Origin: Minisyncoccota bacterium
GTDB taxonomy: Bacteria; Patescibacteriota; Minisyncoccia; Phycocordibacterales; UBA2100
Reading direction: 5' to 3'
Assembly: GCA_022842645.1 (NCBI GenBank)
Contig: JALHPE010000001.1
Location: 264,178-328,177, forward strand
DNA length: 64,000 nt
In this document: in pieces, positions 1 through 64,000 of the stretch
Position numbering within the stretch: the first letter of the stretch is position 1
Layout: every line of letters begins with the position of its first letter
Notes under the pieces: model-generated
What the model was told of the DNA's origin: nothing
Seen by the model: the letters and a program-made list of their open reading frames with translations, nothing else
The model's database searches: none
Made by a program: the position numbers and the translations under genes

Positions 1-314
1 ATACGCCATCGCGTTGGGGATGATTATTGTCGCCACCGTGAGTCCCGCAACCACATCATCACGCACCACCTTTCGTGAGAGTGTGCGAAATAGAAGCGCA
101 CGTGGTGTCAGCACTTTCCGCACATGCGTACCCAGATCAAGTGAGAGCTCTGTTCCTGTCTGTAGTGCCGTAGTGAATGCCTTCATCATGCGCCAAGGTG
201 TATGTGCGCATGCTAACACAGACGAATCGTGCAAAACGGTTTTGATTTTTTAATCATCGCTGTTAGTCTGAATCAAGAGCAATCGCTCTTTCATTGTAAA
301 TAAGGAGAATACAA

Positions 315-689
315 ATGTCAGCATGCACATTCAGCGATGTTGAGTTGCGAGGTCAGGTAGCTGAGATTGCCCAACGGATATGGGACATCAGAGGCGCGGC
401 AGCGTCTAACGATGTCTTTCCACTCAAAATCGAGATTTGGCGCCATCCCAGCAAAGGATCAGACAACAGGGCTGTGTTGGAAGTCGTTTTCCACATACTT
501 TCCAACTACATCGAAAAAATCAACACCCCTGAAAAACTGATTGCATTTGTGGCTCAAAAAAGAGAGTGTCATGAAGAGCTTCAAAAGCTCTTTAAAGAAG
601 CTTACGATGGTGTGCCTCTAGAAAAACGTGATGGTGAGTACGATGAACATCGTGCATATCTGAAGGAAAATTTTTTCCCAGCTCTCTAG
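315..689 (+). CDS. hypothetical protein (124 aa)
   Basis: Intact ORF. AAGGAG SD about 8 nt upstream of the ATG. No recognisable domain. Confidence 0.45.
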   Translation: MSACTFSDVELRGQVAEIAQRIWDIRGAAASNDVFPLKIEIWRHPSKGSDNRAVLEVVFHILSNYIEKINTPEKLIAFVAQKRECHEELQKLFKEAYDGVPLEKRDGEYDEHRAYLKENFFPAL

Positions 690-739
690 ATCACGCAGAC
701 CCCGACTCTCCTCAAAGGCGAGTTGGGGTTTCTGTTTGC

Positions 740-1408
740 TTACCATTCAATCTCCTTCTCCCGTCTACCCTTCAAATACTCATTCGTCTTCGAAAACGGC
801 TTTGAACCAAAGAAGCCGTTATGCGCTGAAAACGGTGAGGGGTGGGGGCTTTCGATCACACAGTGTTTCGTGCGGTCAATGTGCGCACCTTTTGCCTTCG
901 CGTAATTGCCCCAGAGAATAAACACCAATCCCCCTCGCTCATCGTTGAGTTTCTTGATAACAGCGTCGGTAAATTGTTCCCATCCTTTTCCTTGGTGCGA
1001 ACCTGCGCTTCCGGCACGCACGGTAAGCGTCGCATTTAATAAGAGGACCCCCTGCCGCGCCCAGCGCGATAGATCAGTGTCATGACTTACTTCGTGTCCT
1101 AAATCATCTTCAATCTCCTTAAAAATGTTCTGAAGTGAAGGCGGCGGGCGCACGCCAGGATTAACGGCAAAACAGAGACCATTTGCTTGCCCCGCACCGT
1201 GATACGGATCTTGCCCGAGAATAACGACTTTAACCTCATCAACCGGTGCCAAATCGAACGCCCGGAAAATATTCTTAGGATCGGGAAAGATTGTCGCTTT
1301 CGTATATTCCTCCCGCACAAAATCGGTGAGCTCCTTGAAGTATGGCTCGCCAAACTGGTCTTTCAATTTCTCCTTCCATCCCCCGCCGATTTTTACCTCT
1401 TTTGCCAT
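740..1408 (-). CDS. ung: uracil-DNA glycosylase (family 1)
   Basis: GQDPYHGAGQANGLCFAV motif and overall UDG family 1 similarity. Start moved to internal Met (MAKEVKIGGGW) because the upstream extension is not UDG-like. Confidence 0.85.
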   Translation of the reverse strand: MAKEVKIGGGWKEKLKDQFGEPYFKELTDFVREEYTKATIFPDPKNIFRAFDLAPVDEVKVVILGQDPYHGAGQANGLCFAVNPGVRPPPSLQNIFKEIEDDLGHEVSHDTDLSRWARQGVLLLNATLTVRAGSAGSHQGKGWEQFTDAVIKKLNDERGGLVFILWGNYAKAKGAHIDRTKHCVIESPHPSPFSAHNGFFGSKPFSKTNEYLKGRREKEIEW

Positions 1409-1534
1409 GTATACATGGTACCCGCATAGAAACGAAAAACAATCGGATCGAATCATGTCTCATCCGTATGTAATTTGCTTTAGACGCACACGCATGTACT
1501 CTACCCGACAGTGTAGATCATTTAGGAGACATAT

Positions 1535-2219
1535 GATGGGATTCTATACAGCACTACTCATTCTCTCCCCTTCAAAACATCCACAGACACCCGAAGATTG
1601 TGTGGTTTGGCGTGTCAGCGAGCTACTCAACATAGGATACTCTGTTCGTGATCTCCCCCAACTCTCGCATGTACAGATCTCGCATGTGTCTGACCGAGGG
1701 CAACCACATGCACGGGCAGGGGTAGTGACGTTTAGCTGGATATATCCACATCTCGTGCGTCGCTTAGGGACAGCTAGGAAAGGTTGTGTTTTTGCTCCAC
1801 CATTCTTAGTAACCGAAGAAGACATGCGGCGAAGAAATGTCGTATTCGCACGTACTGAAAGTCAGATGCTCGAAATGAAGCCTGGTTCGGATTGTATTCT
1901 CCCGTTCTATGCCTTACATGACTTTTTCCCGGGAATATGGAGTATGCAGAGACATAATAAGGCGCTTGCCTCCATGACGAGTGAAAAAGACGAGCGCGCG
2001 AAACACTCTATCATCATGTGCGAGCCGTGTATTTGGGTTCCGTGTCGCGTCGTTGCCGGATGGCTTCACGATCTTCTAAGCGCAGGTAGTTCTCGTGAAC
2101 AACTGCGATTCGATAGAGAAGCTCGAGCACGGGTTGAAGGATGGTATGGACAACTACAAGCATATGCAAAAATCCACGCCCGGGTCTTGTTCGTTTTTGA
2201 TCCAGTAACGTGGCCCTAA
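1535..2219 (+). CDS. hypothetical protein (start uncertain; ORF extends to 1326)
   Basis: Long ORF with odd Trp/Cys/Arg-rich composition and no recognisable domain. Supported only by a strong downstream intrinsic terminator. Confidence 0.3.
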
Positions 2220-2224
2220 CGCAC

Positions 2225-2258
2225 AGAGCCAGCCATCTTTGGCTGGCTCTTCTTGCTT
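2225..2258 (+). terminator. rho-independent terminator
   Basis: 10-bp perfect stem AGAGCCAGCC/GGCTGGCTCT with a 6-nt loop, followed by TCTTGCTT. Lies 6 nt after the stop at 2219. Confidence 0.55.
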
Positions 2259-2658
2259 GTAAAAATGACTTTGTAGTTCTCCATGCAAAAGCAAAACACC
2301 CTGCTGTTTACCGTACGAGGTGTCATCTCTCTATTCATAGACTTGGTCACATCCTCAGACTTCATGGTAAGCTCGCGGCAGCGAGGATACGCAGATGAAC
2401 ATCTATTTCTGGTTTAGATTCTGGTTTAGACCCAGATTACTCGAGAGGCGAATCGAAAGATCGCTCAAGAGAATACGAGAGTACACTAAATCCGCTGGAC
2501 AGAGAATCGACCGAGCGGAAGAAGGTATTGCCGAGATACGAGAACATTGCGGAAGGCTGTTCCAGCTTCCAAAGTTGCCACATAAAGAGTCTCGGTAATA
2601 TAGGAAACGAAGCGGCGCGCCCACAAGGCGCGCCCCGAAACTATTTATAGAAACAAAA

Positions 2659-3120
2659 TTACCACGCGAAGTGCGCGAATGCTTTATTGGCTTCTGCCAT
2701 GCGGTGCGTTGTTTCTTTCTTGGTGACTGCAGCGCCTTCACCTTTGTGAGCAGCTTTTATTTCGTTGAGGAGGGATTCGTGCATTGGCTTCCCCTTCGTG
2801 CCTTCTGCAGCATCTACCATCCAGCGCAGCCCGAGTGCAAGACGGCGTTCTGGACGAACTTCACGCGGCACTTGGTAATTCGCTCCGCCAACGCGACGTG
2901 AGCGTACTTCCACTGAAGGCGCGGCATTTTCAAGCGCCTGCTCAAAGAATGCGACTGGGTCGCCCTCCTTCTTAAGCTCATCGAATACCTTGTAGACGAT
3001 CTTGCGCGCCGTGTCCTTCTTGCCGCGCTCCATCACATAGTTGATGAGTTTAGAAACCTTAACCGAACCGTACACTTCGTCGGGTGAAGGCATGTTTCTG
3101 TTTTTGACAGGGCGGCGCAT
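2659..3120 (-). CDS. rpsG: 30S ribosomal protein S7
   Basis: Full-length S7 similarity (KFDELKKEGDPVAFFEQALENAAP, VGGANYQVP). Confidence 0.95.
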   Translation of the reverse strand: MRRPVKNRNMPSPDEVYGSVKVSKLINYVMERGKKDTARKIVYKVFDELKKEGDPVAFFEQALENAAPSVEVRSRRVGGANYQVPREVRPERRLALGLRWMVDAAEGTKGKPMHESLLNEIKAAHKGEGAAVTKKETTHRMAEANKAFAHFAW

Positions 3121-3160
3121 AAAATTAGGTTCTAGGTGTTAGGGGCTAGGTTTTAGGGAA
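3121..3160 (-). promoter_or_regulatory. conserved G-poor CCTAAAACC-TAGCCCCTAACACC leader motif (rpsL-rpsG intergenic)
   Basis: mRNA-sense TTCCCTAAAACCTAGCCCCTAACACCTAGAACCTAATTTT-ATG. The same about 30-nt motif recurs upstream of nusA and ppa. Confidence 0.5.
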
Positions 3161-3577
3161 TTACTTTGCTGCTTTTGGCTTCTTAGCTCCGTAGAGCGAG
3201 CGGCCGCGGCGGCGTTTTTCAATTCCAGCCGTATCAAGCTTACCGCGGACGATAGTGTAGCGAACGCCAATGTCCTTCACACGACCACCACGCACGAGAA
3301 CCACTGAGTGTTCCTGGAGATTGTGCCCCTCGCCCGGAATATACGCAGTAATTTCAACGCCGTTTGAAAGGCGCACACGAGCAATCTTACGAATAGCTGA
3401 GTTTGGCTTACGAGGGGTCTTTGTGGTGACACGAGTGCAGACGCCACGCTTGAATGGTGAATTGAAATAGGTGGGGCGATTTTCGAGTGTATTGAAACCA
3501 CGACCGAGCGCTCCGGTCTTGGATTTGTAGATGCGCTTACCGCGCCCCTTACGTACAAGCTGATTGATTGTTGACAT
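3161..3577 (-). CDS. rpsL: 30S ribosomal protein S12 (with short basic C-terminal extension)
   Basis: Canonical S12 sequence ([26 protein letters not shown]) plus about 14 extra basic C-terminal residues. Confidence 0.95.
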
Positions 3578-3762
3578 GCTTCTTAAGAAAAACGCGCTTC
3601 GCCAGGCGGCGAATCAGCGCCCCACGAGTGTACTACGCCTCTTCAAGTATTGCAAGAATAAAGAAAAGCGGGCTCGAACACGAACCCGCTTCTGCCGTAT
3701 CTGCAGAGCAGGCCTGAGACCTGGCAAGATGCGGACTTTGCTCCCGCATGATACCACCAGCC

Positions 3763-4392
3763 CTAAACCCCGGCAAGAAGTCGCGCTGCGCCATAGATAA
3801 TGCTCCCGAAGGCATTTCCGGCGACGAGAATAAAGAGAATGACGATTCCGAAACCAAGGAACGGATTGTTTTCAAGCTGCATGCGCCACACGTCGTACCC
3901 TCTTCGAAGCGCACCTGGCAGTAGTGCTGAAAGCACTTTTGAGCCGTCGAGGGGCGGAATGGGGAGAAGATTGAAAATACCGAGCATGACGTTGATCGCA
4001 AGGACGAGAAAGAGAATAGCGCTCATCTCTGCGGGGAACACCTCTGCACGAATAATGAGTGCCATTACGAGCGCGATTGCAAAGTTGGACGCTGGCCCCG
4101 CAAACGCCACAATTGCCTCACCCCACTTCCCGCCCGTCCTAAAATTAAAGGGGTTGTAGGGCACGGGCTTAGCCCACCCAAGGAGAAACGGAGAACCAGA
4201 AAGTCCAAGGAGTAATGGGAGAAAAATCGAGCCAAAAGGATCGATGTGCGGAACGGGGTTCAGAGTAAGTCTCCCCTGATAACGGGCTGTAGGGTCGCCA
4301 AGCTTATCCGCCGCAACGCCGTGCGCCACCTCGTGAATCACGGCGCTAAACATGACGATTGCGATCTGAAAGACGATAAAAATTGGATCCAT
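3763..4392 (-). CDS. site-2 protease family (peptidase M50) membrane protein
   Basis: HEVAHG zinc-binding motif, multiple TM segments, LLPIPPLDG motif. Confidence 0.8.
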   Translation of the reverse strand: MDPIFIVFQIAIVMFSAVIHEVAHGVAADKLGDPTARYQGRLTLNPVPHIDPFGSIFLPLLLGLSGSPFLLGWAKPVPYNPFNFRTGGKWGEAIVAFAGPASNFAIALVMALIIRAEVFPAEMSAILFLVLAINVMLGIFNLLPIPPLDGSKVLSALLPGALRRGYDVWRMQLENNPFLGFGIVILFILVAGNAFGSIIYGAARLLAGV

Positions 4393-4482
4393 TGCGAGAT
4401 TTTAACATGTCTTGTTATTTGTTCCTCAAAGCGGTATACATTAGCTCGGTTCAGGCTTACTTGGTTCAAGGTGAAACTAGAT

Positions 4483-4507
4483 GCGGGTTCGAATCCTGCG
4501 CCAGAGG
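4483..4507 (+). other. orphan tRNA-like T-arm plus 3' acceptor fragment (GCGGG-TTCGAAT-CCTGC-GCCAGAG-G)
   Basis: Perfect T-loop consensus GGTTCGAATCC with a 5-bp stem, then a 7-nt acceptor-like strand. No matching 5' acceptor strand (CTCTGGC), D arm or anticodon arm within 120 nt upstream. Confidence 0.3.
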
Positions 4508-4585
4508 ACAGATCGCGGATCGTGTAATTGAAGTTTACGTCGGGGTAGGAGGTCACCTAATGACTGTGGATCATCCCCCTTCAGC

Positions 4586-4630
4586 CCGGTGCCGGCGGTT
4601 GCCTGAACCGCCTTTCTCTTTGCTTTTTTA
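4586..4630 (+). terminator. rho-independent terminator
   Basis: GC-rich hairpin (CCGGTGCCGG / GGCGG-TTGCCTGAA-CCGCC) followed by TTTCTCTTTGCTTTTTTA. Closes the 266-nt noncoding region upstream of rpmB. Confidence 0.5.
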
Positions 4631-4658
4631 TACGAAATATCGTAGGATACGCCAACTT

Positions 4659-4904
4659 ATGGCACGTGAATGCGTTATCACAGGCAAGCGAAGTCGCGTC
4701 GGGGGCGGCTATTCTAACCGCACGCGTGCGACCAAATTCAACCCTACCGGCTCTAAGCGAAACCTGGTGAATATCCAAAAGAAGACGGTTTTTGTTCCCG
4801 AGCTCAACAAGAAGGTGAATATTCGTGTTTCTGCAAAAGGGCTCAAAACCATGAAGAAGCGGGGTGTGTATCAGACTCTCAGGAAAGCAGGACTCGTTAA
4901 GTAA
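4659..4904 (+). CDS. rpmB: 50S ribosomal protein L28
   Basis: MARECVITGKRSRVGGGYSNRTRATKFNPTGSKRNLVNIQKK is canonical L28. The ORF in the track starts far upstream; true start placed at this Met. Confidence 0.9.
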   Translation: MARECVITGKRSRVGGGYSNRTRATKFNPTGSKRNLVNIQKKTVFVPELNKKVNIRVSAKGLKTMKKRGVYQTLRKAGLVK

Positions 4905-5146
4905 GCTCGCCCCCAAAGACAAAGCCGCCCAGGAATAAGTGGGCGGCTCGTCGTTTTGTTATCGCATGGGCACAAGGCCGAGTGCGAATGCCGCGATCGT
5001 AACGACCAAGAGGATGGCAGTAATGAGTGAGAGCGTGGGCTTCAGATCCGGATACCCTTCAAACATGTTGTTTCCTCGCGTTTCCTTGCGGGCAGTGTTT
5101 CCTACCCTTCCTCTTCGCATGCTACGCCTCCTCTCAAAAAGCACAA

Positions 5147-5998
5147 CTACTGACGCACCACCGAAATTCCATTTGAAACAAAAGTTACCGTTCCCTCGTT
5201 ACACGTATCAAGCGTGTCGACGCCAAGTGTTGAAAATGTTTCTTGCACTTCTGCGTGTGGATGACCATACGTGTTGTCGCATCCCCGTGAGTAGATAGCA
5301 TATTCAGGATCCACCATACCAACAAAGAGTGGTGATGATGATGTGCGCGAGCCATGATGCCCCGCTTTAAGTACATCCGCGCGCAATTCTTCGCCATCGA
5401 GTTGCACGAGGTACTTTTCGATTGAATCTGGTGCGTCTCCGGTGAGCATGAACGACGTCTCGCCATAGACGAGTTTTGCAATGATTGATGCAGTATTCGT
5501 TTCGAGCCCCCCAGGATCACGATCAGGGAAAAGAATTTCGAGATATGCCCCGCCCCCAATATCGATTATCTGGCCACGTCGTGCGAGGAGATGCTTCGCT
5601 CCTTCGTTTGCAACACTTTTCAACATTGATTCCGCTTGAGGTGTGTCGGCCGCAACGCCTGACTCAACAATGAGCGAGACGCGATATCTCTGAAGCACAT
5701 CAACAAGTCCCGTTACATGATCAGCGTCGGGATGTGTGGCAATCACCACATCAACTGAACGATCGTACCAAGGGATCACACGCGCAAGCTCTCGAAGCAC
5801 TGCGCGATTAGGGCCACCGTCAATCAGCACCTGCTTCCCCGTAGGAGATTCGATAAAAATTGCATCACCCTGACCGACGTCGAGGAAGGAAACGGTGAGG
5901 CCGCCGCGCGCTTCGCGCGCGGCGGCCTGAAACACAACTACATTTACCACACAAAGTACGAATATCGTCGCACCGAATAGACTCGCCCTTCGTGACAT
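5147..5998 (-). CDS. MBL-fold metallo-hydrolase, ComEC C-terminal-domain-like (stand-alone)
   Basis: HPDADHVTG and GHHGS motifs of the metallo-beta-lactamase fold. N-terminal signal/TM segment. Confidence 0.8.
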   Translation of the reverse strand: MSRRASLFGATIFVLCVVNVVVFQAAAREARGGLTVSFLDVGQGDAIFIESPTGKQVLIDGGPNRAVLRELARVIPWYDRSVDVVIATHPDADHVTGLVDVLQRYRVSLIVESGVAADTPQAESMLKSVANEGAKHLLARRGQIIDIGGGAYLEILFPDRDPGGLETNTASIIAKLVYGETSFMLTGDAPDSIEKYLVQLDGEELRADVLKAGHHGSRTSSSPLFVGMVDPEYAIYSRGCDNTYGHPHAEVQETFSTLGVDTLDTCNEGTVTFVSNGISVVRQ

Positions 5999-6074
5999 CC
6001 GAAAATTCTAGCACTTGATTGCATAGAGAATGTAAGGTATAAAACGAAGCCGCGGTAACCAAAAGGAGGAGCAC

Positions 6075-6365
6075 GTGAACATAGCTGTCAACAAAGATCA
6101 TACTGAGGCATATGCCTACCTAAAGGCTGTGGCCGACAAGCTGGATACGAGGTTCAAGAAACTGGATACCCTCTGCGGTCGATGCGCCGATGATGTTATC
6201 AAGTCGGTCGCTCGGCAGTGCTGTAGAGAATGGGACGAGGCGGTTGTGAAAGCAATCGACTCCGACTACCCCACCGAGGACATTCGAGCCGCTATATGTC
6301 GCCTCAAGAACGGCAAAAAGTGGCTCAACTACGTAGAGCTCATCGAAAAATCGAAAGCGGCGTAG
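6075..6365 (+). CDS. hypothetical protein (96 aa)
   Basis: ORF followed 24 nt later by a strong intrinsic terminator. Confidence 0.5.
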   Translation: MNIAVNKDHTEAYAYLKAVADKLDTRFKKLDTLCGRCADDVIKSVARQCCREWDEAVVKAIDSDYPTEDIRAAICRLKNGKKWLNYVELIEKSKAA

Positions 6366-6388
6366 GTTACGCTCCTAAGAGCACGTAC

Positions 6389-6421
6389 AATCGGCGTCCC
6401 AATGGGACGCCGATTTTTTAT
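6389..6421 (+). terminator. rho-independent terminator
   Basis: AATCGGCGTCCC-AAT-GGGACGCCGATT perfect 12-bp stem followed by TTTTTA. Confidence 0.7.
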
Positions 6422-6470
6422 TTAGTATTTATACGGCATACAAGATACTCGATACGGTATACTTATTGGC

Positions 6471-7067
6471 ATGCACACCTACACACCCCGCATATTTTCC
6501 ATTCCATCCCTCGATGGCATTTCTGAAAAATCCATTGTTGACCACATTGGTCTCTACGAAGGCTACGTCAAAAACTTCAACACCATTTCTCAAAAACTGA
6601 GCGAGTATGCCCGCGAAGACAGTGAGAAACATGCGCACGCGCTCTCCGAGCTCATTCGCCGTCGCTCTTTTGAATTTGACGGCATGCGCCTCCATGAACT
6701 TTATTTTGAACAATTTGAGGGTGGTGCTTCACAGCTTACAGACACAGACTCTCTCGCAGAAACACTCAAGCGTGAATATCAAGGCTATTTTGAACAGTAT
6801 TTCAAATCAATCGCACTCATGCGCGGTCCCGGTTGGGCACTCCTCTATTACGACCCTGTCGCAAAGGAACTTCTTGCCGGATTTGCGGGCGAACAACACC
6901 AAGGGCACTTTGCGACACTTCCCATTATTCTTGCACTCGATGTCTGGGAGCACGCGTTTCTTCTTGATCATGGAGCGCAGGGTAAGAAGGCCTACGTCGA
7001 TGCATTTTTCAAAAATCTCAATTGGGGTGTGATTGAGAAACGATTTTCCACAGTGGTGAATATTTGA
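6471..7067 (+). CDS. sodA: Fe/Mn superoxide dismutase
   Basis: Full-length Fe/Mn SOD similarity (HHxKHH-type N-term, DVWEHAFLLDHG C-terminal motif). Confidence 0.9.
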   Translation: MHTYTPRIFSIPSLDGISEKSIVDHIGLYEGYVKNFNTISQKLSEYAREDSEKHAHALSELIRRRSFEFDGMRLHELYFEQFEGGASQLTDTDSLAETLKREYQGYFEQYFKSIALMRGPGWALLYYDPVAKELLAGFAGEQHQGHFATLPIILALDVWEHAFLLDHGAQGKKAYVDAFFKNLNWGVIEKRFSTVVNI

Positions 7068-7142
7068 GCCACGACGCGACGCGTGCTATTCTTACATTAC
7101 CTTCGGTAGAAGGTAGTACAACTGAATAGGAGTTACTACGAA

Positions 7143-7427
7143 ATGGCGACCTCACGATCTGAGCAAGATCTACTCTCACGCCTTCGGACATCCCACCTTC
7201 GTGGTGGACGTGATGTCTTTTTGGTTGATCTTGCCGACATCCGCACATCTCGTATCATGATCAATCACGATGACATATTTAATCATGTGATGCGGAGAGC
7301 GCGTGCATTAAGTATGCAACATCATGATGTTGTACGAAAAACACGCCGACACATTGCAAACGAACGCTTGAAACTGAGAAAAGCAGTCGGTTTTGCAAGC
7401 GGAAACGGTCACGCGGTCGTGCGTTAA
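7143..7427 (+). CDS. hypothetical protein (94 aa)
   Basis: ORF only. Basic, no domain recognised. Confidence 0.25.
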   Translation: MATSRSEQDLLSRLRTSHLRGGRDVFLVDLADIRTSRIMINHDDIFNHVMRRARALSMQHHDVVRKTRRHIANERLKLRKAVGFASGNGHAVVR

Positions 7428-8935
7428 GGCGACTTCTCATGCGCGGCGGAACCTCCAGGTTCCGCCGCTTCTTTTTGCATAACAACCCACGCGAAGAGTG
7501 CTGCGTAACACCCCGCAAGCACCAATCCACTAAACGCGGGGATACTCAGCGTTCCAAAAGGAATCGCAGACAATAATTGTGCGGTCGTAATAATATACGA
7601 AAGCAGTGCGAGTGCTGGAAAACCAAATAAAGGTGCGAGAATGCCTGTAAAGAGCCCGAGGAGTGCCGCGAGCGCGGAAAAAAGCATGGCAAACGGAAGT
7701 GCAACAAGTACTAGGATATTCGCGGGGAGCGCGACGACGCTGAGCATTCCTGTCTGATAAAGCAGCAGTGGTAGAACGGCAATTTGGGTTCCAAGCGTGC
7801 CTGCTGCAATTTCTCGCACACCAAAGCGCGACGTGATCCATGAAAGATGCGTCTCAAAAAGCGGTGCGACAACGACAAGCCCGAGTGTGGCAATCACCGA
7901 AAGCTGAAAACCGGGATCATAGAGAAGTACGTAGGGGTTCCAGAAGATCATCCCCACCGCAACGAGAGCAAGTGCTCGCACAGCAAGATACGTGCGTCCG
8001 GTTGCCTTCCCTGCAATTGCGATTGTTGCCATAAGCGCCGCACGCGTCGACGCTGATGCAAATCCCGTAATCGCCGCAAAGAACAGTGCGACGAATGCGC
8101 CGAGCCCCAAACGCACTAATTGCGGTGCACGCGAGAGGGTGCGTAAGAGCGCATCCACTACGACCATAATGTTGTAGCCGGAGAGCACGACAATGTGCGT
8201 GAGACCCACGATGCGAAACGTTTCAGAAAGCTCTTCGCCGAGACCGCGCTTATCGCCCACCGTAATTCCGCCCGCGAGTCCAGCGTATGGCTCAGGAAGT
8301 GCGAGCGAAAGTCCTTCCAGAAACTTTTGCTTGAGCCAAATGGCACTGGCTTTCAAACGATTCCCCGTGCCACTTTCAATCACTTCTACGTGTGCAAACG
8401 ACATCTGATAGAGAATGCGATCTTTCGCAAGAAAGCCTGGGTAATCAAAGTATCTTCCCTCTCCTGTTTCAAAAGCTTCTGGGATGCGGAGCTCTCCCTC
8501 GACACGCACCCGATCGCCATACGTGCCGGGCGAGTGGAGTGGTGCGCTCACAATCACAGAAAGCGCACTCAATACTGTTGTTGAGCCCACACTCTCAATA
8601 CGCATGGTAAGCCGCACGTTTTTCTCTCGCACATCCGGCTCTGCTACAATCACTCCCTCGAACGAAACTTTTTCTCCCACGTAGACATCGATAAGGGGAT
8701 CACTCGTACGTGTCGCGCCCTGCATCCGCGCCATACCTCCAGCGCATGCGCAAAGGAGAAGTGCCGCAACTAATGCGACACGCCACTCTACCTGCGCAAC
8801 ACTGCTGGCGAGCAACAACATTCCTGCAAGCGCAATGAGCCACCCAAGAGTTACAACACCGAACGGAAAAAGACTTTGCACAAAAACTCCAACACTAAAA
8901 CCAATTACTAGTGTCCAAAATATTCGCACTGCCAT
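7424..8935 (-). CDS. comEC: ComEC/Rec2 competence membrane channel domain (no MBL domain)
   Basis: Polytopic membrane protein with a ComEC competence-domain signature. Start moved to internal ATG (MAVRIFW) because the TTG at 8983 overlaps the upstream terminator hairpin. Confidence 0.8.
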   Translation of the reverse strand: MAVRIFWTLVIGFSVGVFVQSLFPFGVVTLGWLIALAGMLLLASSVAQVEWRVALVAALLLCACAGGMARMQGATRTSDPLIDVYVGEKVSFEGVIVAEPDVREKNVRLTMRIESVGSTTVLSALSVIVSAPLHSPGTYGDRVRVEGELRIPEAFETGEGRYFDYPGFLAKDRILYQMSFAHVEVIESGTGNRLKASAIWLKQKFLEGLSLALPEPYAGLAGGITVGDKRGLGEELSETFRIVGLTHIVVLSGYNIMVVVDALLRTLSRAPQLVRLGLGAFVALFFAAITGFASASTRAALMATIAIAGKATGRTYLAVRALALVAVGMIFWNPYVLLYDPGFQLSVIATLGLVVVAPLFETHLSWITSRFGVREIAAGTLGTQIAVLPLLLYQTGMLSVVALPANILVLVALPFAMLFSALAALLGLFTGILAPLFGFPALALLSYIITTAQLLSAIPFGTLSIPAFSGLVLAGCYAALFAWVVMQKEAAEPGGSAAHEKSP

Positions 8936-8953
8936 CCCAGTAGCATAGCAATA

Positions 8954-8979
8954 CAAAAGCGGCACTCTTTCGAGTGCCG
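8954..8979 (-). terminator. rho-independent terminator (minus strand)
   Basis: CGGCACTC-GAAA-GAGTGCCG hairpin followed by CTTTTGTATT in minus sense. Lies between the 48-aa ORF stop and comEC. Confidence 0.55.
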
Positions 8980-9009
8980 CCAATTAGTTATGTCTTCGCG
9001 ACAGGCATT

Positions 9010-9156
9010 CTAGCCGTCAACGTACTTCCGAGTACGAGGATCATCCGCCGGACGATCGCGACGAGCCGGCGGTGCTCCCGCCCCACCAAATGTGGCGGGA
9101 GGAGCCGAAGTAACCGTCGCACCACTTGCAGTTGCAGCTTGCATGCCACTAGTCAT
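9010..9156 (-). CDS. small peptide ORF (48 aa, Ala/Thr/Gly/Pro-rich, basic C-terminus ending YVDG)
   Basis: AAGGAG SD 8 nt upstream of the ATG. Sits between the E1-like gene and a terminator. Sequence MTSGMQAATASGATVTSAPPATFGGAGAPPARRDRPADDPRTRKYVDG. Confidence 0.4.
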   Translation of the reverse strand: MTSGMQAATASGATVTSAPPATFGGAGAPPARRDRPADDPRTRKYVDG

Positions 9157-9271
9157 TTTAAGACTCCTTCTTGCCAAAGGTCCGCTTCTACAAACACGCT
9201 CTGGTTGCGGACACACCGAGCTCATTTGAATATACACAGAATAAGGCCGGGCGACAAGCTCGGCCTTATAG

Positions 9272-10000
9272 TTACTCTTCAGCATCTCCCCCAATTTCAT
9301 CTTCGTCCCAGTATTCATGGGCTTCTGCATATGTGGGAACATACTGCCACGCGAGCATATTAAGGTAGGGGTCTGGACATCCTTGTTCAAGGTGCAGCCA
9401 ACGATTGAGACGCCAGAGCATCTCGGCCGCTACACGATCGGAATTCTCGGGCATCGGAAACTCCGTTTTGCATCCTCCGTGTAAGTTTTCGGGGTCAGGA
9501 TGGTTATGGATCGGAGACTCAATGTCTGGCTCCTCGTAACATTCCAGGTGCCACGGATTGGCCGGATTGAATCCGAAAGCTTTGCCGCCATCCATGCCTA
9601 CCCTGCCATCTGCACAAAACGAAACCTTGCCACTTTGTTTGATGGATGGCAACACATCGTGATAACGAGATTTGTTTGAGTCCACTGCCATGAGCACAAT
9701 GCCACGCAGGAGAGTGTCTTTAGTTACCCTCTCGGCATGAGTGACAATGGTCGTATCGGATGCTGGATAGATGGTGCGCGCAATGCGCGCCAGACCCTCC
9801 ACTTTCAATGTGCCGACATCTGCATCGAAATACGGCTGGTTAAAGAGATTTCTTTCTTCTAGCACATCGGCATCCCACACATGGAGATTGGGTACGCGTT
9901 TGCGAAACAAATTTAAGAAAAGCTTCGCCCCCAGCGTCCCAGCCCCCACAACGTGTACTGGTCGTTCTTTCAAAAAACTGACATTGAAGAGAGTTTCCAC
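9272..10000 (-). CDS. E1-like enzyme, ThiF/MoeB/HesA superfamily
   Basis: Rossmann motif VHVVGAGTLGAKL, then NLHVWDADVLEERNLFNQ and ILMAVDSNKSR. GTG start with AAGGAGA SD 6 nt upstream. No CxxC zinc motifs. Confidence 0.8.
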   Translation of the reverse strand: METLFNVSFLKERPVHVVGAGTLGAKLFLNLFRKRVPNLHVWDADVLEERNLFNQPYFDADVGTLKVEGLARIARTIYPASDTTIVTHAERVTKDTLLRGIVLMAVDSNKSRYHDVLPSIKQSGKVSFCADGRVGMDGGKAFGFNPANPWHLECYEEPDIESPIHNHPDPENLHGGCKTEFPMPENSDRVAAEMLWRLNRWLHLEQGCPDPYLNMLAWQYVPTYAEAHEYWDEDEIGGDAEE

Positions 10001-10093
10001 GATGGTTCTCCTTGTATGCTTTGTTCACTCTGAGCACACCCTAACGCAAGTTGCGGAAAAAGAACAGGCGCATCTTCCGATGCGCCTGTATTT

Positions 10094-10789
10094 TTATCTC
10101 CCAAAGGTCTGAATGTACCATTCAGGCACATCATCAGGAGACACCTGTGGCCACAAGCGCAAATTATCGTGTTGACCACTACACTCCGCATAGCGAACGG
10201 CAATTTCTACTAGCTGCACATGATCATGTCGTTTGAAAGCATCGATAAGCGGTGGTCCCGCATTCCCTATGCAGCCGACAGCCCCTGATAACTGAACACC
10301 GGCGGGTGCTTGCATGTCTTTTACAGCACCTTCCAGATTGATCCAGTGCATCTGATTTCGATCACCCGAGAGCAATATACTGATGAGGAAAGGGCCGACG
10401 CGATGCCACTGAGAGTCAGTGCTCTTACCAAACAGCGGATGTGTCAGTATAACAAGACTCTTACCCCGAAACTGTATACTTTCTACTTGCGGCACATTGT
10501 GGATACGATGCCATTGATCTTTATACATCTCCCGCGCTAATGCCTGAGATGCATCTTCGGCTTCGACCCGATTGAGCAAACCGTGCAAACGTGTTAGCTC
10601 TGTCTTATTTCTCCCAATGCGTTTGCGAATTTTTTTCGTCGACGAATGCCCTAGATCTCCTTTAATGCGGATTTCTATATTCTGAATGTGAGTGCGCAAA
10701 AGATTTGCTTCCTTGAGAAGTTGGTCCTGGGACTTCCCCAAATAACACATACAGAACTCAACATACTCACGTTCACAGATTGGATGCAT
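10094..10789 (-). CDS. hypothetical protein (231 aa), partner of E1-like gene
   Basis: GAGGAG SD 9 nt upstream. Charged/helical N-terminal half. C-terminal half contains HDH(x13)SGQHD, which is not a canonical JAMM motif. No confident domain call. Confidence 0.55.
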   Translation of the reverse strand: MHPICEREYVEFCMCYLGKSQDQLLKEANLLRTHIQNIEIRIKGDLGHSSTKKIRKRIGRNKTELTRLHGLLNRVEAEDASQALAREMYKDQWHRIHNVPQVESIQFRGKSLVILTHPLFGKSTDSQWHRVGPFLISILLSGDRNQMHWINLEGAVKDMQAPAGVQLSGAVGCIGNAGPPLIDAFKRHDHVQLVEIAVRYAECSGQHDNLRLWPQVSPDDVPEWYIQTFGR

Positions 10790-10851
10790 CTGGTATTCTC
10801 CTCTCTTGCCTTTGGTGTGTATACCGTGTCTTTACGAAACGGTCAACACTA

Positions 10852-11154
10852 TTACTCCTTCGGCTTATCGAGCTTGTCGAAGCCGAGACCTTTCACAATA
10901 AAGTAGACCACTGCCGCGATGATGAGGAAATCGATCAAGACCGTAATGAAATCACCCAGAAGAATGGGGCCGAGTGTCATGCCCTTCAAGCCATCGGTCG
11001 AACCGAGAGCGAGACCAATAATGGGGTTTACGATATCGTTCACCAAAGCCGAGACCACTTTCGAAACCGCGCCGCCGAGAATAAAACCGACTGCAAGCCC
11101 AACAACTCCCTGTGTGCGAATAAAATCTATGAAACCTGCAAGCTGTGTATTCAT
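10852..11154 (-). CDS. mscL: large-conductance mechanosensitive channel
   Basis: Full-length MscL similarity (FIDFIRTQGVVGLAVGFILG, two TM helices). Confidence 0.9.
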   Translation of the reverse strand: MNTQLAGFIDFIRTQGVVGLAVGFILGGAVSKVVSALVNDIVNPIIGLALGSTDGLKGMTLGPILLGDFITVLIDFLIIAAVVYFIVKGLGFDKLDKPKE

Positions 11155-11188
11155 GCCGCCATCCTAGCATCCGCGCAAGGGCACGCAA

Positions 11189-11593
11189 CTAGGCGTTGTC
11201 GATAGCATTATTTACCAATGTATCAGCCTCTTTATTCTCTTCACGTGGGATATGAGTGAAGGTGACTTTCCCAAAATCCTTCAGAAGTCCTTGCACCTTC
11301 TCCACCTGCAACTTCAGTGCAGGTTCTTTTATCTTCCAATTCCCTTTAATCTGCTCCACCACGAGTTGGGAGTCGAGTTTGAATTGAATGTCACGATCGC
11401 GTAGCCCCATTTCCAAAAGTTTCCCGAGCGCAATTACGACCGCCTCATATTCTGCCCAATTGTTTGTTTGTTTCTCCCCTAAAAAATGAGCCATCTCGAC
11501 TTTCTTTTCCCCATCTTCGTAGATAACAACTCCGGCACCAGCTGGTCCCGGGTTGTTTCTCGCACCGCCGTCAGTGAAGACAACAATGCTCAT
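11189..11593 (-). CDS. rnhA: ribonuclease HI
   Basis: VFTDGGARNNPGPAGAGVV and NNWAEYEAVVIAL motifs. Catalytic DEDD pattern. Confidence 0.9.
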   Translation of the reverse strand: MSIVVFTDGGARNNPGPAGAGVVIYEDGEKKVEMAHFLGEKQTNNWAEYEAVVIALGKLLEMGLRDRDIQFKLDSQLVVEQIKGNWKIKEPALKLQVEKVQGLLKDFGKVTFTHIPREENKEADTLVNNAIDNA

Positions 11594-12213
11594 TATGCAT
11601 TCGCCGGAGCGTCAGAATGAGGAGTAGTGGAGAGTGCGCGGTATGTGTGTGCGATCGCAAGAAGAGAAACCGGAACAGAGATGAGAAGTCCGATACCAAG
11701 CGCGAGGACACCAAGAATATTGATACCGATGAGAGCAAGCATGAGCATGAAAAGCGCCCACTTGTGCCCTTTTGTGATGCGCGCGCTTTCTTTTAGCGCC
11801 TCAATAGGGCCCTTGCCCGTATCCACAACAAGATAGGTTGCAAAGAGGAATGTTAAGGCGACGATAATGCCTGGCACAATAAGGAGTACTAGGCCGATGA
11901 GAACCGCAATCGTGGTCATAATCTTTACCGCAAGATACGGAAGAAACGCCTTTGGATACCACAAATCGGCAATCTTAACCTGAGTCACATCATCATGTGC
12001 CTTAAGAATGAACGCAATAAGACCAAGTTCTATCAAAACATTTATCACAAGTGCCGCGAGCACGAGAATTATTGACCCATCTTCCCCAGGAAGTGCGTTC
12101 ACAATACTCGAAAGAATAAGAACGAGAAGAATGCTGCCCACCAGAAACAAGGGGCGCTTCAGAAACGTCTCCCACGCTGCTTTGATAGTCGGCACAACCA
12201 TGATGGTTTGCAT
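11593..12213 (-). CDS. hypothetical membrane protein
   Basis: Multiple TM helices. Start trimmed to internal Met (MQTIMVV); the upstream ORF extension is low-complexity. Confidence 0.5.
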   Translation of the reverse strand: MQTIMVVPTIKAAWETFLKRPLFLVGSILLVLILSSIVNALPGEDGSIILVLAALVINVLIELGLIAFILKAHDDVTQVKIADLWYPKAFLPYLAVKIMTTIAVLIGLVLLIVPGIIVALTFLFATYLVVDTGKGPIEALKESARITKGHKWALFMLMLALIGINILGVLALGIGLLISVPVSLLAIAHTYRALSTTPHSDAPANA

Positions 12214-12244
12214 GCAGGAAGTATACCAAAACCCACTATCCGAG

Positions 12245-13921
12245 CTACCGCGGGGTGAGGATATCCTGCAAACGAAGCGCAAGCGCCCCCTGCCCGCGAA
12301 ACACATCCCGTTCAATGGTTGCAAGTATGTCTGCAGAGAGACCCGGCGAAGGGAGGAGTGAAAAATCGGTTGGTGTCTTGAAAAACTGAAATGCGCGGCG
12401 CGAAACTCCCGACTGTGTGCATACAAGAGTCACTTCAGTATGGTTCATGTCCTTACCAAACTGTCTCGCAAAGGTGATGCGGGTTTCGCGCACTCGAAAC
12501 ACCGGCTTCGGATTCCCTATGCCAAATGGCGCAAGACGCTCGAGCTCGCGCAGAAAATCTGGCGACACTTCTCTCAGAAGAATGTCAATATAATCGCTTT
12601 CGTTTGGCGCATTCGTGCGGGCCTCAGATGCACACGACGTGGCTGCTTCGGCGAGCATTTCAGGAAGCGTATGTATGCTTTCTCGAGAAACGGAAAAACC
12701 GCCGGACGCATGGTGGCCCCCAAACTCAATCAGATGCTCTTTGGCATTCGTAAATACTTCAACCACCGAGTGTGCGCCATCCGAACGACACGAACCTTTC
12801 AAGCGGCCGAGAGCATCCTCTCCCCACACGCACACCATCCCACCGCGCTCTTCCATAACAGCGTTTGCAACGAGACCGCACAGACTCGGTTTCCACGTCG
12901 TATCGCCAAGTACGGTTACTAATTCCCCGCCCTGGTAACGCGCACGAGCGCGTGCCTTTGCCTCGCGCGTCATCGCCGCAACGGTGCCGCGACGCTTACG
13001 ATTGAGTGACTCCAGCTCTCGCGCAAGTTTCTCTGCCTCTTCGTCGCTCTCTGTGGTGAGAAGACGAAATGCGAGCTCGGGCACATCCATACGCGAGGCA
13101 GCATTGATGCGCGGCGCGATGGTAAAACCAATGTCACCCTCCGTCATCTCGGAAAGGCGCACTCGCGCGCTCGTCGCGAGTGCACGAAGCCCAGGTCGTC
13201 GTGATTTGCGGAGCACGGTCAGCCCGAAGTGTACGAGCGCACGATTCTCCCCCACAAGCGGAACAAGATCTGCCACCGTTGCAATCGCAACCAAATCCAA
13301 GAGCCATTTCTCCCACCCCTCCGGCACTGCCGCAAAAGAGGCTTCGCCTCTTGTGCGGCCTTCGATGAGTAGCGCTGATGCCAATTTCCACGCAACTCCG
13401 GCACCGCAGAGATCGCGAAACGGATAATCGCCGCGTTTTGGATTAATCACAATGGCATCAGGGAGCGTTTCTTTGAGTTCGTGGTGGTCCGTCACAATTA
13501 CATCAATTCCGAGACTGCGCGCATGCGCGACACCATCAAACGCCACCGTTCCCACATCAACCGTGATAATAAGAGAAACACCCTTCTCTTTGAGAGAATC
13601 GATTGCTTCCGCGTGAAAACCGTATCCCTCCCTGTCGCGGTGCGGAATGTAGACCTCAGCATTCTCGTAGCCAATCTTTTTAAACGTCTCAAATAACACA
13701 GCGGAGCCAGGAATGCCATCGCAGTCAAAATCGCCATACACAGCAATCTTCTCGTTCGCGTGCATGGCTGCAAACACCCGCGCAACCGCCACGTCCATAT
13801 CGGTAAGCAAAAAAGGATCGTGCGTATCCCGCGCAAAATCCGGCTTCAAAAAACGTTCCTGTTCTGCTGGATCCGTAATACCACGTTTATGAAGAAGCAT
13901 CTCAACCAGATCCGAAGTCAT
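12245..13921 (-). CDS. recJ: single-stranded-DNA-specific exonuclease RecJ
   Basis: DHH (VYGDFDCDGIPG, DHH) and DHHA1 domains, full length. Confidence 0.9.
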   Translation of the reverse strand: MTSDLVEMLLHKRGITDPAEQERFLKPDFARDTHDPFLLTDMDVAVARVFAAMHANEKIAVYGDFDCDGIPGSAVLFETFKKIGYENAEVYIPHRDREGYGFHAEAIDSLKEKGVSLIITVDVGTVAFDGVAHARSLGIDVIVTDHHELKETLPDAIVINPKRGDYPFRDLCGAGVAWKLASALLIEGRTRGEASFAAVPEGWEKWLLDLVAIATVADLVPLVGENRALVHFGLTVLRKSRRPGLRALATSARVRLSEMTEGDIGFTIAPRINAASRMDVPELAFRLLTTESDEEAEKLARELESLNRKRRGTVAAMTREAKARARARYQGGELVTVLGDTTWKPSLCGLVANAVMEERGGMVCVWGEDALGRLKGSCRSDGAHSVVEVFTNAKEHLIEFGGHHASGGFSVSRESIHTLPEMLAEAATSCASEARTNAPNESDYIDILLREVSPDFLRELERLAPFGIGNPKPVFRVRETRITFARQFGKDMNHTEVTLVCTQSGVSRRAFQFFKTPTDFSLLPSPGLSADILATIERDVFRGQGALALRLQDILTPR

Positions 13922-13986
13922 CAGACGATTCTACCATTTTTCGTATTTTCTCTTTGGGAGCATCTGCATTTTGCTATACTCTACAC

Positions 13987-14397
13987 ATGCCGGAGTGCAT
14001 TTTTTGCAAAATCGTTGCGGGCACAATTCCTGCCGAGCGAGTGTATGAAGACGAAAAAACACTTGCCTTTCTTGATATCACCCCGGTAAATCCTGGGCAC
14101 ACATTGGTCATCCCTAAGAAACACGCCGCGGATGTGTTTGAAATTGAAGAAGACGAGTGGAAAGCAGTGATGCATGCAGCGCGTACGGTGGCACACATGC
14201 TTGAAAAATCCCTCGGCGCGCATGGCGTGAACGTTACTACCAACAACCGCCCCGCAGCAGGGCAAATCGTTTTTCATTCACACGTGCACGTCATCCCCCG
14301 TTTCGATGGCGACGGTTTTCAGAATTGGAAAGGAACGCCTTATGTACAAGGCGAAGCACAAAAGATGGCAGAAAAAATCAGAAACGCCAATGCCTAA
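13987..14397 (+). CDS. HIT family hydrolase
   Basis: CIFCKI and HxHxHxx (HSHVHVIP) histidine-triad motifs. Start placed at MPECIFCKIV. Confidence 0.85.
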   Translation: MPECIFCKIVAGTIPAERVYEDEKTLAFLDITPVNPGHTLVIPKKHAADVFEIEEDEWKAVMHAARTVAHMLEKSLGAHGVNVTTNNRPAAGQIVFHSHVHVIPRFDGDGFQNWKGTPYVQGEAQKMAEKIRNANA

Positions 14398-16037
14398 AAC
14401 CACGAATCAAGTTGCACCAGTGCGTCTTTCAAGATCGCCTCGAGCGCGGAAAGCGCTGTGGCGAGCTGTGAATCAGAAGGAGCGAGAGATGTAGGAGGAT
14501 TTACGCTACATGCACCGTATTGAAATGTTGCGGTGCCTGAGAGCTTTCCATTGGTGCACGCGCGCGTTTGTGCCTTACTGCTGCATGTCGTACCAAAGGC
14601 GACTGTGCGCTCACTATAGAATGTTGCTGAATTTCCGTGCGCGACGGTTACGCCATCAAGTGCACAGGATGCAGTATCGGTACATGACGAACGATTGAAT
14701 GTTGCAGTTCCTGAGAATGTGCCGTTTGTGCACGTACGAGCCTGGCGAATTGAAGCGCATGATGCACCCGCAGGTGCAGCTGAAGCTGAATAGAACATTG
14801 CGGAAGCGCCTGGCGCAACAACAATGTTGTCGAGCGCGCACGAACCACCTGCAACCGGCGCACACGTACGATACATATATGACGCATTTCCTGAGAGCAC
14901 TCCTGAAGAACACGAGCGTGTTTGCGCATATGATGCACACTGCTCGGTCGCAGGGACATTCTGAGCAAGATAGAAGGTTGTTGAAGAACCACTTGGAACC
15001 GTCACGCCATCAAGCATACAACCTCCTATACTGCATGATGGCTTGTTGAAATCGCTTGAACCTGAGAGAACCCCGTCGTCACATGTGCGTGTTTGCGCAT
15101 ATGATGCACACGAATTGGTGCTCGTGGCGGCATCGTATCTATAGAAAGTGCGCGACTGCCCATGAGGAACTGTCACACCACCTGCCGAGCATGAATCTGA
15201 AATATCCACCTTGCACGACAAATATCTAAACTCGTTTGATCCAGAAAGAACACCATTCGAGCACGAGCGCGTTTGCGCAAACTGCGAACAGCTCTCTCCC
15301 GAGGTCGTTACTCTGCGCTTTGAGAAAAAGGTAAACGATGTCCCATGCGCCACCCGCTCCCCCTCTGCAACACACGAGGCGGCCTCGCTCTCAACGCACG
15401 AACGATATTGAAAGGCAGCATTCCCTGAGAATGAACCGTTCACACACTGACGCACAGCAGAAAATGCGGCACATGTTGAATTAAGAGGAGCCTGTGTTGT
15501 TGAATAAAACGTCTGAGTCGCACCGGAAGCGACTGTGACGCCCCCAAGCGTACAAGTGAGACTTGGATTTATTTGTGGTGCGCTTGTGCGAGAACATAGT
15601 GCGAGGATGGTCGCGCGTGTCGCCGGCCCCACTGCGCCGTATCCATTTGAATCGGGAGAACCGCCATTTACAATCCCGTGCTTAGCCTGGAACCGTTGTA
15701 TTGCCATCTGAGTCAAAGGGCCAAAGAATCCTGTCACGCTTCCGTCTTGGTAAATCGCTTTATCTAATGCAAGAAACGCTTGGAGTGCAGAAACATCTGG
15801 CCCCGACATCCCCTGACGCAGCGTGCGGGACAGAGATGGACACTGCGATGCCGAACTGGGCGCCGTACTTACTGGTGCCAACGGCGCTCCTCCCCCGCCT
15901 CCCTGAAGCTGTGCTTGAAGTGCGGCAAGCTGGGCTAGGAGAGCATTCAATTCTGCCTGTAAATTTGGAGTGCTTTGTGCGTACGCTACCGGAGTCATTA
16001 AGAAAAACGCAACAAACACAGCAATCCATGTATGCAT
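14394..16037 (-). CDS. secreted protein: signal peptide, coiled coil, peptidoglycan-binding (PG_binding_1-like) domain, 8 tandem about-55-aa Cys-containing repeats
   Basis: Signal peptide MHTWIAVFVAFFLMTPVAYAQ. PGBD-like segment LSRTLRQGMSGPDVSALQAFL...GFFGPLTQMAIQRFQAKHGI. Repeats share C..GGVTV.HG.S.TFY...C..AQTR.C..G.LSG..F.Y..C. Confidence 0.7.
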   Translation of the reverse strand: MHTWIAVFVAFFLMTPVAYAQSTPNLQAELNALLAQLAALQAQLQGGGGGAPLAPVSTAPSSASQCPSLSRTLRQGMSGPDVSALQAFLALDKAIYQDGSVTGFFGPLTQMAIQRFQAKHGIVNGGSPDSNGYGAVGPATRATILALCSRTSAPQINPSLTCTLGGVTVASGATQTFYSTTQAPLNSTCAAFSAVRQCVNGSFSGNAAFQYRSCVESEAASCVAEGERVAHGTSFTFFSKRRVTTSGESCSQFAQTRSCSNGVLSGSNEFRYLSCKVDISDSCSAGGVTVPHGQSRTFYRYDAATSTNSCASYAQTRTCDDGVLSGSSDFNKPSCSIGGCMLDGVTVPSGSSTTFYLAQNVPATEQCASYAQTRSCSSGVLSGNASYMYRTCAPVAGGSCALDNIVVAPGASAMFYSASAAPAGASCASIRQARTCTNGTFSGTATFNRSSCTDTASCALDGVTVAHGNSATFYSERTVAFGTTCSSKAQTRACTNGKLSGTATFQYGACSVNPPTSLAPSDSQLATALSALEAILKDALVQLDSWF

Positions 16038-16113
16038 CTGAAAAGTATAGCAAGAGGGCGAGTCTAGAAACCCGCCCTCCTGTGTATTACTTGGTATTAC
16101 TCGAAGCTCGTCT

Positions 16114-17688
16114 TTATCGTCCGCACGCCCCCGCATAGAGATACTCGGCTCCTGCGGCATTAAGCAGACACTTATTTGAATATGTTTTGGGATCATGGAG
16201 TTTGCATTCAAGCGTGCAATACATTCCTTCCCGGCATGTATTCGCGCATCCTGCCGGACGACCACAGACGGGGTCATACTGCGCAGTGCACGCCACTGGA
16301 TCGCTTGAAACTTTGACGGTGATAGAAACCTTTGCCTCCTTTCCATCAAGATCGCGCGCAACAACGCTCACCACATAGGTTCCCGGCGTGCTGTACGAAT
16401 GCGTAAAGGAGCTCGTTTGAGTAAAGACGGGAAGACTGGTAGAGATACCCGAGGCGTACTGTAGCTCATCCCCCCATGACACGTAGTAACTCAATTGCTG
16501 CCCCTCTGGGTCTGAGGCTTTTACCGTCCATGTTCCAGTTTCGTCTACGCGCAAGGTCGTTGGCCCTGAAAATCCTGAGATAGAAGGCGCTTTGCTGTTG
16601 TCGCCAAAATATCCGGTGCAGTACGGCTTCTGCATTGCTTCTGGCATACATGCCTTAAGCGTACACATTGCAGGGCCGTTCGGCTCAGAGCGCGAACATG
16701 AATTACATCCATCAAACCATTGCTTGCATCGCAAGTCTGTTGAGGGGTCGGTGTTTGTATCTCGACACGAACCCTCGTACAGCACTGTCGCGCCCTCGGC
16801 TCCAGCCACGCAGCGGTTGCTGTAGGTTTGCTGAATTGGATTACACGGAGTGGTGACACATACAATTGGCTTTGAGGCGCAGACTGGTTTGTATTCTTTC
16901 GTGCACGCTACTGGCCCAACAACAACCTGAATCTTACCGACCACTTCGTTCTGCACCGCTGCTAGGCAGCGCGGTGTGAGTGGATTTCCATCGTCGGGGC
17001 ATGGATCGGTAACCTTATTCAAGGTTGCTGTGTACGTGCCATTCCTGGTGTAGACATGCGTGTTTTGTCCGGGAGCGGTGCACGCATCTGCTGGTGCCAA
17101 ACAATCGGCTGCACGAGCACTCGAGCCGTCACCAAAGTCGATGGTATACGAAACGCCTGGTGCACGAAAACCGGAAAGCCACGTTTCAAAGGTGACCATG
17201 AGCGGCGCTTCGCCGCGCTCCGGGACTGCACTAAAACGCTCAGACGAATGGCCCCAACCCCCTCCGCACCACCCTCTAATGCGATCACGCGTCTTGGGGC
17301 CAATCACACCAATCGCATCAATTCCCTGTGCGGCCTGCCATTTGCGTACCGCTTCGCTCGTGAGCGCACCAAAATAGCCGCTCGCCTCTGCACTTAAATA
17401 GCCTTCTTGTTTCAAAAACTCTTGGAGTCCTTTTACATCCTCTCCACGAAAGCCGGGCAAAAGATTGCGCTCGAGAAGTGTGCACACACTATGCTTCCCC
17501 CCGGCAGGGAACGAAGCGACTTCAGGAATAGCTACTTGTGCCTGGAGGGATTTAATCTGTGCAGTGAGTCCAGAAATCTGCGCGAGAAGTGCTTGTATTT
17601 TTTCCTGCACCTCACTCGTCGAGAGCGCAGATGTTAAGACCGGCACGCATAGTACTACCATTAAAAGCCCGAGCGTCATTTTTTTCAT
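16114..17688 (-). CDS. secreted protein: signal peptide, coiled coil, PG-binding-like domain, two PKD-like domains and two Kazal-like Cys modules
   Basis: PGBD-like segment (GEDVKGLQEFLKQEGYL...GYFGALTSEAVRKWQAAQGI). PKD-like segments (DFGDGS...THVYTRNGTYTATL; WGDE...HSYSTPGTYVVSV). Kazal-like C..EYKPVC...TYSNRC...C and C.AQYDPVCG...KTYSNKC...AC. Confidence 0.7.
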   Translation of the reverse strand: MKKMTLGLLMVVLCVPVLTSALSTSEVQEKIQALLAQISGLTAQIKSLQAQVAIPEVASFPAGGKHSVCTLLERNLLPGFRGEDVKGLQEFLKQEGYLSAEASGYFGALTSEAVRKWQAAQGIDAIGVIGPKTRDRIRGWCGGGWGHSSERFSAVPERGEAPLMVTFETWLSGFRAPGVSYTIDFGDGSSARAADCLAPADACTAPGQNTHVYTRNGTYTATLNKVTDPCPDDGNPLTPRCLAAVQNEVVGKIQVVVGPVACTKEYKPVCASKPIVCVTTPCNPIQQTYSNRCVAGAEGATVLYEGSCRDTNTDPSTDLRCKQWFDGCNSCSRSEPNGPAMCTLKACMPEAMQKPYCTGYFGDNSKAPSISGFSGPTTLRVDETGTWTVKASDPEGQQLSYYVSWGDELQYASGISTSLPVFTQTSSFTHSYSTPGTYVVSVVARDLDGKEAKVSITVKVSSDPVACTAQYDPVCGRPAGCANTCREGMYCTLECKLHDPKTYSNKCLLNAAGAEYLYAGACGR

Positions 17689-17707
17689 ACTCTTTTTATA
17701 CATACTA

Positions 17708-19000
17708 TTAATATGCTTTGTAATCAGACCAACCCCCATCGGTACAGGTGAGCGTTACCGCACGCGCTTCAGTCGTCACTGAACACGAGAGCCACTGGCA
17801 TAATTGCGTACCTGGCGGAACGGTCACTGTTTTCGTAGAACCTTTTCCACTGCACGGCGTGCCAATAACGTTTGCATACCCCTGCAAGGCACCTTGGGGG
17901 GTAGACGTCGCAACTGTGTATTTCTGACAATCGGCACCAATCGATGAGCATTTGAGCCATTCCCCGTTCTCACATTTCACGATGGGCGATGATGTTGCGG
18001 GGAAATACGCGCCCTCTGTAAAAAACGGTTGCCAAAAGGAGGCTTGGCCATGCGCGATCACTTGCGCCCCCCAGGGAGTCACACAACTTTTCTGTACGGC
18101 GGTTGTGGCAATTGGAGGAACGAACGAAAAGGCGGGCGAGCTTGAACCACTCGCCTGACTGCGAACAGAAATCGCGTGGGTTGCAGAGGAGATCGCACCC
18201 AGCGTATCTTTCACATCCACGCGCAAGGTGTAATTCCCTGCTTTTGCATAGGCATGCGAGAGAAGTGAGGATTGCGTAAAAGAAGTTCCGATGCCAGCGA
18301 GTGAGCGAAGTATTTCTTCGACACTTTCATCGCCCCAGGTAACAGCGTACGAAAGAGCACTCCCTTCGGGATCTTGTGCGACGATGCGCCACGACGCGCT
18401 CTCGCCAACAAGAAGCGTGCTCGGTCCTTCAATGGCGTCGATCACCGGAGGCTTGTTGCCGGTATTTGAAAGTACGCAGCGCCATCCGGTGTGACATGCG
18501 CCGCTCTGCAGTTTTTGCCATACACCTGCGCAAGGAATGACTGGGGCTCCCGGAGCGACCGGGCACGTGGCCGCTCCTGGAGTCACGGTTTGCGCACCTC
18601 CGCAGCGTGCGGCGATCGCCGCGCGCGTCTTCACGCCCATCACGCCAAATCCTGTGCTCGCGGCATTTCCTGAAGAAACAACTCCCTCTGCTGCTTGAAA
18701 CGCACGCAGCGCTGCTTCAGTGAGAGAGCCAAAGTAGCCCGTCGCCTCACTCTGCAGAAGTCCGCGCGAGCGCAAGAATTCCTGGAGTGAGCGCACATCC
18801 TCGCCGCGTGCCCCAAGAGCGAGCGTGCGCGAGAGTGCGGGACACGCCGAAAGGCCTGAAACAGGTGGCGGCGCAGACTGCGGCGGCGCCGCCTGAATCT
18901 GCGCCATAAGCGCAGCAATCCGCGCCTGCAATTCTTCAATTGTTTGGGCGGAAAGCGAGAGTGGGAGTAGTACAAGGAGGATCAATGCGACACGAGCCAT
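17708..19000 (-). CDS. secreted protein: signal peptide, coiled coil, PG-binding-like domain, PKD-like domain
   Basis: Signal peptide MARVALILLVLLPLSLSAQT. PGBD-like segment LSRTLALGARGEDVRSLQEFLRSRGLL...GYFGSLTEAALRAF. PKD-like WGDE...SHAYAKAGNYTLRVDV. Confidence 0.7.
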   Translation of the reverse strand: MARVALILLVLLPLSLSAQTIEELQARIAALMAQIQAAPPQSAPPPVSGLSACPALSRTLALGARGEDVRSLQEFLRSRGLLQSEATGYFGSLTEAALRAFQAAEGVVSSGNAASTGFGVMGVKTRAAIAARCGGAQTVTPGAATCPVAPGAPVIPCAGVWQKLQSGACHTGWRCVLSNTGNKPPVIDAIEGPSTLLVGESASWRIVAQDPEGSALSYAVTWGDESVEEILRSLAGIGTSFTQSSLLSHAYAKAGNYTLRVDVKDTLGAISSATHAISVRSQASGSSSPAFSFVPPIATTAVQKSCVTPWGAQVIAHGQASFWQPFFTEGAYFPATSSPIVKCENGEWLKCSSIGADCQKYTVATSTPQGALQGYANVIGTPCSGKGSTKTVTVPPGTQLCQWLSCSVTTEARAVTLTCTDGGWSDYKAY

Positions 19001-19027
19001 GCACCCATTATGAGTGCCCCCTGCGAT

Positions 19028-19726
19028 TCATTTAGTCGCAAGTGTGGATAGCAACGTTTCCGCACGCGCAAGGTCTTCCGGTGCTTTTATCTCAATCCAC
19101 ATTGTTGCGCGAACGATATGAATTGGAATTGCATGTGCAAGTTTTAGCATCGTTTGCGGTAAGCCCAATTCACTTGAACCGACGGCCTTAGGAACAGGGA
19201 CGACGTCAAATATGCGCATGTCGAGTACATAGAGCCCCGTGTTTGCGAACCCTTTTTCACCCCCATGATCATCATTTTCAGCAATATCAGTAATGCGATC
19301 TTTTTGATCTACTACCACACGCCCGGTTCTAATACGGTCTTTCTCTTGCACCAAAACGGCCCAATTAGTAGTGTGTGTACACGTTGATATATCTGCTGAG
19401 GCGTAAATATTGTCCCCATTCATCACAAGAAAACGATCACGAAGGTGCGGTCGTGCAAGCCATAACGCTTGTGCAGTGCCTCCCGTTGGATTTTCTTGCA
19501 CAACATAAATAAGCTTCTTGCCGTTGTACGAATCTCCAAAGCGCTCAATGATTCTCTCTTTCAAGTAGCCAACAACAAGCACAATCTCGTGCACCTCCTC
19601 TGGAAGCGCATCAAATTTGTGCTCAAGAAGCGTCTTTCCGAATACAGAGAGCATCGGCTTCGGGAGCATGTGGGTCAGAAGTCCCATGCGAGTCCCCCTC
19701 CCCGCGGCTAAAATCACTGCTTGCAT
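19028..19726 (-). CDS. sugar-phosphate nucleotidyltransferase (NTP_transferase family)
   Basis: MQAVILAAGRGTRMG...LPKPMLSV G-rich motif. Start placed at Met34 because NTP-transferases begin at this motif. Confidence 0.8.
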   Translation of the reverse strand: MQAVILAAGRGTRMGLLTHMLPKPMLSVFGKTLLEHKFDALPEEVHEIVLVVGYLKERIIERFGDSYNGKKLIYVVQENPTGGTAQALWLARPHLRDRFLVMNGDNIYASADISTCTHTTNWAVLVQEKDRIRTGRVVVDQKDRITDIAENDDHGGEKGFANTGLYVLDMRIFDVVPVPKAVGSSELGLPQTMLKLAHAIPIHIVRATMWIEIKAPEDLARAETLLSTLATK

Positions 19727-19731
19727 AGATA

Positions 19732-19759
19732 GCTTGTAGAGTACAGCTTGTAGCTTGTA
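19732..19759 (-). repeat. TACAAGC heptamer repeats (2 tandem plus 1 after a degenerate unit) immediately upstream of the nucleotidyltransferase start
   Basis: mRNA-sense CACTACAAGCTACAAGCTGTACTCTACAAGCTATCT-ATG. Same heptamer family as in the pilin leaders. Confidence 0.6.
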
Positions 19760-19845
19760 GTGGGAAGCCCTGGTTGAATCTAAATTCGTGTACATAAAAA
19801 AGACCCGCCAGAGGTCCGAGAACATGGCGGGTCAGACGTGAAGTC

Positions 19846-20436
19846 TTAGATTTCTATCGCGGCCGTAAGACGGTGATGCGAATTAATGGGTTCAGTGTGG
19901 CAGTACCACCCACGATCCGGATCACGATGTTCATAGCCTAAACACAGTCCAAACTCCGATTTTGCACACCGCGTCCCCTCAAAACGAATTCTTAAGTAAC
20001 TAGTACCCCCACTATCCAGCTTCTTCCACGCCAAAGGAAGAGCCTGCTGATTTGCGAGGAGGACCGAAAGTGCATGCGCGCCAAGTGGAAGATATTTGCC
20101 ATCCCAATTGGCGATTTGGGCTTTATCCTTATCGAGGTGCAGAATCTTCACCTTGCTCAGATCCAGTTCAGTCAGGGAACGAGTACGGCAATCGTGCTCA
20201 ATATGCTCGACATCCATTGGATGTAATGTTTCCAAGCTAAAATCCTGCGGGACTGAAAGGATGCGCGTCCCCGGCTTGAACAGCACCTCTCGCATGAGCA
20301 TGCTGAGCTGTTGTGTGTTACGAGACCAGTATTCAATACTCTCTGACGGAAGATCTCGTGGGATGGCCGTAAGAAGACGGCCGCCGAAAGTAGCAAACTG
20401 ATCAACGGTCAGGGGTGTTCCACGTTTACGAAACAT
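19846..20436 (-). CDS. hypothetical protein
   Basis: ORF only. Start uncertain (track ORF begins at 20520). Confidence 0.4.
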   Translation of the reverse strand: MFRKRGTPLTVDQFATFGGRLLTAIPRDLPSESIEYWSRNTQQLSMLMREVLFKPGTRILSVPQDFSLETLHPMDVEHIEHDCRTRSLTELDLSKVKILHLDKDKAQIANWDGKYLPLGAHALSVLLANQQALPLAWKKLDSGGTSYLRIRFEGTRCAKSEFGLCLGYEHRDPDRGWYCHTEPINSHHRLTAAIEI

Positions 20437-20613
20437 GGGGTGTTCCTTTCTCAAAGATCGCTTCTCGGCACTATGCCGAAGAAGAAGCCCCATAGTGCAG
20501 TTGCCACAACGTTTCTGCAAGCTCGGGAATATCTAGCAGGCGTGAGCCAAGCTGTGGCCAATTTGGCGCCAAATGAGCCAGTCCTTGGCTCATGCCTGCT
20601 GGCGTGAGCCAAG

Positions 20614-20853
20614 CTAAAGAGGCTGATAGCGAGCTGCCGCGCGAATGCCAACCCGCTTCAAGCGGTCAGCTTTCACGAGTTCAGAAAGGTAGCGTGTTGC
20701 TGTTGCATCGGTCACGTGGACAAGGAGTTCGACGTCGTTGTTCCTGATAGAGCCCTTCTGCGCGGCAAGAGCAATGATTTTCTCCAATCGCTCACGTTTC
20801 TTCGCGCGAGCTTTCTCAACAGATGGCTGAAGGCGGGTGACAGGAGACGACAT
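20614..20853 (-). CDS. hypothetical small protein (79 aa) with winged-helix-like C-terminus
   Basis: ATRYLSELVKADRLKRVG resembles a wHTH recognition segment. Weak call. Confidence 0.35.
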   Translation of the reverse strand: MSSPVTRLQPSVEKARAKKRERLEKIIALAAQKGSIRNNDVELLVHVTDATATRYLSELVKADRLKRVGIRAAARYQPL

Positions 20854-20948
20854 GTATCTATTGTATACGAAAGCCCCGCTCGCATCTGTGCGAGCGGGGC
20901 AAAGTTCTAAGGATCTAAGGACAAGTGCAAAGACTCAAGCGCCAAGTA

Positions 20949-21503
20949 CTAACTTGCGAGCGCATATACAAAGCCCCCGTCCCGGTCGTTGCCAAGCCAG
21001 CCGTAGCCCCAGCGCCACATCTCGCCGTCCCAGCTGAGGGACAGCGAACACCGGCCATCGAGCGGACTCCGCAGCTCATCCCCGTCGAAGAGGATGATTT
21101 TGCCACGAAGTTCCACGGGGAGGTTGTCGCGGTCGTTCCAACACTTCCAGAACGCCTCGACGCCTGCAAGAGGTTCTCCTGCAAGACGTTTTTTAGCCTC
21201 GTCGCCAGAGATGTATGACTCGCCCTTCTTGAGGGGGGTTGGCACAACCCTTAGCTTCCGCGGATCGAAGCTCTTGGACAGAGCTTTACGGTCACCAATG
21301 ATCTTCCACCCCTTGCCGATGAAGGTGGCGGGGTCGAAGAGGCCGGGCGTTTTTGGGTCAAGCAACGTTCTCCATTCACGATTAAACCGATTGAGCGCTG
21401 TGAGATACTGTGCTCCATCCTCGCTTGCGAGATTGTCATAGACGGTCGCTACCGGTCCCCGCACTGCGGAAAGCGATAGCTTCCCAAGCATGCCTTTCGA
21501 CAT
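20949..21503 (-). CDS. hypothetical protein (184 aa)
   Basis: ORF only, Trp-rich C-terminus. Confidence 0.45.
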   Translation of the reverse strand: MSKGMLGKLSLSAVRGPVATVYDNLASEDGAQYLTALNRFNREWRTLLDPKTPGLFDPATFIGKGWKIIGDRKALSKSFDPRKLRVVPTPLKKGESYISGDEAKKRLAGEPLAGVEAFWKCWNDRDNLPVELRGKIILFDGDELRSPLDGRCSLSLSWDGEMWRWGYGWLGNDRDGGFVYALAS

Positions 21504-21575
21504 GGTTGTTCTCCTTCTTTAGTTTTAGGCACTATTGCCTAAGGCGAGCCTAGCGCACCGTAACAGAGTACGCAA

Positions 21576-22097
21576 CTAAAACGTAATTCCACTCGGAAGC
21601 GCAAATTTACTCGCATCAACTGACCATGGGCGGCACGAGAAATCGTAGTCTTGGTTTATTTGCGCCGCGACTTCTGCACTCACCTCCGCTTCGCCCTCCG
21701 ACTGTGCGATCGGGAATTTGAAACCCTGATTCATCATGCTTGTCCATGAGTAGGCCAAACCGTCACGCACTATCATATAGCTTTGGATGTTCCCCACTTG
21801 TGGAATGTTTGATGAAAAATCCGAGCGCACCATCCCGTTTGCGACATACGTCGTACCGCTTGAGGTAATGCCACCAGCGGTACTCGTCACATCACATGTC
21901 CACGAGCCGCCGCGCGCCATAAGCTCCTGCATAGAGCCACTAAAATTCTGTGACTCGTTTGTGGGAGTGTTTGTTTGTGTGTTTTGAGAAGGTGAGTCTT
22001 GAGAGGCCTCAGGCACAGCTCCACCCTGCATCTGCGTGGCATACCACGCTCCTCCCCCGAGAACCGCGAGCCCAATAACTGCGTACAGAATTTTCAT
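21576..22097 (-). CDS. hypothetical secreted protein (173 aa)
   Basis: N-terminal signal peptide MKILYAVIGLAVLGGGAWYA, Ser/Thr/Gln-rich linker. Confidence 0.5.
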   Translation of the reverse strand: MKILYAVIGLAVLGGGAWYATQMQGGAVPEASQDSPSQNTQTNTPTNESQNFSGSMQELMARGGSWTCDVTSTAGGITSSGTTYVANGMVRSDFSSNIPQVGNIQSYMIVRDGLAYSWTSMMNQGFKFPIAQSEGEAEVSAEVAAQINQDYDFSCRPWSVDASKFALPSGITF

Positions 22098-22130
22098 AGC
22101 ATGAGAATAGAAAGCGAATATGTTCGCATC

Positions 22131-23270
22131 CTACTCTAACGCTGTGATACCAGGCAAGCTGCCCTCTAAAAGATACTCAAGCATCGCCCCCCCACCGGTC
22201 GAGAGAAAACCGAGCTTTTCCTCGGGAATGCCGCTCTCCTTGAGAGCCGCGATGGTGTCTCCTCCACCAATCACGACACTCGCCCCTGCTTCAACGCGGC
22301 GCGCAAGAATTTCCCCAATTGCATGTGTGTAGGAAGTGAACCCATCTTCGTAGAGACCTGTGGGGCCATTCCAAAGAATGAATGCCGCCTTTTCAAGATG
22401 CGGTGTGATTAATTGAATGGAATCAGGGCCGATGTCGACGATCTTATCGTCCGCCTCCACCGCCTCAGGCTTTTTAGTAAACGCGTGGCCATCACTACGC
22501 TGTGCCGTCACATCAACCGGCGCAAGAAAGTGTGGGTGGTGCAGAATGTACGGCGTCGGCATTTCGTCGGAAATACGCGAACGCCCTACGGGGTGACCTT
22601 GAGCGCGAAACACGTCGTTCGCAAGTGCACCGGTGACAAACAAATGATCGTAGGAGCCGAGGAGTGTCTTTATAAGCGGCGCTTTTGTTTCAAATTTTGC
22701 GCCGCCGAGAATGGCAAATGAGGGACGCGCGGGGACGCGCGCACGCTGCAATTGCATAATCTCATCGCGCAAGAGGAGCCCCGCGTAATGAGGGAGTAGT
22801 TTCGGAAGCGCTGTAATCGAGGCGTGCGCACGATGCGCCGCAGAAAACGCATCTCCGACATACATTTCTCCGAGCGCAGCAAGTTCGCGTGCGAATGCTT
22901 CATCATTTTCTGTTTCGCGCGGGTCAGCGCGGAGGTTTTCGAGAAGGAGCACGTCCCCATTGCGCATGGCGCGTACGGCGTCATGTGCGTGTGCACCAAG
23001 TAAGTCAGGCACATAATGATGCGACACCTCGCGCACCAGTGCGCGCGAGACGGGCGCGTTCGTCTCCTTCGGATCACGCCCAATGTGCGAGAGCACAATC
23101 ACACGTGCGCCACGCTCAGAAAGAAAACGGAGCGTCTCCGCCGATCTCTTCACGCGAAAAAAGTCAGAGACTTCGCCCTTCTCATCGAGTGGAAGATCAA
23201 ACCCTGCACGCACAAGTATGCGCTTGCCGCGAACTTCCTCTCTAGGAATCTCATCAATAGAGCGAAACAT
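22131..23270 (-). CDS. pgk: phosphoglycerate kinase
   Basis: Full-length PGK similarity (RVDFN-like RAGFDLPL, hinge and C-terminal GGGA...AL motifs). Start placed at Met6 to avoid overlap with tpiA. Confidence 0.9.
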   Translation of the reverse strand: MFRSIDEIPREEVRGKRILVRAGFDLPLDEKGEVSDFFRVKRSAETLRFLSERGARVIVLSHIGRDPKETNAPVSRALVREVSHHYVPDLLGAHAHDAVRAMRNGDVLLLENLRADPRETENDEAFARELAALGEMYVGDAFSAAHRAHASITALPKLLPHYAGLLLRDEIMQLQRARVPARPSFAILGGAKFETKAPLIKTLLGSYDHLFVTGALANDVFRAQGHPVGRSRISDEMPTPYILHHPHFLAPVDVTAQRSDGHAFTKKPEAVEADDKIVDIGPDSIQLITPHLEKAAFILWNGPTGLYEDGFTSYTHAIGEILARRVEAGASVVIGGGDTIAALKESGIPEEKLGFLSTGGGAMLEYLLEGSLPGITALE

Positions 23271-23277
23271 AGCTCCA

Positions 23278-24030
23278 TTATGCATCCTTCATGACTCGAA
23301 GGAGCTCGGCAAGCCGCTTGGCGTCCACACTTGCGCGGCCCACAAGAAATCCTTTCACACCGCCATGCTCAAGCATCGTGCCCACATTAGTTCCATCAAC
23401 CGCACCTCCGTAGAGAATCATGAGCTTGTGTCCCACCTCACCATATTTCTCTACAAGCGCTTTACGAATATAAATACTCATTTCGTGCATGTCGTGCGGA
23501 CGCATGGGCTCTGCCGCACCAATTGCCCACACGGGCTCATAGGCAATAATAACTTTTGCAATTTTCTGCTGCGGCACATCACGAAGTGCGGTGAGAAGTT
23601 GCTCACGCACAAACGTAAAATGCGACCCTTCGTCATCGCGGACATGCTCACCAATGCAAATGATGGGCGTCATCTCAAGCGCAAGGAGTGCCGCAACTTT
23701 CTTTCGCACATCATCATCCGTTTCTCCCATAGCGCGACGCTCCGCGTGCCCCACAAGCGCATAGTTGGCTTTCGCATCTTTCGCCTGCAGTGCTGAAACC
23801 TCGCCCGTAAAAGAGCCGCTCTGTTCAAAATGAACATTCTGCGCGGCAAGCCCAATCTTTCCACGTCGAAGCCCTCCTATGTCGCGCAAAAAAATAGGGG
23901 GAGCTGCAACAATCACCGACACCTTGAGGAGTCCACTCATCCGTTTCGTCTCTTCAAAAAGCTTCTTGGCTTCCTTCCAGGAAATAGGATTCATCTTCCA
24001 ATTCGCAACAACAAGCGCCTTCATGGGCAA
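23278..24030 (-). CDS. tpiA: triosephosphate isomerase
   Basis: Full-length TIM similarity (ANWKMN, AYEPVWAIG, GGAV). TACAAT hexamer 9 nt upstream of the ATG. Confidence 0.9.
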   Translation of the reverse strand: MPMKALVVANWKMNPISWKEAKKLFEETKRMSGLLKVSVIVAAPPIFLRDIGGLRRGKIGLAAQNVHFEQSGSFTGEVSALQAKDAKANYALVGHAERRAMGETDDDVRKKVAALLALEMTPIICIGEHVRDDEGSHFTFVREQLLTALRDVPQQKIAKVIIAYEPVWAIGAAEPMRPHDMHEMSIYIRKALVEKYGEVGHKLMILYGGAVDGTNVGTMLEHGGVKGFLVGRASVDAKRLAELLRVMKDA

Positions 24031-24089
24031 GATTGTAGCATGGTGGTGTGCATGATACCGTGTGTCATATGTAGATCAGGAGAGGTGAC

Positions 24090-24323
24090 ATGACTACGAT
24101 AGTAGATGCAACCGCAGCAAAAGACGATCTTTGGAAAGCACATCGAGAAAAACCGTGGGGAGCGTACGTTGTTGCAATGGGGGTCCGCCATGAAAACGGG
24201 GCTTGGTACATTCTTCTTATGCACGGAAAGAATCTCCCTGCCGACATAACTATTCCCACTGAGCACAAGGGGGTGCAAATTAAAAAAACACGCCTCACTT
24301 CCCTTTGTCGCACTTTAGTGTGA
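24090..24323 (+). CDS. hypothetical small protein (77 aa)
   Basis: GGAGAGGTGA SD before the ATG. Strong terminator 5 nt after the stop. Confidence 0.5.
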   Translation: MTTIVDATAAKDDLWKAHREKPWGAYVVAMGVRHENGAWYILLMHGKNLPADITIPTEHKGVQIKKTRLTSLCRTLV

Positions 24324-24327
24324 AAGC

Positions 24328-24361
24328 ATTGGCGCGATTCATTCGCGCCAATTTCTTTTAT
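24328..24361 (+). terminator. rho-independent terminator
   Basis: ATTGGCGCG-ATTCATT-CGCGCCAAT perfect 9-bp stem followed by TTCTTTTAT. Confidence 0.7.
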
Positions 24362-24498
24362 GGCTCTCAGCGAGACGGCACTCACAAAATGCTTTCCTCG
24401 GGTCGCTGTCTGGGCGTGCTCGCCCAGCGCTCAGTCTCGCGCCCGTCGGCGCTGCGAAGACCCTCGGAAAGCATTCTTGCGAGTGTCACGAGCACTCT

Positions 24499-26001
24499 CT
24501 ACTGTTCACGCCACAACACCAACTTATAATCCGGCGAAGCCGCAGGTGTAAACGGTGGTGGGTCGAACGCAAGCAAGCGATCATAGGTGTCGACGCGCGT
24601 GTTGTAGCCCGAACAGAATGAGCCGCTACAATTCCACTTCGTGCCCACGCGATTGTTTGAAACTACACTTCCGATCGTCGTAAGCGACGACTGTGTCACA
24701 AAGGAGTTATACGCAGACGGGACGCCGTTACTTCCTCCTTGTTGATATAAATTGCGCCCCAGGTAGCCATTCTGTGCAACGAAGACGCCGCGTATGGTCA
24801 TTACATCGGGCGAATTGAGTGGTATCAAAACCGAACGCTCAGCGACAGCCGTGAGCCCCGAAGCGCCCGAAGCAGAAGCGTAGGTAATGTTGTTCGAGAG
24901 AATAATGTCTGGTGAAAAACTTCCGGTGTCTGCCGCAACAATCGTCACTTTTCCGCCCACAACTCCCTCAATCCACACTTTCGCGCGTGCAAAAATTACT
25001 GGGCAATCTGACGGAATCGTGTAGCGTCCGTGATACGTCTGGTTGGAAATAATGTGGTAGTCCGTCACCCACGTACCGATGTTGTCGATACGTTGCGCAA
25101 AGACTCCCGTCGTTCCGGTGACGCGATAAATATCGACGGTGTTGTCGCCGCGAAGCACGATGCGGAATCCGCGCTGGTCGCTGCCGCCGACTGAAGAGAA
25201 CGTGCTTCCCTGTTGAACGCCGTCAACCCGCACCGTTGTTGTGTTGAGCATGATGCCGTCATTCGTCGCATACGTTTGAAGCGCAGGAAAATCGCTCGAG
25301 ATGCCGGCAAAATTAAATGACGCCGCGGGAAACTGCCAGAGCGCAGAGCCACTTCCCGCACCAAAAACGCCCGGGCGATTCTGCGTCGGAGAACATCCAA
25401 ACGATGATGTGCAACTCCATGTGGCAACCGAACTCGAGACAATAGAGTTATTCGTGCCATCCATGCGAATGCCGCCGTTCGAGTGATACGCACCCGTAAT
25501 ATTTCTGTCGGCCCCCGCCCACACGTTCGCATTAATGATATTGGAATATTCAGCGACCGAGGGGCGCATGTAACGTGCCTCCAGTGTACGACGAAAGACG
25601 GTATTCAAATCTGAAACACCTTCAGATACAAGATCCGCTGATTGCACAACACCACATGCAGTATTTAACGTCGCGCTCACTTGAGCGTCTCCCAGTGTTC
25701 CACCCTCGGGATCAACTACTTCATATGACGCGGGGGAAACGAGCCCCGTGCCGTCCACCATAATTTGAGGGTTGTGCGCGAGGAACCATCGATAAAATTC
25801 GAGTCCGCTTTCGGCGACATTCACCGCCTGCTCACGCGCATACAAAGCTCGCCCATAGCGCCCTTGCGTGAGCGTGTAACTTAAAATGGTGCCGAGGAGA
25901 AAGAGGAAGATACCCATGAAGGTGAGAACCAGGATCACGGTCACGCCCCGTTCTGCATGAGAGTTTGTAGTTTGTAGTTTGTAGTTTGTAGTTACATGCA
26001 T
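24499..26001 (-). CDS. large type IV pilin-like / pseudopilin protein (500 aa) with repeat-containing leader peptide
   Basis: Leader MHVTTNYKLQTTNSHAERG, then hydrophobic VTVILVLTFMGIFLFLLG typical of a prepilin N-terminal helix. Leader encoded by CTACAAA x4. Confidence 0.65.
   Translation of the reverse strand: MHVTTNYKLQTTNSHAERGVTVILVLTFMGIFLFLLGTILSYTLTQGRYGRALYAREQAVNVAESGLEFYRWFLAHNPQIMVDGTGLVSPASYEVVDPEGGTLGDAQVSATLNTACGVVQSADLVSEGVSDLNTVFRRTLEARYMRPSVAEYSNIINANVWAGADRNITGAYHSNGGIRMDGTNNSIVSSSVATWSCTSSFGCSPTQNRPGVFGAGSGSALWQFPAASFNFAGISSDFPALQTYATNDGIMLNTTTVRVDGVQQGSTFSSVGGSDQRGFRIVLRGDNTVDIYRVTGTTGVFAQRIDNIGTWVTDYHIISNQTYHGRYTIPSDCPVIFARAKVWIEGVVGGKVTIVAADTGSFSPDIILSNNITYASASGASGLTAVAERSVLIPLNSPDVMTIRGVFVAQNGYLGRNLYQQGGSNGVPSAYNSFVTQSSLTTIGSVVSNNRVGTKWNCSGSFCSGYNTRVDTYDRLLAFDPPPFTPAASPDYKLVLWREQ
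25964..25991 (-). repeat. heptanucleotide tandem repeat CTACAAA x4 (coding sense) inside pilin leader-peptide codons 4-13
   Basis: Plus strand TTTGTAG x4 at 25964-25991. 28 nt is not a multiple of 3, so a one-unit change shifts the frame. Confidence 0.85.
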
Positions 26002-26019
26002 AGGATTAAGAGTTACAAA

Positions 26020-26640
26020 CTACCTGAGGTTCCTAAGAGCAGCTGTGGATCTCAGAGTAAATTGATTCGGCATACGATTCGGATTGATGTTGACTATCAC
26101 CGTTGTTTCGACGAAACGCAGTTCAGTAATATCAGAAAGGTCGGTCATGAGGTTGCCATTCAAATCATAATACTTAAAGACATCTGTCGCTTGCTCGACG
26201 TTGCGTACATATTCTGAAAGCTGCGAGATCGTTTCTGGATTGGTATAAACCGGCGGATCGCCCGATGGATCGATGAGTCCGCGATAAAGTGCCCCACCTT
26301 GGATAAAAAATCGCAGTCGCTCGATGAAAGGATCGTCATCGATATCGGCGTAGAACGACATGGAACTCGTGGCAAGCGAAATGATGGGGTATGCGCCGTC
26401 AGAGGCATATGAGGCTTCACGAATTGTTTTCACCATGCCTTCAATACCACGCTGTGCTGATGTAATCGCTGCTGCCTGCTCAACCGTGTACGAGTTTGTG
26501 CGATAAAAATATTGCACCGACGTGGTGATCGCGAGCATGGCCGAGAGTGTGATCGCCACCCACACACTCGCCTCAATTAATGTCATGCCGCGGTTGGCAC
26601 AGTGTGTAGTGTGTAGTGTGTAGTGTGTAGTTTTATGCAT
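26020..26640 (-). CDS. type IV pilin-like protein with repeat-containing leader peptide
   Basis: Leader MHKTTHYTLHTTHCANRG followed by MTLIEASVWVAITLSAML (prepilin cleavage/methylation-type N-terminus). Alternative GTG start at 26667. Confidence 0.7.
   Translation of the reverse strand: MHKTTHYTLHTTHCANRGMTLIEASVWVAITLSAMLAITTSVQYFYRTNSYTVEQAAAITSAQRGIEGMVKTIREASYASDGAYPIISLATSSMSFYADIDDDPFIERLRFFIQGGALYRGLIDPSGDPPVYTNPETISQLSEYVRNVEQATDVFKYYDLNGNLMTDLSDITELRFVETTVIVNINPNRMPNQFTLRSTAALRNLR
26603..26630 (-). repeat. heptanucleotide tandem repeat CTACACA x4 (coding sense) inside pilin leader-peptide codons
   Basis: Plus strand TGTGTAG x4 at 26603-26630. Paralogous to the 25964-25991 repeat; both genes start ATGCAT..AA then heptamers. 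Confidence 0.85.
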
Positions 26641-26666
26641 AAAAGATTTTGAGCGCGCGAGTTTCA

Positions 26667-26687
26667 CTACAAACTACAGTCTACAGA
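26667..26687 (+). repeat. three CTACAxx heptamers in opposite orientation in the pseudopilin-pilin intergenic region (inverted relative to the leader repeats)
   Basis: Plus strand CTACAAA-CTACAGT-CTACAGA at 26667-26687. Forms an imperfect inverted repeat with 26603-26630 flanking the ATG at 26638-26640. Confidence 0.6.
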
Positions 26688-28438
26688 CTGTTGAGTATGA
26701 TTGATAACCTCGATGTTCCCGACACATTCACTTCAGTCGAATTAAATGTTTGATAGCCGCTTGCCGATGCTTCAATAGTGTATGCGTTTCCTCCACCAAC
26801 ACTTCCCGCACTGAGACTGCTCCAAAAAGCGTTGCCGCAGGTGTCGCTCGTACGCGTCACATCAAAGCCGCCGCGCGTAAGGCGCACCGATGCGTTCGGT
26901 ATTACTACCCCCGCACTTGTCTTCACATCAACAAGAAGAGAATTCGTCGTCTGCGGAGAAAGAATGATTCGCGTTGTCTGCGCCGAGTTCGGCGTGAGTG
27001 TTTCCGGCTGCGGTGCACATGCTGAAGAAATATCATATCCACTGGTGTCGGGCACGATCACCGTGTACGCGTCCCACTCAAGATTCTGAATGAGGAGAGA
27101 TCCGGATGCGCCACTCGAATGAGTCGAATCATACTTATAGATGAGCGCCCCGCCAGCGGTGGTGCCGATTGTTTTTGCACCGCGCAGTGTAAACGAAACA
27201 TTCGGAAGCGGATGCGGGCCAGAATCATACGAGAGTCTCCAAGCGTCCACTGACGGCGTCGTCGATGCATTCCCTGTTGTGAGACGCCCGCGCACGACGA
27301 GTCCGGGATAGGTTGACGTTGAAACACCACTCACATTAATCGGTGACATGGTGAACCCGCCACTGTTTCCCGGGAGCTGCGAATCAGAAACGAGCGTTGT
27401 GCCAGAGCTGTCATACAGTTGTATATAGAGAGCGGTGCCACTCGGCGTATTTGCATCCCACGAAAGTGTTTTCCACGCGACAAGCGTCGAGGTTGAAACG
27501 ACGTTTGAAAAGAATGTACCTTCAAAGGGGTATTCGCCCGCCGTCTCGGTGAGCGCCACAATGCCTCCTGCAATCGTGACGTTTGATGTCGATGCAGTTC
27601 CTGCACCACCTGAAAATGTTTCCGTTGTCGTTGCGGTTGTGACCGGCGTGTATGTTTCAATGCGCTTTTCTGAAACGCGATCAATCGCAAAGGTTCCCGC
27701 AGTCGTGGTATCGAGCGCGACGGCAAGATGCGCAGGGATAGGATTCGTATTCGTTGCGTTTGCGGCATAGGTACGCGCAGTGGAGTAACCAGTTTTCGTA
27801 ACAGTAATCTGATAGCCGGCTCCTGGAGGCACACCTAAAATAGTTGCCTTGCCGTTTTCGTCAGTGAAACGCGTGAGATCAATCGTGGGAACGAGCGTGG
27901 TATTCACGACTTCCACCTCTGCGTTTGAAACAGGAAGAAGTGCGGCGTCCACCACTTCAATTGCAAGAACACCGCCCGGCACCGAGGCTTCAATTCCCGG
28001 AGGAGAAACGCGTGTGAGGAGTTCAATAGTGTGCACACCATCGCGCCCATTCCACGAAACTTGCGACTTCACCGCTTTGTAATCCGTTTCAATGCCATTT
28101 TCATCTGCACCACCAAGTCCATCCGCCGGATCATCTTCGTAGGAAATAAAAGTTCGGCGCGTGTAGGGCACATCATTGAGTTCGATACTTTCAACTTGTG
28201 CGAGCGCACCCGCAGGAATGCCACCAGCAGTCCCGACCGCGTTATAAGAAAGTGAACGAATGAATTCGAGTCGCTCGTTTGCAAGTGCAATCGCTCCCGC
28301 CCGCGCCTTGTTATTCCCCACCGCCATCACAGTCAAACGAAATGCGCCGGCAATACCGACAAACACCACAAGCATGAGCGCAGTGCCCACCACCGCATCA
28401 AGTAGCGTCGAACCTCGTTCCCCGCGAGGAAACCACAT
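26681..28438 (-). CDS. large pseudopilin-like protein (about 586 aa)
   Basis: Short leader MWFPRGERG then STLLDAVVGTALMLVVFVGIAG hydrophobic helix. Start placed at Met19, which leaves the 28455-28482 terminator hairpin outside the gene. TACAAT 8 nt upstream of this ATG. Confidence 0.65.
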   Translation of the reverse strand: MWFPRGERGSTLLDAVVGTALMLVVFVGIAGAFRLTVMAVGNNKARAGAIALANERLEFIRSLSYNAVGTAGGIPAGALAQVESIELNDVPYTRRTFISYEDDPADGLGGADENGIETDYKAVKSQVSWNGRDGVHTIELLTRVSPPGIEASVPGGVLAIEVVDAALLPVSNAEVEVVNTTLVPTIDLTRFTDENGKATILGVPPGAGYQITVTKTGYSTARTYAANATNTNPIPAHLAVALDTTTAGTFAIDRVSEKRIETYTPVTTATTTETFSGGAGTASTSNVTIAGGIVALTETAGEYPFEGTFFSNVVSTSTLVAWKTLSWDANTPSGTALYIQLYDSSGTTLVSDSQLPGNSGGFTMSPINVSGVSTSTYPGLVVRGRLTTGNASTTPSVDAWRLSYDSGPHPLPNVSFTLRGAKTIGTTAGGALIYKYDSTHSSGASGSLLIQNLEWDAYTVIVPDTSGYDISSACAPQPETLTPNSAQTTRIILSPQTTNSLLVDVKTSAGVVIPNASVRLTRGGFDVTRTSDTCGNAFWSSLSAGSVGGGNAYTIEASASGYQTFNSTEVNVSGTSRLSIILNSL

Positions 28439-28454
28439 ATAACTATTGTAGCGT

Positions 28455-28482
28455 GAAAAAGCGACCGAGTTTCCCCGGTCGC
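28455..28482 (-). terminator. rho-independent terminator (minus strand)
   Basis: GCGACCG-GGGAAACT-CGGTCGC hairpin followed by TTTTTC in minus sense. Confidence 0.55.
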
Positions 28483-28500
28483 TTGCTTGCACCCTACCAC

Positions 28501-28866
28501 TTACATCTGCACATCCCGCGCTTCAGTGAGCAGTTTGATGATGTCGCCTTTGGAAACCCAGGAGCGGTCATTGTAGTCGCCCGCATTTTCACATTGGCCT
28601 CGTGTCTTCTTTCGCACTAACGCATCTAGCTCAAGGTCACACGATTCCACTACATCAAAAGGCGCGCGGATGCTCCCGCCACCGCCATAGACAGCGCCCA
28701 GGGCGCAACAACACACAACATGAGAACGATTGTTGTACAGATCATCCCTGTCTAACAGCCATCCTGTTGCATCTCGTCCGTAACTTTCTTTCAAAAGCTT
28801 ACGCTGTTGAAGATACTGAATAGCAGCATCAAAGATGCGCCATTTCGTCGAACGTTTTTTTGTCAT
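28501..28866 (-). CDS. hypothetical protein (121 aa)
   Basis: ORF with CCCALGAVYGGGGS segment. No domain recognised. Confidence 0.45.
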   Translation of the reverse strand: MTKKRSTKWRIFDAAIQYLQQRKLLKESYGRDATGWLLDRDDLYNNRSHVVCCCALGAVYGGGGSIRAPFDVVESCDLELDALVRKKTRGQCENAGDYNDRSWVSKGDIIKLLTEARDVQM

Positions 28867-29078
28867 TCTGTCCTCCTGTGGCAGATGATTGTAGGCTCAT
28901 TTCCGCTCACACCCTACCCCAAGACTTCTACTTTTCCAACCCCACCAACCTAAGCGAGACGAGTTGTGAAAATGTACTTTTGACGGGGCCCCGCAGGCGA
29001 CGGCCGAGGATTTTGAGGTATTTTTCCAGCAGGAAAAATCCGTGCCCGTCAAAAGTACATTTTCACAACTCGCGAGCC

Positions 29079-30296
29079 CTAAATATTCTCCGAAAGCTGA
29101 TAGATCGGCGAGATCATCGCAACTGCGAAGAAGCCCACAGCGCCGCCAATTGCGATCATGAGAAACGGCTCAATCACCGTCGACATATCTTTCGTCTTTC
29201 GGTCCACCTCATCTTCGTAAAAGATAGCGAGTTTTTTCATCATGTCGGTAAGCTGCCCTGTTTCTTCTCCCACCGCCATCATCTCCCCCACAAACGCCGG
29301 ATAGAGGTGTTCGTTCCGCACAAAGGCAGCAGAGAGTGGCTCGCCCTTCCCCACATTCTCACGCGCCTCCACGACCACTGCCTTGAAATAACTGTTCTGC
29401 ACCACATCCGTCACAATCTCAAGCGAAGTAATCACATCCACGCCGGAAGAAAGGAGTGACGAGAGTGTGCGCGAAGCACGCGCCGCGTTCACTTCTTTCA
29501 CAATAGGACTAATAAGCGGGATGTGGAGGAATATAAAATCACGCACCCGAGACCCCGTCGCCGTTTTCACAAACGCAAAGATGCCACCAAAGAAAAGTAC
29601 AACCGCCGAAAATGCGACCACCGTGTAAGAGACTAGAAAATTAGAAACCGCGATGATTGCTTTTGTGGAAGCGGGAAGCTCCGCATCCATTTCCGCAAAG
29701 GTCTGTGCCAGGGTTGGCACCACGTTGATCATCATGAAAGCACCAATACCAATGATCGCAAACACTATAATGGCGGGATACAGGAGCGCGCCGCGAATCT
29801 TCTTCTTCAAAACATACATGCGCTCCATTTGTTCTGAAACAACCACAAGTGACTGCGAGAGCTGCCCGCCTTCCTCACCCGCACGAGTCATCGCGATAAA
29901 CAGTTTTGAAAAGATGCGCGGAAACTTCGCGAGTGCGGAGTGAAGCGTCTCGCCGCGGCGCACTGCGCCTGAAAGTTCGGTCACCACTTCAGCAAGGCGC
30001 GCATTCTTTGTCTGTCGCTCAATCACCGCAAGCGCACGCGCAAGCGAGAGCCCCGCAGAAAGCATCGCACCAAGGTTTCGCGCAAAGAGCACTTTGTCAT
30101 ACTCCGGGACGCTTGAAATCTTTGCATTCCAGTGCGCGAGTGAAAACCAAGACTTCGCCCCATCTTCCTCAACCGAAAGAATGCGACCACCCTCGTGGCG
30201 AACAATTTCATAAAGCGCAAAACGATCTTTCGCATCTGCGGTTCCCTTGTACACTTCCCCTCCCGCTTTCTCAGCAGTGTAAGTAAATTTCGCCAC
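29079..30296 (-). CDS. pilC: type IV pilus assembly / type II secretion platform protein PilC/GspF
   Basis: Two GspF repeats, about 406 aa from a GTG start (VAKFTYTAEKAGGEVYKG). The 132-aa upstream extension in the track is not PilC-like and overlaps a terminator and the 108-aa gene. TATAAT hexamer 6 nt upstream of the GTG. Confidence 0.85.
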   Translation of the reverse strand: MAKFTYTAEKAGGEVYKGTADAKDRFALYEIVRHEGGRILSVEEDGAKSWFSLAHWNAKISSVPEYDKVLFARNLGAMLSAGLSLARALAVIERQTKNARLAEVVTELSGAVRRGETLHSALAKFPRIFSKLFIAMTRAGEEGGQLSQSLVVVSEQMERMYVLKKKIRGALLYPAIIVFAIIGIGAFMMINVVPTLAQTFAEMDAELPASTKAIIAVSNFLVSYTVVAFSAVVLFFGGIFAFVKTATGSRVRDFIFLHIPLISPIVKEVNAARASRTLSSLLSSGVDVITSLEIVTDVVQNSYFKAVVVEARENVGKGEPLSAAFVRNEHLYPAFVGEMMAVGEETGQLTDMMKKLAIFYEDEVDRKTKDMSTVIEPFLMIAIGGAVGFFAVAMISPIYQLSENI

Positions 30297-30323
30297 ACAG
30301 TCATTATACCGTGCAAAAACATG

Positions 30324-30353
30324 CAAAAAAAAGAAGCGGGGGGTTCCCGCTTC
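30324..30353 (-). terminator. strong rho-independent terminator (minus strand)
   Basis: GAAGCGGG-AACCC-CCGCTTC followed by TTTTTTTTTGC in minus sense, directly after the 108-aa ORF stop. Confidence 0.75.
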
Positions 30354-30678
30354 AGTCACCTTCTTTAGATGATCTATTTCTAGCACTCTCGAGAGCTTCG
30401 AAGTGACCATCCACATGCACCCGAAACTCTTCCCATTGATTCCGTGACAGTTCGAGTGCCGCGGAAAAAACTCCCGTAGAGCACTCGACAAAAAGTGTTC
30501 GGACAAAATCTTCAGCTTTTGTATTTCCACCAAAACCACCAATAAAGAACTCGATATGTTTCTTGGTAAGCCGCAGATCGTGAAGAAGCGGCGGTCGATT
30601 ATGCACTTCGCGCCAAAACGAATCGAGTGTTTTCTCTTCGCGTAGCTTTTGTAGGTCGACAATGTTGTCTGTAGCCAT
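30352..30678 (-). CDS. hypothetical acidic protein (108 aa) between pilB and pilC
   Basis: Clean ORF in a different frame from the spurious PilC extension. Followed by a strong terminator. Confidence 0.5.
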   Translation of the reverse strand: MATDNIVDLQKLREEKTLDSFWREVHNRPPLLHDLRLTKKHIEFFIGGFGGNTKAEDFVRTLFVECSTGVFSAALELSRNQWEEFRVHVDGHFEALESARNRSSKEGD

Positions 30679-30737
30679 GTCTCACACCTCAAGGACGTTG
30701 CTGTTTTGAATATATCATCGGAGTCGTATCAAGCAAC

Positions 30738-32471
30738 CTATTCGGTAATCACCCTCAAAACCTCCTCTATTGTAGTAACCCCTTGCGATGCCTTAAAAAT
30801 TCCATCCTCAAGCATCGTAAGCATCCCCTCCTTTCGTGCCTGGTCGTGAATATCATCCGCCGTTGCATTCTTCATAACGAGCTCTTTTGTGGTCGCGCTC
30901 ACGGGAAGCACTTCGTAAATCCCCATACGCCCCGCAAAACCGTCACCCCCGCCATCAGTTTTCGGCTTCCAAAACGGCACGTTTTTCCACGTGGCATCCG
31001 GGGGAATAATTTTTTCCTCTTTCAGCGACTTAAGTACTATTCCCGCTTCAACTACGTGCTCAAGTTGTTTCTGTTCGTCGCGCGAGAGTTCATACTTCTC
31101 TTTCCCACCCGCAAGCTTACGCACGAGGCGTTGCCCGATCACCACCCGCAGCGTTGAAACCAAGAGAAACGGCTCAACACCCATGTCAAGAAGACGCGGA
31201 ATCGCACCCGCTGCGGAGTTTGTGTGAAGCGTTGAGAGCACTAAGTGCCCCGTAAGAGCCGCATTAATCGCAAGTGAGGCCGTTTCTTTATCACGAATCT
31301 CCCCCACCATGATGATGTCGGGATCCTGACGCACGAGTGAGCGAAGTCCATTTGCAAACGTGAATCCAATCTCTGGGCGCACCTGCGTCTGATTCACCCG
31401 CTTCATCTGATACTCAATCGGATCCTCAACGGTCGAAATATTTACGTCGGGCGTGTTCACCAGATCAAGGAGCGTGTAGAGCGTCGTTGATTTACCGGCG
31501 CCCGTCGGCCCCGTGGTGAGAATGAGTCCTGTCGTTTTCTTCATCGCCTCATGCATGTCTTCCAATGCTTTACCATGAAAACCAAGTGCCTCAAGCGAAA
31601 ATCCTGAGATGTTATCGCGGAGGAGTCGCATGACAATCTTCTCTCCATAGTAGGTAGGCAAAATGGAAACACGAAACGAAATTTTCTCGCCCCCTGCTTC
31701 AACACCAAAACGACCATCCTGGGGAAGACGCTTTTCATCAAGGCGCATGTTCGCCAACACTTTCACACGCGCGGTAATCGCAGGAGCCGCATGCTTAGGG
31801 AGCTCCATCGCGTCATGAAGGAGCCCATCGATGCGATACCGAATAAGAAGCGTCTCTTCTAGAGGCTCGATATGAATGTCTGAGGCGCCCTGCGCATTTG
31901 CGTGACGCAGAAGCGTGTCCACAATACGCACTGCGGGCACCCCTTCAGCCATCTTGCGCTCGTCATCCCCCGCGCCAGCACCCTCAGCGGCCAAGACATC
32001 CGTCTCGCGCTTGATGACATCTCCTAAATTATCTTTAAGCCCGCGCTGGTACTGCTTCAGCGCCGCTTTAATAGACGGAGCATCGGTGAGGCGCGGCAAG
32101 ACCTTCAGGCGCGTCTTCTTCTTAATGAAATCAATCGCTGCCAAGTCATCGGTATCGAGCATCGCCACTTCAAGCTCCTCGCCTTTGTGATTGTAGGCAA
32201 CGATGTTATTTCTGCGCGCGACAGGCTCAGGAATAAGAGAAAGCGTGTCAAAAGGAATCTTCTGTGTGGCAAGGGAAATAAAAGGAATGCCGAGAATGTA
32301 GGCATAGGTGCGACGAAGTTCGTCTTCGCCAATCAGTGCACGCCCAATTAAGATGTCGCCCACCGGCTGATTGCGCTCCTTAGCCTCCTGATCCGCTGCG
32401 TCAAAATCTTTCTGCGAAACCAAATTCGCATCAGAAAGAAATGTTTTTAGTTGCTGGTCAGAAATGTACAT
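30738..32471 (-). CDS. pilB: type IV pilus assembly ATPase PilB / GspE
   Basis: Walker A GPTGAGKST, Asp box, His box, GspE N-terminal domain. Start placed at MYISDQQLK. Confidence 0.9.
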   Translation of the reverse strand: MYISDQQLKTFLSDANLVSQKDFDAADQEAKERNQPVGDILIGRALIGEDELRRTYAYILGIPFISLATQKIPFDTLSLIPEPVARRNNIVAYNHKGEELEVAMLDTDDLAAIDFIKKKTRLKVLPRLTDAPSIKAALKQYQRGLKDNLGDVIKRETDVLAAEGAGAGDDERKMAEGVPAVRIVDTLLRHANAQGASDIHIEPLEETLLIRYRIDGLLHDAMELPKHAAPAITARVKVLANMRLDEKRLPQDGRFGVEAGGEKISFRVSILPTYYGEKIVMRLLRDNISGFSLEALGFHGKALEDMHEAMKKTTGLILTTGPTGAGKSTTLYTLLDLVNTPDVNISTVEDPIEYQMKRVNQTQVRPEIGFTFANGLRSLVRQDPDIIMVGEIRDKETASLAINAALTGHLVLSTLHTNSAAGAIPRLLDMGVEPFLLVSTLRVVIGQRLVRKLAGGKEKYELSRDEQKQLEHVVEAGIVLKSLKEEKIIPPDATWKNVPFWKPKTDGGGDGFAGRMGIYEVLPVSATTKELVMKNATADDIHDQARKEGMLTMLEDGIFKASQGVTTIEEVLRVITE

Positions 32472-32574
32472 ACGGTTTCCCTGCCGTGGATGCGTGCAGT
32501 ATAGCAAGAAAGCCCAGGACACTGCCCGGGCTTTCTGTACATTATTACCGTATCGGTCGTGCGCATCCTATCGG

Positions 32575-32736
32575 ATGCTCGTCGAGAAGTTTGCTGAGTC
32601 CTTCGTAATAGCAGTGTGCGCACACTTCGACGTCATCAACGCGATGATGTTCCCCATCGACACGAGGACCAAGTGGCGCACCACATGTACAGGTACGCGA
32701 TTCTGCGTCCACGCGAGACTCCTTTCACATACTTGA
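32575..32736 (+). CDS. possible small Cys/His-rich protein (53 aa)
   Basis: ORF MLVEKFAESFVIAVCAHFDV...CTGTRFCVHARL followed by terminator hairpin GTCCGGC-CGAAA-GCCGGAC plus TTTTTA at about 32792-32817. Weak call. Confidence 0.25.
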   Translation: MLVEKFAESFVIAVCAHFDVINAMMFPIDTRTKWRTTCTGTRFCVHARLLSHT

Positions 32737-32823
32737 CACAACGCCCCCCGCGAATATACTACCTCTATAGCTGAATACAGCAATGTAGTCAGTCCGGCCG
32801 AAAGCCGGACGTTTTTAATAAAT

Positions 32824-32861
32824 TACTAACACCTAAAACTTAGCCCCTAACACCTAATCCT
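32824..32861 (+). promoter_or_regulatory. conserved G-poor leader motif ACTAACACCTAAAACTTAGCCCCTAACACCTAATCCT before nusA ATG
   Basis: Shares CCTAAAAC and TAGCCCCTAACACCTA blocks with the rpsG and ppa upstream regions. No SD. Confidence 0.5.
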
Positions 32862-34100
32862 ATGGCTCTCTTCGACCTCAAAGTATTGAATAGCGCGCTC
32901 GACGAACTGCAGGCAGAAAAAGGCATCTCCCGCGACTCCGTCGTGGAAGCGATCGCAACCGCACTCGCCGCGGCCTATCGCCGTGAATACGGTAAGCGCG
33001 GGCAAATCATTCGCGCCACCTTCAACCCTGAAACGGGCGATCTTGAATTCCGTCAGGCAAAAATTGTTGTGGATGACACTCTTGTACGCAAAGAAGACGA
33101 AGAGCCAATTTCCGAGGAAGACCACCGATCCCGCTTTAACCCCGAGCAGCACATCATGCTCGAAGACGCCCGCCGCATAAAGAAAGACGCCGAACTCGAC
33201 GAAGAGATCTCGTTCCCGCTTGAAACCCAAGAAGAATTCGGCCGTATCGCCGCACAAGCCGCAAAGCAAGTGGTCATGCAGAAAATCCGCGAGGCAGAAC
33301 GTTCTTCTATCATCTCCGAATATGGCGAACGCGAAGGAGAGATTGTCACCGGCCACGTGCAGCGCTTTGAACGCGGCAATCTCTTCATTGACCTCGGCCG
33401 CGCAACCGCCATCCTTCCTTATGACGAACAGATTCCCGGCGAGAGATACCGCCAAGGCGAGCGTGTGCGCGCACTCCTCTTGCGAGTAGACGAGGGCGTC
33501 CGCGGCACCTTCATCCGCCTCTCCCGCTCCCACCCACGCTTCCTGACCAAGCTTTTTGAAGCTGAAGTGCCAGAAATGGCGCAAGGCATCGTTGAGGTGA
33601 AGGGTGTCGTCCGCGAGCCAGGCAGCCGCGCAAAGATTGCCGTATTCTCAAACGATGATCACATCGATCCTGTTGGATCTCTCGTCGGTCAGCGCGGCGT
33701 ACGTGTCGCCGTTGTCACGTCTGAACTCGGCGGTGAAAAAATCGATGTCGTCGAATGGTCGCAAAACACGGGAGATTTCGTGAAAGAAGCACTCAAGCCT
33801 GCGCAAGTTCTCGGCATTGAACTCACCGAAGAAGAAAACCGCGCGGTCGTTACTGTCACCGAAGATCAGCAATCACTCGCAATTGGTCGTGGTGGTCAAA
33901 ACGTCCGCCTCGCCGCCCGCCTCACTGGCTGGAAAATCGACATCCGCTCTATGGGCGGCGATCAGGTTGGTGGCGAAGAAGTGAAAGAGGAGAAAAAGGA
34001 AGTAGGACCTGAAGAGGTCGCCGAAGTTTCTGAGGAAGTTGTTGAAGAATCTCCTGCGGAGACATCTGCCGATGAATCTACACCTAAAGAAACCGCATAA
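32862..34100 (+). CDS. nusA: transcription termination/antitermination factor NusA
   Basis: N-terminal domain, S1 and two KH domains (GQRGVRV, IGRGGQNVRLA). Acidic C-terminal tail. Confidence 0.9.
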   Translation: MALFDLKVLNSALDELQAEKGISRDSVVEAIATALAAAYRREYGKRGQIIRATFNPETGDLEFRQAKIVVDDTLVRKEDEEPISEEDHRSRFNPEQHIMLEDARRIKKDAELDEEISFPLETQEEFGRIAAQAAKQVVMQKIREAERSSIISEYGEREGEIVTGHVQRFERGNLFIDLGRATAILPYDEQIPGERYRQGERVRALLLRVDEGVRGTFIRLSRSHPRFLTKLFEAEVPEMAQGIVEVKGVVREPGSRAKIAVFSNDDHIDPVGSLVGQRGVRVAVVTSELGGEKIDVVEWSQNTGDFVKEALKPAQVLGIELTEEENRAVVTVTEDQQSLAIGRGGQNVRLAARLTGWKIDIRSMGGDQVGGEEVKEEKKEVGPEEVAEVSEEVVEESPAETSADESTPKETA

Positions 34101-34141
34101 ATAATATCGGACGTGGCTGCGGTTCATGTATACTACGCATA

Positions 34142-34432
34142 ATGCGGGAATTTTTCCGTCGTCTTAGTAACAAACTGGATTCGGGCCTCGCAAATGCTCA
34201 GGAGGAAAAGCGTGTAGCTTTGGAGCAAAATCGCCAAGCTCAAATTGAGTTAGCAAACACAATAGAAGAAACTAACGAAAAGATAAGGCGTTATGAGGAG
34301 GACTTGCCCTCGATAATCGCCGAGGATGATCGTAGATTCAAAGAAGAACTAGCGGCTGAGAAGGCAGCGCGCGAGGCACGAAAAACACAGAGAGAGAAAC
34401 TACTCGATGAGGCGAAGAAAGGGAGAGAGTAG
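34142..34432 (+). CDS. hypothetical coiled-coil protein (96 aa)
   Basis: Highly charged heptad-like sequence. ORF only. Confidence 0.4.
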   Translation: MREFFRRLSNKLDSGLANAQEEKRVALEQNRQAQIELANTIEETNEKIRRYEEDLPSIIAEDDRRFKEELAAEKAAREARKTQREKLLDEAKKGRE

Positions 34433-34484
34433 GTCGTGCAGATACATATTTGGACACACATAAAACAGTACGCTACACTCCCCG

Positions 34485-34519
34485 CATTACCTAACACCTA
34501 GCCCCTAAAACCTCATTGT
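34485..34519 (+). promoter_or_regulatory. conserved G-poor leader motif CATTACCTAACACCTAGCCCCTAAAACCTCATTGT before ppa ATG
   Basis: Third copy of the CCTAACACC / TAGCCCCTAAAACC motif family. Confidence 0.5.
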
Positions 34520-35056
34520 ATGAACCTTTGGCACGACATTCCTCTCGGCGAAGACGCACCGAATGAAATTAACGTCATTGTTGAAGTGCCGAAAGGCTCT
34601 CCCAATAAATACGAAATAGACAAAGAGACCGGCATTATCAAGCTCGACCGCGCAAATTACTCTGCCGCCGCGTTTCCGTGCGATTACGGCTTTGCACCCC
34701 AAACGCTCTGGGAAGACGGGGATGCCCTAGACGTGGTCATCCTTGCCACATTCCCTATCCCGAGCGGGATACTCGTTAAAGTCCGTCCGGTTGCCGTTAT
34801 GGAAATGATTGATACGGGCGAGAGCGATTACAAGATCATCGCCGTTCCCGTTGACGACAAGCGCTGGGAAGACGTGCAAGACCTCGCCGACGTCAACAAA
34901 CATACACTCAAAGAAATTCAACACTTCTTCGAGACGTACAAAGCTCTAAAAGGAAAGCCGGCGGTAGTCGAAGTAAAAGGATTTAAGGGCAAATCCGAAG
35001 CAATTCCCGCGATTACAAAATCTGTCGAACTCTACAAAGCAAAATTTAGTAAGTAG
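34520..35056 (+). CDS. ppa: inorganic pyrophosphatase (family I)
   Basis: Full-length family I PPase similarity (EVPKGSPNKYEIDKETG, DGDALDVV). Confidence 0.95.
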   Translation: MNLWHDIPLGEDAPNEINVIVEVPKGSPNKYEIDKETGIIKLDRANYSAAAFPCDYGFAPQTLWEDGDALDVVILATFPIPSGILVKVRPVAVMEMIDTGESDYKIIAVPVDDKRWEDVQDLADVNKHTLKEIQHFFETYKALKGKPAVVEVKGFKGKSEAIPAITKSVELYKAKFSK

Positions 35057-35156
35057 TCGAAATTCGTATCTCTAAAGTTATCAACACGAGCGCCGTCCTA
35101 AAGGACGGCGCTCGGCGGTATGCTGAGTGTATCTACTCATTATCTATTCTAATACC

Positions 35157-35933
35157 ATGACACTTTCTCGCACATTCCTATTAGCAATCGCTCTTCCATT
35201 CCTCGCATATGGAATCGCACTTGCACAAGATACAGGAGTTGAAACTGAAACGTCGGTTGAAATGCAAGCTCCACCTCCTGCTGGCTCTCAACCACCGATG
35301 AAACCCATCGACGCCCTTCGTCGTGCAAAAGAAGCTCAGCAAGGGATCCGCACGGACGCGCGCGATGCGCGACAAGACTGGCGAGCAGAAACGAGAGCAG
35401 AATTGCAAGGCGCAGCGCCTGGAGAACGCCCCGGCATGATGCGAGAAGCTGGTTCCGAACGCATGCAAATCGCAAAAGATCGAATGGCAAGCACAACCGG
35501 ACTCCGCATGAAGATGAAGGCGGCCGTAGATCGACATGCAGGACTCATCCGTGAACGATTCTCAAACGCTATCACTCACCTTGAAAAACTTATGGCGCGC
35601 ATTGATTCGCGCATTACCAAACTCAAAGACGAAGGCGTCGATGTGAGCGCCGTCGTCGCCCTGCAGACTGATGCAGAAAGTGCCATCGTTTCGGCACAAG
35701 CTGACATTAAGGCTGTCCGCGACTACATGTCGAACGTCACTGACCAAAGCAACCGCGAAACAGTAAAAGCTGAAATCGAACCCCTTATTAAATCTGCGCA
35801 AGAAAGCATCCGCGAGGCACATAGCGCAGTACGCAACCTCGTAAAGAGTCTTGTTGATCTCAACAAAGCAAACAAATCTGCATCGGTTGAGGTCGAAGCC
35901 AGCGCCCCCGCTTCTCCAGAGACCACGGAATAA
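35157..35933 (+). CDS. hypothetical secreted coiled-coil protein
   Basis: Signal peptide MTLSRTFLLAIALPFLAYGIALAQ. Charged helical body. Confidence 0.5.
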   Translation: MTLSRTFLLAIALPFLAYGIALAQDTGVETETSVEMQAPPPAGSQPPMKPIDALRRAKEAQQGIRTDARDARQDWRAETRAELQGAAPGERPGMMREAGSERMQIAKDRMASTTGLRMKMKAAVDRHAGLIRERFSNAITHLEKLMARIDSRITKLKDEGVDVSAVVALQTDAESAIVSAQADIKAVRDYMSNVTDQSNRETVKAEIEPLIKSAQESIREAHSAVRNLVKSLVDLNKANKSASVEVEASAPASPETTE

Positions 35934-35979
35934 CGCCATCTATTTTCTAATATCTACCATCTAATATCTTCCCCTCCTT

Positions 35980-36366
35980 ATGGACCCCCTCACTCAAAAT
36001 CAAAACCCCATCACAACCGGTAGTCAGATGCCGCCGCAGATGCCAAGTTCAGAACCTGAGCGTTCTCCCATGGGCCCAGTTGCAGGCGCTGTGATTGTTA
36101 TCGTACTCCTCGTCGCAGGTGGCCTCTACTTCTATGGCGCAAAACTCAATCGAGAAACCATGATGAAAAACAACGCACCGTACATACCATCGGACACAAT
36201 GATGGAAGAAACATCGATAATGCCTACTGAAGCATCGATGGATACCATGGTCGGCCTTCCTTCACAAAGCAGTTCCGATGACGTCTCTTCCATTGAAGCA
36301 GATCTGAATGCAATGGATATGGGTGCAATCGAATCCTCAAACCAGGCTGAACTGAATAATCTCTAA
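35980..36366 (+). CDS. hypothetical membrane protein (128 aa)
   Basis: Pro/Ser-rich N-terminus, one TM helix (GAVIVIVLLVAGGLYFYG). Confidence 0.5.
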   Translation: MDPLTQNQNPITTGSQMPPQMPSSEPERSPMGPVAGAVIVIVLLVAGGLYFYGAKLNRETMMKNNAPYIPSDTMMEETSIMPTEASMDTMVGLPSQSSSDDVSSIEADLNAMDMGAIESSNQAELNNL

Positions 36367-36377
36367 AAAGCACGGCA

Positions 36378-36416
36378 AAGCCGCCGCCCGCCCCTAGCGG
36401 GCGGCGGCTTTTGCTT
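36378..36416 (+). terminator. rho-independent terminator
   Basis: AAAGCCGCCGCCCGC-CCCTAG-CGGGCGGCGGCTTT long GC stem followed by TTGCTT. Confidence 0.6.
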
Positions 36417-36429
36417 GTACACTCGCCGA

Positions 36430-37503
36430 ATGTCCAAAAAACCAAAAATTACTCGAGACGAAAAACGCTGGGAACTCATCCTCGAAGGCGAAATCGCACC
36501 AGAATCCATTGCTGAACACCGCGAACACGTGATTGCGGGCTTTGTGAAAGACGCCCACCTCCCTGGCTTCCGCCCCGGCAAAGCCCCTAAAGAACAAGTC
36601 TTAAAGCACGTCGGCGAAGCGGCCATCCTTCGCGAAACAATCCAGCATGCAATCCAGCACGAACTCCCAGAACTCCTCGCAAAAGAAGAAGCACATATCG
36701 TTGCGGCTCCACAGGTGACCGTCGAAAAAGCACCTGATTCGTTCCCCGCAACAGAGCCGATTGTCTTCACCGCTCGCGCACCTCTCGCACCTGAAGTGAA
36801 ACTCGGCGACTACACATCGATCGCAAAGAAACACAACGGAGATAAGAAAGAAGTTGAAGTAACCGACACCGAACACGCAGAAACGATGAATCACTTAAAG
36901 CGCGAACGCGCACGTATCACCAAAGTCGAGCTTGGTCTTACCCCCGCCGAAGCCGCAGAAGAAGCGCGTAAAATGGAAGAAAAAGATCTTCCCGCACTCG
37001 ACGATGAGTTCGTAAAATCTCTCGGCTACGAAAGTGCGGAGAAATTCTCCGAAACCGTTCGCACCAACATCAAGACAGAAAAAGAAATGAAAGAAACAGA
37101 AAAGCGCCGCGCGACCATGCTCGATGAAATCGTCAAAGATTCAAAAGTCTCCTACCCTGCCCTCCTTAAAGAATACGAACTCGACGACATGGAATCCCGC
37201 ATGAAAGACGACATCGAACGCATGGGCCTTTCTATGGAGAAATACCTTGCGGAAACAAAGAAATCGCTCGCCGACATCCGCAAAGAATGGGATGAACCAG
37301 CAGATAAGCGCGCCAAAATGCGCCTCGTTCTCGCGCACATCGCGCAGGCAGAAAAAATCGACGCCGACCCAGCGCGCGTGGAAAACGAATTCACCCACGC
37401 GAAAGCCCACTACAAAAACGCCAGCGAATCCGACCTCCGCACCCACATCGCCCACGCTCTTAGGAACGAAGCGGTCATCACGTGGCTCGAGCAACAAGTT
37501 TAG
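36430..37503 (+). CDS. tig: trigger factor
   Basis: Ribosome-binding N-domain (GFRPGKAPK motif) and C-terminal chaperone arms. Start placed at MSKKPKITRD (track ORF begins with TTG at 36415 inside the terminator T-run). Confidence 0.85.
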   Translation: MSKKPKITRDEKRWELILEGEIAPESIAEHREHVIAGFVKDAHLPGFRPGKAPKEQVLKHVGEAAILRETIQHAIQHELPELLAKEEAHIVAAPQVTVEKAPDSFPATEPIVFTARAPLAPEVKLGDYTSIAKKHNGDKKEVEVTDTEHAETMNHLKRERARITKVELGLTPAEAAEEARKMEEKDLPALDDEFVKSLGYESAEKFSETVRTNIKTEKEMKETEKRRATMLDEIVKDSKVSYPALLKEYELDDMESRMKDDIERMGLSMEKYLAETKKSLADIRKEWDEPADKRAKMRLVLAHIAQAEKIDADPARVENEFTHAKAHYKNASESDLRTHIAHALRNEAVITWLEQQV

Positions 37504-38213
37504 GTTACCTGCTCGAATTTTCCGATAATTCTCTCTATCCCTTCAGTGGAATTCCGGCACAGCGCTAGAACATCTACGTTTTCTCCCTCGAGAAAGAACG
37601 ATACTTTTATTTCAACTCTCGGCTTTAAATTAGTATCTATTTCTCCCTCGATTCCTTTGTTGGTTAGATAAAAATGATTGAAGGAATTCCCGTTATCATC
37701 AACATTTCTCATGGTAGTGGTTCCTGAGTGTAGAGTTAGCCTTAAAGCCTGTCCGAGAAATACAGTAGCGTCTTGCCTTCTACTTTGTGCCAATAATTTA
37801 CGATGCCCCAAATTCGAATACTTTCGTAGAAGAGAAATCCAAGCGTTCTCAGGATGATACGGCTGCGCTTCCTCAATAATTTTGAATGCTGCCAAATCTC
37901 GCCCCTTCAAATCATTCATACCAAATTGGCCAACCAAACTTCGCAATTCTTGTAGATTTTTACAGACTGGAAACTGAACCTTGTGTTTCTTCCCTTCAAA
38001 ATCTTGAAGGGTTAATTGTGATCGAATTTTATTATCAAAATAGTTAAAGATCACCTGATCAAGAAGGCGGTTTAACAGTGTTATTACAACTTGTGTCGTA
38101 TTTCTCGCTTCATCTGATACTAAAGTTTCGGTTTCTTTATGCTGGTTACATAAAGCAATAAGATTGAGTAATTGACGATTGATGTATTCGAGTTGGATTT
38201 TAATTTCGCTCAT
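37500..38213 (-). CDS. hypothetical protein, AT-rich, with RKYSNLGH (Rx6H) HEPN-like motif; candidate horizontally acquired gene
   Basis: Antisense ORF between tig and clpP. Its stop codon overlaps the tig stop codon. Visibly lower GC than flanks. No confident domain. Confidence 0.5.
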
Positions 38214-38304
38214 AGGATTCAGTTCGTGGGCATTAAAGTATAAGTTGCAGTCACACACACTTCAACATGGCATCCAAAAACTCCTCGTGCTACCATCCCC
38301 GCAT

Positions 38305-38904
38305 ATGAAAAACACACCCATAACCGCACAAATGTTAGTCCCGATGGTCGTTGAGAAAACCACCATGGGCGAGCGCGCCTATGACATCTACTCCCGCCTT
38401 CTGAAAGAGCGCATTGTCTTTCTTGGCGGCCCGATTGACGACCACGTGGCGAATCTCGTGATCGCTCAGCTCCTTTTCTTAGCAAGCGAAGATCCAAAGA
38501 AAGATATTTCTTTCTATATCAATTCCCCTGGTGGACACGTCTCGTCCGGCCTCGCGATCGTAGACACCATGAATCATATCCAGCCGGATGTCTCGACTGT
38601 GTGCGTTGGTATGGCGGCCTCCATGGGTGCGGTACTTCTCTCAGCGGGTAAAAAGGGCAAACGCTTCGCGCTTCCGAATGCCGAAGTGATGATTCACCAA
38701 CCTTCAGGCGGTGCAGAAGGCCAGGCGTCCGATATCGCGATAACCGCGAAGCACATACTTGCAACACGTGAGCGCTTGAACAAAATTCTTGCGAAAAATA
38801 CCGGACAGTCAGTTAAAAAGATCGAAACTGACGTCGATCGCGACTTCTTTATGACCGCCGACGAAGCAAAAACCTACGGCGTCATTGACAAAGTGCTCGA
38901 ATAG
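38305..38904 (+). CDS. clpP: ATP-dependent Clp protease proteolytic subunit
   Basis: [33 protein letters not shown] and catalytic Ser/His/Asp context ([11 protein letters not shown]). Start is either 38305 or 38332; the track start at 38179 overlaps the antisense gene. Confidence 0.9.
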
Positions 38905-39158
38905 TTGGACAGGTTACAGGTTTTAGGGTTTAGTTTTTAGAGGCTTTTGTTTTATGGCTTATATAAAGGTTATTCCCAGAACCTACCGCCCATTCCCTAC
39001 AACCTAGTGAGGTGCTATAGTGCATGTACACCTTACCATTTATGTCACTTTACACCGCGCACCTCTCTATCAAAGCGCACTCTAACCGTGTCTTTCTATC
39101 AATGAACTCTGTCACACGAATGCAGGCGTACTAGAGGCGCGTGGTTAAATCCACGCAT

Positions 39159-40688
39159 ATGTCATTAAAATTAATTCTCGTCCTCGTCGCTCTCTCGGGC
39201 GTTCTTGGAATTGCAGTCGGCTACTTCCTCCGCTGGATCATAAGCCTCGGAAAGCGCGGCTCGATGGAGCTTGAAATCAAGCAGATGCAATTAAACGCCG
39301 AAGAGCGTGCAAAGCAGATTCTTGAAGAAGCTGAAAAGTCGGCAAAAGAAAAAGCAACAACCCTCACCGGTGAATTTAAAGAGCGCGAACGCGAACTCAA
39401 GCAAACCGAAGAGCGCCTCGTCCGCAAAGAAGAGATGCTTGACCAACGCCAACAGAACGTTGATAACGAAAACGAATCTCTGAAGGCAAAAGCAGAGGAA
39501 GTACAAAAACAAAAAGAAAAAGCTGAGACACTGATCCGCGAACAACAGGAAAAGCTTGAGAAGGTCGCAAGCCTCTCGGCCGAAGAAGCCAAGCAGGCAC
39601 TCATCACCTCAATAGAAAAACGCTACGCAGACGATCTCGAAGGTCGCATGCGGAAACTCGAAATTTCTGGCAACGAAAGACTCGAGGCCCGCGCAAAAGA
39701 GATTCTCACCACCTCCGTTCACCGCCTTGGCAACTCTGTAGTTTCCGATGTCATCGCAACCACGATTTCTCTCCCGAACGACGAAATCAAGGGCAAAATC
39801 ATCGGTAAAGAGGGTCGCAATATCCGCACCTTCGAGAAAGTAACAGGCGTTGATGTGATCGTCGACGACACTCCGGGCACGATTACCCTCTCCTGCTACG
39901 ACCCGATCCGGCGCCAGATTGCTCGCATCGCACTCGAAAATCTCATTCTCGACGGACGCATCCAGCCCGCAAAGATTGAAGAGGCGGTACAGAAAGCTGA
40001 GGGCGAGATCAACAACATCATCAAGAAGAAAGGTGCTGAAGCGGCATACAACGCGAAGGTCACGAATCTTGATCCGAAGCTTCTTATGATTCTTGGTCGC
40101 CTCTACTTCCGCACCAGCTATGGTCAGAATGTGCTCGATCACTCAGTGGAAATGGCAAATCTTGCAGCAATGCTTGCCGAAGAACTTGGCGCTGATGTTC
40201 AAATCGCTCGTGCCGGTGCCCTCCTCCACGATATTGGCAAGGCGCTCGACCACGAAGTTCCGGGCACGCACGTCGAGATAGGCCGTCGCATCCTCCAAAA
40301 GTTTGGTGTCGATGAGCTCGTCGTGAAAGCAATGCAAGCACACCACGAAGAATATCCGTACGAAACACCTGAAAGCATGATTGTGCAGGTGGCAGACGCC
40401 ATTTCTGGTGGCCGCCCTGGCGCACGCCGTGATTCAGTTGAGAATTACATCAAACGTCTCGAAGACCTTGAGGCACTTGCGAATCAACACCCTGGGGTTG
40501 AAAAGAGCTTCGCCATCTCCGCCGGTCGTGAAGTCCGCGTCATCGTAAAACCAGAAGAAGTTACCGACCTCGAGGCGCGCAAACTCGCTCGCGACATCGC
40601 GGATTCGATTGAAAAAGAGATGCAATACCCAGGAGAGATCAAAGTGTCCGTGATGCGCGAGACGCGTGTCATCGAATACGCTCGGTAG
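39159..40688 (+). CDS. rny: ribonuclease Y
   Basis: N-terminal TM helix, coiled coil, KH domain (IGKEGRNIRTFE), HD domain (LLHDIGK...H). Confidence 0.9.
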   Translation: MSLKLILVLVALSGVLGIAVGYFLRWIISLGKRGSMELEIKQMQLNAEERAKQILEEAEKSAKEKATTLTGEFKERERELKQTEERLVRKEEMLDQRQQNVDNENESLKAKAEEVQKQKEKAETLIREQQEKLEKVASLSAEEAKQALITSIEKRYADDLEGRMRKLEISGNERLEARAKEILTTSVHRLGNSVVSDVIATTISLPNDEIKGKIIGKEGRNIRTFEKVTGVDVIVDDTPGTITLSCYDPIRRQIARIALENLILDGRIQPAKIEEAVQKAEGEINNIIKKKGAEAAYNAKVTNLDPKLLMILGRLYFRTSYGQNVLDHSVEMANLAAMLAEELGADVQIARAGALLHDIGKALDHEVPGTHVEIGRRILQKFGVDELVVKAMQAHHEEYPYETPESMIVQVADAISGGRPGARRDSVENYIKRLEDLEALANQHPGVEKSFAISAGREVRVIVKPEEVTDLEARKLARDIADSIEKEMQYPGEIKVSVMRETRVIEYAR

Positions 40689-40798
40689 GAGTTAGAATTA
40701 GGCATCAATTAGATGCCCTTTGCAACCTATTGACAGCCTGAAAATACGGCTCAAAATGGTCATTGATTAGGGTGTTATAAGCTAATCCACCTAAACAT

Positions 40799-41074
40799 AT
40801 GGCGAATAAAATGGATTTGGTTGATAAGGTGCACTCCACAATCGGCTGCACCAAGGCAGATGCGGAGCGTGCTGTCGAGGCGATCATCGACACGATTACT
40901 GATAATCTTAAGCGTGGTGAAGAGGTCTCTGTCGCAGGCTTGGGTATCTTTGAAGCAAAAACACGTGCAGGACGCACGGGTAGGAACCCACGCACCGGTG
41001 CGACCATCCAGATCAAATCAATGCGCGTACCCAAATTCCGCGCCTCCAAGACCCTGAAGGATGCAGTGAAATAA
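40799..41074 (+). CDS. hup: DNA-binding protein HU
   Basis: Canonical HU sequence (GFGKFE-like GLGIFEAKTRAGRTGRNPRTGATIQI). Confidence 0.9.
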   Translation: MANKMDLVDKVHSTIGCTKADAERAVEAIIDTITDNLKRGEEVSVAGLGIFEAKTRAGRTGRNPRTGATIQIKSMRVPKFRASKTLKDAVK

Positions 41075-41110
41075 GGCGCCAGGTTCAAGAGAAAAGGTTT
41101 TAGAACAAAA

Positions 41111-41135
41111 ATCCGCTTGAAGCGGATTTTTGTTT
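41111..41135 (+). terminator. rho-independent terminator after hup
   Basis: ATCCGCT-TGA-AGCGGAT followed by TTTTTGTTTG. Confidence 0.65.
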
Positions 41136-41164
41136 GCACCCGTATTCGTGTAGAGTATGCAGAC

Positions 41165-41235
41165 GCGGGATTCGTTCAATGGTAGGACATCAGTTTTCCA
41201 AACTGAGGACAGGGGTTCGATCCCCCTATCCCGCA
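41165..41235 (+). tRNA. tRNA-Gly (anticodon UCC)
   Basis: Manual fold: acceptor GCGGGAT/ATCCCGC, D arm GTTC-AATGGTA-GGAC, anticodon stem TCAGT/ACTGA with loop TTTCCAA, T arm AGGGG-TTCGATC-CCCCT. CCA not encoded. Confidence 0.85.
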
Positions 41236-41236
41236 C

Positions 41237-42331
41237 ATGTTCAGACTCCTTGGCTTTGCTTTCGTACTTGTGCTCGCCTTGTTTGTACTCTCCGCGGCGC
41301 CTGAAGTTGCTCACTCCCCCACATACACACGCGAACCAATACCGCCAACTGAGCTCTCTTCCTCAACCGAGTCCGTGCTCGAAAAATCCCCGCCGACAGA
41401 CGATACTGCGGAAGAACTACAGCTACCTCCCGAGCCCCAAACGGAAGTCGTGGCACCAGAAAAAGCAGTACCTCCACTACCCTCTCCTCTTGAAATTGCT
41501 CGGGCGAACGCCCAGAGAGCTGTTGTTAATATTCTCTGTGAGCCAAAGGCAAACGGCAGAATGGCAGTTTCCGGCACCGGAGTCATCATCGACCCCCGCG
41601 GGGTCATAATCACCAATGCCCACGTCGCACAGTATGTACTTCTCTCGGCACGGGAAGAAGTGAACCTGACATGCATTATCCGCACTGGCTCCCCTGCGGT
41701 AAAAACATGGAAAACCGATATTCTTTATATCCCCCGAGAGTGGGTGGATGAGCACGCAGAAGACATTATAAAAACAAGACCGTCAGGCACGGGCGAGGAT
41801 GATTACGCCTTCCTTATTGTGAGGGGTCTAAATGACGAAGCAGTAGGTCCCCTTCCCTTTCTCCCCATAGAAACTGCCATCGACACTAGTGTGGTTGGGA
41901 GCACCACCGTTCTTTCGGCTTACCCGGCCGAGTTCTCAGGATTAGCTGCAACTCAGCAATTCCTCCTCTCATCGGCAATACTGACCCCCGTACGCAACAT
42001 ACTCACATTCAACGCCAATACAATAGACGTGCTCTCCTTCGGCGCCGTAGCCCTCGCCCAAGGTGGCTCATCGGGCGGTGCGGTTGTAAATGGAGATGGC
42101 AAGCTTATAGCCATAATCTCCACAACAAGCGACAAGGAATTCATTGCTGAGCGCGATCTTCGGGGCGTTAGCCTCTCATACATAGATCGCGCATTAAAGG
42201 AGAGCTTGGGGATTGATTTATCCACCATGCTTGAAGGAGACGTATTTGCACAAAGCGCACAATTTAGATTAAACCAAGCCCCAGGACTGGCACAACAGAT
42301 AATTAACTTCCTCTCTCAGAAACAACAGTAG
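41237..42331 (+). CDS. secreted trypsin-like serine protease (S1 family)
   Basis: Signal peptide. GVIITNAHV His region. GGSSGG catalytic Ser motif. Starts 2 nt after the tRNA. Confidence 0.75.
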   Translation: MFRLLGFAFVLVLALFVLSAAPEVAHSPTYTREPIPPTELSSSTESVLEKSPPTDDTAEELQLPPEPQTEVVAPEKAVPPLPSPLEIARANAQRAVVNILCEPKANGRMAVSGTGVIIDPRGVIITNAHVAQYVLLSAREEVNLTCIIRTGSPAVKTWKTDILYIPREWVDEHAEDIIKTRPSGTGEDDYAFLIVRGLNDEAVGPLPFLPIETAIDTSVVGSTTVLSAYPAEFSGLAATQQFLLSSAILTPVRNILTFNANTIDVLSFGAVALAQGGSSGGAVVNGDGKLIAIISTTSDKEFIAERDLRGVSLSYIDRALKESLGIDLSTMLEGDVFAQSAQFRLNQAPGLAQQIINFLSQKQQ

Positions 42332-42344
42332 CTCTTATTTCGTA

Positions 42345-42415
42345 TCGGGGCGCCGAGAATCGAACTCGGTCTATCTGCTCCCAAAGCAGACGTACTACCG
42401 GTATACTACGCCCCG
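42345..42415 (-). tRNA. tRNA-Pro (anticodon UGG)
   Basis: Manual fold of the minus-strand sequence: acceptor CGGGGCG/CGCCCCG, anticodon stem TCTGC/GCAGA with loop TTTGGGA, T arm CCGAG-TTCGATT-CTCGG. Confidence 0.85.
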
Positions 42416-42574
42416 TAAACAGGAAGGATTCTAGCACCTTTTCATAAAAACGTCCGCTTCACTGATACCACCCTACTGTTTAGGGGGTTTGCGCCAGAGA
42501 ATCGTTTTTAAAAGCAAATACCACTGCCACTGCTTACCTTGTCATAAAGGACGAAATGCTTTTTATTTTGTCCT

Positions 42575-42958
42575 TTATAAAACCTGCTCGTAAAACCGAC
42601 ATCTCGCAATTCGATTTTGGGTATCAAGCACCACCGCCACGACATCGATCTGATATTCACGATTATCACCCTTCTCCTCCATGTAGAGACTAGCGGTTCT
42701 TGCGACTTTCCGAAGCTTTGAATCGTGAGCCATTTCTTCTGGTCGGTGATCAGACATTTCACGTGAACCGTCATCACGCAGAGTTTGTGACTTAACCTCA
42801 ACAAACCTAACCACCCCTCCCTTCTCAGCAATAATATCTATCTCTCCCCACTTCTTGCGAAAATTAGTTTCTAATATAGAAAAACCCTTATTTTCCAAGA
42901 ATTTACGTGCAATATCCTCACCAAGATTGCCGGTTATCTGTTTTGAGGTCTTTCCCAT
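42575..42958 (-). CDS. yraN: YraN family (UPF0102) endonuclease-like protein
   Basis: GNLGEDIARKFLENKGFSILETNFR...GEIDIIA...VRFVEVK motif pattern of UPF0102. Confidence 0.8.
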   Translation of the reverse strand: MGKTSKQITGNLGEDIARKFLENKGFSILETNFRKKWGEIDIIAEKGGVVRFVEVKSQTLRDDGSREMSDHRPEEMAHDSKLRKVARTASLYMEEKGDNREYQIDVVAVVLDTQNRIARCRFYEQVL

Positions 42959-43299
42959 GTGTTTTCACGTGAAATGTTAAACTTTGTGTAACTTAAGAAA
43001 CATTATCGTCAAAATACAGGATGTCTCTTATTTTATGGCTTAAAAGCTGAGTTTTAAGTATAAACCCCTAAAAACGGTATATGTCCTATATCCACATATC
43101 CCCAGAGTTGTCCACATATTGGTCATTGTTTTGGACAGAAGTCACAAAAACTCTCTTTACTTCGTTTCCTGGTACCGATACTCGCTATGCTCGTTTCCGT
43201 AGGTGGTCGAAATTAGTCTAATGCGGATACTTCATGTCCGTACGTCGTCGCTCGAAAGCAAAAGAGCCTTTCAGGCTCTTTTGCTTTACTCGCCCCTAG

Positions 43300-43370
43300 T
43301 GCGGATAAGGAGAATCGAACTCCTATTTTCTCGTTGGCAACGAGGCGTTTTACCACTAAACTATATCCGC
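43300..43370 (-). tRNA. tRNA-Gly (anticodon GCC)
   Basis: Manual fold: acceptor GCGGATA/TATCCGC, anticodon loop TTGCCAA, T arm AGGAG-TTCGATT-CTCCT. Followed in minus sense by terminator GAGCC-TGAAA-GGCTC plus TTTT (43261-43282). Confidence 0.85.
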
Positions 43371-43448
43371 TACATGTGCCTCAGGAGACCCCCGATGCAA
43401 CGCAGGGGATTATACAGCAAGAATAGGGGAGGGCAATTTTTATTTATT

Positions 43449-43576
43449 GGTCACGGATAACCCGACTGCCGTCGCAGTCGAGTTTCCGCGACCCCGCCTC
43501 GGCCGTTTCGCCTTTTGGAGAAACATGCCTCCGGCCAGCACCGGATCGAAAAAACCTGCCGCAGGGCAGGTTTTTT
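43449..43576 (+). ncRNA. candidate structured small RNA, copy A of a 3-member paralogous family (own terminator)
   Basis: GGTCACGGATAA head. Hairpin CGACT-GCCGTCGC-AGTCG. Conserved TTTCCGCGACCCCGCCTCGG. Hairpin GTTTCGCC-TTTT-GGAGAAAC. Terminator CCTGCC-GCAG-GGCAGG plus TTTTTT. About 75 percent identical to copies at 61408-61587 and 61588-61717. Confidence 0.55.
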
Positions 43577-43584
43577 CATATCGG

Positions 43585-43656
43585 TGCTCCCGCCAGGACT
43601 CGAACCTAGAATACGACGTCCGAAGCGTCGCGTGATATCCATTTCACCACGGGAGC
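43585..43656 (-). tRNA. tRNA-Arg (anticodon UCG)
   Basis: Manual fold: acceptor GCTCCCG/CGGGAGC, D arm GTGA-AATGGATA-TCAC, anticodon stem CGACG/CGTCG with loop CTTCGGA, T arm CTAGG-TTCGAGT-CCTGG. Confidence 0.85.
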
Positions 43657-43696
43657 GAGTCCCTATCATACAGCCAAACTGCTCTGTAATGCTAGA

Positions 43697-45166
43697 ATGC
43701 GTCTGATGAAGCTTGAAGTGCCTCAAATCGTACATGATGTGCACGCGCGCCTCAGAGAAGCTGGTTTTGAGGCATATCTAGTCGGTGGATGTGTGAGAGA
43801 CCTCCTACTCGGGCGCATTCCTAAAGATTGGGACATCACTACAAACGCAACTCCCGAACAAATTCAACCTTTGTATGATGAAACGTTTTACGAGAATGCG
43901 TATGGCACCGTGGGAGTTGTCACTGAGTCTGACGACCTAAAACTAAAAGTCGTAGAGATAACGCCATACCGAACCGAAGGGAAGTACTCAAACGCCCGAC
44001 ACCCTGACGAGGTGGCGTGGAGCACAAACCTCTCCGACGATCTAAAGAGGCGTGATTTCACCATAAACGCGATTGCATATGATCCCGTATCTGAAACTAT
44101 TGTCGATGAACATGGGGGAAAAGAAGATTTAGAGCGTAAAACACTAGTTGCCGTGGGAAATCCGGAGGATCGTTTTGCTGAAGACGCACTTCGAATGCTC
44201 CGCGCAGTGCGCCTTGCCGCGGAACTTGATTTTGCGCTCGATGGCGCTACCGCTGCAGGAATAGCCCTGCATGCGGGAAAACTCGCCGACATATCTCGAG
44301 AGCGCGTGCGCGATGAGTTTATACGAACACTCGAGAGTGACCGCCCAATGCAAGCGCTTTATGTGGCTCAAAAACTAGGTATTTTGAAGCACATCATTCC
44401 TGAACTGGAAGAGGGGATTGGGTGCGAACAAAATCAAGCGCACTCATTCGATGTGTTTGAGCACCTTCTGCGAGCCATGCAACATGCTGCAGATGAAAAA
44501 TGGCCGCTTGTGGTGAGACTTTCAGCACTCCTCCACGACGTTGGAAAACCCGCCACAAGAAAGTGGTCGGATGAAAAGAAAGATTGGACATTCCATGGAC
44601 ACGACGTCGTAAGCGCGCGTATGGCGCGAACAATACTTGCGGATCTACGTATATCCAAAGACCTCGCTCAAAAAGTGGAGTCCCTCGTGCGATGGCATAT
44701 GTTCTTCTCGGATCCCGACACCATCACACTTTCTGCGGTTCGCAGGGTCATAACGCGCGTAGGAACCGAGAATATCCAGGATCTTCTTAAGCTCAGGGTG
44801 TGTGACCGAATTGGCACAGGACGCCCTAAAGCACATCCATTCAGGCTTCGTAAGTACATGTCCATGGTAGATGAAGCAATGCGCGATCCGATATCCGTGA
44901 GCATGCTAAAAGTGAACGGGGAAGATATACAAAAAATGGGGGAGAAGCCTGGGCGTCGCATAGGATGGGTTCTTCATGCACTTCTTGAAGAAGTGCTCGA
45001 AGACCCTACAAAAAACACAGCCGAAGCCCTTACGGAGCGCGTACAGGTACTACTCTCACTCCCCGATAAAGAATTGCAGGATCTCGGGGAAGCGGGGAAA
45101 GACCGAAAAGAAGAGGAGGAGAAAGGGGTGGTAGCGGAACTGCGCAAGAAACATCACGTACGTTAA
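43697..45166 (+). CDS. cca: CCA tRNA nucleotidyltransferase with HD domain
   Basis: GGCVRDLLLGRIPKDWDITT polymerase head motif. HD domain (LLHDVGK). Full length. Confidence 0.9.
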   Translation: MRLMKLEVPQIVHDVHARLREAGFEAYLVGGCVRDLLLGRIPKDWDITTNATPEQIQPLYDETFYENAYGTVGVVTESDDLKLKVVEITPYRTEGKYSNARHPDEVAWSTNLSDDLKRRDFTINAIAYDPVSETIVDEHGGKEDLERKTLVAVGNPEDRFAEDALRMLRAVRLAAELDFALDGATAAGIALHAGKLADISRERVRDEFIRTLESDRPMQALYVAQKLGILKHIIPELEEGIGCEQNQAHSFDVFEHLLRAMQHAADEKWPLVVRLSALLHDVGKPATRKWSDEKKDWTFHGHDVVSARMARTILADLRISKDLAQKVESLVRWHMFFSDPDTITLSAVRRVITRVGTENIQDLLKLRVCDRIGTGRPKAHPFRLRKYMSMVDEAMRDPISVSMLKVNGEDIQKMGEKPGRRIGWVLHALLEEVLEDPTKNTAEALTERVQVLLSLPDKELQDLGEAGKDRKEEEEKGVVAELRKKHHVR

Positions 45167-45555
45167 GGCGGAAAAAATACCAAAGACAAAAGCCGTCCTG
45201 GTGTAATGTACGAAGACTTTCGTACGTCGCACCAAGACGGCTCTGCTTTCTCGCTCACGCAAATAGGTTTTTGTGGTTCAAAGTACTTTTTCCAAGGTGT
45301 AAGACCGCTCTGCTTGTCTCACTTATATGGGTGTACCTGTTTTTACCAACTTACCTCTAAAGAACACGGATGCGAGTCTACCAGGTACGCTGTACCTGAT
45401 TTTTTAGTCGATAGGCGAGAGATTTATTTCCCTGGTTACCTCTTCCTCCTTGTCGAACTATATGAGCACGAAGCTCACTAGGGGTAATAGTATATGTATA
45501 AAGGACGGTGTAAAGGACGCGCTGTGGATAACTATGTCCTTTACAAAATATGGCT

Positions 45556-46350
45556 CTAAACAAGCTCGATTGAGACAGGGCAGTGATCTGAGCCTAAAAT
45601 ATCGGGGTGTATTCGCGCGTGTTTTACTCGTTTCTTTAGAGTACTGCTCACGAAAAAGTAGTCTATTCTCCAACCAACATTTCTGGCGCGGGCATTTCCA
45701 AAATTACTCCACCAAGAATAGTGCCCGTTACCCTTGGTAAACATCCTGAACGTGTCCACAAACCCCGCATCAATAACTCTGTCGATACCGGCTCGTTCCT
45801 CTTTGGTAAAACCATGATCGCCTTCGTTGGCCTTGGGGTTAGCCAAATCTTCTGGGGTATGCGCGACGTTCAAATCCCCACAGAAAATGACCGGCTTTTT
45901 GCGCTCGAGCGCCTTGCAATATGTGAGGAATGCGGGATCCCAGCCCTTCTCCCTAAGGGGAAGTCGGCTAAGGTCCGGCTTTGCATTGGGAGTATAGACA
46001 TTCACGACAAAAAAATCTTTAAATTCAGCAGCTATAACCCTACCCTCGGCATCTGGATCGCCATAGCTATCAGTCAGCCGAAACTTCTGTCGTACGTCCT
46101 CTGGAAAACCAAAAAGTACCGATTGAGGCTCGTGTTTCGTGAAAATCGCAGTCCCGCTATAGCCCTTCTTTCGAGCTGAAGAATGCCAATACTCCTCATA
46201 GCCGGGAAGATCAATCTCAATCTGCCCCTTCTCTGCTTTTGTCTCCTGGAGGCAAAGAATGTCCGGTTTCAGGGTTTCAAGGGCAGGAGCAAGCAGGTTT
46301 TTCCTCACAACGGCTCGAATACCATTCACATTCCACGACACGAGTTTCAT
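45556..46350 (-). CDS. xth: exodeoxyribonuclease III
   Basis: Full-length ExoIII/APE similarity (MKLVSWNVNG, LQETK, GDLNVAH, SDHCPV). Confidence 0.9.
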   Translation of the reverse strand: MKLVSWNVNGIRAVVRKNLLAPALETLKPDILCLQETKAEKGQIEIDLPGYEEYWHSSARKKGYSGTAIFTKHEPQSVLFGFPEDVRQKFRLTDSYGDPDAEGRVIAAEFKDFFVVNVYTPNAKPDLSRLPLREKGWDPAFLTYCKALERKKPVIFCGDLNVAHTPEDLANPKANEGDHGFTKEERAGIDRVIDAGFVDTFRMFTKGNGHYSWWSNFGNARARNVGWRIDYFFVSSTLKKRVKHARIHPDILGSDHCPVSIELV

Positions 46351-46392
46351 GACCGCATCATATCAAATTGGGCGCTTTATCTTTTCTCTCAC

Positions 46393-47310
46393 TTACACTT
46401 TTCGCTTCCCATGGAAATTACGGTGGATCTCGCGGAGGTGTTTGTCGGTGACGTGGGTATAGACCTGGGTTGTTGCAATGTTTGCGTGCCCCAAAAGCGC
46501 CTGTACCGAGCGGAGATCGGCGCCATTTTCTAGAAGATCAGTTGCAAATGAGTGACGAATCGTGTGCGGCGTCACTTTGCGAGTAATACCTGCCTTCACT
46601 GCATATTGCTTCACAATGTATTGCACCGAGCGTGAGGTAAGACGCTTTTTGTCCGCCCCTTTTCCACTGGTGCCGCCGCGACCATATCCAACAAAGAGGG
46701 CCTCACCCATGTCTCCTCGTTTTTTGAGGTAGTCAGCCACCGCACTCTTCGCAGAGGGGGACAGAAACACCACACGCACCTTTTCCCCCTTCCCGCGCAC
46801 CGAAAACTCATCGCGTGAAAGGTCAATATCGGCGTTCAGGGAACAGAGCTCCGAGACGCGCAATCCTGTCGAAAAAAGAAGTTCGAGAATTGCTCTGTCA
46901 CGGAGGGCTTGTAGGGATTCTCCCGAAGGACCCTTCATGAGGCGGCCCAGTTCAGCGCTCGTAATAAGATCGAGGTCGCGCCCACCCACCTTCGCAAGCT
47001 CTATGCGCTCGGGGGAGAGGGATTCAATACCTTGCTTCCGCATGTATTTAAGAAAGGCGCGTAAGGCAATGAGGTAATAGTTCTGGGTCTTTTTCTTCAT
47101 AGAACCCGCCACCCCTGGCTCACGGTTGAGCCAAATGCGGAATTCACGGACGACGGGCTCCGTGAGCTGTGCAGGAGTTTTAACCTTGGTTCTCTCAAGA
47201 AATCGAGAAAGATACCGGTCATAATTTTCAACCGTTTTCACCGAACGCCCTTTTTCGATCTCACAGTATTCGAGAAACTGTGTTTTTAGGCTTTTGAGAT
47301 CTTGTGCCAT
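46393..47310 (-). CDS. xerC: tyrosine recombinase XerC/XerD family
   Basis: N-terminal SAM-like domain. Catalytic R...HxxR...Y pattern (ELLFSTGLRVSE, HTIRHSFAT, QVYTHV). Confidence 0.85.
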   Translation of the reverse strand: MAQDLKSLKTQFLEYCEIEKGRSVKTVENYDRYLSRFLERTKVKTPAQLTEPVVREFRIWLNREPGVAGSMKKKTQNYYLIALRAFLKYMRKQGIESLSPERIELAKVGGRDLDLITSAELGRLMKGPSGESLQALRDRAILELLFSTGLRVSELCSLNADIDLSRDEFSVRGKGEKVRVVFLSPSAKSAVADYLKKRGDMGEALFVGYGRGGTSGKGADKKRLTSRSVQYIVKQYAVKAGITRKVTPHTIRHSFATDLLENGADLRSVQALLGHANIATTQVYTHVTDKHLREIHRNFHGKRKV

Positions 47311-47346
47311 TGAAATAAATTATACCTTTCATTTCGCACAATATTT

Positions 47347-48102
47347 CTACACCAAAGGCCACAGGTTCTTGAATACCTCCCGTTGGTCGTTCGCAAGCGT
47401 CGCGTCATGGATTTCCACAAGATAGAAGGGGTGTTTGCGTGTATTTATCATACACACATAATCGCCAGTAACCCATGTAGTCGATAGGAAACTATCTGTT
47501 TTATCCCAAAATTTTATCGCACGTCTCGGATACTTGCCGCTTAGCTTGGTTTCCGCCTCCGAACGATTACTCAAGAGCTTGAGCGAGATATCAGTGGGCG
47601 CTTTTTTCCACTGCCAATCGATCCAATCGCGGAAATGTTCGACAAAGGTATGGTCCTGGAAACCGAACCATGAAGAATGCGTCGCGAGCATACTTTTCCA
47701 CCACAGCGGCGTCTGTTTAAAGAGGAACTGTTCGATCTTATCTTCCTCGATGAATCGGATCTGCGGAACCGGATATGTTTTTTGGGCAGTCGCGCGCGAG
47801 AGTTCGACAGAAAGTTCCTTGAACATATTCTCGCGCGCAGCAAATTTCATGCGCTCATCTGCAATAAGAGCATCAATCTCTTTCGGGGAAGCAAGCGAAA
47901 AAGTACGCGGTCGCTTTGTCGAATTCTCTACAAGCAATCCTTTCTCCGAAAGGGAGCGGGCGATGCTATAGGCGGTAGTACGCTTGATGCCGGTCATCTT
48001 TGAGAGGGCGACGGGCGTGACTTCGGGGACCTTGAGAAGAGCGCGATAAACTTTGAGCTCTCTCCCAGCGAGACCGAGGGAAGCGATAATCTTTTCGTTC
48101 AT
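47347..48102 (-). CDS. TrmB-family transcriptional regulator
   Basis: N-terminal wHTH (LGLAGRELKVYRALLKV...VALSKMTGIKRTTAYSIARSLSEKGLL) typical of TrmB-like regulators. Confidence 0.65.
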   Translation of the reverse strand: MNEKIIASLGLAGRELKVYRALLKVPEVTPVALSKMTGIKRTTAYSIARSLSEKGLLVENSTKRPRTFSLASPKEIDALIADERMKFAARENMFKELSVELSRATAQKTYPVPQIRFIEEDKIEQFLFKQTPLWWKSMLATHSSWFGFQDHTFVEHFRDWIDWQWKKAPTDISLKLLSNRSEAETKLSGKYPRRAIKFWDKTDSFLSTTWVTGDYVCMINTRKHPFYLVEIHDATLANDQREVFKNLWPLV

Positions 48103-48218
48103 GTGAACATCCTATCCTGTTGTCGAATACTTGTCAACATTTGTCCGTCAAATATTGACAAATAACTGATTCGCGCTACTATACAGCTAGTTGCAATCGA
48201 TTCAAGGGAGAGAATCTA

Positions 48219-48686
48219 ATGTCGGATCTATTTAAGCCATCGGAAGCAACGCCAGAAGCCCTTGGACGGCTCGTGCTGGAACGGGCGCTAATTAAATGGG
48301 GCACGTGCAATGTAGTGGCAATCGCGAAGCAGATCTGTATCTCTCCGACAACAATGAGCGGTATACTTGCGGGTCGCTTTCCGGGTGAGCCTTCGAAGAA
48401 TACGGCCCAGGCGCATCGCAAGTTTAAAGACGGACGTCTCGCAACTCTCACGAAGGTGTGCGACGCTCTCGAACTTGACTTGGATGCATGTATTGCCGCG
48501 TGCGGACTCGAGCGAGACGATCGCGTCATTCTGATAGCCAAAAACTCGACTGCACAGGGGCATTTTGTTCTTGTTCGCGCAGATCTTGAAATGCTGTTAG
48601 AGATCGTCGACAGGACAGGGTCGCTTCCGATCAATGTTGTCGTCCACCTTGTGAAACTGCTTCGCGACCACAAAGACGCGTCGTAA
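48219..48686 (+). CDS. XRE-family helix-turn-helix protein
   Basis: HTH segment VVAIAKQICISPTTMSGILAG. AAGGGAGAG SD upstream. Confidence 0.55.
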   Translation: MSDLFKPSEATPEALGRLVLERALIKWGTCNVVAIAKQICISPTTMSGILAGRFPGEPSKNTAQAHRKFKDGRLATLTKVCDALELDLDACIAACGLERDDRVILIAKNSTAQGHFVLVRADLEMLLEIVDRTGSLPINVVVHLVKLLRDHKDAS

Positions 48687-48761
48687 TGACTTGGGGGCAA
48701 TTTCGGTTGCCCCTCTTCTTCAGTCGCGAAATCATTTCGCGACTGAAATGGAGGAACGAAC

Positions 48762-49166
48762 ATGATGCAGTGCTTTGTGTTCAAGCCTGACTATCTTGCC
48801 ACCCACTACCATGCGGGTTCCGGCGACGCGCAGTGCTTCTACCTTCCACCATTCAATATTTCCGAACTCCACTCGGCGATTGCCAAGGATGGAGGAAGAA
48901 TGATTGCGCGACACGGCAGGATCGAGGTAACGAGTCAGGATGACGAACTGCATGCTCATCCAGGCCTGACGTTCGTAACGATCGTTGCTGGCTCCGGAGT
49001 GTTTAGGACCGCTGAGGGCGACCATAAAGTGCGAGCAGGCGACAAACTCATCATTCCGCCGAATGTGCTCCATCTGAGCGTCGCCGACACTCACACAACA
49101 ATGATCGAAGATATCGTCTACATTGGGGCTGAGTATGATGTGCAGTCTATGGTTCCTTTCGTGTAA
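48762..49166 (+). CDS. cupin domain protein
   Basis: Cupin motifs (HAHPGLTFVTIVAGSGVF...GDKLIIPPNVLH). GGAGGA SD upstream. Confidence 0.6.
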   Translation: MMQCFVFKPDYLATHYHAGSGDAQCFYLPPFNISELHSAIAKDGGRMIARHGRIEVTSQDDELHAHPGLTFVTIVAGSGVFRTAEGDHKVRAGDKLIIPPNVLHLSVADTHTTMIEDIVYIGAEYDVQSMVPFV

Positions 49167-49208
49167 ACGATGAAGTGTTTTGGGTCAACCTCAGGAGGTT
49201 GACCCAAT

Positions 49209-50354
49209 TTATTTCAAGTATTTCCTCCTCTTCAACTTCTCCGGCAGATAACTTTTGGTGTCATACATTTTGTACCCCTCACCGTATTTCAAATCTTTCA
49301 TTAGTTTCGTAGGGGCGTTACGAATGTGGAGCGGAATAGGGAGGTTCCCGTGTTTTTTTACGTCCTCGAGTGCGGCAAAGATCCCGTCATACGCGCGACG
49401 GTCTTTTTTACACTGTGCGAGATAGACGACGCCGTGCGCAAGGTTAATGGTAGCTTCGGGGTAGCCGATTGATCGCACTGCTTCAAAAACCGCATTCGCA
49501 ACGACAAGCGCCGTTGGTTGTGCGAGCCCCACATCCTCACTCGCAAAAATAACCATGCGCCGTGCAATGAATTTTGCGTCCTCCCCCGCATCCACCATTC
49601 GTGCCAAGTAATAAAGCGCGGCATCCACCTGCCCAGCGCGCATTGATTTAATAAATGCGGAAATGGTGTTGTAGTGCTCCTCACCCTTCTTGTCGTAGCG
49701 CAAATGCTTTGACTGCACCGCCTCTTTCAGAGTCTCAACAGAAATCTTCCCATAAAGCCTTTGCGCTGTTTCTAACACCGTTATTGCCTGTCGAGCATCT
49801 CCTCCAACCATCTGCAAAAGCCATGCCCGCGCATCTTTCGGCACTTTGAGCTTCGTGCGCACAATTATTTTCTCCATTTCGCTCTCAGAGAGTTCGTTCA
49901 ATACGAATACTCGACAGCGAGAGAGGAGGGGAGCAATAACCTCAAACGAAGGATTCTCGGTCGTCGCACCAATAAAGGTGACGTCGCCGCGCTCCACAAA
50001 GGGAAGAAGGTAGTCTTGCTGTACCTTATTGAACCTATGAATCTCATCAACAAAAAGGATGCGCGGCTTCTGTGAGAGAAGTCCACTCCGCCCGCCAACC
50101 ACCTTCCGCACATCATCCTTGCCCGCTTCCACTGCAGAAAGCTCGAAAAAATCCGCACTGAGGGCATGTGCGTAAATACGTGCGAGCGTCGTCTTTCCAC
50201 TCCCCGGAGGCCCCCACAAAATAAACGAGAAGAGTTCTTTCTTTTCTATCGCAACACGTATTGGTTTCCCCGCGCCGGTAAGATGCTCCTGCCCCACATA
50301 CTCACGGAGAAGTTGGGGGCGAATACGAGAGGCGAGAGGTTCGCTCATGCACAA
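49209..50354 (-). CDS. rarA: replication-associated recombination protein RarA/MgsA (AAA+)
   Basis: Walker A GPPGSGKTTLAR, Walker B FVDEIHRFNK, MgsA C-terminal helical domain. Confidence 0.9.
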   Translation of the reverse strand: MCMSEPLASRIRPQLLREYVGQEHLTGAGKPIRVAIEKKELFSFILWGPPGSGKTTLARIYAHALSADFFELSAVEAGKDDVRKVVGGRSGLLSQKPRILFVDEIHRFNKVQQDYLLPFVERGDVTFIGATTENPSFEVIAPLLSRCRVFVLNELSESEMEKIIVRTKLKVPKDARAWLLQMVGGDARQAITVLETAQRLYGKISVETLKEAVQSKHLRYDKKGEEHYNTISAFIKSMRAGQVDAALYYLARMVDAGEDAKFIARRMVIFASEDVGLAQPTALVVANAVFEAVRSIGYPEATINLAHGVVYLAQCKKDRRAYDGIFAALEDVKKHGNLPIPLHIRNAPTKLMKDLKYGEGYKMYDTKSYLPEKLKRRKYLK

Positions 50355-50416
50355 ATTATATGCTTCTCCCCAGGAAGTGCAGTTGCCAAAACAGTATGAG
50401 TGTGTACCCTTACGGA

Positions 50417-50944
50417 ATGCAGACTAAACTCATTGGCATAATCGTACTTATCATTCTTTTAGCAATCGGTGGTTATTTCGTGTGGGGATGGATGGCGCCA
50501 AGTGATACAACCACAGCATCAACAGACAACACAGGGACACCTAATCCAAATCTCCCACAAGTAGAGGGGCAAGATGTAACGGTAGGCACAGGCGCAGAAG
50601 CTACACCCGGCTCGATCGTCTCTATTCTCTATGTTGGTATGCTCGAGGACGGAACCGTCTTCGACAGCTCGGCAAACAATAACAATCAGCCTCTTGTGTT
50701 CCAACTCGGAGCAGAGGGCATCATCCCCGGGTTCCAGATTGGAGTAAACGGTATGAAAGAGGGTGGCGAGCGCCGTATCTCCATCCCATCCGAACTTGGG
50801 TATGGCGGTGAGGGCGTAAAGGACGCAGCTGGCACTCAAATCATCCCCGGAAATGCGAAACTTGTTTTCGATGTCCGCCTCGTGAAGGTTGAACCAGCTC
50901 CCGCAGGCACTCCTTCAGCACCAGGAGCCCCGGCAAGTAATTAG
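50417..50944 (+). CDS. membrane-anchored FKBP-type peptidyl-prolyl cis-trans isomerase
   Basis: N-terminal TM helix then FKBP domain (VTVGTGAEATPGSIVSILYVGMLEDGTVFDSS...GFQIGVNGMKEGGERRISIP). Confidence 0.8.
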   Translation: MQTKLIGIIVLIILLAIGGYFVWGWMAPSDTTTASTDNTGTPNPNLPQVEGQDVTVGTGAEATPGSIVSILYVGMLEDGTVFDSSANNNNQPLVFQLGAEGIIPGFQIGVNGMKEGGERRISIPSELGYGGEGVKDAAGTQIIPGNAKLVFDVRLVKVEPAPAGTPSAPGAPASN

Positions 50945-50980
50945 CTTGCTAGAAGCAAGGGAATGTGCTATCATTCCCGA

Positions 50981-51247
50981 ATGCTCACAAAGCGGAAGAA
51001 GCAGAATGAAATCTCAAAAGTTTCCCGTCACGATACCGATACGGGCTCTCCTGAGGTGCAGGTCGCTATCCTCACGCGCCGTATTGAGGAACTTTCCCAG
51101 CATTTGGACAAAAATCGCAAGGACAAGAGTTCGCGTCGAGGCCTTCTTGGCCTTGTTGCCGACCGCCGCAAGCACTTGAAGTATCTCGAGACGAACAATA
51201 AGCGCGCCTACAGCGCCCTTACGAAGAAGCTTGGGCTCAAGAAGTAA
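50981..51247 (+). CDS. rpsO: 30S ribosomal protein S15
   Basis: DTGSPEVQVAILT...HLDKNRKDKSSRRGLLGLV canonical S15. Hairpin GGGAAT-GTGCTATC-ATTCCC ends 3 nt before the ATG. Confidence 0.9.
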   Translation: MLTKRKKQNEISKVSRHDTDTGSPEVQVAILTRRIEELSQHLDKNRKDKSSRRGLLGLVADRRKHLKYLETNNKRAYSALTKKLGLKK

Positions 51248-51320
51248 CGCTTTTCTCCTTTGTTAGCTATACTAGGAACAGTCGGTTCCTTAGTTTTTAT
51301 ATTTGTTAGTTTATTTTTAT

Positions 51321-51908
51321 ATGTCTATTATCAAACATCCCGAACAGCGTGTTGCCGTTTTTATCGACACACAAAACCTCTATCACAGCGCAAAGAATCT
51401 TTATCATTCGCGCGTTAACTTTGGGAACGTCCTCAAGGACTCTGTAGCCGGGCGACGTCTCGTACGCGCCCGCGCCTACTCGGTCACCACAGAAAGCGGT
51501 GAAGAAAAAGCGTTTTTTGAAGCCCTCGGCAAGGTAGGAATCGAAATGATCACCAAGGACCTCCAGGTCTTCTACGGCGGCGCGAAGAAAGCCGACTGGG
51601 ATGTCGGGCTCGCAGTAGATGCGATTACTGCCGCTCCGAAAGTGGATACCATCGTGCTTGTGACCGGCGACGGCGACTTTGTGCCTCTTGTTGAATACTT
51701 GCAGATGCACAGCGGATGCCAGGTAGAAGTTGTTTCCTTCGGGCGATCAACCTCATCCAAACTCAAAGAAGCCACCGACGATTTCCTCGATCTCGACGAC
51801 GAACCCCGCCGCTACCTTCTTGGATTTCGTGGGGGACGACGCGGTTCCTTCAAACCGCAAGATTCTGATGGAAGCCAAGGAGAAGCAGAGACCGTAGAGC
51901 TCGAATAA
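51321..51908 (+). CDS. NYN domain (LabA-like) protein
   Basis: RVAVFIDTQNLYHSAKN and IVLVTGDGDFVPLVEYL motifs of the NYN/LabA nuclease-like fold. Confidence 0.8.
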   Translation: MSIIKHPEQRVAVFIDTQNLYHSAKNLYHSRVNFGNVLKDSVAGRRLVRARAYSVTTESGEEKAFFEALGKVGIEMITKDLQVFYGGAKKADWDVGLAVDAITAAPKVDTIVLVTGDGDFVPLVEYLQMHSGCQVEVVSFGRSTSSKLKEATDDFLDLDDEPRRYLLGFRGGRRGSFKPQDSDGSQGEAETVELE

Positions 51909-52043
51909 GAACAGCCCCACACGGGGCTGTTCTTACGCTGAAATACTGATATAGTCTTGGTATTATCATCATCGCCGGATAGGTAGTTCTCAAGAAGTGC
52001 TTGAGACCTAAAATCCGGAGGTGTAACAAATGTTCTCGACTAT

Positions 52044-54245
52044 ATGCAGAAAAAAGAATATGCAGTTGAGTTCGGCGGGAAAACATTGACCGCCGAGTTT
52101 AACGACTGGGCAAACCAGGCAAACGGATCGGTACTCGTCCGCTACGGCAACTCCGCCGTCCTCGCGACCGCCGTCATGGGTTCGAAAGAAACTAGCCTCG
52201 ATTATTTTCCTCTTTCCGTTGAATACGAGGAAAAGTTTTATGCCGCAGGAGCAATCCTCGGCTCACGCTTTATGCGCCGCGAAGGACGCCCTTCGGATGA
52301 GGCCGTGCTCTCGGGTCGCATCGTGGATCGCACCATTCGCCCACTCTTTCCTAAAGGCTTGAAGCGCGATGTACAAGTCATCATTAGCGTGCTCTCACTC
52401 GAAGAGTATGATCCCGATGTGCTCGGTGTTATTGCAGCATCTCTTGCACTCGGTACTTCAAACATTCCCTGGAATGGTCCGGCGTCTGCTGTTCGCATCG
52501 GACAAATCGATGGAAATGATGCATTTGGTGTGAACCCTACCTACGCCGAGCGCCAAGAAGAAGTCGCACCGAAAGCAAAACTCGACCTGCTTGCCTGCGG
52601 CAAAGATGGTCTCATCAACATGATTGAAGTGGGCGCACGCGAAGTTTCCGAAGAAACGCTGGAGAAAGCTTTCAAGCGCGCAACCGAGGAAATTGAAAAA
52701 GTACAAGCGTGGCAGAACTCAATCATCAAAGAGCGCGGCACCGCGAAGCATGTGCTTCCTATCGCCGTTGAAGACGATGGGCTTCGCGCGGCATTCGACG
52801 AAGTGGTTATAAAAGACTTTGCTACAAAAGCCGGCGTACTCACTAAACAAGATCTCGGCGCCGCACAATCGGCGTGGCGCGCGCATGTTGCAGAAAAATT
52901 CCCCGAAACACCTGCAAGTGCAGCAGATAGTTACTACGAACACCGTGTGGACGCGTATGTGCACGACCTTGCAATCAAAGAAGGTAAGCGTGTGGATGGA
53001 CGTCGTTTCGATGAGATTCGCCCTCTCTACGCACAGGCCGGCGGTATTTCACCCGTGATTCATGGCTCCGGCGTTTTCTACCGAGGTGAAACGCACGTGT
53101 TAGCCGCGCTCACACTTGGCGGTCCTGGCGATGCACAGCTCATCGACACTATCGAATATCAAGAAGCGAAGAAACGCTTCATGCTTCACTACAACTTCCC
53201 TCCGTTTAGCGTTGGCGAAACTGGTCGTATGGGCGGCGCAAACCGTCGCATGATTGGCCATGGCGCACTCGCTGAAAAGGCGCTTCGCGCTGTTCTTCCT
53301 GAAAAAGAAGTATTTCCGTACACAATCCGTATTGTCTCCGAATGTCTCGCATCAAACGGCTCGACCTCGCAGGCGACAGTGTGTGCGGGCACCCTCGCGC
53401 TCATGGATGCGGGCGTCCCCATCACAAAGCCCGTCGCAGGTATTGCAATGGGTATGATGTCTGATGCAAAAAACAACGTATATAAAGTCTTGACCGACAT
53501 TCAAGGACCAGAAGATCATCATGGCGACATGGATTTCAAGGTTGCTGGGACAAAAGACGGCGTCACTGCAGTTCAGATGGATGTGAAAGTTGAGGGAGTG
53601 CCCCTCGCGACTCTCGCAGAAGCATTTATGCAGGCAAAGAAAGCACGTCTTGAGATTCTTGATGTCATCACCAAGGAAATTGCTGCGCCACGCGCAGATA
53701 TCTCCCCACGCGCACCAAAGATCCTCACCCTTAAGGTAAAAGTTGATCAGATCGGTCTCGTCATCGGTCCGGGCGGAAAGACCATCAACGGCATCAAGGA
53801 GGCAACGAAAGCGGATGACATCACCATCGAAGAAGACGGTACCGTCTTCATCACCGGCAAGAACGGTGCAGCCGAGGCGGCATTCAAAGAAATTTCTGAT
53901 CTCACGCGCGATTATGAACCGGGGGAGCGCTTTGATGGCGTCGTCACTCGTCTCATGGACTTTGGCGCATTCGTAAAGATCGGCCCCAACACAGAAGGGT
54001 TGGTACATGTTTCCGAAGTTGCACCTTTTAGAATTGGCTCGATTGCAGACGCTGTACACGTCGGTGACACAGTCCCTGTGCTTCTGAAGGAAATTGATGA
54101 GAAGGGGCGGTATAATCTCTCTATCAAGGCAGCCGATCCGGAATGGGCTTCTCGCAAGGGACTCACACCGGAAAGTGGCGGTCATGAAAATCATGGGGAA
54201 CGACGCCATCATTCCGAACGACCAGAACGCCGAAGGCGCATCTAA
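52044..54245 (+). CDS. pnp: polynucleotide phosphorylase
   Basis: Two RNase PH domains, KH (GPGGKTINGIKE) and S1 domains. Basic C-terminal tail. Confidence 0.95.
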   Translation: MQKKEYAVEFGGKTLTAEFNDWANQANGSVLVRYGNSAVLATAVMGSKETSLDYFPLSVEYEEKFYAAGAILGSRFMRREGRPSDEAVLSGRIVDRTIRPLFPKGLKRDVQVIISVLSLEEYDPDVLGVIAASLALGTSNIPWNGPASAVRIGQIDGNDAFGVNPTYAERQEEVAPKAKLDLLACGKDGLINMIEVGAREVSEETLEKAFKRATEEIEKVQAWQNSIIKERGTAKHVLPIAVEDDGLRAAFDEVVIKDFATKAGVLTKQDLGAAQSAWRAHVAEKFPETPASAADSYYEHRVDAYVHDLAIKEGKRVDGRRFDEIRPLYAQAGGISPVIHGSGVFYRGETHVLAALTLGGPGDAQLIDTIEYQEAKKRFMLHYNFPPFSVGETGRMGGANRRMIGHGALAEKALRAVLPEKEVFPYTIRIVSECLASNGSTSQATVCAGTLALMDAGVPITKPVAGIAMGMMSDAKNNVYKVLTDIQGPEDHHGDMDFKVAGTKDGVTAVQMDVKVEGVPLATLAEAFMQAKKARLEILDVITKEIAAPRADISPRAPKILTLKVKVDQIGLVIGPGGKTINGIKEATKADDITIEEDGTVFITGKNGAAEAAFKEISDLTRDYEPGERFDGVVTRLMDFGAFVKIGPNTEGLVHVSEVAPFRIGSIADAVHVGDTVPVLLKEIDEKGRYNLSIKAADPEWASRKGLTPESGGHENHGERRHHSERPERRRRI

Positions 54246-55308
54246 GGCGCAGGTGCCGCAGGCAGGTTCAACACCAGCGCCCCTTGAGGCGGACATAGGC
54301 GATATTCTGAAGGGAGTAAAACTTCCCGAACGACGCATCGAAACATCCGCCCCTCAATCACAGTACGACACAACGCTTGCAGATCCAGAACGGGCGATGC
54401 CCAAACCTCTCCAATCACCCGAAGCAGCACCCTCCTCAAGTGAGGGAGGTATTGTTTCACTTCATACCCTTAAGGATGATCTGCAGCATGTTGTGCAGAC
54501 AAATAAAATATCCTACGTCCGCGCAGTGGCTCTTGAGGAGGAGCGGCGCCAAAAAAGAGAGGTTGTTGCTGCCCCCAAACGCGATCGCCGTTTACTGACA
54601 CGCTTTGTGCTCACCGGACTCCTTGTGGGGATAGGCGTACTTGCACTGCTCGCAGTTTTTTTCGTCCAACAAGAACGTTCAAATCCTCAGAGCGGAATCG
54701 TGCGTCAAGAAATTCTTTTTGCGGAGCAAACCGTGCAATTCCCAATAGATAATCAAGCGCCCGGAGATTTAAAACGCACCATCGCTTCGGCACGCACCGC
54801 GGGATCACTCACGCTCGGCGCTATTTTACAGATTATTCCTGTACGTAACGTAGAAACTGAAGAAGGAGAGGTTCCTGTGCCAGTAACATCAAGTGAATTT
54901 TTCGCGGCACTCGGCGCACGAGCCCCTGAGGGGCTCGTGCGCGCCCTTGGAGACTCCTTCTTTTTCGGCATTCACACCGTAGACGAAAATGCGCCGATTA
55001 TGATTATCCCCGTCGTTTCATACGAACGCGCGCTCGCGGGCATGCGCGACTGGGAAGAGCTTATGAATGCCGATCTTGAACCCATATTCACACAACTACC
55101 AACTCAAAAACTTGCGGAAAATCTCGTGACCGAACGCAGCTTCGACGACATGGTCATACGCAACTACGATGTGCGCGCCCTCAAGGATGATGCGGGAGTG
55201 GTACAGCTCTACTACTCATTTCCCACACGCAATGTTCTCATTATCGCCGAAAGCCAGTTTTCATTTGCCGAGATTTTGGGACGTCTTCGCGCGGATAGGC
55301 GCTTATAA
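54184..55308 (+). CDS. hypothetical membrane protein (start uncertain; overlaps pnp 3' end in another frame)
   Basis: Pro/Ser-rich N-terminal region, one TM helix (LLTRFVLTGLLVGIGVLALLAVFFV), large extracytoplasmic domain. Confidence 0.45.
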   Translation: MKIMGNDAIIPNDQNAEGASKAQVPQAGSTPAPLEADIGDILKGVKLPERRIETSAPQSQYDTTLADPERAMPKPLQSPEAAPSSSEGGIVSLHTLKDDLQHVVQTNKISYVRAVALEEERRQKREVVAAPKRDRRLLTRFVLTGLLVGIGVLALLAVFFVQQERSNPQSGIVRQEILFAEQTVQFPIDNQAPGDLKRTIASARTAGSLTLGAILQIIPVRNVETEEGEVPVPVTSSEFFAALGARAPEGLVRALGDSFFFGIHTVDENAPIMIIPVVSYERALAGMRDWEELMNADLEPIFTQLPTQKLAENLVTERSFDDMVIRNYDVRALKDDAGVVQLYYSFPTRNVLIIAESQFSFAEILGRLRADRRL

Positions 55309-55343
55309 GTTGCGGCGCGAGGAAGGATTGGTATCATACGCAC

Positions 55344-55691
55344 ATGGAACATCTTTCAACGGATGAGCGCGAGGAGTTGCGTGCAGCGCTCTATGCAGAA
55401 AAAGACTCGCTCGAGGAAGAGCTTGCCTCGTATGGCAAGAAAGTGGGTGGTGATTGGCAAGGAACTGCTGCAGGCTTTGAAGAAGAGGAGGCGGATGATG
55501 TAGACGCAGCGGATAAAATGGAAGAACTTACAGTCAATGTACCGCTTGTTGAGGAACTTGAATCGCGCCACAAAGAAATTGTTGCGGCACTGGCGCGCAT
55601 GGAAGATGGGACATATGGTCTCACTGAAAGCGGCGACCCTATTGACGTTAAACGTCTTCGTGCAAACCCCGCAGCCACCACATTGGTTTAA
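55344..55691 (+). CDS. DksA/TraR-family protein lacking zinc-finger cysteines
   Basis: Acidic coiled-coil N-terminus. C-terminal DGTYGLTESGDPIDVKRLRANPAATT aligns to the DksA C4 finger, but the Cys positions are T/E/S/D. Confidence 0.55.
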   Translation: MEHLSTDEREELRAALYAEKDSLEEELASYGKKVGGDWQGTAAGFEEEEADDVDAADKMEELTVNVPLVEELESRHKEIVAALARMEDGTYGLTESGDPIDVKRLRANPAATTLV

Positions 55692-55712
55692 TTTCCGCGT
55701 TACAATAGCGGC

Positions 55713-57245
55713 GTGGCAAAAAGCATTGAGTCCGGATTTGCACGAGTCTTTGGCGCGCAACCGGCGCTTCCTAGTGGAGTGATTGTGTCGGTTGAGTGCG
55801 ACATCGGCAAGGGACTCCATGCATTTTCGATCGTCGGACTTCCCGATAAGTCGGTCGAAGAAGCAAAAGATCGTATCTCCGCAGCAATCAAGAACAACAA
55901 CCTCGAATCCCCCAAACGTACTAATAAAAAAATTATTCTTTCTCTTGCGCCGGCCACTCTTAAGAAGGAGGGAGCGGTATTTGATATACCACTTGCACTC
56001 TCGTTTCTTCTCGCATCAAAGCAGGTAACATTTTTACCGGAGAAAAAACTGTTCGCTGGAGAACTCGCGCTCGATGGCGCAATCCGACCCATTCGCGGGG
56101 TTCTCGCGATTGCAAGCGCCGCACACAAATCTGGTTTTGAAGAACTATACGTACCCGAAGAAAATATAGAAGAAGCCGCGCTAGTAAACGGACTTCAGGT
56201 ATACGGCGTATCGTCTCTTAAAGAACTCATACACGCTTTGGAGAAAAAGCCTCGAGCAGCTACCCGTGTCACGAGATCCGCCACAACTGAAGAGGACACA
56301 TCTTTCGACGAAATCCGAGGGCAGGAAAGTGCAAAGCGCGCCCTCGTCATTGCACTTTCGGGGGGACATAATATTGCGCTCTATGGCCCGCCAGGCACCG
56401 GAAAAACCATGCTTGCGCGCGCGGCACGCTCGCTCCTTCCCGATCTTGAGGACGAAGAAATGATTGAAGTAACAACGATCCACTCGCTCGCGGGAGCACT
56501 TGAAACAAAAGCAGTGCGTCGCCCGCCACTGCGCTCACCGCACCACACCTCTTCCTACGCGTCTCTCATCGGCGGTGGCTCGGGCACGGTGCGCCCCGGC
56601 GAGGCAACACTTGCACATCGGGGCATCCTTTTTCTCGACGAGTTTCCTGAATTCCACCGCGACGTCATCCAGGCGCTCCGCGAACCCCTTGAAGACGGCG
56701 TTGTCTCCATCGCGCGTTCAAAAGCTTCCGCAGTATATCCGGCAAATTTCCTCTTGATTGCAGCCTTAAATCCGTGTCCGTGCGGTTTCTGGGGTAGCGG
56801 TAGATGCGAATGTATGCCACATGCAATTGAAAAATACCGCCGAAAGATTTCGGGGCCTATTGCCGACCGTATTGATATGTGGGTAACGGTCGGGCAGATG
56901 CCACTTTCAGCACTCGGGACAAAAGCCAAGCGCGCTTCAGGGGAAACGAAGGCGGCACGAGGCGCCATTGCAAACGCCCGCTCTCTTCAGAAAAATCGCT
57001 TCGGGGACTCGGAACGCTTGCGAACGAACGCCGACATGAAAGCTCGGGACATTGAAATGTACGCACTGCTTGAAGAAAACGCTGAGCGAGCGCTCCAAGA
57101 GGCTGCTGAACGCCTGAAGCTCTCCGCCCGCGGCTACCACCGCACCATAAAGCTCGCCCGCACGATTGCAGATCTCGCGCACACTGAAACTATTCAAACA
57201 CCCCACATGCTCGAAGCACTGCAGTACCGCGCTCGTGAAATTTAA
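55713..57245 (+). CDS. comM: YifB/ComM family Mg-chelatase-like AAA+ ATPase
   Basis: Lon-like N-domain, Walker A GPPGTGKTMLA, Walker B FLDEFPEF, Cys cluster CPCGFWGSGRCEC. Confidence 0.9.
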   Translation: MAKSIESGFARVFGAQPALPSGVIVSVECDIGKGLHAFSIVGLPDKSVEEAKDRISAAIKNNNLESPKRTNKKIILSLAPATLKKEGAVFDIPLALSFLLASKQVTFLPEKKLFAGELALDGAIRPIRGVLAIASAAHKSGFEELYVPEENIEEAALVNGLQVYGVSSLKELIHALEKKPRAATRVTRSATTEEDTSFDEIRGQESAKRALVIALSGGHNIALYGPPGTGKTMLARAARSLLPDLEDEEMIEVTTIHSLAGALETKAVRRPPLRSPHHTSSYASLIGGGSGTVRPGEATLAHRGILFLDEFPEFHRDVIQALREPLEDGVVSIARSKASAVYPANFLLIAALNPCPCGFWGSGRCECMPHAIEKYRRKISGPIADRIDMWVTVGQMPLSALGTKAKRASGETKAARGAIANARSLQKNRFGDSERLRTNADMKARDIEMYALLEENAERALQEAAERLKLSARGYHRTIKLARTIADLAHTETIQTPHMLEALQYRAREI

Positions 57246-57298
57246 ATAAAAAAACGGAGGGAAAGGATAATCTGTATGAAAAAAGGTGTGTTCATATC

Positions 57299-58321
57299 TT
57301 AAAAAGGATTGCGTGGACCGCCACGAATCTCAAAGTGGAGGTGGGCGCCAGTTGAGCGTCCACTGTTTCCTACGCGTGCAATTGTTTCACCCTGCGAAAC
57401 GTACTGCCCAACACCCACAAGTACCGCAGACGTGTGCGCATAAAGCGTTTGCGTACCATTCGGATGACGAATAACCACATACGAGCCGTACCCGCCGTTC
57501 CATCCACCTTGGCGCGCGACGATAACGTCTCCCGAAGCAGAAGCAACGATGGGCGTACCCACAGGTGCTGCAATATCTACGCCGTTATACCCATGGACTC
57601 CTTGTGTTCGTACACCAGTTGTCGGACGCATATAGTACCCAGCGTACGAAGGCGATGGAGCCCCCGGCGAAGCCTTGCGCACCGGAGCTGGAGCCACTAT
57701 TTCACCATTTGGAATGATGATTTCAGAGCCCACCGCGAGCTCTCCCTCGATAAGACCGTTGAATTGTGCAATTTCTTCAGCATCTCCCTGATAATTCTTC
57801 GCGATCGAGGCAAGGGTGTCGCCCTTTTTTACCGCATATTTAAGACCGCTCACCGGAAGGATAGTGAGGGTATCTCCTTTTTTAATAGCTGTAGCGCGCG
57901 GTAGATTGTTTGCCCAGAGTATAGTGTTGACCGAAACATCAAACATATCCGCCACCTGCGAGAGAGTGTCGCCTTCGCGTACCACATAGAGGCTAATAGT
58001 TGCGTTTTTAGGCTTTTCAATATCAGCAATCGTGCCAGAAGGGCCATCCTCAGCAACAACGGCGCTTTCATCGAGAATAGTAACCCCACCACCACCCTTT
58101 GCCGGAAGAGGGCCGGCACTCGCTTCTGCGAGAGCCATCGACTGAACTGTCGCTGGACGAGGTGACGATGATGCTTGTGCTTTAGAGCTAAAAAGTGCCT
58201 GAATTTCAAATGAAAATGCCCGCGCCGAAAGCGGGGCTACTGAAATGACTGAACCTAAGATGCAAAGAATCGACACAAATGCAAATACTCCGTTCTCCCG
58301 GAGTCGGCTTTTTTGTTTCAT
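57299..58321 (-). CDS. LysM-domain M23 family peptidase
   Basis: Two LysM repeats (YVVREGDTLSQVA; YAVKKGDTLASIA) and an M23 domain (HGYNGVDIA...GRSTGAHLHFEI). Confidence 0.85.
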   Translation of the reverse strand: MKQKSRLRENGVFAFVSILCILGSVISVAPLSARAFSFEIQALFSSKAQASSSPRPATVQSMALAEASAGPLPAKGGGGVTILDESAVVAEDGPSGTIADIEKPKNATISLYVVREGDTLSQVADMFDVSVNTILWANNLPRATAIKKGDTLTILPVSGLKYAVKKGDTLASIAKNYQGDAEEIAQFNGLIEGELAVGSEIIIPNGEIVAPAPVRKASPGAPSPSYAGYYMRPTTGVRTQGVHGYNGVDIAAPVGTPIVASASGDVIVARQGGWNGGYGSYVVIRHPNGTQTLYAHTSAVLVGVGQYVSQGETIARVGNSGRSTGAHLHFEIRGGPRNPF

Positions 58322-58580
58322 TTCCTGGGCTTTTTGGTGCTTCCCAGGAAAATCCTGTTTCTTCAGTAATATAAGCCAACGTGAACGACTTTCCCGCTTC
58401 AAGGACCGGAGAGGGGACTTTCCCTAAGTGCCTCTGGAAACTCGAGCTTTTAAGCCGTTTTTGGGTGGTAGCAGAGCGAGGTCAGAAGAATATGGCTCTA
58501 TACAAAGCTTTTTTAGAGAGCCGAATCGAGCGGTATGCCACCTCACAGGTAACGGTACCCGTTTCAGGGGTCACTCGTCA

Positions 58581-60566
58581 ATGATAAAAACATTCGAGGA
58601 GTGGATAGTGAATGTGTCAATTTTGGGTGACGTAGCGTGCTATAGTGCCCGCGTGAACTACCTTTCGGGACTCAACGAGCGGCAAAAGCAGGCCGCCGAA
58701 CATCTCGCAGGACCCCTTCTCATCATTGCTGGCGCGGGAGCTGGAAAAACCAAGACCATTACGCACCGTATCGCACACCTCATTGGAGGAGGGGCGCGCC
58801 CAGACTCTATTCTCGCCGTCACCTTCACCAATAAAGCTGCTGCTGAGATGCGGGCGCGGACACTCACACTCCTTGGCCTTGACCCGGGACTATCTCCCTT
58901 CTCGTCGCGCTCTCCAAGAATGACAACCTTCCATTCGCTCGGAGTACAAATTCTCCGGGAACATGCCGGGACCTTCGGAATACCCACATCTTTCAATATC
59001 TGGGATCGTGACGACAGTAGCCGCCTCATAAAGCGAATTCTTGCAGACCGAGGACTTGAACGCTTCACGCCACGCACGGTTTTGGGACGAATCTCACGTG
59101 AGAAGGGTAAGGCACAAACGGTCGATCATTTTGTGGCACAGACACACTCATTTGAGTCAGAAGAAATAGGAGAGGTGTGGCGTCGCTATGAGGAGGGACT
59201 TCGTAAAGAAGGGGCGCTCGATTTTGACGACCTTCTCCTGCGCACCCTTCTCCTCCTCCAGGAAGAGGCGCATGTGCGGCAAGCGCTGCAGGAGCGGTGG
59301 CATCACCTCACGATTGATGAGTATCAAGATACTAACCGTGTGCAGTATGAAATTGCACGCCTCCTTGCAGGAGAGCGCATGAATCTCTGCGCAGTTGGAG
59401 ATACCGATCAAAATATTTACAGCTGGCGTGGCGCAGATCCTCGTTATACGCTCTCGTTCGAGCGCGATTTTCCTAATGCAAAAGTAGTGCTTCTCGAAGA
59501 AAACTACCGCTCAACACAAACTATCCTTGCCGCCGCAAACAGTGTGATCGCGAAAAATACGAGGCGTTTTGATAAACGTCTTTTTACAGGGAATCCAACC
59601 GGAGAAGCCATCACGCTCTTTGCAGGGGCAAGCGATAGGGAGGAAGCGATGTTTGTAGCACGCACCGCACGCGAACTCCTTGGAAGTGGTGTGCCCGCAT
59701 CGGAGATTGCCGTTCTTTTTCGTGAAAACTTTCAATCGCGCGCACTCGAAGAGGCGTTCATCTGGGCAGGCCTTCCATATCGCGTGCTTGGTGTACGCTT
59801 TTTTGATCGCGCCGAAGTGAAAGATGTGCTCTCCTATGTGCGCGCAGCACTCAATCCTCATGCGTTTACCGATTTTGCGCGCGCCGCGGGCGTGCCATCG
59901 CGCGGCATCGGCAAACAAACCCTTGAAAAAATTGCCCGCGGAGAAGAGTCAGTGCTCAGTGGCGCGGCGCGTATCAAAATAGACTCGTTTCGGTCTCTTC
60001 TTAGGCGCGTACGAGAGGCTCTACTCCAGAAACCAGCATCCGAAGCACTGCGATTAGTGCTCGCCGAAAGTGGGTTGGAACGAATACTTGCCGAAGGAGA
60101 CGAAGAAGCGCGCGAGCGCCTCACAAACATTTTTGAACTCATTTCACACGCAATGCGGTATGACGAACTCTCTCCGCCGCATGGCATAGAGAAACTCTTG
60201 GAAGATGCAGCACTGATGGGTGAGCAAGATGCACTCCAAGATTCGCGCGAGCGCCCGATTTCACTTATGACTGTCCATGCTGCAAAAGGACTCGAGTTTG
60301 ATGCGGTATTTGTTACAGGCCTTGAACAAGGGCTTTTTCCCTCCGAGCGCGCGAACGACGAAGAGCGCGACAATGAGGAAGAACGTCGCCTTTTTTACGT
60401 CGCGCTCACTCGAGCAAAGAAGTTTTTATACCTCACACTTGCTGGCGTGCGTATACGCTATGGCGCTCGTGAACACACCATTCCCTCATCATTCCTTCAT
60501 GACATTGATGAGCGCCTCATTTCTTATGCCGACACTCGTATGTTTGAGCCAACTATAGAACTATGA
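58581..60566 (+). CDS. pcrA: ATP-dependent DNA helicase PcrA/UvrD
   Basis: Helicase motifs I (AGAGAGKT), II (IDEYQDTN), VI (TVHAAKGLEFD). Full-length UvrD-like. Confidence 0.9.
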   Translation: MIKTFEEWIVNVSILGDVACYSARVNYLSGLNERQKQAAEHLAGPLLIIAGAGAGKTKTITHRIAHLIGGGARPDSILAVTFTNKAAAEMRARTLTLLGLDPGLSPFSSRSPRMTTFHSLGVQILREHAGTFGIPTSFNIWDRDDSSRLIKRILADRGLERFTPRTVLGRISREKGKAQTVDHFVAQTHSFESEEIGEVWRRYEEGLRKEGALDFDDLLLRTLLLLQEEAHVRQALQERWHHLTIDEYQDTNRVQYEIARLLAGERMNLCAVGDTDQNIYSWRGADPRYTLSFERDFPNAKVVLLEENYRSTQTILAAANSVIAKNTRRFDKRLFTGNPTGEAITLFAGASDREEAMFVARTARELLGSGVPASEIAVLFRENFQSRALEEAFIWAGLPYRVLGVRFFDRAEVKDVLSYVRAALNPHAFTDFARAAGVPSRGIGKQTLEKIARGEESVLSGAARIKIDSFRSLLRRVREALLQKPASEALRLVLAESGLERILAEGDEEARERLTNIFELISHAMRYDELSPPHGIEKLLEDAALMGEQDALQDSRERPISLMTVHAAKGLEFDAVFVTGLEQGLFPSERANDEERDNEEERRLFYVALTRAKKFLYLTLAGVRIRYGAREHTIPSSFLHDIDERLISYADTRMFEPTIEL

Positions 60567-61342
60567 AGCATGGAGCTCGCCTCGGACAACACTTCCTCAA
60601 CGCCGACTGGGTTGCGCGCGATCTGACAAAAAGCGTGAACGTACGAGACGGCGAGACTATTCTCGAAATTGGTCCCGGCACTGGTGTGTTGACGCGCCAC
60701 CTTCTTAAAACAGGCGCCCCTGTTGTCGCCATTGAAAAAGACGAAGTCCTTGTTGCTCGCCTCCGCGAGACATTCGCAGAGGAAATCGCACAAGATACAC
60801 TCTCGCTCGTAGAAGGTGATGTGCGTGATGCTGCTCCAGAAAAACTGTTGCCCTCTAATTCGTATGTACTCGCCGCGAATATCCCGTACTACATTACGGG
60901 GGAAATCATTCGCCTCTTTCTCACCGCAAAAAAGCAACCGCGCGCGGCCGCACTTCTCATACAAAAAGAGGTTGCGGAACGCATCGTTGCCCGTGACGCG
61001 AAAGAAAGTATTCTTTCGCTCTCGGTAAAAGCCTATGGAACACCAAAAATAATCGCAAAAGTTCCTGCGGGATGTTTTAATCCGCCACCATCGGTAGACT
61101 CCGCAATCATTCTTATAGAGAACATTTCAAGAAACTTTTTTAGCACCACGAGCGAAGAGAATTTTTTTAAAGTGGTAAAAGCAGGATTTGCCTCAAAGCG
61201 TAAAATGCTGGCGGGGAACTTGAAAAAAATGTTTCCTGATGCAGCGGGAATGCTGCGAAGTCTTGGATTAGATGAGAAAGTGCGAGCCGAAGACGTGGCA
61301 CTTAAGGAGTGGAGGAGTATTGTGGAGAAACTCGAGTCTTGA
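60563..61342 (+). CDS. rsmA: 16S rRNA (adenine1518/1519-N6)-dimethyltransferase
   Basis: GQHFL, ILEIGPGTGVLT SAM motif, ANIPYYI motif. Confidence 0.9.
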   Translation: MKHGARLGQHFLNADWVARDLTKSVNVRDGETILEIGPGTGVLTRHLLKTGAPVVAIEKDEVLVARLRETFAEEIAQDTLSLVEGDVRDAAPEKLLPSNSYVLAANIPYYITGEIIRLFLTAKKQPRAAALLIQKEVAERIVARDAKESILSLSVKAYGTPKIIAKVPAGCFNPPPSVDSAIILIENISRNFFSTTSEENFFKVVKAGFASKRKMLAGNLKKMFPDAAGMLRSLGLDEKVRAEDVALKEWRSIVEKLES

Positions 61343-61350
61343 GAATATTG

Positions 61351-61587
61351 GCTCGGTCACAAGTCGTTTTGTTGCCCCGGGTCGGCAGACGACGCAGAAA
61401 AAGTTCGCGGTCACACATAATTTCCTGCTGGAAATTTGCGCGACCCCGCCTCAGCGCCAAGCGCTTCCGGCCTTGCGAAGCCACGCTTCGCTCGCTTCTC
61501 ACCCGGCTCGCCGTTTCGCCTACTGGCGAAACATGCCCGCGACCGAGTTCCCAAGAAAAAATCAGTGCTCAAGCACTGATTTTTATT
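61351..61587 (+). ncRNA. candidate structured small RNA, copy B1 (partial 5' head duplication, about 55-nt internal insertion, own terminator)
   Basis: GCTCGGTCACAAG head. Second head at 61408 CGGTCACACATAA. Hairpin AATTTCC-TGCT-GGAAATT. Conserved TTTGCGCGACCCCGCCTCAG. Hairpin GTTTCGCC-TACT-GGCGAAAC. Terminator TCAGTGC-TCAA-GCACTGA plus TTTTT. Confidence 0.55.
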
Positions 61588-61717
61588 GCTCGGTCACAGA
61601 TAATTCTTTTGCCGTCGCAAAAGAATTTCCGCGACCCCGGCTCGCGGTTTTGCCTTCTGGCAAAACATCGCTCCGCCCGTCGAGTCTGATGAAAAAGAGT
61701 GCGCAGGCACTCTTTTT
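61588..61717 (+). ncRNA. candidate structured small RNA, copy B2 (tandem to B1, own terminator)
   Basis: GCTCGGTCACAGATAA head. Hairpin AATTCTTTT-GCCGTCGC-AAAAGAATT. Conserved TTTCCGCGACCCCGGCTCG. Hairpin GTTTTGCC-TTCT-GGCAAAAC (compensatory change relative to A and B1). Terminator AGAGTGC-GCAG-GCACTCT plus TTTTT. Confidence 0.55.
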
Positions 61718-62043
61718 CACTGACTCGACCCCATCATGTCGATGTTGACGCCAGAATCGACTTGGATTGGCGCAAGAGACCAGACGCAATAATAGGGAGC
61801 ACTTGCAAGCCCGAGAAGCCACTGTCCTGTGCGTCGCGGTGGACCAAACTGATAGGTGCGTGTTGCGGGGGTCCAGATAAACGAACCGCCGCGCGGTCCC
61901 GAAAGATATACCTGAATCGCATTGTTGTAACAGGGGCGCACCATAGTGATTTGTCCTCCAAAGGGAAACGCGTAGGTTATGTTGGGAAGCGCGAGCGCAA
62001 AAAGAAGTCCCACTACGAGAAAACGCATGTGTACAGTGTACAA
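61717..62043 (-). CDS. hypothetical small secreted protein (108 aa)
   Basis: Signal peptide MRFLVVGLLFALALPNITYA. ORF only. Confidence 0.45.
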   Translation of the reverse strand: MYTVHMRFLVVGLLFALALPNITYAFPFGGQITMVRPCYNNAIQVYLSGPRGGSFIWTPATRTYQFGPPRRTGQWLLGLASAPYYCVWSLAPIQVDSGVNIDMMGSSQ

Positions 62044-62051
62044 CCACTCAC

Positions 62052-63029
62052 GTGGACACAGCTATACTTACGCACATGCTCCAGGCAGGTGGTAACTATA
62101 ATGACATGATCGGGACGGGAGATCCTACGCCCGTATCTGTAGAGCCGGCACAAGAAGCAAAGGAATCGTGGGTGCATCGCCATCCCTTGCTCGCAGGAAC
62201 AATCGCCCTAAGCGGACTCATTGTCCTCGGTGGAGCAATTGTGCTCCAGCGCATGGGCGTAACTCCTGCGCCACAAAGCGGATCGTGGGGTGGGGCAGGT
62301 GGGGCATTTTTTAGCACCGTCCGAAATGCCACCCCCGTTCGCCCCGCTTCAGGGAGCGCGCCAACCACACCAACCGAAGATTATGCAGTTATTCCCATAT
62401 TTGATACCACGATTTCTGAGGATACCACTGAGGTTCCCGAAGGCTTAAACGAGCTTCTTGCACTCCTTGTGCAACCAAAAACCGACGTCGACATAAACGC
62501 ACCGGAAACGCCCGATGCCTACTCATTTATTCCTCAAGGGCTCGTCAGTGCTGAAAAACCCGAAAAACCACGTACACAGACACAAAATTCCCTGCATTCT
62601 TTTGGAAACGCAGTTGGTACGCTCGTGAAGCCTTTCGAGGAAAGTGCACGCATAAACGCTCAAACACTGAAAAATCACGCCGAAGACCGTTCTGACCCAG
62701 AAAAAATGGCACAGGTAGAGGCCCTTGCATTTACACTTGCACAGCTCGGTGTGGATATTCTTGGCATCGCCGATATTCCCGAGAGCGCACGCGCAGCGCA
62801 TAAAGAATACGGCACCGCCTATCGCATTCTCGGCACACAACTTGCTGCACTTTCAAAAGCGAAGACCGATGAAGAATTCCTGAGTGCAATCGTCGACTAC
62901 AACACTGCCGTTGAGGAGCTCACCAAGAAGTTCCTTATGCTTGTTGCCATCTTTAATGCAAATAATGTCACGTTCTCATCGTCAGACCCAGGAAGTATTT
63001 TTATGTTTTCCGGCACTGCTGGTCTCTAG
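62052..63029 (+). CDS. hypothetical membrane/secreted protein (325 aa)
   Basis: One N-terminal TM helix (LLAGTIALSGLIVLGGAIVL), Pro/Thr-rich linker, C-terminal helical region. Confidence 0.5.
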   Translation: MDTAILTHMLQAGGNYNDMIGTGDPTPVSVEPAQEAKESWVHRHPLLAGTIALSGLIVLGGAIVLQRMGVTPAPQSGSWGGAGGAFFSTVRNATPVRPASGSAPTTPTEDYAVIPIFDTTISEDTTEVPEGLNELLALLVQPKTDVDINAPETPDAYSFIPQGLVSAEKPEKPRTQTQNSLHSFGNAVGTLVKPFEESARINAQTLKNHAEDRSDPEKMAQVEALAFTLAQLGVDILGIADIPESARAAHKEYGTAYRILGTQLAALSKAKTDEEFLSAIVDYNTAVEELTKKFLMLVAIFNANNVTFSSSDPGSIFMFSGTAGL

Positions 63030-63056
63030 AACCTTAGAGCGCGTTATACTAAGAAA

Positions 63057-63905
63057 ATGAACAAGCGTCTCTCGCGCGGTGCTTCTCCTATAGCCGTTGC
63101 GGCAGCTCTTTCTGTTGCGATGCTTATCGCCGCGCTTGGCTCAGAACTTGGAGAACGTATGCGCACAAAGCCTGTGCCTGAAACTCCCACACCCTCAGAG
63201 GCGCGCGAGTATGTACCCATCGCGGACGCCGACAAGGATGGTATAGCAGACTGGCAAGAAGAGCTTTTAGGAGAAACTGCTTCTTCTACGGGAACATCAT
63301 CTCCCTCAGCTCCGACTGACCCCGTAGAAAATTTTGGTGGCGCAGTCATGCAATCCCTCGTTTCGGGCTATCTTTCGCTCAAAGAGCACAATCAATATAC
63401 GCCCGAGAGGGGAGAGCTTCTTGCGGAACGCCTTGCAACACAGATAAAAGCACCTGTTATCTTCGTGCCGCACACCGAATCCGAACTCACCCTCGTTGTG
63501 GATACGGGCGAGGCGCAACTCCTACGCTACCGCTCCGATATGCGCGCAGCTCTTGCGCCGATGGTGGATCTTTCTGCCGAGCCAGAGTTCTCGCTCTACG
63601 CACGTTATATTGCGACAAACGACACAGCGTGGCTCGATCAACTGTCCGAAACTGCTGCACGCTATCGCACCGCCGAATCCGCTGTGCTTAAAGTGGAAGT
63701 TCCCATGAGTGCGAAAGACGTACATTTGCGCGCAGTGAATGCGCTCGGTAAATACACAGAAACCCTCGAGCGACTTGTCCGCTTTGCAAATGACCCAATC
63801 GCCTCCTTAGCACTTTTGAGAACGTATAATGAAGATGAGCGAGAATTCCTTCTCGCGTTTGATGCATTGGCGAAATTTTATGTTGCAAACATCAAGGGAA
63901 ACTAA
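63057..63905 (+). CDS. hypothetical secreted protein (282 aa)
   Basis: Signal/anchor sequence (IAVAAALSVAMLIAALG). ORF only. Confidence 0.5.
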   Translation: MNKRLSRGASPIAVAAALSVAMLIAALGSELGERMRTKPVPETPTPSEAREYVPIADADKDGIADWQEELLGETASSTGTSSPSAPTDPVENFGGAVMQSLVSGYLSLKEHNQYTPERGELLAERLATQIKAPVIFVPHTESELTLVVDTGEAQLLRYRSDMRAALAPMVDLSAEPEFSLYARYIATNDTAWLDQLSETAARYRTAESAVLKVEVPMSAKDVHLRAVNALGKYTETLERLVRFANDPIASLALLRTYNEDEREFLLAFDALAKFYVANIKGN

Positions 63906-64000
63906 TTTCTTTTTGTGCATTTTGCTTGTGTTTTTAACTTTAGTCTGTGTGCTTTCTGCCAGTCCGCGACAGGTAAATGCCCAAGTCACTGACAACGCCA

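Follow-up and report, generated by a model that had tools for sequence, protein, structure and literature searches.

The window, which is the whole 64-kb stretch of DNA that we analyzed, carries three neighboring genes on its minus strand. They encode a 231-aa protein that we call X, a 242-aa E1-like enzyme and a 48-aa peptide (Table 1). The sequence-only reading had described them as ORFs with strong Shine-Dalgarno (SD) motifs in a window where most genes lack one, and both points hold. Coordinates and motifs could be read back from the sequence, and when ORFs of 150 aa or longer are taken without overlaps, only 4 of 52 have a 5-mer SD core near any candidate start; the X and E1 genes account for two of the four. 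The cassette is closed before comEC, again as proposed, by a GC hairpin with a T-run. The real ComEC start lies at about 8935, 3' of this terminator (the first residues of homologues correspond to MAVRIFW).

Table 1. Genes and expression signals of the cassette; positions are those of the window.
Feature	Position	Strand	Remarks
Promoter-like TTGACC-17-TATACA, 5' of X	10846..10818	-	Read from sequence
SD of X, GAGGAG	10803..10798	-	Read from sequence
X, E2-like protein, 231 aa	10789..10094 (10094..10789)	-	ATG start
Hairpin 3' of X	10089..10064	-	11 bp, 7 GC, then TCTTTTT
SD of E1 gene, AAGGAGA	10013..10007	-	
Stand-alone E1-like adenylating enzyme, 242 aa	10000..9272	-	GTG start
Hairpin immediately 3' of E1 stop codon	9269..9241	-	
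Small-ORF promoter, TTGTCG-17-TATATT	9257..9229	-	Sigma-70-type; dedicated to small ORF
H-type pseudoknot, small-ORF 5' leader	9221..9180	-	Covariation across loci
SD of 48-aa ORF, AAGGAG	9169..9164	-	
48-aa peptide, candidate modifier, MTSGMQAATASGATVTSAPPATFGGAGAPPARRDRPADDPRTRKYVDG	9156..9010	-	ATG start; ends ...RKYVDG-TAG
Intrinsic terminator, small-ORF transcript	8981..8958	-	10 bp, 7 GC, then TTTTGT

Our promoter scan omitted the site upstream of X because its -10 element ends in A. The hairpin between X and the E1 gene is probably a leaky terminator or a stabilizer, and the loop of the next one, behind the E1 stop codon, contains the -35 box of the small-ORF promoter. Each of the three genes is thus followed by a hairpin of its own, which makes co-transcription only a possibility and which we count against the explanation favored below.

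All three genes co-occur in 13 of the 13 loci examined, at identities as low as ~47% for E1 and ~25% for X. A search of gene neighborhoods for E1-like homologs with adjacent short ORFs, suggested by the sequence-only reading, found a small ORF 3' of the E1 gene in each of these divergent loci, every time with an ATG and an SD. The locus sits between RecJ/RNase H/MscL and ComEC, and this synteny is kept across divergent genomes. Some lineages have two or three tandem X paralogues with a single E1 and a single peptide, and the peptide gene is retained even where the adjacent MscL gene has been lost or X duplicated. The conserved neighborhood of MscL, RNase H, RecJ and ComEC contains neither a transporter nor a peptidase, and we saw no target, E3, deconjugase or proteasome-like partner. 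We conclude that the cassette, a single-copy module in rigidly kept housekeeping synteny, is vertically inherited and is not part of a defense island.

An E1-like enzyme with an E2-like partner

The 242-aa protein matches the Pfam ThiF family (PF00899) over residues 10-157, at 44.1 bits against a cut-off of 28.1 (E = 1.9e-11). A profile search of the PDB retrieved the Uba1 adenylation domain, Cap2, MoeB and ThiF, in each case through the N-terminal half only. Among NCBIfam models the best match is ThiF (E = 1e-13), whose 51.4 bits fall far below the cut-off of 159, while the MoeB models score 16-23 bits against cut-offs of 266-449. The PADLOC E1-E2 (Cap2) models cover only residues ~10-100 with E-values of 1e-8 or higher, and the NCBIfam 6A-MBL cap2_3 model matches in part; both stay below cut-off. 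The sequence contains no CxxC, and the adenylation domain begins at residue ~10, with no N-terminal RRE or peptide-clamp domain. The description of the enzyme as an E1 domain alone is therefore borne out. An ordinary MoeB or ThiF, part of the outcome that the sequence-only reading had named as fatal to its proposal, is rejected on the scores and the missing CxxC. The enzyme is a divergent stand-alone E1 with the ThiF fold, and not a MoeB or ThiF orthologue. The absence of a ThiS/MoaD partner from this window also stands: we found no credible GG-ending ThiS/MoaD-like ORF of 55-120 aa in the 64-kb window and none in the 13 syntenic loci.

An alignment of 21 homologues reveals the invariant positions of the enzyme: the glycines of GxGxxG (G19/G21/G24), R33, D43/D45, K66, D107, R112, DGR131-133 and H165, the last within an HNHPDP motif. 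By analogy, G19/G21/G24, R33, K66, D107 and R112 would contact ATP. The single invariant cysteine, Cys177, lies in CK[ST]EFP. It may belong to the crossover loop, being at roughly the expected linear position in a C-terminal half that does not align to solved E1s.

The structure model of X, which has high confidence, combines an N-terminal helical hairpin (residues 1-97) with a C-terminal domain (residues 98-231) that resembles UBC, the fold in which a helix, an antiparallel beta-meander and an active-site loop are followed by two to four helices. Cys173, preceded by [AP]P[HN][IV], is invariant in all ~150 representatives, and W-x-N-L...[AP]P[HN][IV]...G-x-x-C-x-G is the universal motif of these 150. 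Invariance of a second cysteine, Cys203 in RYxEC, is limited to the short family of CPR type. In hhalign, Cys173 falls on the HPN...Cys of E2 enzymes, with a probability of just 4% (E = 0.01) against five E2 sequences. On the strength of the model, X is E2-like, with a predicted UBC-like fold and an invariant cysteine, and so has one of the folds for which the sequence-only reading had proposed to look.

Sequence searches do not recover this relationship. Pfam, UQ_con and Prok-E2 included, returned nothing for X or for 38 domain sequences even at E <= 5, a PDB profile search with the X domain at E <= 10 gave no E2 match, Foldseek against the PDB was not significant, and NCBIfam, PADLOC and PHROGs left X unmatched. 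A word-based homologue search found two proteins only; an exhaustive profile search was needed to define the family, which comprises 471 representatives at 50% identity and is without a Pfam, NCBIfam or PADLOC model. The earlier suggestion of a JAMM-like motif in X was not sustained. The HDH(x13)S(x3)D string is real, but homologues read YEY, RDF or NDF instead, and the fold is UBC-like.

The 48-aa peptide and its leader RNA

The small ORF ends in a conserved tail, P-x-[DEN]-D-P-R-x-x-x-[YF]-x-[DE]-G(A)-stop, and conservation is confined to this C-terminal motif; the N-terminal part is variable and of low complexity. Across the 13 loci the invariant tail residues are encoded by differing synonymous codons and all three stop codons are in use, a pattern which argues that the ORF is a genuine gene under purifying selection. 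Together with its own promoter and terminator, this upholds the peptide as a real part of the cassette. A TTGACA-16/17-TAnnnT promoter lies 65-78 nt 5' of the ATG in 12 of the 13 loci, and a hairpin with a T-run also follows the ORF in all 12 of the other loci. The tail of one peptide (L021, …RRVANYTAG) fits the motif loosely. The C-terminal residue is glycine in 12 of the 13 loci and alanine in the remaining one (L017), and the gene is always directly 3' of E1. No other ORF in the window has the motif.

At 47-55 aa, the peptides are shorter than a β-grasp domain, which typically has ~65 aa or more. Small or polar residues make up 78-88% of them, and both Cys and Trp are absent. From this length and composition the peptide is predicted to be intrinsically disordered. 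A Pfam search with it gave no ThiS, ubiquitin or Pup match, and NCBIfam, PADLOC and PHROGs were likewise empty.

Between promoter and SD, the transcript can form a conserved H-type pseudoknot, in which GCTCGG (9221..9216) pairs with CCAGAGC (9204..9198) as P1 and GTCCGC (9212..9207) with GCGGAC (9185..9180) as P2. A CCUUU stretch 3' of the pseudoknot is able to pair with the SD. In a MAFFT alignment (A6), 86.6% of the pseudoknot cells are paired, compared to 76.4±1.8 in shuffles (0/500), and 7 of the 11 pairs show compensatory changes. Slid controls reach 23-47%. When each 6-mer was matched with its own or a foreign partner, pairing was perfect in 7/11 versus 4%. A test of each sequence against its shuffles was weakly significant for single loci; our claim for the pseudoknot rests on the covariation tests and not on this one. 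Rfam had no match for the leader or the hairpins, either at the gathering cut-off or at E <= 10. We regard the leader as a candidate cis-regulatory RNA.

A proposed peptide-conjugation module and its alternatives

Distant relatives of X and E1 occur in operons of a more familiar kind. In L019, an X-long gene is followed by a JAMM protein, an E1 and a 74-aa ThiS-like protein ending in VKGN. The JAMM protein carries EVGWLG...HSHx7SxxD and has CSN5 as its sole PDB matches, and the E1 is 27% identical to that of the window, with the cysteine aligned. L022 consists of two X-long genes, JAMM, E1 and then a 69-aa β-grasp protein ending in VVGN, and L023 of X, E1 and then a tandem di-Ubl ending in IKG. 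The β-grasp Ubls of the relatives thus end in Gly(-Asn). Because these three operons carry a Ubl at that place, the peptide occupies the Ubl slot. Another locus, L020, contains X-long genes and lacks an E1 in the surrounding 7 kb. Relatives are also present on ~200-kb IMG/VR contigs, and a narrower alignment recovered two loci; a search of a phage collection came back empty, as did a scan of viral contigs with one X-long protein as the query. No PADLOC, NCBIfam or Pfam model recognizes X or the relatives.

We think it probable, with some reserve, that the cassette, which belongs to Paceibacterota/Minisyncoccia (CPR), is a minimal ubiquitin-type E1–E2 conjugation module, with a disordered peptide in place of a β-grasp protein as its modifier. 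A consensus promoter of its own, followed by the structured pseudoknot leader, would supply the peptide in excess, and recognition would be limited to the last ~13 residues (P-x-D-D-P-R-x-x-x-Y-x-D/E-G). E1 would bind this tail and use ATP to adenylate the alpha-carboxylate of the terminal glycine. The acyl group could then pass via Cys177 of E1, or straight to Cys173 of X acting as the E2, and X would attach the peptide to target proteins at an amino group, most probably that of a lysine. Because the glycine is already terminal, activation would need no processing or deconjugating JAMM peptidase. Peptide adenylation, the thioester relay, conjugation to targets, the regulatory role of the leader and the biological role are the parts that we infer. 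The sequence-only reading had raised a Ubl-like tagging or peptide-modification module. This idea is supported by the Gly/Ala-ended peptide beside E1 in 13 loci, the E2-like partner and the JAMM and β-grasp relatives; its JAMM and RiPP components are not.

The small ORF might instead be unrelated to the enzymes. X and E1 would then act on a substrate encoded elsewhere, either a CBASS-like protein C-terminus or a β-grasp protein, and the peptide would be an independent small protein or a translated part of a regulatory RNA 5' of comEC. Its separate promoter, leader and terminator would fit such an arrangement, as would the X-long genes of L020; moreover, gene order in these reduced genomes is so strongly fixed that being neighbors says little by itself. 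We nevertheless consider this unlikely, given that the peptide stands where the related operons encode their Ubl, obeys the Gly/Ala C-terminal rule and persists despite MscL loss or X duplication. Nor does the window offer another bearer of the motif or a GG-ending β-grasp candidate.

Pairing a ThiF-like enzyme gene with a short peptide gene under a strong promoter also recalls RiPP biosynthesis, as with MccB, PaaA, GrcB, EnfB and IndF. Here the small ORF would be a precursor whose C-terminal or side-chain carboxylate is adenylated to give an intramolecular product, such as a macrocyclic imide, lactone or lactam via the conserved Tyr, Arg/Lys or Asp/Glu, or else a microcin C-type phosphoramidate, with X as an accessory or immunity factor. 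The conserved C-terminal core does contain potential nucleophiles (Y, K/R), and EnfB, IndF and MccB are known to act on C-terminal carboxylates (PMC12596934). Yet the characterized ThiF-like enzymes all have an N-terminal RRE or peptide-clamp, in clusters with transporters and often peptidases (PMC12596934), none of which is found here. The partner protein is UBC-like, homologous E1/X pairs accompany JAMM and β-grasp Ubls, and the locus is inherited vertically at a fixed housekeeping position. The conserved part of the CPR peptide, unlike that of RiPP precursors, is the extreme C-terminus. The microcin C- or pantocin-type chemistry considered by the sequence-only reading is therefore disfavored, and we hold a RiPP pathway of any kind to be improbable.

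A role in anti-phage defense, of the Bil, Bub or CBASS-Cap2 kind, concerns the biology of the module and not its chemistry. Such a role is hinted at by the partial E1 matches to the PADLOC Cap2 'E1-E2' and NCBIfam 6A-MBL cap2_3 models and by the relatives on viral contigs of ~200 kb. The matches, however, extend over only the first ~80-100 residues of E1 at scores far under cut-off, X is unmatched in PADLOC, and CD-NTase, effector and JAB are absent. A single-copy gene set that keeps one housekeeping synteny across divergent genomes is unlike a defense island, and we give this role, too, little credence. Least plausible is a sulfur relay in which the peptide, as a non-canonical carrier like ThiS, MoaD or TtuB, would be adenylated and thiocarboxylated at its glycine, with the E1 and X cysteines as persulfide relays for thiolation, for example of tRNA: ThiF is the best NCBIfam match of E1 (1e-13), the peptide is Gly-terminated, and invariant cysteines are at hand (one in E1, two in CPR-type X), but E1 scores far under the ThiF/MoeB cut-offs (51 versus 159 bits), CxxC and a rhodanese domain are lacking, the conserved neighborhood has no cysteine desulfurase, thiamine, Moco or TtuA-type genes, the JAMM isopeptidase linkage of the relatives fits conjugation better, and all sulfur carriers known to us are β-grasp proteins.

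Among the characterized systems close to the proposed E1–E2 conjugation module is type II CBASS. There, the E1-E2 protein Cap2 activates the cGAS C-terminus, which ends in Gly or Ala (PMC10097602). Both would apply E1/E2 chemistry to a non-β-grasp substrate through a flexible C-terminal tail, the 48-aa peptide family follows the same Gly/Ala rule (PMC10097602), and Cap2 models are among the best matches of the window E1. In contrast, Cap2 is an E1–E2 fusion acting on an enzyme (cGAS/CD-NTase), whereas the CPR module has a separate small E1 and E2 and, as its candidate substrate, a free peptide of 47-55 aa. It also lacks Cap3/JAB, CD-NTase and effector, lies in housekeeping synteny, and has in X a protein with no sequence similarity to the E2 domain of Cap2. 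Compared to Bil (BilABCD) and Bub, it has no β-grasp Ubl, no peptidase and no defense context. Bub uses oxyesters and its E1 has no cysteine (PMC11601596), whereas the CPR module keeps an invariant cysteine in both E1 and X.

With ThiF/MoeB and their ThiS/MoaD partners, the module shares the E1 superfamily and a stand-alone enzyme of ~240 aa that would activate a terminal glycine carboxylate. It differs in its E1, which has no CxxC zinc site and scores far below the equivalog cut-offs, in a partner that is not β-grasp, in the presence of an E2-like protein and in having no biosynthetic neighbors. Pup and UBact, finally, are small disordered tags with a conserved C-terminal recognition segment, as the CPR peptide is predicted to be, and the …RAYVEG tail found in some loci loosely recalls the …RAYVQKGGQ of Pup. 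PafA, which resembles glutamine synthetase, attaches Pup by a Glu side chain once Dop has deamidated it, and no E1 or E2 is involved. The CPR peptide ends in [DE]-G, not GGQ or GGE, has no Pfam Pup match, and is accompanied by no PafA/Dop-like gene in the cassette or its conserved neighborhood. In the literature that we searched, no CPR E1/E2/peptide system is described. As proposed, the module would represent a new form of bacterial ubiquitination-like pathway.

As a broader and more tentative proposal, to which we attach somewhat less than even confidence, CPR bacteria may possess a third kind of prokaryotic tag: a disordered peptide of ~50 residues, Pup-like in form and handled by ubiquitin-like E1/E2 chemistry. 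It would have descended from an E2–JAMM–E1–β-grasp system that lost both the fold and the peptidase, and would serve as a core, non-defense posttranslational modification, with a new pseudoknot riboregulator in the 5' leader of the tag controlling its supply.

The locus defines a new, sizeable E2-like family and a candidate new structured regulatory RNA. At 242, 231 and 48 aa the system is small and directly testable in vitro, and conjugation would leave a YVDG trypsin remnant (+434.18 Da on Lys) searchable in existing metaproteomes. If the peptide is truly conjugated, the β-grasp fold would be dispensable for E1/E2 tagging and a bare C-terminal tail enough. The CBASS-cGAS precedent would then extend to a free-standing modifier, with a bearing on the evolution of ubiquitin-like signaling. 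The three genes are likely important to their hosts because they are retained in minimal genomes. With a conjugation module, a definite task could be assigned to these "hypothetical" genes, which a large uncultivated lineage of minimal genomes has conserved.

The cassette and its peptide gene

The cassette lies on the minus strand ahead of comEC and consists of genes for a 231-residue protein (X), a 242-residue stand-alone ThiF-fold protein (E1) and a 48-residue peptide (the small ORF). The three ORFs, their strong Shine-Dalgarno (SD) sequences and the closing terminator described in the sequence-only reading were all confirmed, and hairpins, which that reading did not describe as a set, occur 3′ of all three genes. 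The cassette SDs stand out because SD usage is very low across the window, as had also been claimed: when all candidate starts were considered for non-overlapping ORFs of at least 150 aa (n = 52), a 5-mer SD core was found for four likely genes, including X and E1. The hairpin between X and E1 is flanked on both sides by T/A-rich runs (AAAAATAC…TCTTTTT) and scores as a terminator on both strands. The mechanically called ComEC ORF starts at a TTG (8983) and overlaps the closing terminator. ComEC homologues start at a position matching MAVRIFW, which puts the probable true start at an ATG at about 8935, past the terminator.

Coordinates of features in the window and in comparison loci with cassette relatives (L handles); X-long, longer X-family protein with the X domain at its C-terminus
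Feature	Position	Strand	Details
X gene, 231 aa	10789..10094	minus	ATG start; SD GAGGAG at 10803..10798
X-E1 hairpin	10089..10064	minus	
E1-like gene, 242 aa	10000..9272	minus	GTG start; SD AAGGAGA at 10013..10007
Post-E1 hairpin	9269..9241	minus	
Small-ORF promoter, sigma-70-type	9257..9229	minus	TTGTCG-17-TATATT; directly 3′ of E1 stop codon
Pseudoknot	9180-9221	minus	5′ leader of small ORF
Pseudoknot P1	GCTCGG 9221..9216 with CCAGAGC 9204..9198	minus	Consensus CCAG/CTGG; one bulge
Pseudoknot P2	GTCCGC 9212..9207 with GCGGAC 9185..9180	minus	5′ strand in P1 loop, partner downstream
Small ORF, 48 aa	9156..9010	minus	ATG start; SD AAGGAG at 9169..9164
Cassette-closing GC hairpin and T-run	8981..8958	minus	
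Four-tRNA cluster	41165-43656	plus, minus	Gly-TCC (plus); Pro-TGG, Gly-GCC, Arg-TCG (minus)
Tandem-X, MscL-less locus, L006	2186-3913		
Tandem-X, MscL-less locus, L016	1652-3395		
Tandem-X, MscL-less locus, JGI contig of P0025			
L019 operon	187-4863		X-long (651 aa), 476-aa JAMM protein, E1, 74-aa ThiS-like β-grasp ending VKGN
L022 operon	5825-10584		X-long, X-long, JAMM, E1, 69-aa β-grasp ending VVGN
L023 operons	9-2514 and 5891-9289		X, 218-aa ORF, E1, tandem di-Ubl ending IKG; also X-long, JAMM, E1

At cluster level, E1 has 27 homologues. Synteny is identical in every recovered locus (RecJ, DUF975, RNase H, sometimes MscL, X, E1, a "gap" of ~320 nt, ComEC, SOD and an MBL-fold gene), and record titles assign these loci to Candidatus Paceibacterota and Minisyncoccia (CPR bacteria). 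When the neighborhoods of E1 homologues were searched for adjacent short ORFs, the gap proved to contain one of 47-55 aa in 13 of 13 distinct loci. Each copy has an ATG with an upstream SD and is followed by a hairpin and T-run, and all three stop codons are represented. The peptides differ in their N-terminal part, where Ala, Gly, Pro, Ser and Thr abound, and share the conserved tail P-x-[DEN]-D-P-R-x-[RKI]-x-[YF]-x-[DE]-G-stop, with a loose fit in L021 (…RRVANYTAG). Twelve of the 13 end in Gly and the one from L017 in Ala. Within the window, no ORF besides the small ORF ends in this motif.

At the invariant P, D, D, P, R, Y and G, synonymous codons vary freely, and extra nucleotide states at the three codon positions number 14, 16 and 26. 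The synonymous variation at invariant residues therefore indicates that selection acts on the peptide sequence. Several lines of comparative evidence (presence in all 13 loci, translation signals, terminator and a tail kept through synonymous changes) show the small ORF to be a real, conserved gene, predicted to be coding and expressed. Small, polar or charged residues make up 78-88% of the peptides, which lack Cys and Trp and are probably too short and too poor in hydrophobic residues for a β-grasp fold.

E1, X and their relatives

E1 matches Pfam ThiF at 44 bits (cut-off 28). The domain begins at residue 10, so E1 lacks an RRE or peptide clamp at its N-terminus. The PADLOC Cap2 "E1-E2" models and the 6A-MBL cap2_3 model cover only its first ~90 residues; by profile, its closest solved relatives are the active adenylation domain of Uba1, together with Cap2 and MoeB, over the N-terminal half only. 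Invariant in 21 homologues are GxGxxG, R33, D43/D45, K66, D107, R112, DGR131-133, DGGK137-140, H165 (HNHPDP motif) and the single cysteine, Cys177 (CK[ST]EFP motif). E1 is a divergent but apparently active enzyme. The sequence-only reading allowed that it might be an ordinary MoeB/ThiF; however, scores against NCBIfam ThiF, MoeB and UbaA fall far under the cut-offs and E1 has no CxxC, as that reading had noted. By these measures, E1 is evidently not a ThiF/MoeB orthologue.

An exhaustive profile search gave 471 X-family representatives at E ≤ 1e-3, of which ~100 have 230-300 aa, like X, and others have 350-1030 aa with the domain at the C-terminus. Members received no assignment from Pfam, PHROG, NCBIfam or PADLOC. 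All share the signature W-x-N-L…[AP]-P-[HN]-[IV]…G-x-x-C-x-G, with Cys173 invariant throughout; a second cysteine, Cys203 (RYxEC motif), is invariant only among the short, CPR-type members. In a Foldseek search with X, E2s ranked first, one of the folds initially suggested, but the matches were not significant (best E 0.3). Aligning the family by hhalign to a profile of five canonical E2s gave a weak match (probability 4%, E 0.01) that pairs [AP]P[HN][IV]…G.xC of X with the E2 HPN…G.IC and places Cys173 on the catalytic Cys. An E2-like (UBC-like) fold is thus supported, but remotely, and Cys173 may be catalytic. The supposed JAMM-like motif of X, HDH(x13)S(x3)D, was rejected; it is not conserved, and homologues have YEY, RDF or NDF there. 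Certain lineages have no MscL gene and carry two or three tandem X paralogues ahead of one E1 gene and one peptide gene, an arrangement that would be compatible with several E2s serving different targets.

X-family genes also occur in operons at L019, L022 and L023, the latter two on ~200-kb IMG/VR contigs. The L019 E1 belongs to the same family as that of the window (27% identity over 213 aa, E 1e-26, Cys177 aligned). Its 476-aa neighbor carries a complete MPN+/JAMM signature (EVGWLG…HSHVRMGTFASGTD) and has CSN5 as its only PDB matches, and the 74-aa protein matches Pfam ThiS (E 1e-3). The E2-like and JAMM proteins of these operons match no model in Pfam, NCBIfam or PADLOC. Because the three loci combine X, JAMM, E1 and Ubl, the E1/X pair belongs to a broader and hitherto unnamed type of E2–JAMM–E1–Ubl operon, and the original suggestion of a peptide-modification or Ubl-like tagging module gains plausibility. 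The CPR cassette lacks the JAMM peptidase and carries the 47-55-aa peptide in the Ubl position, with its Gly already terminal. At L020 (734-11018), three tandem proteins of ~1020-1032 aa and a 272-aa protein each end in an X-type domain; no E1 lies within 7 kb, and no domain was detected in the large N-terminal regions.

Promoter and leader RNA of the small ORF

A promoter of the form TTGACA-16/17-TAnnnT lies 65-78 nt upstream of the small-ORF ATG in 12 of 13 loci. In the window, its −35 box falls within the loop of the post-E1 hairpin, and TTGACA is likewise inside a GC stem-loop in L003, L005, L012, L015, L017 and L021. Within the ~65-nt leader lies an H-type pseudoknot, with equivalents in L001, L003, L005, L006, L009, L010, L012, L014-L017 and L021. 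Across loci, P2 varies as GTCCGC/GCGGAC, GCTCGC/GCGAGC, GCCCGC/GCGGGC, ATCCGC/GCGGAT, GCTTGC/GCAAGC, CCTGC/GCAGG and TCCCGC/GCGGGA.

We tested covariation on a MAFFT alignment built without fitting to the structure. Standard pairs filled 86.6% of cells, compared to 76.4 ± 1.8% in shuffles, and the covariation score was 0.417, compared to 0.233; in neither case did any of 500 shuffles reach the observed value. Two-sided changes occurred in 7 of the 11 leader pairs. When the 3′ partner was slid by 1-3 columns as a control, pairing was 23-47%. A perfect downstream complement to the locus's own P2 6-mer was present in 7 of 11 loci, compared to 4% for foreign 6-mers. The leader has no match in Rfam, and immediately 3′ of P2 the sequence CCUUU is complementary to the SD. 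We read the leader as an element that would control translation or stability, a candidate for a new cis-regulatory RNA motif.

A predicted conjugation pathway

We propose that the strong dedicated promoter and leader control would set peptide supply. E1 would bind the conserved tail and adenylate Gly48, the acyl group would pass to Cys173 of X, directly or through Cys177 of E1, and X would transfer the peptide onto amino groups of target proteins. The closest parallel in mechanism is CBASS Cap2, which activates the flexible, non-β-grasp C-terminus of cGAS, where the last residue is a conserved Gly or Ala (PMC10097602). The 13 peptides described here match that Gly/Ala end.

Rigid synteny in these genomes could place a small ORF unrelated to E1 and X beside them, but this is unlikely given its Ubl-slot position, its Gly/Ala end and its co-occurrence in 13 of 13 loci. 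We consider it quite unlikely that the small ORF is the precursor peptide of a ThiF-like enzyme in a RiPP pathway: known RiPP ThiF-like proteins have an RRE domain and are accompanied by transporters or peptidases (PMC12596934), whereas the cassette has none of the three and E1's partner X is UBC-like. Equally improbable is the same chemistry in a defence role, as the conserved housekeeping context speaks against a defence island. A sulfur carrier of the thiocarboxylate type is very improbable: neither CxxC nor a rhodanese domain is present, the conserved neighborhood has no desulfurase or pathway genes, and relatives are linked to JAMM peptidases.

Bacterial E1/E2/Ubl pathways (Bil, Bub, CBASS Cap2), a disordered tag (Pup) and E1-like enzymes acting on short peptides (RiPPs) are already known. 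Literature searches and all profile libraries yielded no case in which a free, disordered modifier outside the β-grasp fold is paired with E1 and E2 as separate proteins. The novelty of the conjugation pathway we favor would lie in joining a separate E1/E2 pair to a disordered peptide modifier in a core module that CPR bacteria inherit vertically. With its predicted function, the cassette brings two further novelties, an E2-like family and, as a candidate, a regulatory RNA motif.

Follow-up and report, generated by a model that had tools for sequence, protein, structure and literature searches.

The minus strand of the 64-kb stretch of DNA analyzed here (hereinafter, the window), which comes from an uncultured member of the Patescibacteria (CPR), encodes an NDP-sugar pyrophosphorylase (NTP_transferase, PF00483, as indicated by Pfam hits) of 232 amino acids at positions 19028-19726. 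This nucleotidyltransferase is a conserved core gene of the housekeeping type, for which the databases contain 1,907 homologs, named as Patescibacteria, Paceibacterota or Kaiserbacteria proteins; the nearest homolog other than the protein itself is 64-66% identical. The protein starts with MQAVILAAGRGTRMG, and an extended open reading frame (ORF) translates as ...SHYKLQAVLYKLS-MQAVILAAGRGTRMG. Most of the inspected homologous sequences, more than 100 in number, start with MQAVILAAGRG, and a few that are called longer at the N-terminus reach the same motif. Given this conservation of the N-termini, the ATG at 19726 is the true start, in agreement with a preliminary description of this DNA, and therefore the repeat that precedes it is non-coding and the extension HYKLQAVLYKLS is not protein. 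The same description noted that the extension, if translated, would echo the leader of a pilin encoded in the window; the ORF does read the repeat in this manner, and a pilin-like ORF (24499-26001) starts with MHVTTNYKLQTTN.

The repeat is a solo heptamer array (19730-19760, minus strand) that consists, in the mRNA sense, of CTACAAG, CTACAAG, CTGTACT, CTACAAG and CTATCT. The complete sequence reads cccaCTACAAGCTACAAGCTGTACTCTACAAGCTATCT-ATG, with the final base of the array at position -1 relative to the ATG at 19726. On the minus strand, TACAAGC is present at 19732-19738, 19746-19752 and 19753-19759, directly upstream of the sugar nucleotidyltransferase gene as originally described, and the 9-mer CTACAAGCT has three exact copies in the 64 kb, all of them within this array and in a 7-nt register. 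The array is short and interrupted: besides a degenerate and a partial unit, it has three perfect ones, two of which are adjacent. Tandem Repeats Finder assigns to it a period of 7, 4.4 copies, 66% matches and a score of 34, which is weak because one unit is degenerate (CTGTACT) and the final unit is partial (CTATCT). In the window as a whole, TACAAGC occurs 12 times vs 6.1 expected, a count that by itself is not significant.

A terminator-like hairpin (19796-19833, minus strand) is located 3' of the preceding gene (19846-20520) and 35 nt before the array in mRNA-sense order. Its 9-bp GC-rich stem (19833-19825 paired with 19810-19802) is followed by TTTTTT, and the order of elements on the minus strand is gacccgcca...tggcgggtc-tttttt, 35 nt, the array, and ATG CAA GCA GTG ATT TTA GCC. 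The array itself has no inverted partner within 200 nt, and the 101-nt stretch that contains it folds no better than shuffled sequences (z = +1.06), which together speak against a hairpin element; the inverted-array hairpins of this clade, described below, have no counterpart at 19730-19760. An Rfam 15 search of the whole window at the gathering threshold detects four tRNAs only, and a permissive search of 19600-19900 yields a best match with E = 0.5, with neither match covering the array, so that a known RNA family is ruled out by these searches. A HutP-type site, (UAG-N4)x3, was considered as well and rejected: the required register fits the antisense strand only, the sense units being UAC, UAA or UAG.

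Arrays with a constant CTA in the window

The array belongs to a class of period-7 repeats in which CTA is combined with four variable bases. Three CTA trinucleotides spaced 7 nt apart are found 12 times in the window vs 0.04 expected from the trinucleotide frequency, and at least three in-phase CTA form a chain in 10 cases, whereas simulated sequences contain 0.38 such chains on average and never more than 2; unlike the plain heptamer count, this clustering in register is significant. A self-similarity scan of the window over lags not divisible by three shows enrichment at lags 7 and 14 only (5 regions for lag 7 vs 0-1 for the other lags of this kind). The subfamilies represented are CTACAAG, CTACAAA, CTACACA, CCTARnn and ATCTAnn, and 8 of the 10 CTA arrays are in the sense orientation. 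Five sense arrays end 1-20 nt before an ATG, namely those of rpsG, the nucleotidyltransferase gene, nusA, ppa and the gene at 35980.

The rpsL-rpsG spacer contains an array (3126-3156, minus strand) with the sequence CTAAAAC, CTAGCCC, CTAACAC, CTAGAAC, CTAATTTT-ATG, which fills the 40-nt spacer without a Shine-Dalgarno (SD) sequence. In nusA, the promoter TTGACA-16-TATACT (32733-32760; 11/12 matches, sigma-70) is followed by a hairpin with a T-run (32792-32816), then by the 5' leader array (32826-32856, plus strand), and then by the ATG. The ppa array (34491-34514, plus strand) comprises nearly the whole predicted 5' UTR, with the promoter TGGACA-17-TACACT (9/12) at 34451-34479 and the predicted transcription start about four bases before the array. 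Finally, the intercistronic spacer of 46 nt that leads up to the gene start at 35980 is filled by an array of ATCTAnn units (35938-35969, plus strand). Because these four arrays are located in co-transcribed spacers or downstream of promoters, they must be transcribed, rpsL and rpsG being a universally co-transcribed pair; at least those of rpsG, nusA and ppa are therefore parts of transcripts, as leaders or as spacers between cistrons, and have no SD sequence. The latter three arrays have the units CTAACAC, CTAGCCC and CTAAAAC in common, in a differing order, and are placed in the same register relative to the ATG, in which position -8 is occupied by the C of the unit. The CCTA-type arrays keep CTA constant but are variable at the remaining four bases. 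If the arrays had simply arisen by slippage and then decayed neutrally, this would explain neither a constant CTA with variable spacers nor the units shared by rpsG, nusA and ppa.

The preliminary description linked the array to repeats in pilin genes. The relationship holds in the sense that the pilin arrays (CTACAAA and CTACACA) belong to the same class but it is not specific, given that the class is genome-wide and is also found at rpsG, nusA, ppa and an unnamed gene. The pilin-1 array (CTACAAA x4.6; 25962-25993, minus strand) directly follows the ATGCAT of a PilX-like pilin ORF, and its in-frame translation constitutes a prepilin leader (MHVTTNYKLQTTNSHAERG followed by VTVIL). The pilin-2 element (26601-26689, minus strand) combines CTACACA x4.4 (26631-26601) with an inverted partner (26667-26689, plus strand); the two form a hairpin that encloses ATGCAT, where the second pilin ORF starts (-32.4 kcal/mol, z = -4.65). 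The other of the two inverted partners among the arrays of the window (38918-38940) is part of an array pair (38906-39006, plus strand) downstream of a ClpP-like gene, with the TAG orientation at 38918-38940 and the CTA orientation at 38983-39006. A related period-7 array of ATACnnn units (6425-6460, plus strand) has as its last unit TATACT, a -10 box at a distance of 7 nt from the ATG at 6471.

Start signals at the nucleotidyltransferase gene and its orthologs

A TAnnnT hexamer, often after TGn, is located 6-8 nt before the ATG in 14 of the 31 likely starts vs 4.5% of all ATGs, which confirms what the preliminary description remarked on -10 hexamers before start codons; this pattern is the signature of leaderless mRNAs. 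A few genes have an SD sequence (21503, 28866). None of GGAG, GAGG or AGGA is present within 18 nt of the nucleotidyltransferase ATG, and the array-bearing genes have neither an SD sequence nor TAnnnT 5-8 nt upstream. A consensus scan from the hairpin to the ATG of the nucleotidyltransferase gene reveals no -35/-10 promoter and no pair of such elements bracketing the repeat, so that a canonical promoter between the terminator and the ATG was rejected as a candidate.

In five relatives (L082, L086, L089, L091 and L092), the nucleotidyltransferase gene follows a terminator and has TGnTAnnnT six bases before the ATG. The respective -10 hexamers are TATAAT, TACAAT, TAGAAT, TACACT and TACAAT, and in L092 there are two bases after TG, not one. 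The heptamer array is absent in all five of these relatives. In the window, the slot from -12 to -7 is occupied by TACAAG (19733-19738, minus strand; cTC-TACAAG-ctatct-ATG), with G at -7 instead of the conserved T and without the upstream TG, such that the extended -10 signature of leaderless genes (TGnTAnnnT 6-8 nt before the ATG) is not found at the nucleotidyltransferase gene. The distance from the terminator to the ATG is about 50 bases longer than in the relatives. From this comparison, it appears that the array either was derived from the old -10 region or displaced it.

These findings bear on the possibility that the array itself is a promoter, with -10-like hexamers driving a leaderless or very short-leader transcript and the repeat representing a duplicated -10 region. 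The resemblance to -10 hexamers that the preliminary description pointed out is borne out by the last TACAAG, which falls exactly in the slot of TAnnnT in the five orthologs and might be derived from an ancestral TACAAT, the form present in L086 and L092, and -10 boxes at 6-8 nt from the ATG predominate in this genome. The array at 6425-6460 ends in a canonical -10 box, the AT-rich arrays in L153 consist of units that are themselves TAnnnT, and the upstream terminator-like hairpin suggests that the nucleotidyltransferase gene needs its own promoter. A second hexamer to be considered is TACTCT (19738-19743, minus strand; -17 to -12), the sole TAnnnT in the array and a product of the degenerate unit, which by its sequence is a candidate -10 element for a short-leader transcript. 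However, TACAAG has neither the final T, which is nearly invariant in -10 elements for sigma-70, nor the TG that is present in all five orthologs, whereas TACTCT, with 11 nt to the ATG, falls beyond the distance of 6-8 nt seen in the 14 other genes and is not detected by the consensus promoter scan. With seven registers possible, a positional match is expected by chance in about 1 case in 7, and at ppa and nusA a canonical promoter exists separately, 5' of the array. That the number of units tunes promoter spacing, as the preliminary description suggested, may be the case but finds no support in the lack of a bracketing -35/-10 pair or in TACAAG, with its missing final T. A promoter within the array appears rather unlikely, although it is the main rival of the explanation that follows.

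The explanation that we tentatively prefer is that the array is a lineage-typical heptanucleotide slippage repeat that is transcribed as part of a weakly structured leader lacking an SD sequence and at most tunes expression. The folding of the leaders is relevant in this respect. The 63-nt start regions of four of the five array leaders have predicted folding energies of -1.2 to -2.6 kcal/mol and contain 2-7% G, which places them at about the 99th percentile or above in the reference set from the window (median -12.9, 99th percentile -2.5 kcal/mol). The corresponding region of the nucleotidyltransferase gene is at -9.1 kcal/mol (z = +1.2). With 16% G and a fold less extreme than those of the CCTA-type leaders, this region is at some variance with a role as a leader.

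Turnover among relatives and invariance of the tract

Arrays come and go at orthologous sites. Of the five relatives, two have an array in the L10-L12 spacer, and the units of these two arrays, AATTGAA and ACTACGT, are unrelated. L217 lacks the pilin-2 hairpin element; its two genes have an ATGA overlap, and the leader reads MNHG. This turnover, with differing units, fits a mutational origin and an at most modulatory role. In the same strain, the pilin of which is approximately 92% identical, CTACGAA replaces CTACAAA in all units and the inverted arm is changed to match. The two arms of the hairpin elements co-vary. The periodicity is not limited to the window: lag 7 is represented 11 times vs 1-3 times for other lags not divisible by three in the five orthologous loci, and 12 times vs 0-5 times in the S7 loci of CPR, whereas 337 kb of non-CPR S7 loci show no enrichment (10 vs 5-10); this contrast comes from an S7-based scan of GTDB genomes in which the best S7 match is 69% identical and the species itself is absent.

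The same heptamers are found in other settings as well. The 23S rRNA of relatives contains insertions of inverted arrays that form long hairpins, e.g., an insertion of GCTACAA/GCTACAAG units in L086 (-56.7 kcal/mol, z = -8.2) and analogous elements with ATGCA-type loops in L089 and L091. Folding of the paired elements, i.e., the inverted arrays, gives z-scores from -4.6 to -8.2. When metagenomes are scanned for three CTACA[AC][AG] units, the matches listed are taxonomically mixed, and some of them are long microsatellite-like tracts. Among the matches listed, arrays directly precede the ATG of rsmH-, ssb-, hscA/dnaK-, mraY- and pilC-like genes (names assigned from the N-terminal sequences), and at least about 9 sense arrays vs about 2 convincing antisense arrays adjoin gene starts. 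In L142, one array encodes an in-frame prepilin leader. In the window and among the metagenome matches listed, the motif class is shared by other loci, where it is found next to functionally unrelated genes.

In a crude survey of 50 arrays from related loci, 30% adjoin the start of an ATG-initiated ORF vs about 17% of random positions; there is no strand preference (9 vs 9), and about half of the arrays are inverted pairs that form hairpins. Therefore, 'leader' is not a general role of the class, although it fits the solo CTA arrays of the window. A general rule by which arrays are G-poor sense leaders fails across these 50 arrays.

The array could also be a neutral relic, either the product of slippage or one arm of a hairpin element that has decayed, which is tolerated under permissive initiation and on which expression does not depend. 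Such an origin is readily compatible with the gain and loss of arrays between close relatives, with unrelated units at the same site, and with the absence of the array from the five orthologs examined; the presence of the same heptamer in unrelated contexts (23S rRNA insertions and many metagenomic taxa) and, in the 50-array survey, the weak enrichment near starts without a strand bias point in the same direction. Nevertheless, the array adjoins the ATG of a conserved gene, where it replaces the only recognizable expression signal, and therefore cannot be wholly without effect. The sense orientation of 8 of the 10 CTA arrays in the window and the register to the ATG that the arrays of rpsG, nusA and ppa have in common (C at -8) also argue against neutrality, which we consider quite unlikely and rank below a promoter within the array.

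The preliminary description further proposed, on the strength of the shared repeats, that the pilin genes and the nucleotidyltransferase gene are co-varying contingency loci for pili and surface glycosylation, in which gain or loss of a 7-nt unit would switch or grade the sugar-activating enzyme together with the pilins. The expected polymorphism of the repeat number was not observed: the array at 19730-19760 shows no copy-number variation in any of the assemblies compared, among at least 13 contigs, all of which are consensus assemblies that may miss minority variants and which come from run accessions for the species (SRR28154515-SRR28154530) that apparently belong to one study. Contigs from three other sequencing runs (L081, L213 and L214) are identical to the window across the array, and the 265-aa read-through ORF has exactly the same sequence on 11 contigs. 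Likewise, the 206-aa pilin-2 product, the leader of which is encoded by the CTACACA array, is identical on 4 contigs, and there are no indels in arrays between near-clonal contigs of three relatives, which show 0-4 substitutions over 9-20 kb. Instead of a long uninterrupted tract, the array contains only two adjacent perfect units, and it is located outside the ORF and without bracketing -35/-10 elements, so that its placement is not one in which a unit change would shift the frame or the -35/-10 spacing; nothing in the sequence points to a hypermutable tract. The distribution of the class is also at odds with the contingency proposal: it precedes housekeeping genes and is found in 23S rRNA; in relatives and metagenomes, arrays precede the genes for L7/L12, ssb, rsmH, hscA-like and pilC; and the nucleotidyltransferase gene itself belongs to the conserved core and lacks the array in five relatives.

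Several observations are nonetheless in line with phase variation. In Haemophilus influenzae, the expression of hmw1A and hmw2A is controlled, in a phase-variable or graded manner, by promoter-proximal 7-bp repeats that, as in the present case, are arranged in tandem 5' of the start codon and 3' of upstream signals. The tracts in the pilin genes are perfect, with 4.4-4.6 copies, and encode in-frame leader peptides, so that the gain or loss of a single unit would cause a frameshift. In two contigs from different runs, the sequence breaks off at one and the same base of the pilin-1 array, which is what coexistence with a longer allele would produce, and the unit changes in close relatives are concerted (CTACAAA vs CTACGAA). 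However, the hmw1A and hmw2A tracts are long, perfect and demonstrably polymorphic, unlike the array of the nucleotidyltransferase gene, which has two adjacent perfect units and is invariant in the assemblies. Taken together, these data make a phase switch the least likely of the readings, and a very improbable one.

Known heptanucleotide repeats and the possible role of the array

A literature search for heptamer arrays in Patescibacteria found no paper. The closest described system is that of the direct repeats of the heptamer TAACTGA, known from marine Beggiatoaceae as well as from some cyanobacteria and Bacteroidetes (MacGregor 2015, PMC4679880). In Beggiatoaceae, these repeats are located just upstream of start codons, without an SD sequence, within ribosomal-protein operons, and a mutational origin with at most a modulatory role was likewise inferred for them (PMC4679880). 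The two are elements of the same kind but belong to different families. Both the TAACTGA repeats and the present class are forward tandem heptamers in 2-6 copies, located a few nucleotides before start codons, where they overlap the SD site, usually with no SD sequence present; both occur in many sets per genome, in ribosomal-protein operons as well as before unrelated genes, and in both cases a translational role is a proposal only. The present class amounts to 10 arrays per 64 kb, including those of rpsG, nusA and ppa, in addition to that of L7/L12 in relatives. The differences are that the unit is not TAACTGA but a set of CTA-N4 variants, with a conserved CTA and several subfamilies; that the host belongs to a Patescibacteria lineage that mostly uses leaderless mRNAs; and that the present class also includes inverted-pair hairpins, prepilin leaders and 23S rRNA insertions.

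According to Mrazek et al. 2007, as cited in PMC4679880, heptanucleotides are the commonest 5-11-nt class of long simple sequence repeats in prokaryotes, and polymerase slippage was proposed as the origin of such repeats. The present arrays resemble these in the 7-nt preference, the mostly non-coding location, the sporadic distribution among lineages and the proposed slippage origin. The same applies to the cyanobacterial STRR repeats, which are heptanucleotide repeats. Both the long simple sequence repeats and STRR are usually longer and homogeneous, whereas the present arrays have 3-5 units, and the CCTA-type units differ from each other with CTA kept. A different comparison is with unstructured CA-rich or G-poor leaders, which support SD-independent initiation: the nucleotidyltransferase array shares with them a low G content, the absence of an SD sequence and weak folding as far as the AUG, but its strict 7-nt periodicity is neither needed for SD-independent initiation nor explained by it.

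Under the preferred explanation, i.e., a slippage repeat within a weakly structured leader, the class (period 7, CTA with four variable bases) would arise, most plausibly, by slipped-strand duplication, owing to a strong bias toward 7-nt tandem duplication in Paceibacteria (Kaiserbacteria-like) genomes, and arrays would persist where a 7-nt unit is harmless, i.e., in intergenic leaders, cleaved prepilin leaders and rRNA insertions. At the nucleotidyltransferase gene, the array would have displaced or overwritten an ancestral extended -10 promoter, which implies a leaderless mRNA in the relatives, and would now constitute the expression signals of this conserved gene or overlap them; the transcript most likely includes the array as a short leader. 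Such a transcript might originate at a weak start 5' of the array or be produced by polymerases that pass the upstream hairpin; given that there is no consensus promoter between the hairpin and the array, transcription of the array would require terminator read-through. Translation would then depend on SD-independent initiation on an accessible AUG. The copy number may tune expression over evolutionary time, and the array would not be a fast reversible switch. The data show the anatomy of the array, its membership in the class, its absence from the orthologs, its invariant sequence, and the lack of an SD sequence and of structure. That the array is transcribed, and that it would have any effect on translation, we infer, with the role as a leader suggested by analogy with rpsG, nusA and ppa.

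A more elaborate possibility, which appears improbable, is that the CTA-N4 arrays constitute a dedicated cis-element system of Paceibacteria, the register of which is read by a factor with a 7-nt footprint. The constant CTA, the common units and register, and the co-varying arms leave room for a sequence-specific reader, which could be a Csp- or S1-type OB-fold protein or a UAH-specific endoribonuclease of the MazF/PemK type. Such a system could bring ribosomes to AUGs without an SD sequence, whether internal or leadered, or else could trim polycistronic RNA to leaderless mRNAs, if the ribosomes prefer 5'-terminal AUGs; the same repeat-generating process could build the prepilin leaders and the 23S hairpins.

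At the nucleotidyltransferase locus itself, where a canonical leaderless promoter appears to have been replaced by a short repeat, little is at stake. The broader point is that a CPR lineage with mostly leaderless mRNAs has abundant 7-nt arrays where SD sequences or -10 boxes would be. If the arrays affect initiation, they would provide a handle on the translation of those Patescibacteria genes that have neither an SD sequence nor a leaderless promoter; if the arrays are neutral, they would represent a clean case of a lineage-specific slippage bias that shapes UTRs, signal peptides and rRNA insertions. There is also a practical warning for gene calling in these genomes: the start of the nucleotidyltransferase gene is misplaced in both directions, with products of 219 and 265 amino acids recorded from Prodigal-type calls vs the true 232.

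Pilin-gene arrays and prepilin leaders

The array of the pilin-1 gene (within 25950-26001) consists of CTACAAA units that encode the leader MHVTTNYKLQTTNSHAERG, whereas its counterpart in related genomes (e.g., positions 4060-4180 of L217, the locus from a sister strain; proteins P0121-P0124 were compared as well) is built of CTACGAA units and encodes the leader MHSTTNYELRTTFSSERG. The CTACGAA array has a longer complementary left arm, with a predicted fold of -36.3 kcal/mol (z = -4.7), and in a third relative the prepilin leader is unrelated (MTRPSIPPSLHFSSSSERG). The arrays and leaders are in frame throughout, in the window and in the relatives, and therefore the pilin-1 arrays are translated as prepilin leaders. 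The comparison of CTACAAA with CTACGAA units shows concerted evolution of this array.

Two contigs, L215 and L216, assembled from separate runs (SRR28154530 and SRR28154519), end at their 3' ends on the identical base, following four copies of the pilin-1 array unit CTACAAA (25962-25993, minus strand). No 31-mer can be repeated within so short a tract, and the shared end could therefore represent an assembly branch arising from a longer allele of the array that coexists with this one. This is the sole hint of copy-number heterogeneity among the contigs compared.

The pilin-2 gene carries an inverted pair of heptamer arrays (26585-26705, minus strand), in which CTGTAG-type units face 4.4 copies of CTACACA; this region folds into a hairpin with a predicted energy of -32.4 kcal/mol (z = -4.65), and the second pilin ORF starts within its loop, at ATGCAT. 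In the sister strain, where pilin-1 is about 92% identical, the element of approximately 100 nt is absent (L217, 3480-3520), the pilin-1 and pilin-2 genes overlap by ATGA, and the pilin-2 prepilin leader consists of MNHG only. Therefore, judging from this comparison, the hairpin element behaves as an insertion that provides a start codon and a leader peptide that are both new. In the same strain, a gene for a 23S_rRNA_IVP/bAvd-family protein (L217, 76-444) adjoins the pilus genes, a possible lead for DGR or IVS biology.

Arrays upstream of start codons

TAnnnT hexamers, in many cases with TGn in front, are located 6-8 nt 5' of 14 of the 31 likely start codons in the window (e.g., at 4392, 5998, 13921, 20853, 46350, 48102, 55344 and 63057), against a background of 4.5%. 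A Shine-Dalgarno sequence is found at only a few genes of the window (21503, 28866), and the genome appears to be largely leaderless. The period-7 array at 6425-6460 is composed of ATAC units (TATACGG, CATACAA, GATACTC, GATACGG and TATACTT), and the gene at 6471 has the last of these units as its -10 box, which suggests that some heptamer arrays originated as tandem duplications of -10 regions.

The arrays of rpsG (3126-3156), nusA (32826-32856) and ppa (34491-34514) share the units CTAACAC, CTAGCCC and CTAAAAC in differing order; those of rpsG and nusA have an identical stretch of 16 nt in common (TAGCCCCTAACACCTA). In all three, the register relative to the ATG is identical and TAA or TAG stops occupy all three frames just 5' of the start. 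Similar CCTAR arrays are present in L020, a Candidatus Yanofskybacteria locus (3472-3550), and in L086, a locus from a Kaiserbacteria relative. The nusA leader (32733-32861) comprises a near-consensus TTGACA-16-TATACT promoter, a GC-rich hairpin followed by a T-run (32792-32816), and the heptamer array that reaches the ATG. This hairpin resembles an attenuator and may be a site of NusA autoregulation.

The start of the nucleotidyltransferase gene is called inconsistently (region 19028-19825): public collections contain a product of 265 amino acids, which begins upstream and reads through the heptamer array, and one of 219 amino acids that begins at an internal methionine, and the conserved start yields 232 amino acids. 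In the Kaiserbacteria relative, a MazE/PemK toxin-antitoxin pair (L086, 11634-12214) adjoins the orthologous gene, possibly a lead for a UAH-specific RNase.

Arrays in 23S rRNA genes and the rpsG/fusA region of relatives

Related Paceibacteria have 23S rRNA genes with insertions that consist of long hairpins made of inverted heptamer arrays (L086, 13185-13290; L089, 11425-11530; L091, 11960-12040; L082, 15925-16010), with palindromic loops (ATGCAAATGCAT, AATGCATTTGCAT and GCGCATGCGC). The unit of the L086 insertion, GCTACAAG, is also that of the array preceding the nucleotidyltransferase gene (19730-19760, minus strand). Group I introns with LAGLIDADG ORFs are likewise found in the 23S rRNA genes that bear heptamer hairpins. 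The highest density among the loci seen is that of L020 (MGKI01000002.1, 1561-6270), with nine period-7 arrays, several of them adjacent inverted pairs, within 6.4 kb around rpsG/fusA.

Follow-up and report, generated by a model that had tools for sequence, protein, structure and literature searches.

In Kaiserbacteria, a cassette of inverted heptamer arrays is found repeatedly at the gene junctions of a three-gene pilin unit (g3, g2 and g1). The CTACAAA ×4 tract in the leader codons of a large pilin gene forms the 3′ arm of one such cassette and is translated. The full cassette comprises a 5′ arm of ~4.5 heptamers, usually (TAG-N4)n, whose first TAG also terminates the preceding gene; an A-rich loop, often holding the ATG; a complementary 3′ arm of ~4.5 heptamers, (N4-CTA)n, which forms the in-frame prepilin leader cleaved after Gly-1; and a conserved Arg-Gly junction. 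Unit sequences differ between cassettes, and the two arms match within each cassette. In the window (the whole 64 kb stretch of DNA analysed, from a tiny uncultured bacterium of Kaiserbacteria), the g2 cassette is full and the g1 cassette has lost most of its 5′ arm. Judged from the sequences compared, the tract is best read as one arm of a recurring, probably hairpin-forming cassette of fixed size rather than as a demonstrated on/off switch. Its function is most likely that of a putative mRNA hairpin or expression element at cistron junctions. The features are as follows, in window coordinates.

24499..26001, minus strand: g1, 500-aa putative ComZ-like large pilin, third and last gene of the three-gene pilin unit
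25945..26001, minus strand: g1 leader-peptide codons MHVTTNYKLQTTNSHAERG, with ATG at 26001-25999 and Gly-1 at 25947-25945; the mature protein begins with GTG at 25944
25962..25993, minus strand: period-7 run A + ACTACAA ×4 + ACT, 3′ arm of the g1 cassette, translated TTNYKLQTTN
26014..26023, minus strand: remnant 5′ arm GTAGTTTGTA of the g1 cassette, containing the g2 TAG stop (26022-26020)
26020..26640, minus strand: g2, 206-aa pseudopilin, leader MHKTTHYTLHTTHCANRG/MTLIEA, with its ATG at 26640 in the hairpin loop
26599..26631, minus strand: twin array ACTACAC ×4 + ACTGT, 3′ arm of the g2 cassette, translated TTHYTLHTTH
26665..26691, minus strand: 5′ arm ACAGTCTGTAGACTGTAGTTTGTAGTG of the g2 cassette, UAG-N4 ×3, containing the g3 TAG stop (26683-26681)
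26681..28438, minus strand: g3, 585-aa pilin-like protein with CarboxypepD_reg domains, leader MWFPRGERG/STLLD, without a cassette in the window
28436..28482, minus strand: hairpin resembling a terminator, with a T-run, followed by TACAAT, a 6-nt gap and the g3 ATG
29079..32522, minus strand: PilC and PilB pilus machinery

The tract and its pilin unit

Direct reading of the minus strand gives the start of g1 as ATG CAT GTA (26001-25993), followed by ACTACAA ×4 (25992-25965) and ACT (25964-25962). The initial annotation had described a perfect CTACAAA ×4 repeat in the leader codons of a 500-aa pilin-like gene, and this was borne out: the repeat at 25964-25991 is perfect and occupies codons 4-13, and TRF called the run at 25962-25993 with period 7, 4.6 copies and 100% matches. 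The reading frame (24499-26001, minus strand) is open over 500 aa, and its leader region reads MHVTTNYKLQTTNSHAERG/VTVILVL. The 64 kb contain just two perfect tandem repeats with a unit of 5-9 nt and at least three copies, the g1 tract and 26601-26631, and the pattern ACTACANACTACANACTACA gave 7 matches with 0.00 expected in shuffles. The second repeat belongs to g2, the next gene upstream of g1, which shares the design ATGCAT-NNA-(ACTACAC)×4, so that the joint pattern of the two genes is ATGCAT-NNA-(ACTACAM)×4.

The predicted hairpin of the g2 cassette has a free energy of -32.4 kcal/mol (z = -4.5). At g1, the inverted partial copy previously noted upstream of the ATG is indeed present as GTAGTTTGTA at 26023-26014, where it overlaps the g2 TAG stop and is complementary to one and a half units of the g1 array; the relative L177 has 4.6 units at this place. 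The stem that it forms with the array (10 bp, -16.5 kcal/mol, z = -1.9) was equalled in 8 of 200 shuffles and is therefore not significant alone. The loss of most of the 5′ arm leaves a largely unpaired, G-free, CA-rich array directly after the AUG.

Gly-1 is kept in 124 of 130 distinct g1 homologues, with all four Gly codons in use, and the preceding Arg/Lys is conserved at the protein level with synonymous codons. There is no in-frame ATG, GTG or TTG between the tract and the prepilin junction. The conservation of Gly-1 irrespective of codon and the missing start codon in that interval mean that the tract has to be translated; together with the conservation of Arg/Lys, they rule out a translation start 3′ of the tract. 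Gly-1 is likewise kept in 116 of 121 distinct g2 homologues and in all 106 distinct g3 homologues.

An exact-protein look-up of g1 returned no match (the identical sequence in our protein collection is P0126), and neither Pfam nor NCBIfam, including pilin families such as N_methyl, matched it. The model of g1 (pLDDT 89.8) has a helix at residues 16-76 and matches ComZ (PDB 6qvi) with a Foldseek E-value of 1.2e-9, a probability of 1.0, a TM-score of 0.30 and 13-15% identity, the next unrelated match having E = 0.2. By predicted fold similarity, g1 matches a ComZ-like competence pilin. Profile searches with g2 (Pfam, NCBIfam) gave GspI only, with E = 0.12; among the g2 homologues, one contains PF07963 and several bear the name PulG or PilV in their source records. 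Residue +5 is Leu in g1 (VTVILV), Glu in g2 (MTLIE) and Asp in g3 (STLLD), so Glu+5 is found in g2 only. Glu5 is missing from some minor pilins.

The placement of these genes in a type IV pilus cluster holds, as the genes for T2SSF/PilC (29079-30692) and T2SSE/PilB (30738-32522) adjoin the pilin unit. The hairpin/TACAAT region at 28436..28482 is likely to be the start of a g3-g2-g1 transcription unit. We also considered the cassettes as intrinsic terminators and rejected this, as they have no T-run; a canonical T-run terminator sits upstream of g3 instead.

Cassettes in relatives and tests of phase variation

The comparison set comprised 611 kb of related loci (L-numbered) and homologous proteins (P-numbered), with 42 distinct cassettes catalogued. 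In about half of the close relatives, inverted heptamer arrays flank the start codons in the leaders of three consecutive pilin genes, and at least eight different unit types occur among the cassettes. Perfect arrays of at least 2.5 copies numbered 33 for period 7 and 0 for periods 8-12 in the 611 kb; nearly all of the 33 lie at g3/g2/g1 leaders and almost none in other intergenic DNA of those loci. The median arm complementarity score was 28.5 within cassettes versus 12 between cassettes. Arms mostly measure 4.3-4.7 units and at most 5.1, even where the unit types are unrelated (>40 cassettes). The upstream stop is TAG in 13/22 (g1) and 8/9 (g2) cassette-bearing alleles, compared with 18/105 (g1) and 25/107 (g2) alleles without a cassette (p about 1e-4), and in cassette-free relatives the stop and start codons overlap or adjoin (ATGA, TAATATG) and leaders are 4-10 aa long. 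An in-frame ATG is kept in 41 of 42 cassettes, with 5-8 expected after a 7-nt shift; the sole exception, L002, has ATT at the ATG position and an intact frame. The ATG lies in the loop in some cassettes and upstream of both arms in others. The arms are imperfect, and their variable unit positions are often mismatched without compensation.

A conserved loop motif, GCATTTCC, was considered and set aside: it occurs in ~1/4 of cassettes versus an 18% background with the relaxed pattern and is a subfamily trait at most. With Rfam at gathering thresholds, four tRNAs alone matched in the window, and a search of 25850-26800 with E up to 10 gave one chance match of 13.6 bits; the cassette corresponds to no known RNA family. 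The literature on heptanucleotide repeats in pilins or CPR bacteria yielded no description of the cassette.

Strains with at least 90% protein identity differ by the presence, absence or replacement of whole cassettes: L084 has none, L081 has one at g1 only, and L083 has other types at both genes. Units also turn over, as g1 has ACTACAA in the window and ACTACGA in L081, and g2 has ACTACAC ×4 versus ACTACAA ×3 + ACTACAC. The same unit type, TAGCCAC, is found at g1, g2 and g3 in different genomes, and L011 has near-identical cassettes at all three pilin genes. This exchange of cassettes among close relatives and the sharing of one type by different genes would be expected of a palindromic microsatellite or selfish cassette that is non-adaptive and functionless, built from slippage arrays and template-switch copying between arms and tolerated in a leader that is cut off. 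In-frame palindromic coding insertions are known from the Rickettsia palindromic elements. In addition, heptameric SSRs are over-represented in many bacteria, for which polymerase slippage has been proposed (PMC4692102). We nevertheless regard this explanation as somewhat unlikely: neutral slippage would not be expected to give a fixed arm size of ~4.5 units in unrelated unit types, the placement is highly specific (nearly all perfect arrays at three leaders, almost none in other intergenic DNA), and the upstream stop codon is consistently the point at which the 5′ arm begins.

The initial annotation had proposed a slipped-strand phase-variation switch. Its mechanical premises hold: the unit is not divisible by three and lies in translated codons, a change of one unit shifts the frame, and in simulation g1 copy numbers of 2, 3, 5 and 6 gave ORFs of 17-58 aa, while 1, 4 or 7 copies keep or restore the frame. 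The same off-frame copy numbers of the g2 array gave ORFs of 16-24 aa. The tract could then be a contingency locus, in which slipped-strand unit changes would switch the ComZ-like pilin, and independently g2, on and off and so vary the composition of the pilus tip; the four identical units and the unit turnover between relatives imply ongoing slippage-like homogenization. Assembly breaks point in the same direction. The runs SRR28154519, SRR28154524 and SRR28154531 contain the strain of the window at 100% identity. Two k=31 Logan contigs from different runs, L173 and L174, are identical to the window and both end at 25964, just before fully periodic 31-mers, with the g2 array crossed without a break, and in other populations scaffold gaps and contig ends coincide with the cassette. 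However, contig breaks are common in those assemblies anyway, and a 7-mer repeated four times is a short tract.

The comparison of alleles went against the switch. Repeat number, expected to vary under it, is 4 units in every related ACTACNN-family allele (the window, L081/L082, L177, L098 and L020 from DNA; P0124, P0028 and P0029 from peptides), and no array exceeds 5.1 units in >40 cassettes. None of the 42 distinct cassettes is a frameshifted (OFF) allele, in a test that would detect 34-37 of 42 7-nt shifts. In another population, eight assemblies, each from its own sample, have the same sequence, the non-coding arm included, and close strains vary by whole cassette rather than by unit. Homologues of 478, 481 and 483 aa were considered as phase-OFF alleles and rejected, their truncations being due to N-gaps, contig ends and gene-caller choices: P0139, P0144 and P0154 adjoin N-gaps or contig ends, and in P0133 an in-frame ATG is present that the gene caller ignored. 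Of the proposed switch, the translated tract and its frame-breaking unit stand, whereas copy number is uniform and no frameshifted allele occurs among relatives. A slip that shifts the frame would turn the gene off, but there is no sign that this serves as a switch, and we consider a contingency locus improbable. A short perfect leader repeat is not by itself evidence of phase variation; here the comparison among relatives changed the reading.

Heptad arrays elsewhere and the putative role of the cassette

The motif (TAG-N4)×3 occurs 12 times in the window versus 0.09 expected, and controls with N3 and N5 spacers gave 0. In 1.27 Mb, the spacing CTA-N4 was found 143 times, and no other spacing exceeded 8. 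Several genes, rpsG, nusA and ppa among them, have a sense-strand (CTA-N4)4-5 array 3-19 nt before their ATG; in the rpsG, nusA and ppa arrays CTA is constant and N4 differs from unit to unit. An array upstream of a nucleotidyltransferase gene is present in both the window and L085 with different units. The fixed distance between these comparable arrays and the rpsG, nusA and ppa starts downstream, and the conservation of the nucleotidyltransferase array despite its different units, also count against a non-adaptive origin of the cassettes. Many genes here show TAnnnT + 6-7 nt + ATG. For this reason the arrays were considered as -10 promoter boxes of leaderless transcripts, an idea that was set aside because the last T is missing from the units and the distance to the ATG varies.

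The explanation that we tentatively favour overall is a recurring inverted-heptamer cassette of fixed size with an inferred role on mRNA at pilin cistron junctions. Arrays would arise and be homogenized by slippage or register-shifted repair, and selection would keep their size constant. The hairpin would act on the mRNA, tying or throttling the translation of each downstream pilin cistron relative to the preceding one, a role that direct stop/start overlap (ATGA, TAATATG) would fill in cassette-free relatives. Since arrays of this kind also stand before housekeeping genes, the CTA-N4 array may in itself serve as an expression element. The points counted for this explanation are the twin array in g2, period-7 specificity, arm matching within cassettes, the stability of the g2 hairpin, the fixed arm size, the enrichment of TAG stops, the overlaps in cassette-free relatives, the in-frame arms, and the (TAG-N4)×3 and CTA-N4 arrays; the lack of an Rfam family match was also listed. 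Counted against it are the weak hairpin at g1 itself (10 bp, z = -1.9) and the imperfect arms, and the different or missing cassettes in strains of at least 90% identity, a pattern that suits a mobile or dispensable element better than it suits an essential regulator. With two ATG placements, a single mechanism may not fit all cassettes.

Folding of the opposite strand also counts against it. The antisense fold is more stable in 35 of 42 cassettes, by a mean of 5 kcal/mol (Wilcoxon p = 3e-5), with 168 versus 86 G-U pairs, and a strand-neutral count gave 88 A.C versus 40 G.U. Unless due to coding constraint, such an asymmetry is surprising in a sense-mRNA structure; it would fit an antisense transcript or a hairpin of non-coding-strand ssDNA as the functional molecule, with the sense leader codons merely its complement. 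Such a constraint is at hand: all stops begin with T and every frame of the heptamer array is read, so C is favoured over T in the translated arm, and we reason that the exclusion of stops alone can create sense-strand A.C mismatches. The pair counts are inflated by repeated units and related cassettes, and 24300-28700 contained nothing resembling a promoter for antisense transcription. A functional antisense molecule seems very improbable.

The strict spacing, with four to five units per array, may instead reflect a protein. An oligomeric factor reading one short core per 7 nt, on RNA or DNA, is a decidedly doubtful proposal, although a conserved trinucleotide with variable 4-nt spacers, as at rpsG, nusA and ppa, is hard to obtain from slippage alone. 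The models for such a factor would be a HutP-like RNA site (UAG-N4-UAG-N4-UAG) or a DNA site like that of the RHH omega/ParB protein of pSM19035 (at least four contiguous heptads). HutP binds three XAG motifs with sequence-independent spacers (PMC2425495), and omega needs at least four contiguous heptads, direct or inverted (PMC9499535). The 5′ arm of g2, UAGACUGUAGUUUGUAG on the sense strand, contains at least three UAG with 4-nt spacers. Control of the pilin genes and of the housekeeping genes with CTA-N4 arrays by one such factor would be no less doubtful: several cassettes have no CTA or TAG at all (e.g. ATACGGA, AATCACG, AGGGACA/CCCTCCAT, CTTCTCA), L034 holds three different unit types in one genome, and the trait common to all cassettes is arm complementarity and not a sequence core. 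Housekeeping arrays carry CUA rather than UAG on the mRNA, and neither HutP nor another candidate binding protein was identified among the ~19 window proteins scanned against Pfam.

Another arrangement, which we judge unlikely, would combine both kinds of array. The (CUA-N4)4-5 arrays and their inverted partners would form an undescribed class of cis-acting expression elements in Kaiserbacteria, recruiting or positioning the ribosome, or a heptad-reading factor, at housekeeping start codons. In the pilin operon the array would sit in disposable leader codons and be masked by an upstream anti-array beginning at the preceding stop, so that each pilin would be made only when the previous one is translated. 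Kaiserbacteria seem to depend on leaderless mRNAs and stop/start coupling and not on Shine-Dalgarno sites. To our knowledge, CPR bacteria are not yet open to manipulation, and little has been learned of their translation signals. Their pilus is presumed to serve in taking up DNA and in contact with a host. If the cassette is regulatory, it offers a first look at how these bacteria set the stoichiometry of minor and tip pilins. Arms of ~4.5 heptamers across unrelated units, together with the periodic motif before rpsG, nusA and ppa, suggest a measuring of RNA or DNA in 7-nt steps. If the tract varies in reads, it would be the first contingency locus described in CPR, acting on a putative DNA-receptor pilin.

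Comparison with known systems

The best-known counterpart of a leader repeat is that of Neisseria opa, in which CTCTT pentamers in signal-peptide codons cause slipped-strand phase variation; the opa CTCTT repeats were reportedly described by Stern et al. in 1986. In both cases a unit not divisible by three lies in the cleaved N-terminal signal or leader codons of a surface protein, and a change of one unit shifts the frame. The opa tracts are long, their copy number varies between and within strains and ON/OFF alleles are common, whereas the tract here has a fixed 4 units, no OFF allele in 42 cassettes and an inverted partner array.

Intercistronic hairpins, REP-type palindromes and Rickettsia palindromic elements can modulate translation or mRNA stability or persist in frame. 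Like the cassette, they place palindromic DNA at cistron junctions or in frame within coding sequence, but they are not tandem heptamers and are scattered genome-wide, and the cassettes here are confined to three pilin leaders. We know of no leader repeat in comZ. ComZ of Thermus thermophilus (PDB 6qvi; PMC6561018) is likewise a large pilin (~500 aa) built of an N-terminal helix and a body rich in beta structure, encoded in a pilus/competence cluster; sequence identity (13-15%) and TM-score (0.30) to g1 are low, and the likeness is one of predicted fold.

For HutP, which acts at the Bacillus subtilis hut terminator and recognizes three XAG motifs in a 21-mer of 7-nt units (PMC2425495), the likeness is at least three UAG at 4-nt spacing in one strand of a hairpin controlling downstream expression. 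The 5′ arm of L017, AGUUUUUAGUUUUUAG, resembles the crystallized HutP-bound (UUUAGUU)3 RNA (PMC2425495). Unlike HutP sites, many cassettes have no UAG, the housekeeping arrays carry CUA, and the hairpins have no terminator T-run. The omega operators/parS of pSM19035 are also contiguous direct and inverted 7-bp repeats, of which at least four are needed for the function of omega, an RHH ParB (PMC9499535). Omega, however, reads one defined heptad consensus, whereas here a single genome can contain sites with different units (L034, L001 and the window).

Heptameric SSR families were described in Xanthomonas (GGGAATC) and Nostoc (GGGGAYT) by Rehm et al. 2015 (PMC4692102). They share with the arrays here a 7-nt unit with partly conserved positions, mostly four units, some inverted stem-loop pairs, and length and sequence that vary between close species. 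The Xanthomonas and Nostoc repeats are G-rich, G-quadruplex-forming and intergenic, whereas the arrays of this CPR lineage are not G-rich (ACTACAA and ACTACAC have no G), have a CTA/TAG core and lie in leader codons or at start codons.

The heptamer tracts at the g1 and g2 starts

Three consecutive pilin-like genes lie downstream of PilC and PilB, in agreement with the placement of the repeat-bearing gene in a type IV pilus cluster by the initial annotation:

26681–28438, minus strand: g3, pilin-like gene with CarboxypepD_reg domains
26020–26640, minus strand: g2, pilin-like gene with the junction G/MTLIEA
24499–26001, minus strand: g1, last of the three pilin-like genes, carrying ACTACAA ×4

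On the minus strand, the g1 start reads ATG CAT GTA (26001–25993), four ACTACAA units (25992–25965), and ACT; in the other register, the same tract is CTACAAA ×4 (25991–25964). This direct reading and TRF (25962–25993, period 7, 4.6 copies, 100% matches) confirm the proposed four-unit repeat. The inverted partial copy reported upstream of the ATG is also present, as GTAGTTTGTA at 26023–26014, and overlaps the TAG stop codon of g2. Just one other perfect repeat of this kind occurs within the 64 kb, and a relaxed repeat pattern had 7 matches in the window vs 0.00 in shuffled sequences. The g1 open reading frame encodes 500 aa, with the leader MHVTTNYKLQTTNSHAERG followed by VTVILVLTFMGIF. Gly-1, the residue before the prepilin cleavage junction, is kept in 124 of 130 distinct homologues and is encoded by all four Gly codons, which shows that translation covers the leader's end. 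Since in the window there is also no in-frame ATG, GTG, or TTG from the tract to Gly-1, the tract is read by the ribosome, and its assignment to the leader codons stands. The g1 homologues come from Candidatus Kaiserbacteria/Paceibacteria MAGs. An AlphaFold model of g1 built on 37 homologues (pLDDT 89.8) contains an N-terminal helix of 60 residues and a body rich in beta structure, and its only significant Foldseek match (E = 1e-9) was ComZ (6qvi), a competence pilin of Thermus (PMC6561018).

The g2 start (26640–26601) shares with g1 the design of ATGCAT-NNA and a perfect ×4 array: ATG CAT AAA, (ACTACAC)×4, and ACT, coding for MHKTTHYTLHTTHCANRG followed by MTLIEA. Upstream of the g2 ATG, ACAGUCUGUAGACUGUAGUUUGUAGUG, an imperfect reverse complement of the array, begins within the last g3 codons and includes the g3 TAG stop. 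This cassette, i.e. a 5′ arm, a loop, and a complementary 3′ arm of heptamer arrays, spans 26599–26691 (minus strand). Its predicted folding energy is −32.4 kcal/mol (z = −4.5; as good in 0 of 200 shuffles), with the g2 AUG in a hairpin loop of about 39 nt. In g1, the 5′ arm is reduced to one and a half units (10 bp, z = −1.9); the related locus L177 carries an intact version (TAGTTTG TAGAGTG TAGACTG TAGTCTG TAG ... ATG ... CTACAAA ×3 CTACACA).

Several other features were observed around these genes. A DUF6197 gene (28501–28866, minus strand) is located between pilC and g3 in the window and in contig L173; L081, a relative with 91% identity, lacks it at that position. Between pilC and this gene is a perfect inverted repeat of 28 nt (28960–28987 / 29045–29072, arms 57 nt apart). 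Downstream of g1 there is a 17-nt inverted repeat (24388–24404 / 24459–24475, 88% complementary, 54 nt apart), and Logan contigs L175 and L176 begin between its arms, at ~24438.

Cassettes in related loci

Among the matches listed, the survey covered 80 loci from metagenomes, 77 from genomes, and 17 obtained by exact protein look-up. The first 611 kb of loci contained 33 perfect period-7 arrays with ≥2.5 copies and none with a period of 8–12, and nearly all of the 33 were found at g3, g2, or g1 leaders. Forty-two distinct cassettes were catalogued, a count that takes in related sequences. The 5′ arm is often (TAG-N4)n and starts at the upstream stop codon, the loop is A-rich and often contains (T)ATGAAA, and the complementary 3′ arm is translated in frame and followed by Arg-Gly. 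The upstream stop is TAG in 13/22 g1 alleles with a cassette vs 18/105 without, and in 8/9 vs 25/107 for g2. The units are diverse (ACTACAA, ACTACGA, GTGGCTA, GAAAACT, ATACGGA, AAGCTGA, AATCACG, and AGGGACA/CCCTCCAT). The median arm match score, which is inflated by repeated units, is 28.5 within a cassette vs 12 between cassettes, and high between-cassette scores are confined to unit families. Arm length clusters at 4.3–4.7 units, with a maximum of 5.1. These comparisons establish the anatomy of the cassette, the translation of its 3′ arm, arm complementarity with co-variation between cassettes, and a fixed size. In the g1 leader of L083 (1968–2057), a period-7 arm (AGGGACA ×3.7) is paired with a period-8 arm (CCCTCCAT ×3), the only non-heptamer arm seen.

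When alleles were binned by sequence identity across the first 90 aa of mature g1, the g1 cassette was present in 5/9 at ≥75% identity, 13/29 at 60–75%, and 4/89 below 60%. Cassette-free relatives have an ATGA overlap or a TAATATG-type adjacency and leaders of 4–10 aa. The g1 leaders of six loci (L001, L002, L010, L011, L014, and L015) contain, immediately upstream of the Arg-Gly codons, a second perfect hairpin that is GC-rich and has these codons as its 3′ arm; in L010 it is a 30-nt in-frame insertion relative to the P0142 allele.

Repeat number and reading frame

The initial annotation had proposed the tract as a candidate phase-variation switch, in which gain or loss of a heptamer unit would shift the frame of the pilin gene. 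The frame mechanics hold: in simulations, the frame is maintained with 1, 4, or 7 copies, and 2, 3, 5, or 6 lead to the anticipated premature stop, after 16–58 codons. However, the expected difference in repeat number between related strains was not found, as ACTACNN-family alleles all have four units, both in DNA (window, L081/L082, L177, L098, and L020) and in peptides (P0124, P0028, and P0029), and the g2 arrays of the window and L001/L085 have four units each. Eight assemblies of one population are identical, including the non-coding arm, and about 15 contigs carry one and the same leader. None of the 42 cassettes is frameshifted, and an in-frame ATG is kept in 41 of them vs 5–8 expected after a 7-nt shift; the single exception has ATT where its relatives have ATG. 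Gene calls starting inside the helix were considered as frameshifted alleles and rejected, being explained by N-gaps, contig ends, or start-codon choice. Very close strains differ by the whole cassette rather than by unit number: 90%-identity clusters contain the window allele, an ACTACGA allele, the unrelated AGGGACA/CCCTCCAT cassette, and cassette-free alleles (MKNERG). One finding speaks for heterogeneity: L173 and L174, Logan (k=31) contigs of two different runs, match the window with full identity over 4177 and 1747 nt, and both end at 25964, immediately before fully periodic 31-mers, with the g2 array crossed. Such ends would be expected if a longer array co-existed or if the array were repeated at a second locus, but this is only a lead because the same assemblies break at other places too. 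A copy-number switch is improbable. The cassette is a recurrent breakpoint in assemblies, with N-runs over the g2–g1 junction in scaffolds L161, L162, and L164, and contig L163 starting just after the junction.

Possible roles and known parallels

Our preferred, tentative reading, inferred from the arrangement of the cassette, is that it acts at the RNA level. The hairpin, with its 5′ arm starting at the upstream stop codon, would gate or throttle initiation of the downstream pilin cistron, and would take the place of the direct overlap of stop and start codons in relatives without a cassette. Against this role stand the weak g1 hairpin, the uncompensated mismatches between arms, and the fast turnover of cassettes by gain, loss, and replacement. 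Less likely, the cassette is a palindromic microsatellite, neutral or selfish, that persists because the leader is cleaved off and tolerates it. A further point against the RNA-level role is that the antisense strand folds better in 35 of the 42 cassettes (mean 5 kcal/mol; L001–L160 and the window), and A·C oppositions outnumber G·U by 88 to 40. This bias may tentatively be ascribed to avoidance of T-initiated stops, whichever frame of the translated arm is read. A function of the antisense strand or of ssDNA is very improbable.

Related arrays were also identified beyond the pilin leaders. The window has 12 occurrences of TAG-N4-TAG-N4-TAG vs 0.09 expected, and 0 with 3- or 5-nt spacers; across 1.27 Mb of loci, CTA spaced by 4 nt was counted 143 times vs ≤8 for any other spacing. 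The non-pilin arrays are on the sense strand, 3–19 nt upstream of start codons; the five in the window are (CTA-N4)4–5 and lack an inverted partner:

3118–3156, minus strand: before rpsG
19724–19760, minus strand: before a nucleotidyltransferase gene (also in L085, with other units)
32826–32864, plus strand: before nusA
34491–34522, plus strand: before the inorganic pyrophosphatase gene (ppa)
35940–35982, plus strand: before a small membrane protein gene
loci other than the window: before HIT and tpiA genes

The rpsG, nusA, and ppa arrays have CTAACAC, CTAAAAC, and CTAGCCC units in common, in differing order; slippage alone does not account for this pattern of a constant CTA with variable four-base spacers. 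The CTA-N4 array is possibly an expression element in its own right. In E. coli, CA-rich sequences after the start codon act as translational enhancers. Many window genes have a −10-like TAnnnT, 6–7 nt, and then ATG, with no Shine-Dalgarno motif (e.g. 47310, 48102, 24030, 55713, 63057, 5998, 13921, and 28438), which suggests that leaderless mRNAs are widespread in this organism. A (TAG/CAG-N4) array at 38902–38940 (plus strand), which starts at the clpP stop codon and lies in the spacer before an RNase Y-like gene, resembles a lone 5′ arm.

Binding of the arrays by a heptad-reading protein is improbable. Proteins can read a 7-nt register, as at HutP sites (PMC2425495) and in omega/ParB, for which four heptads can be the functional minimum (PMC9499535), but the cassette arrays lack the sequence specificity that defines both systems. 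In Neisseria opa, the repeat lies in signal-peptide codons, as in g1; the pilin cassettes, however, show no copy-number or ON/OFF variation among the alleles compared. No Rfam family matches the cassette, and no description of it was found in the literature. The closest structural parallel is the heptameric SSRs of Xanthomonas and Nostoc, which mostly have four units, are in some cases inverted, and have a partly conserved unit (PMC4692102), but, unlike the cassette arrays, are G-rich and intergenic. The cassette is therefore classed as heptameric SSR arrays in a new setting.
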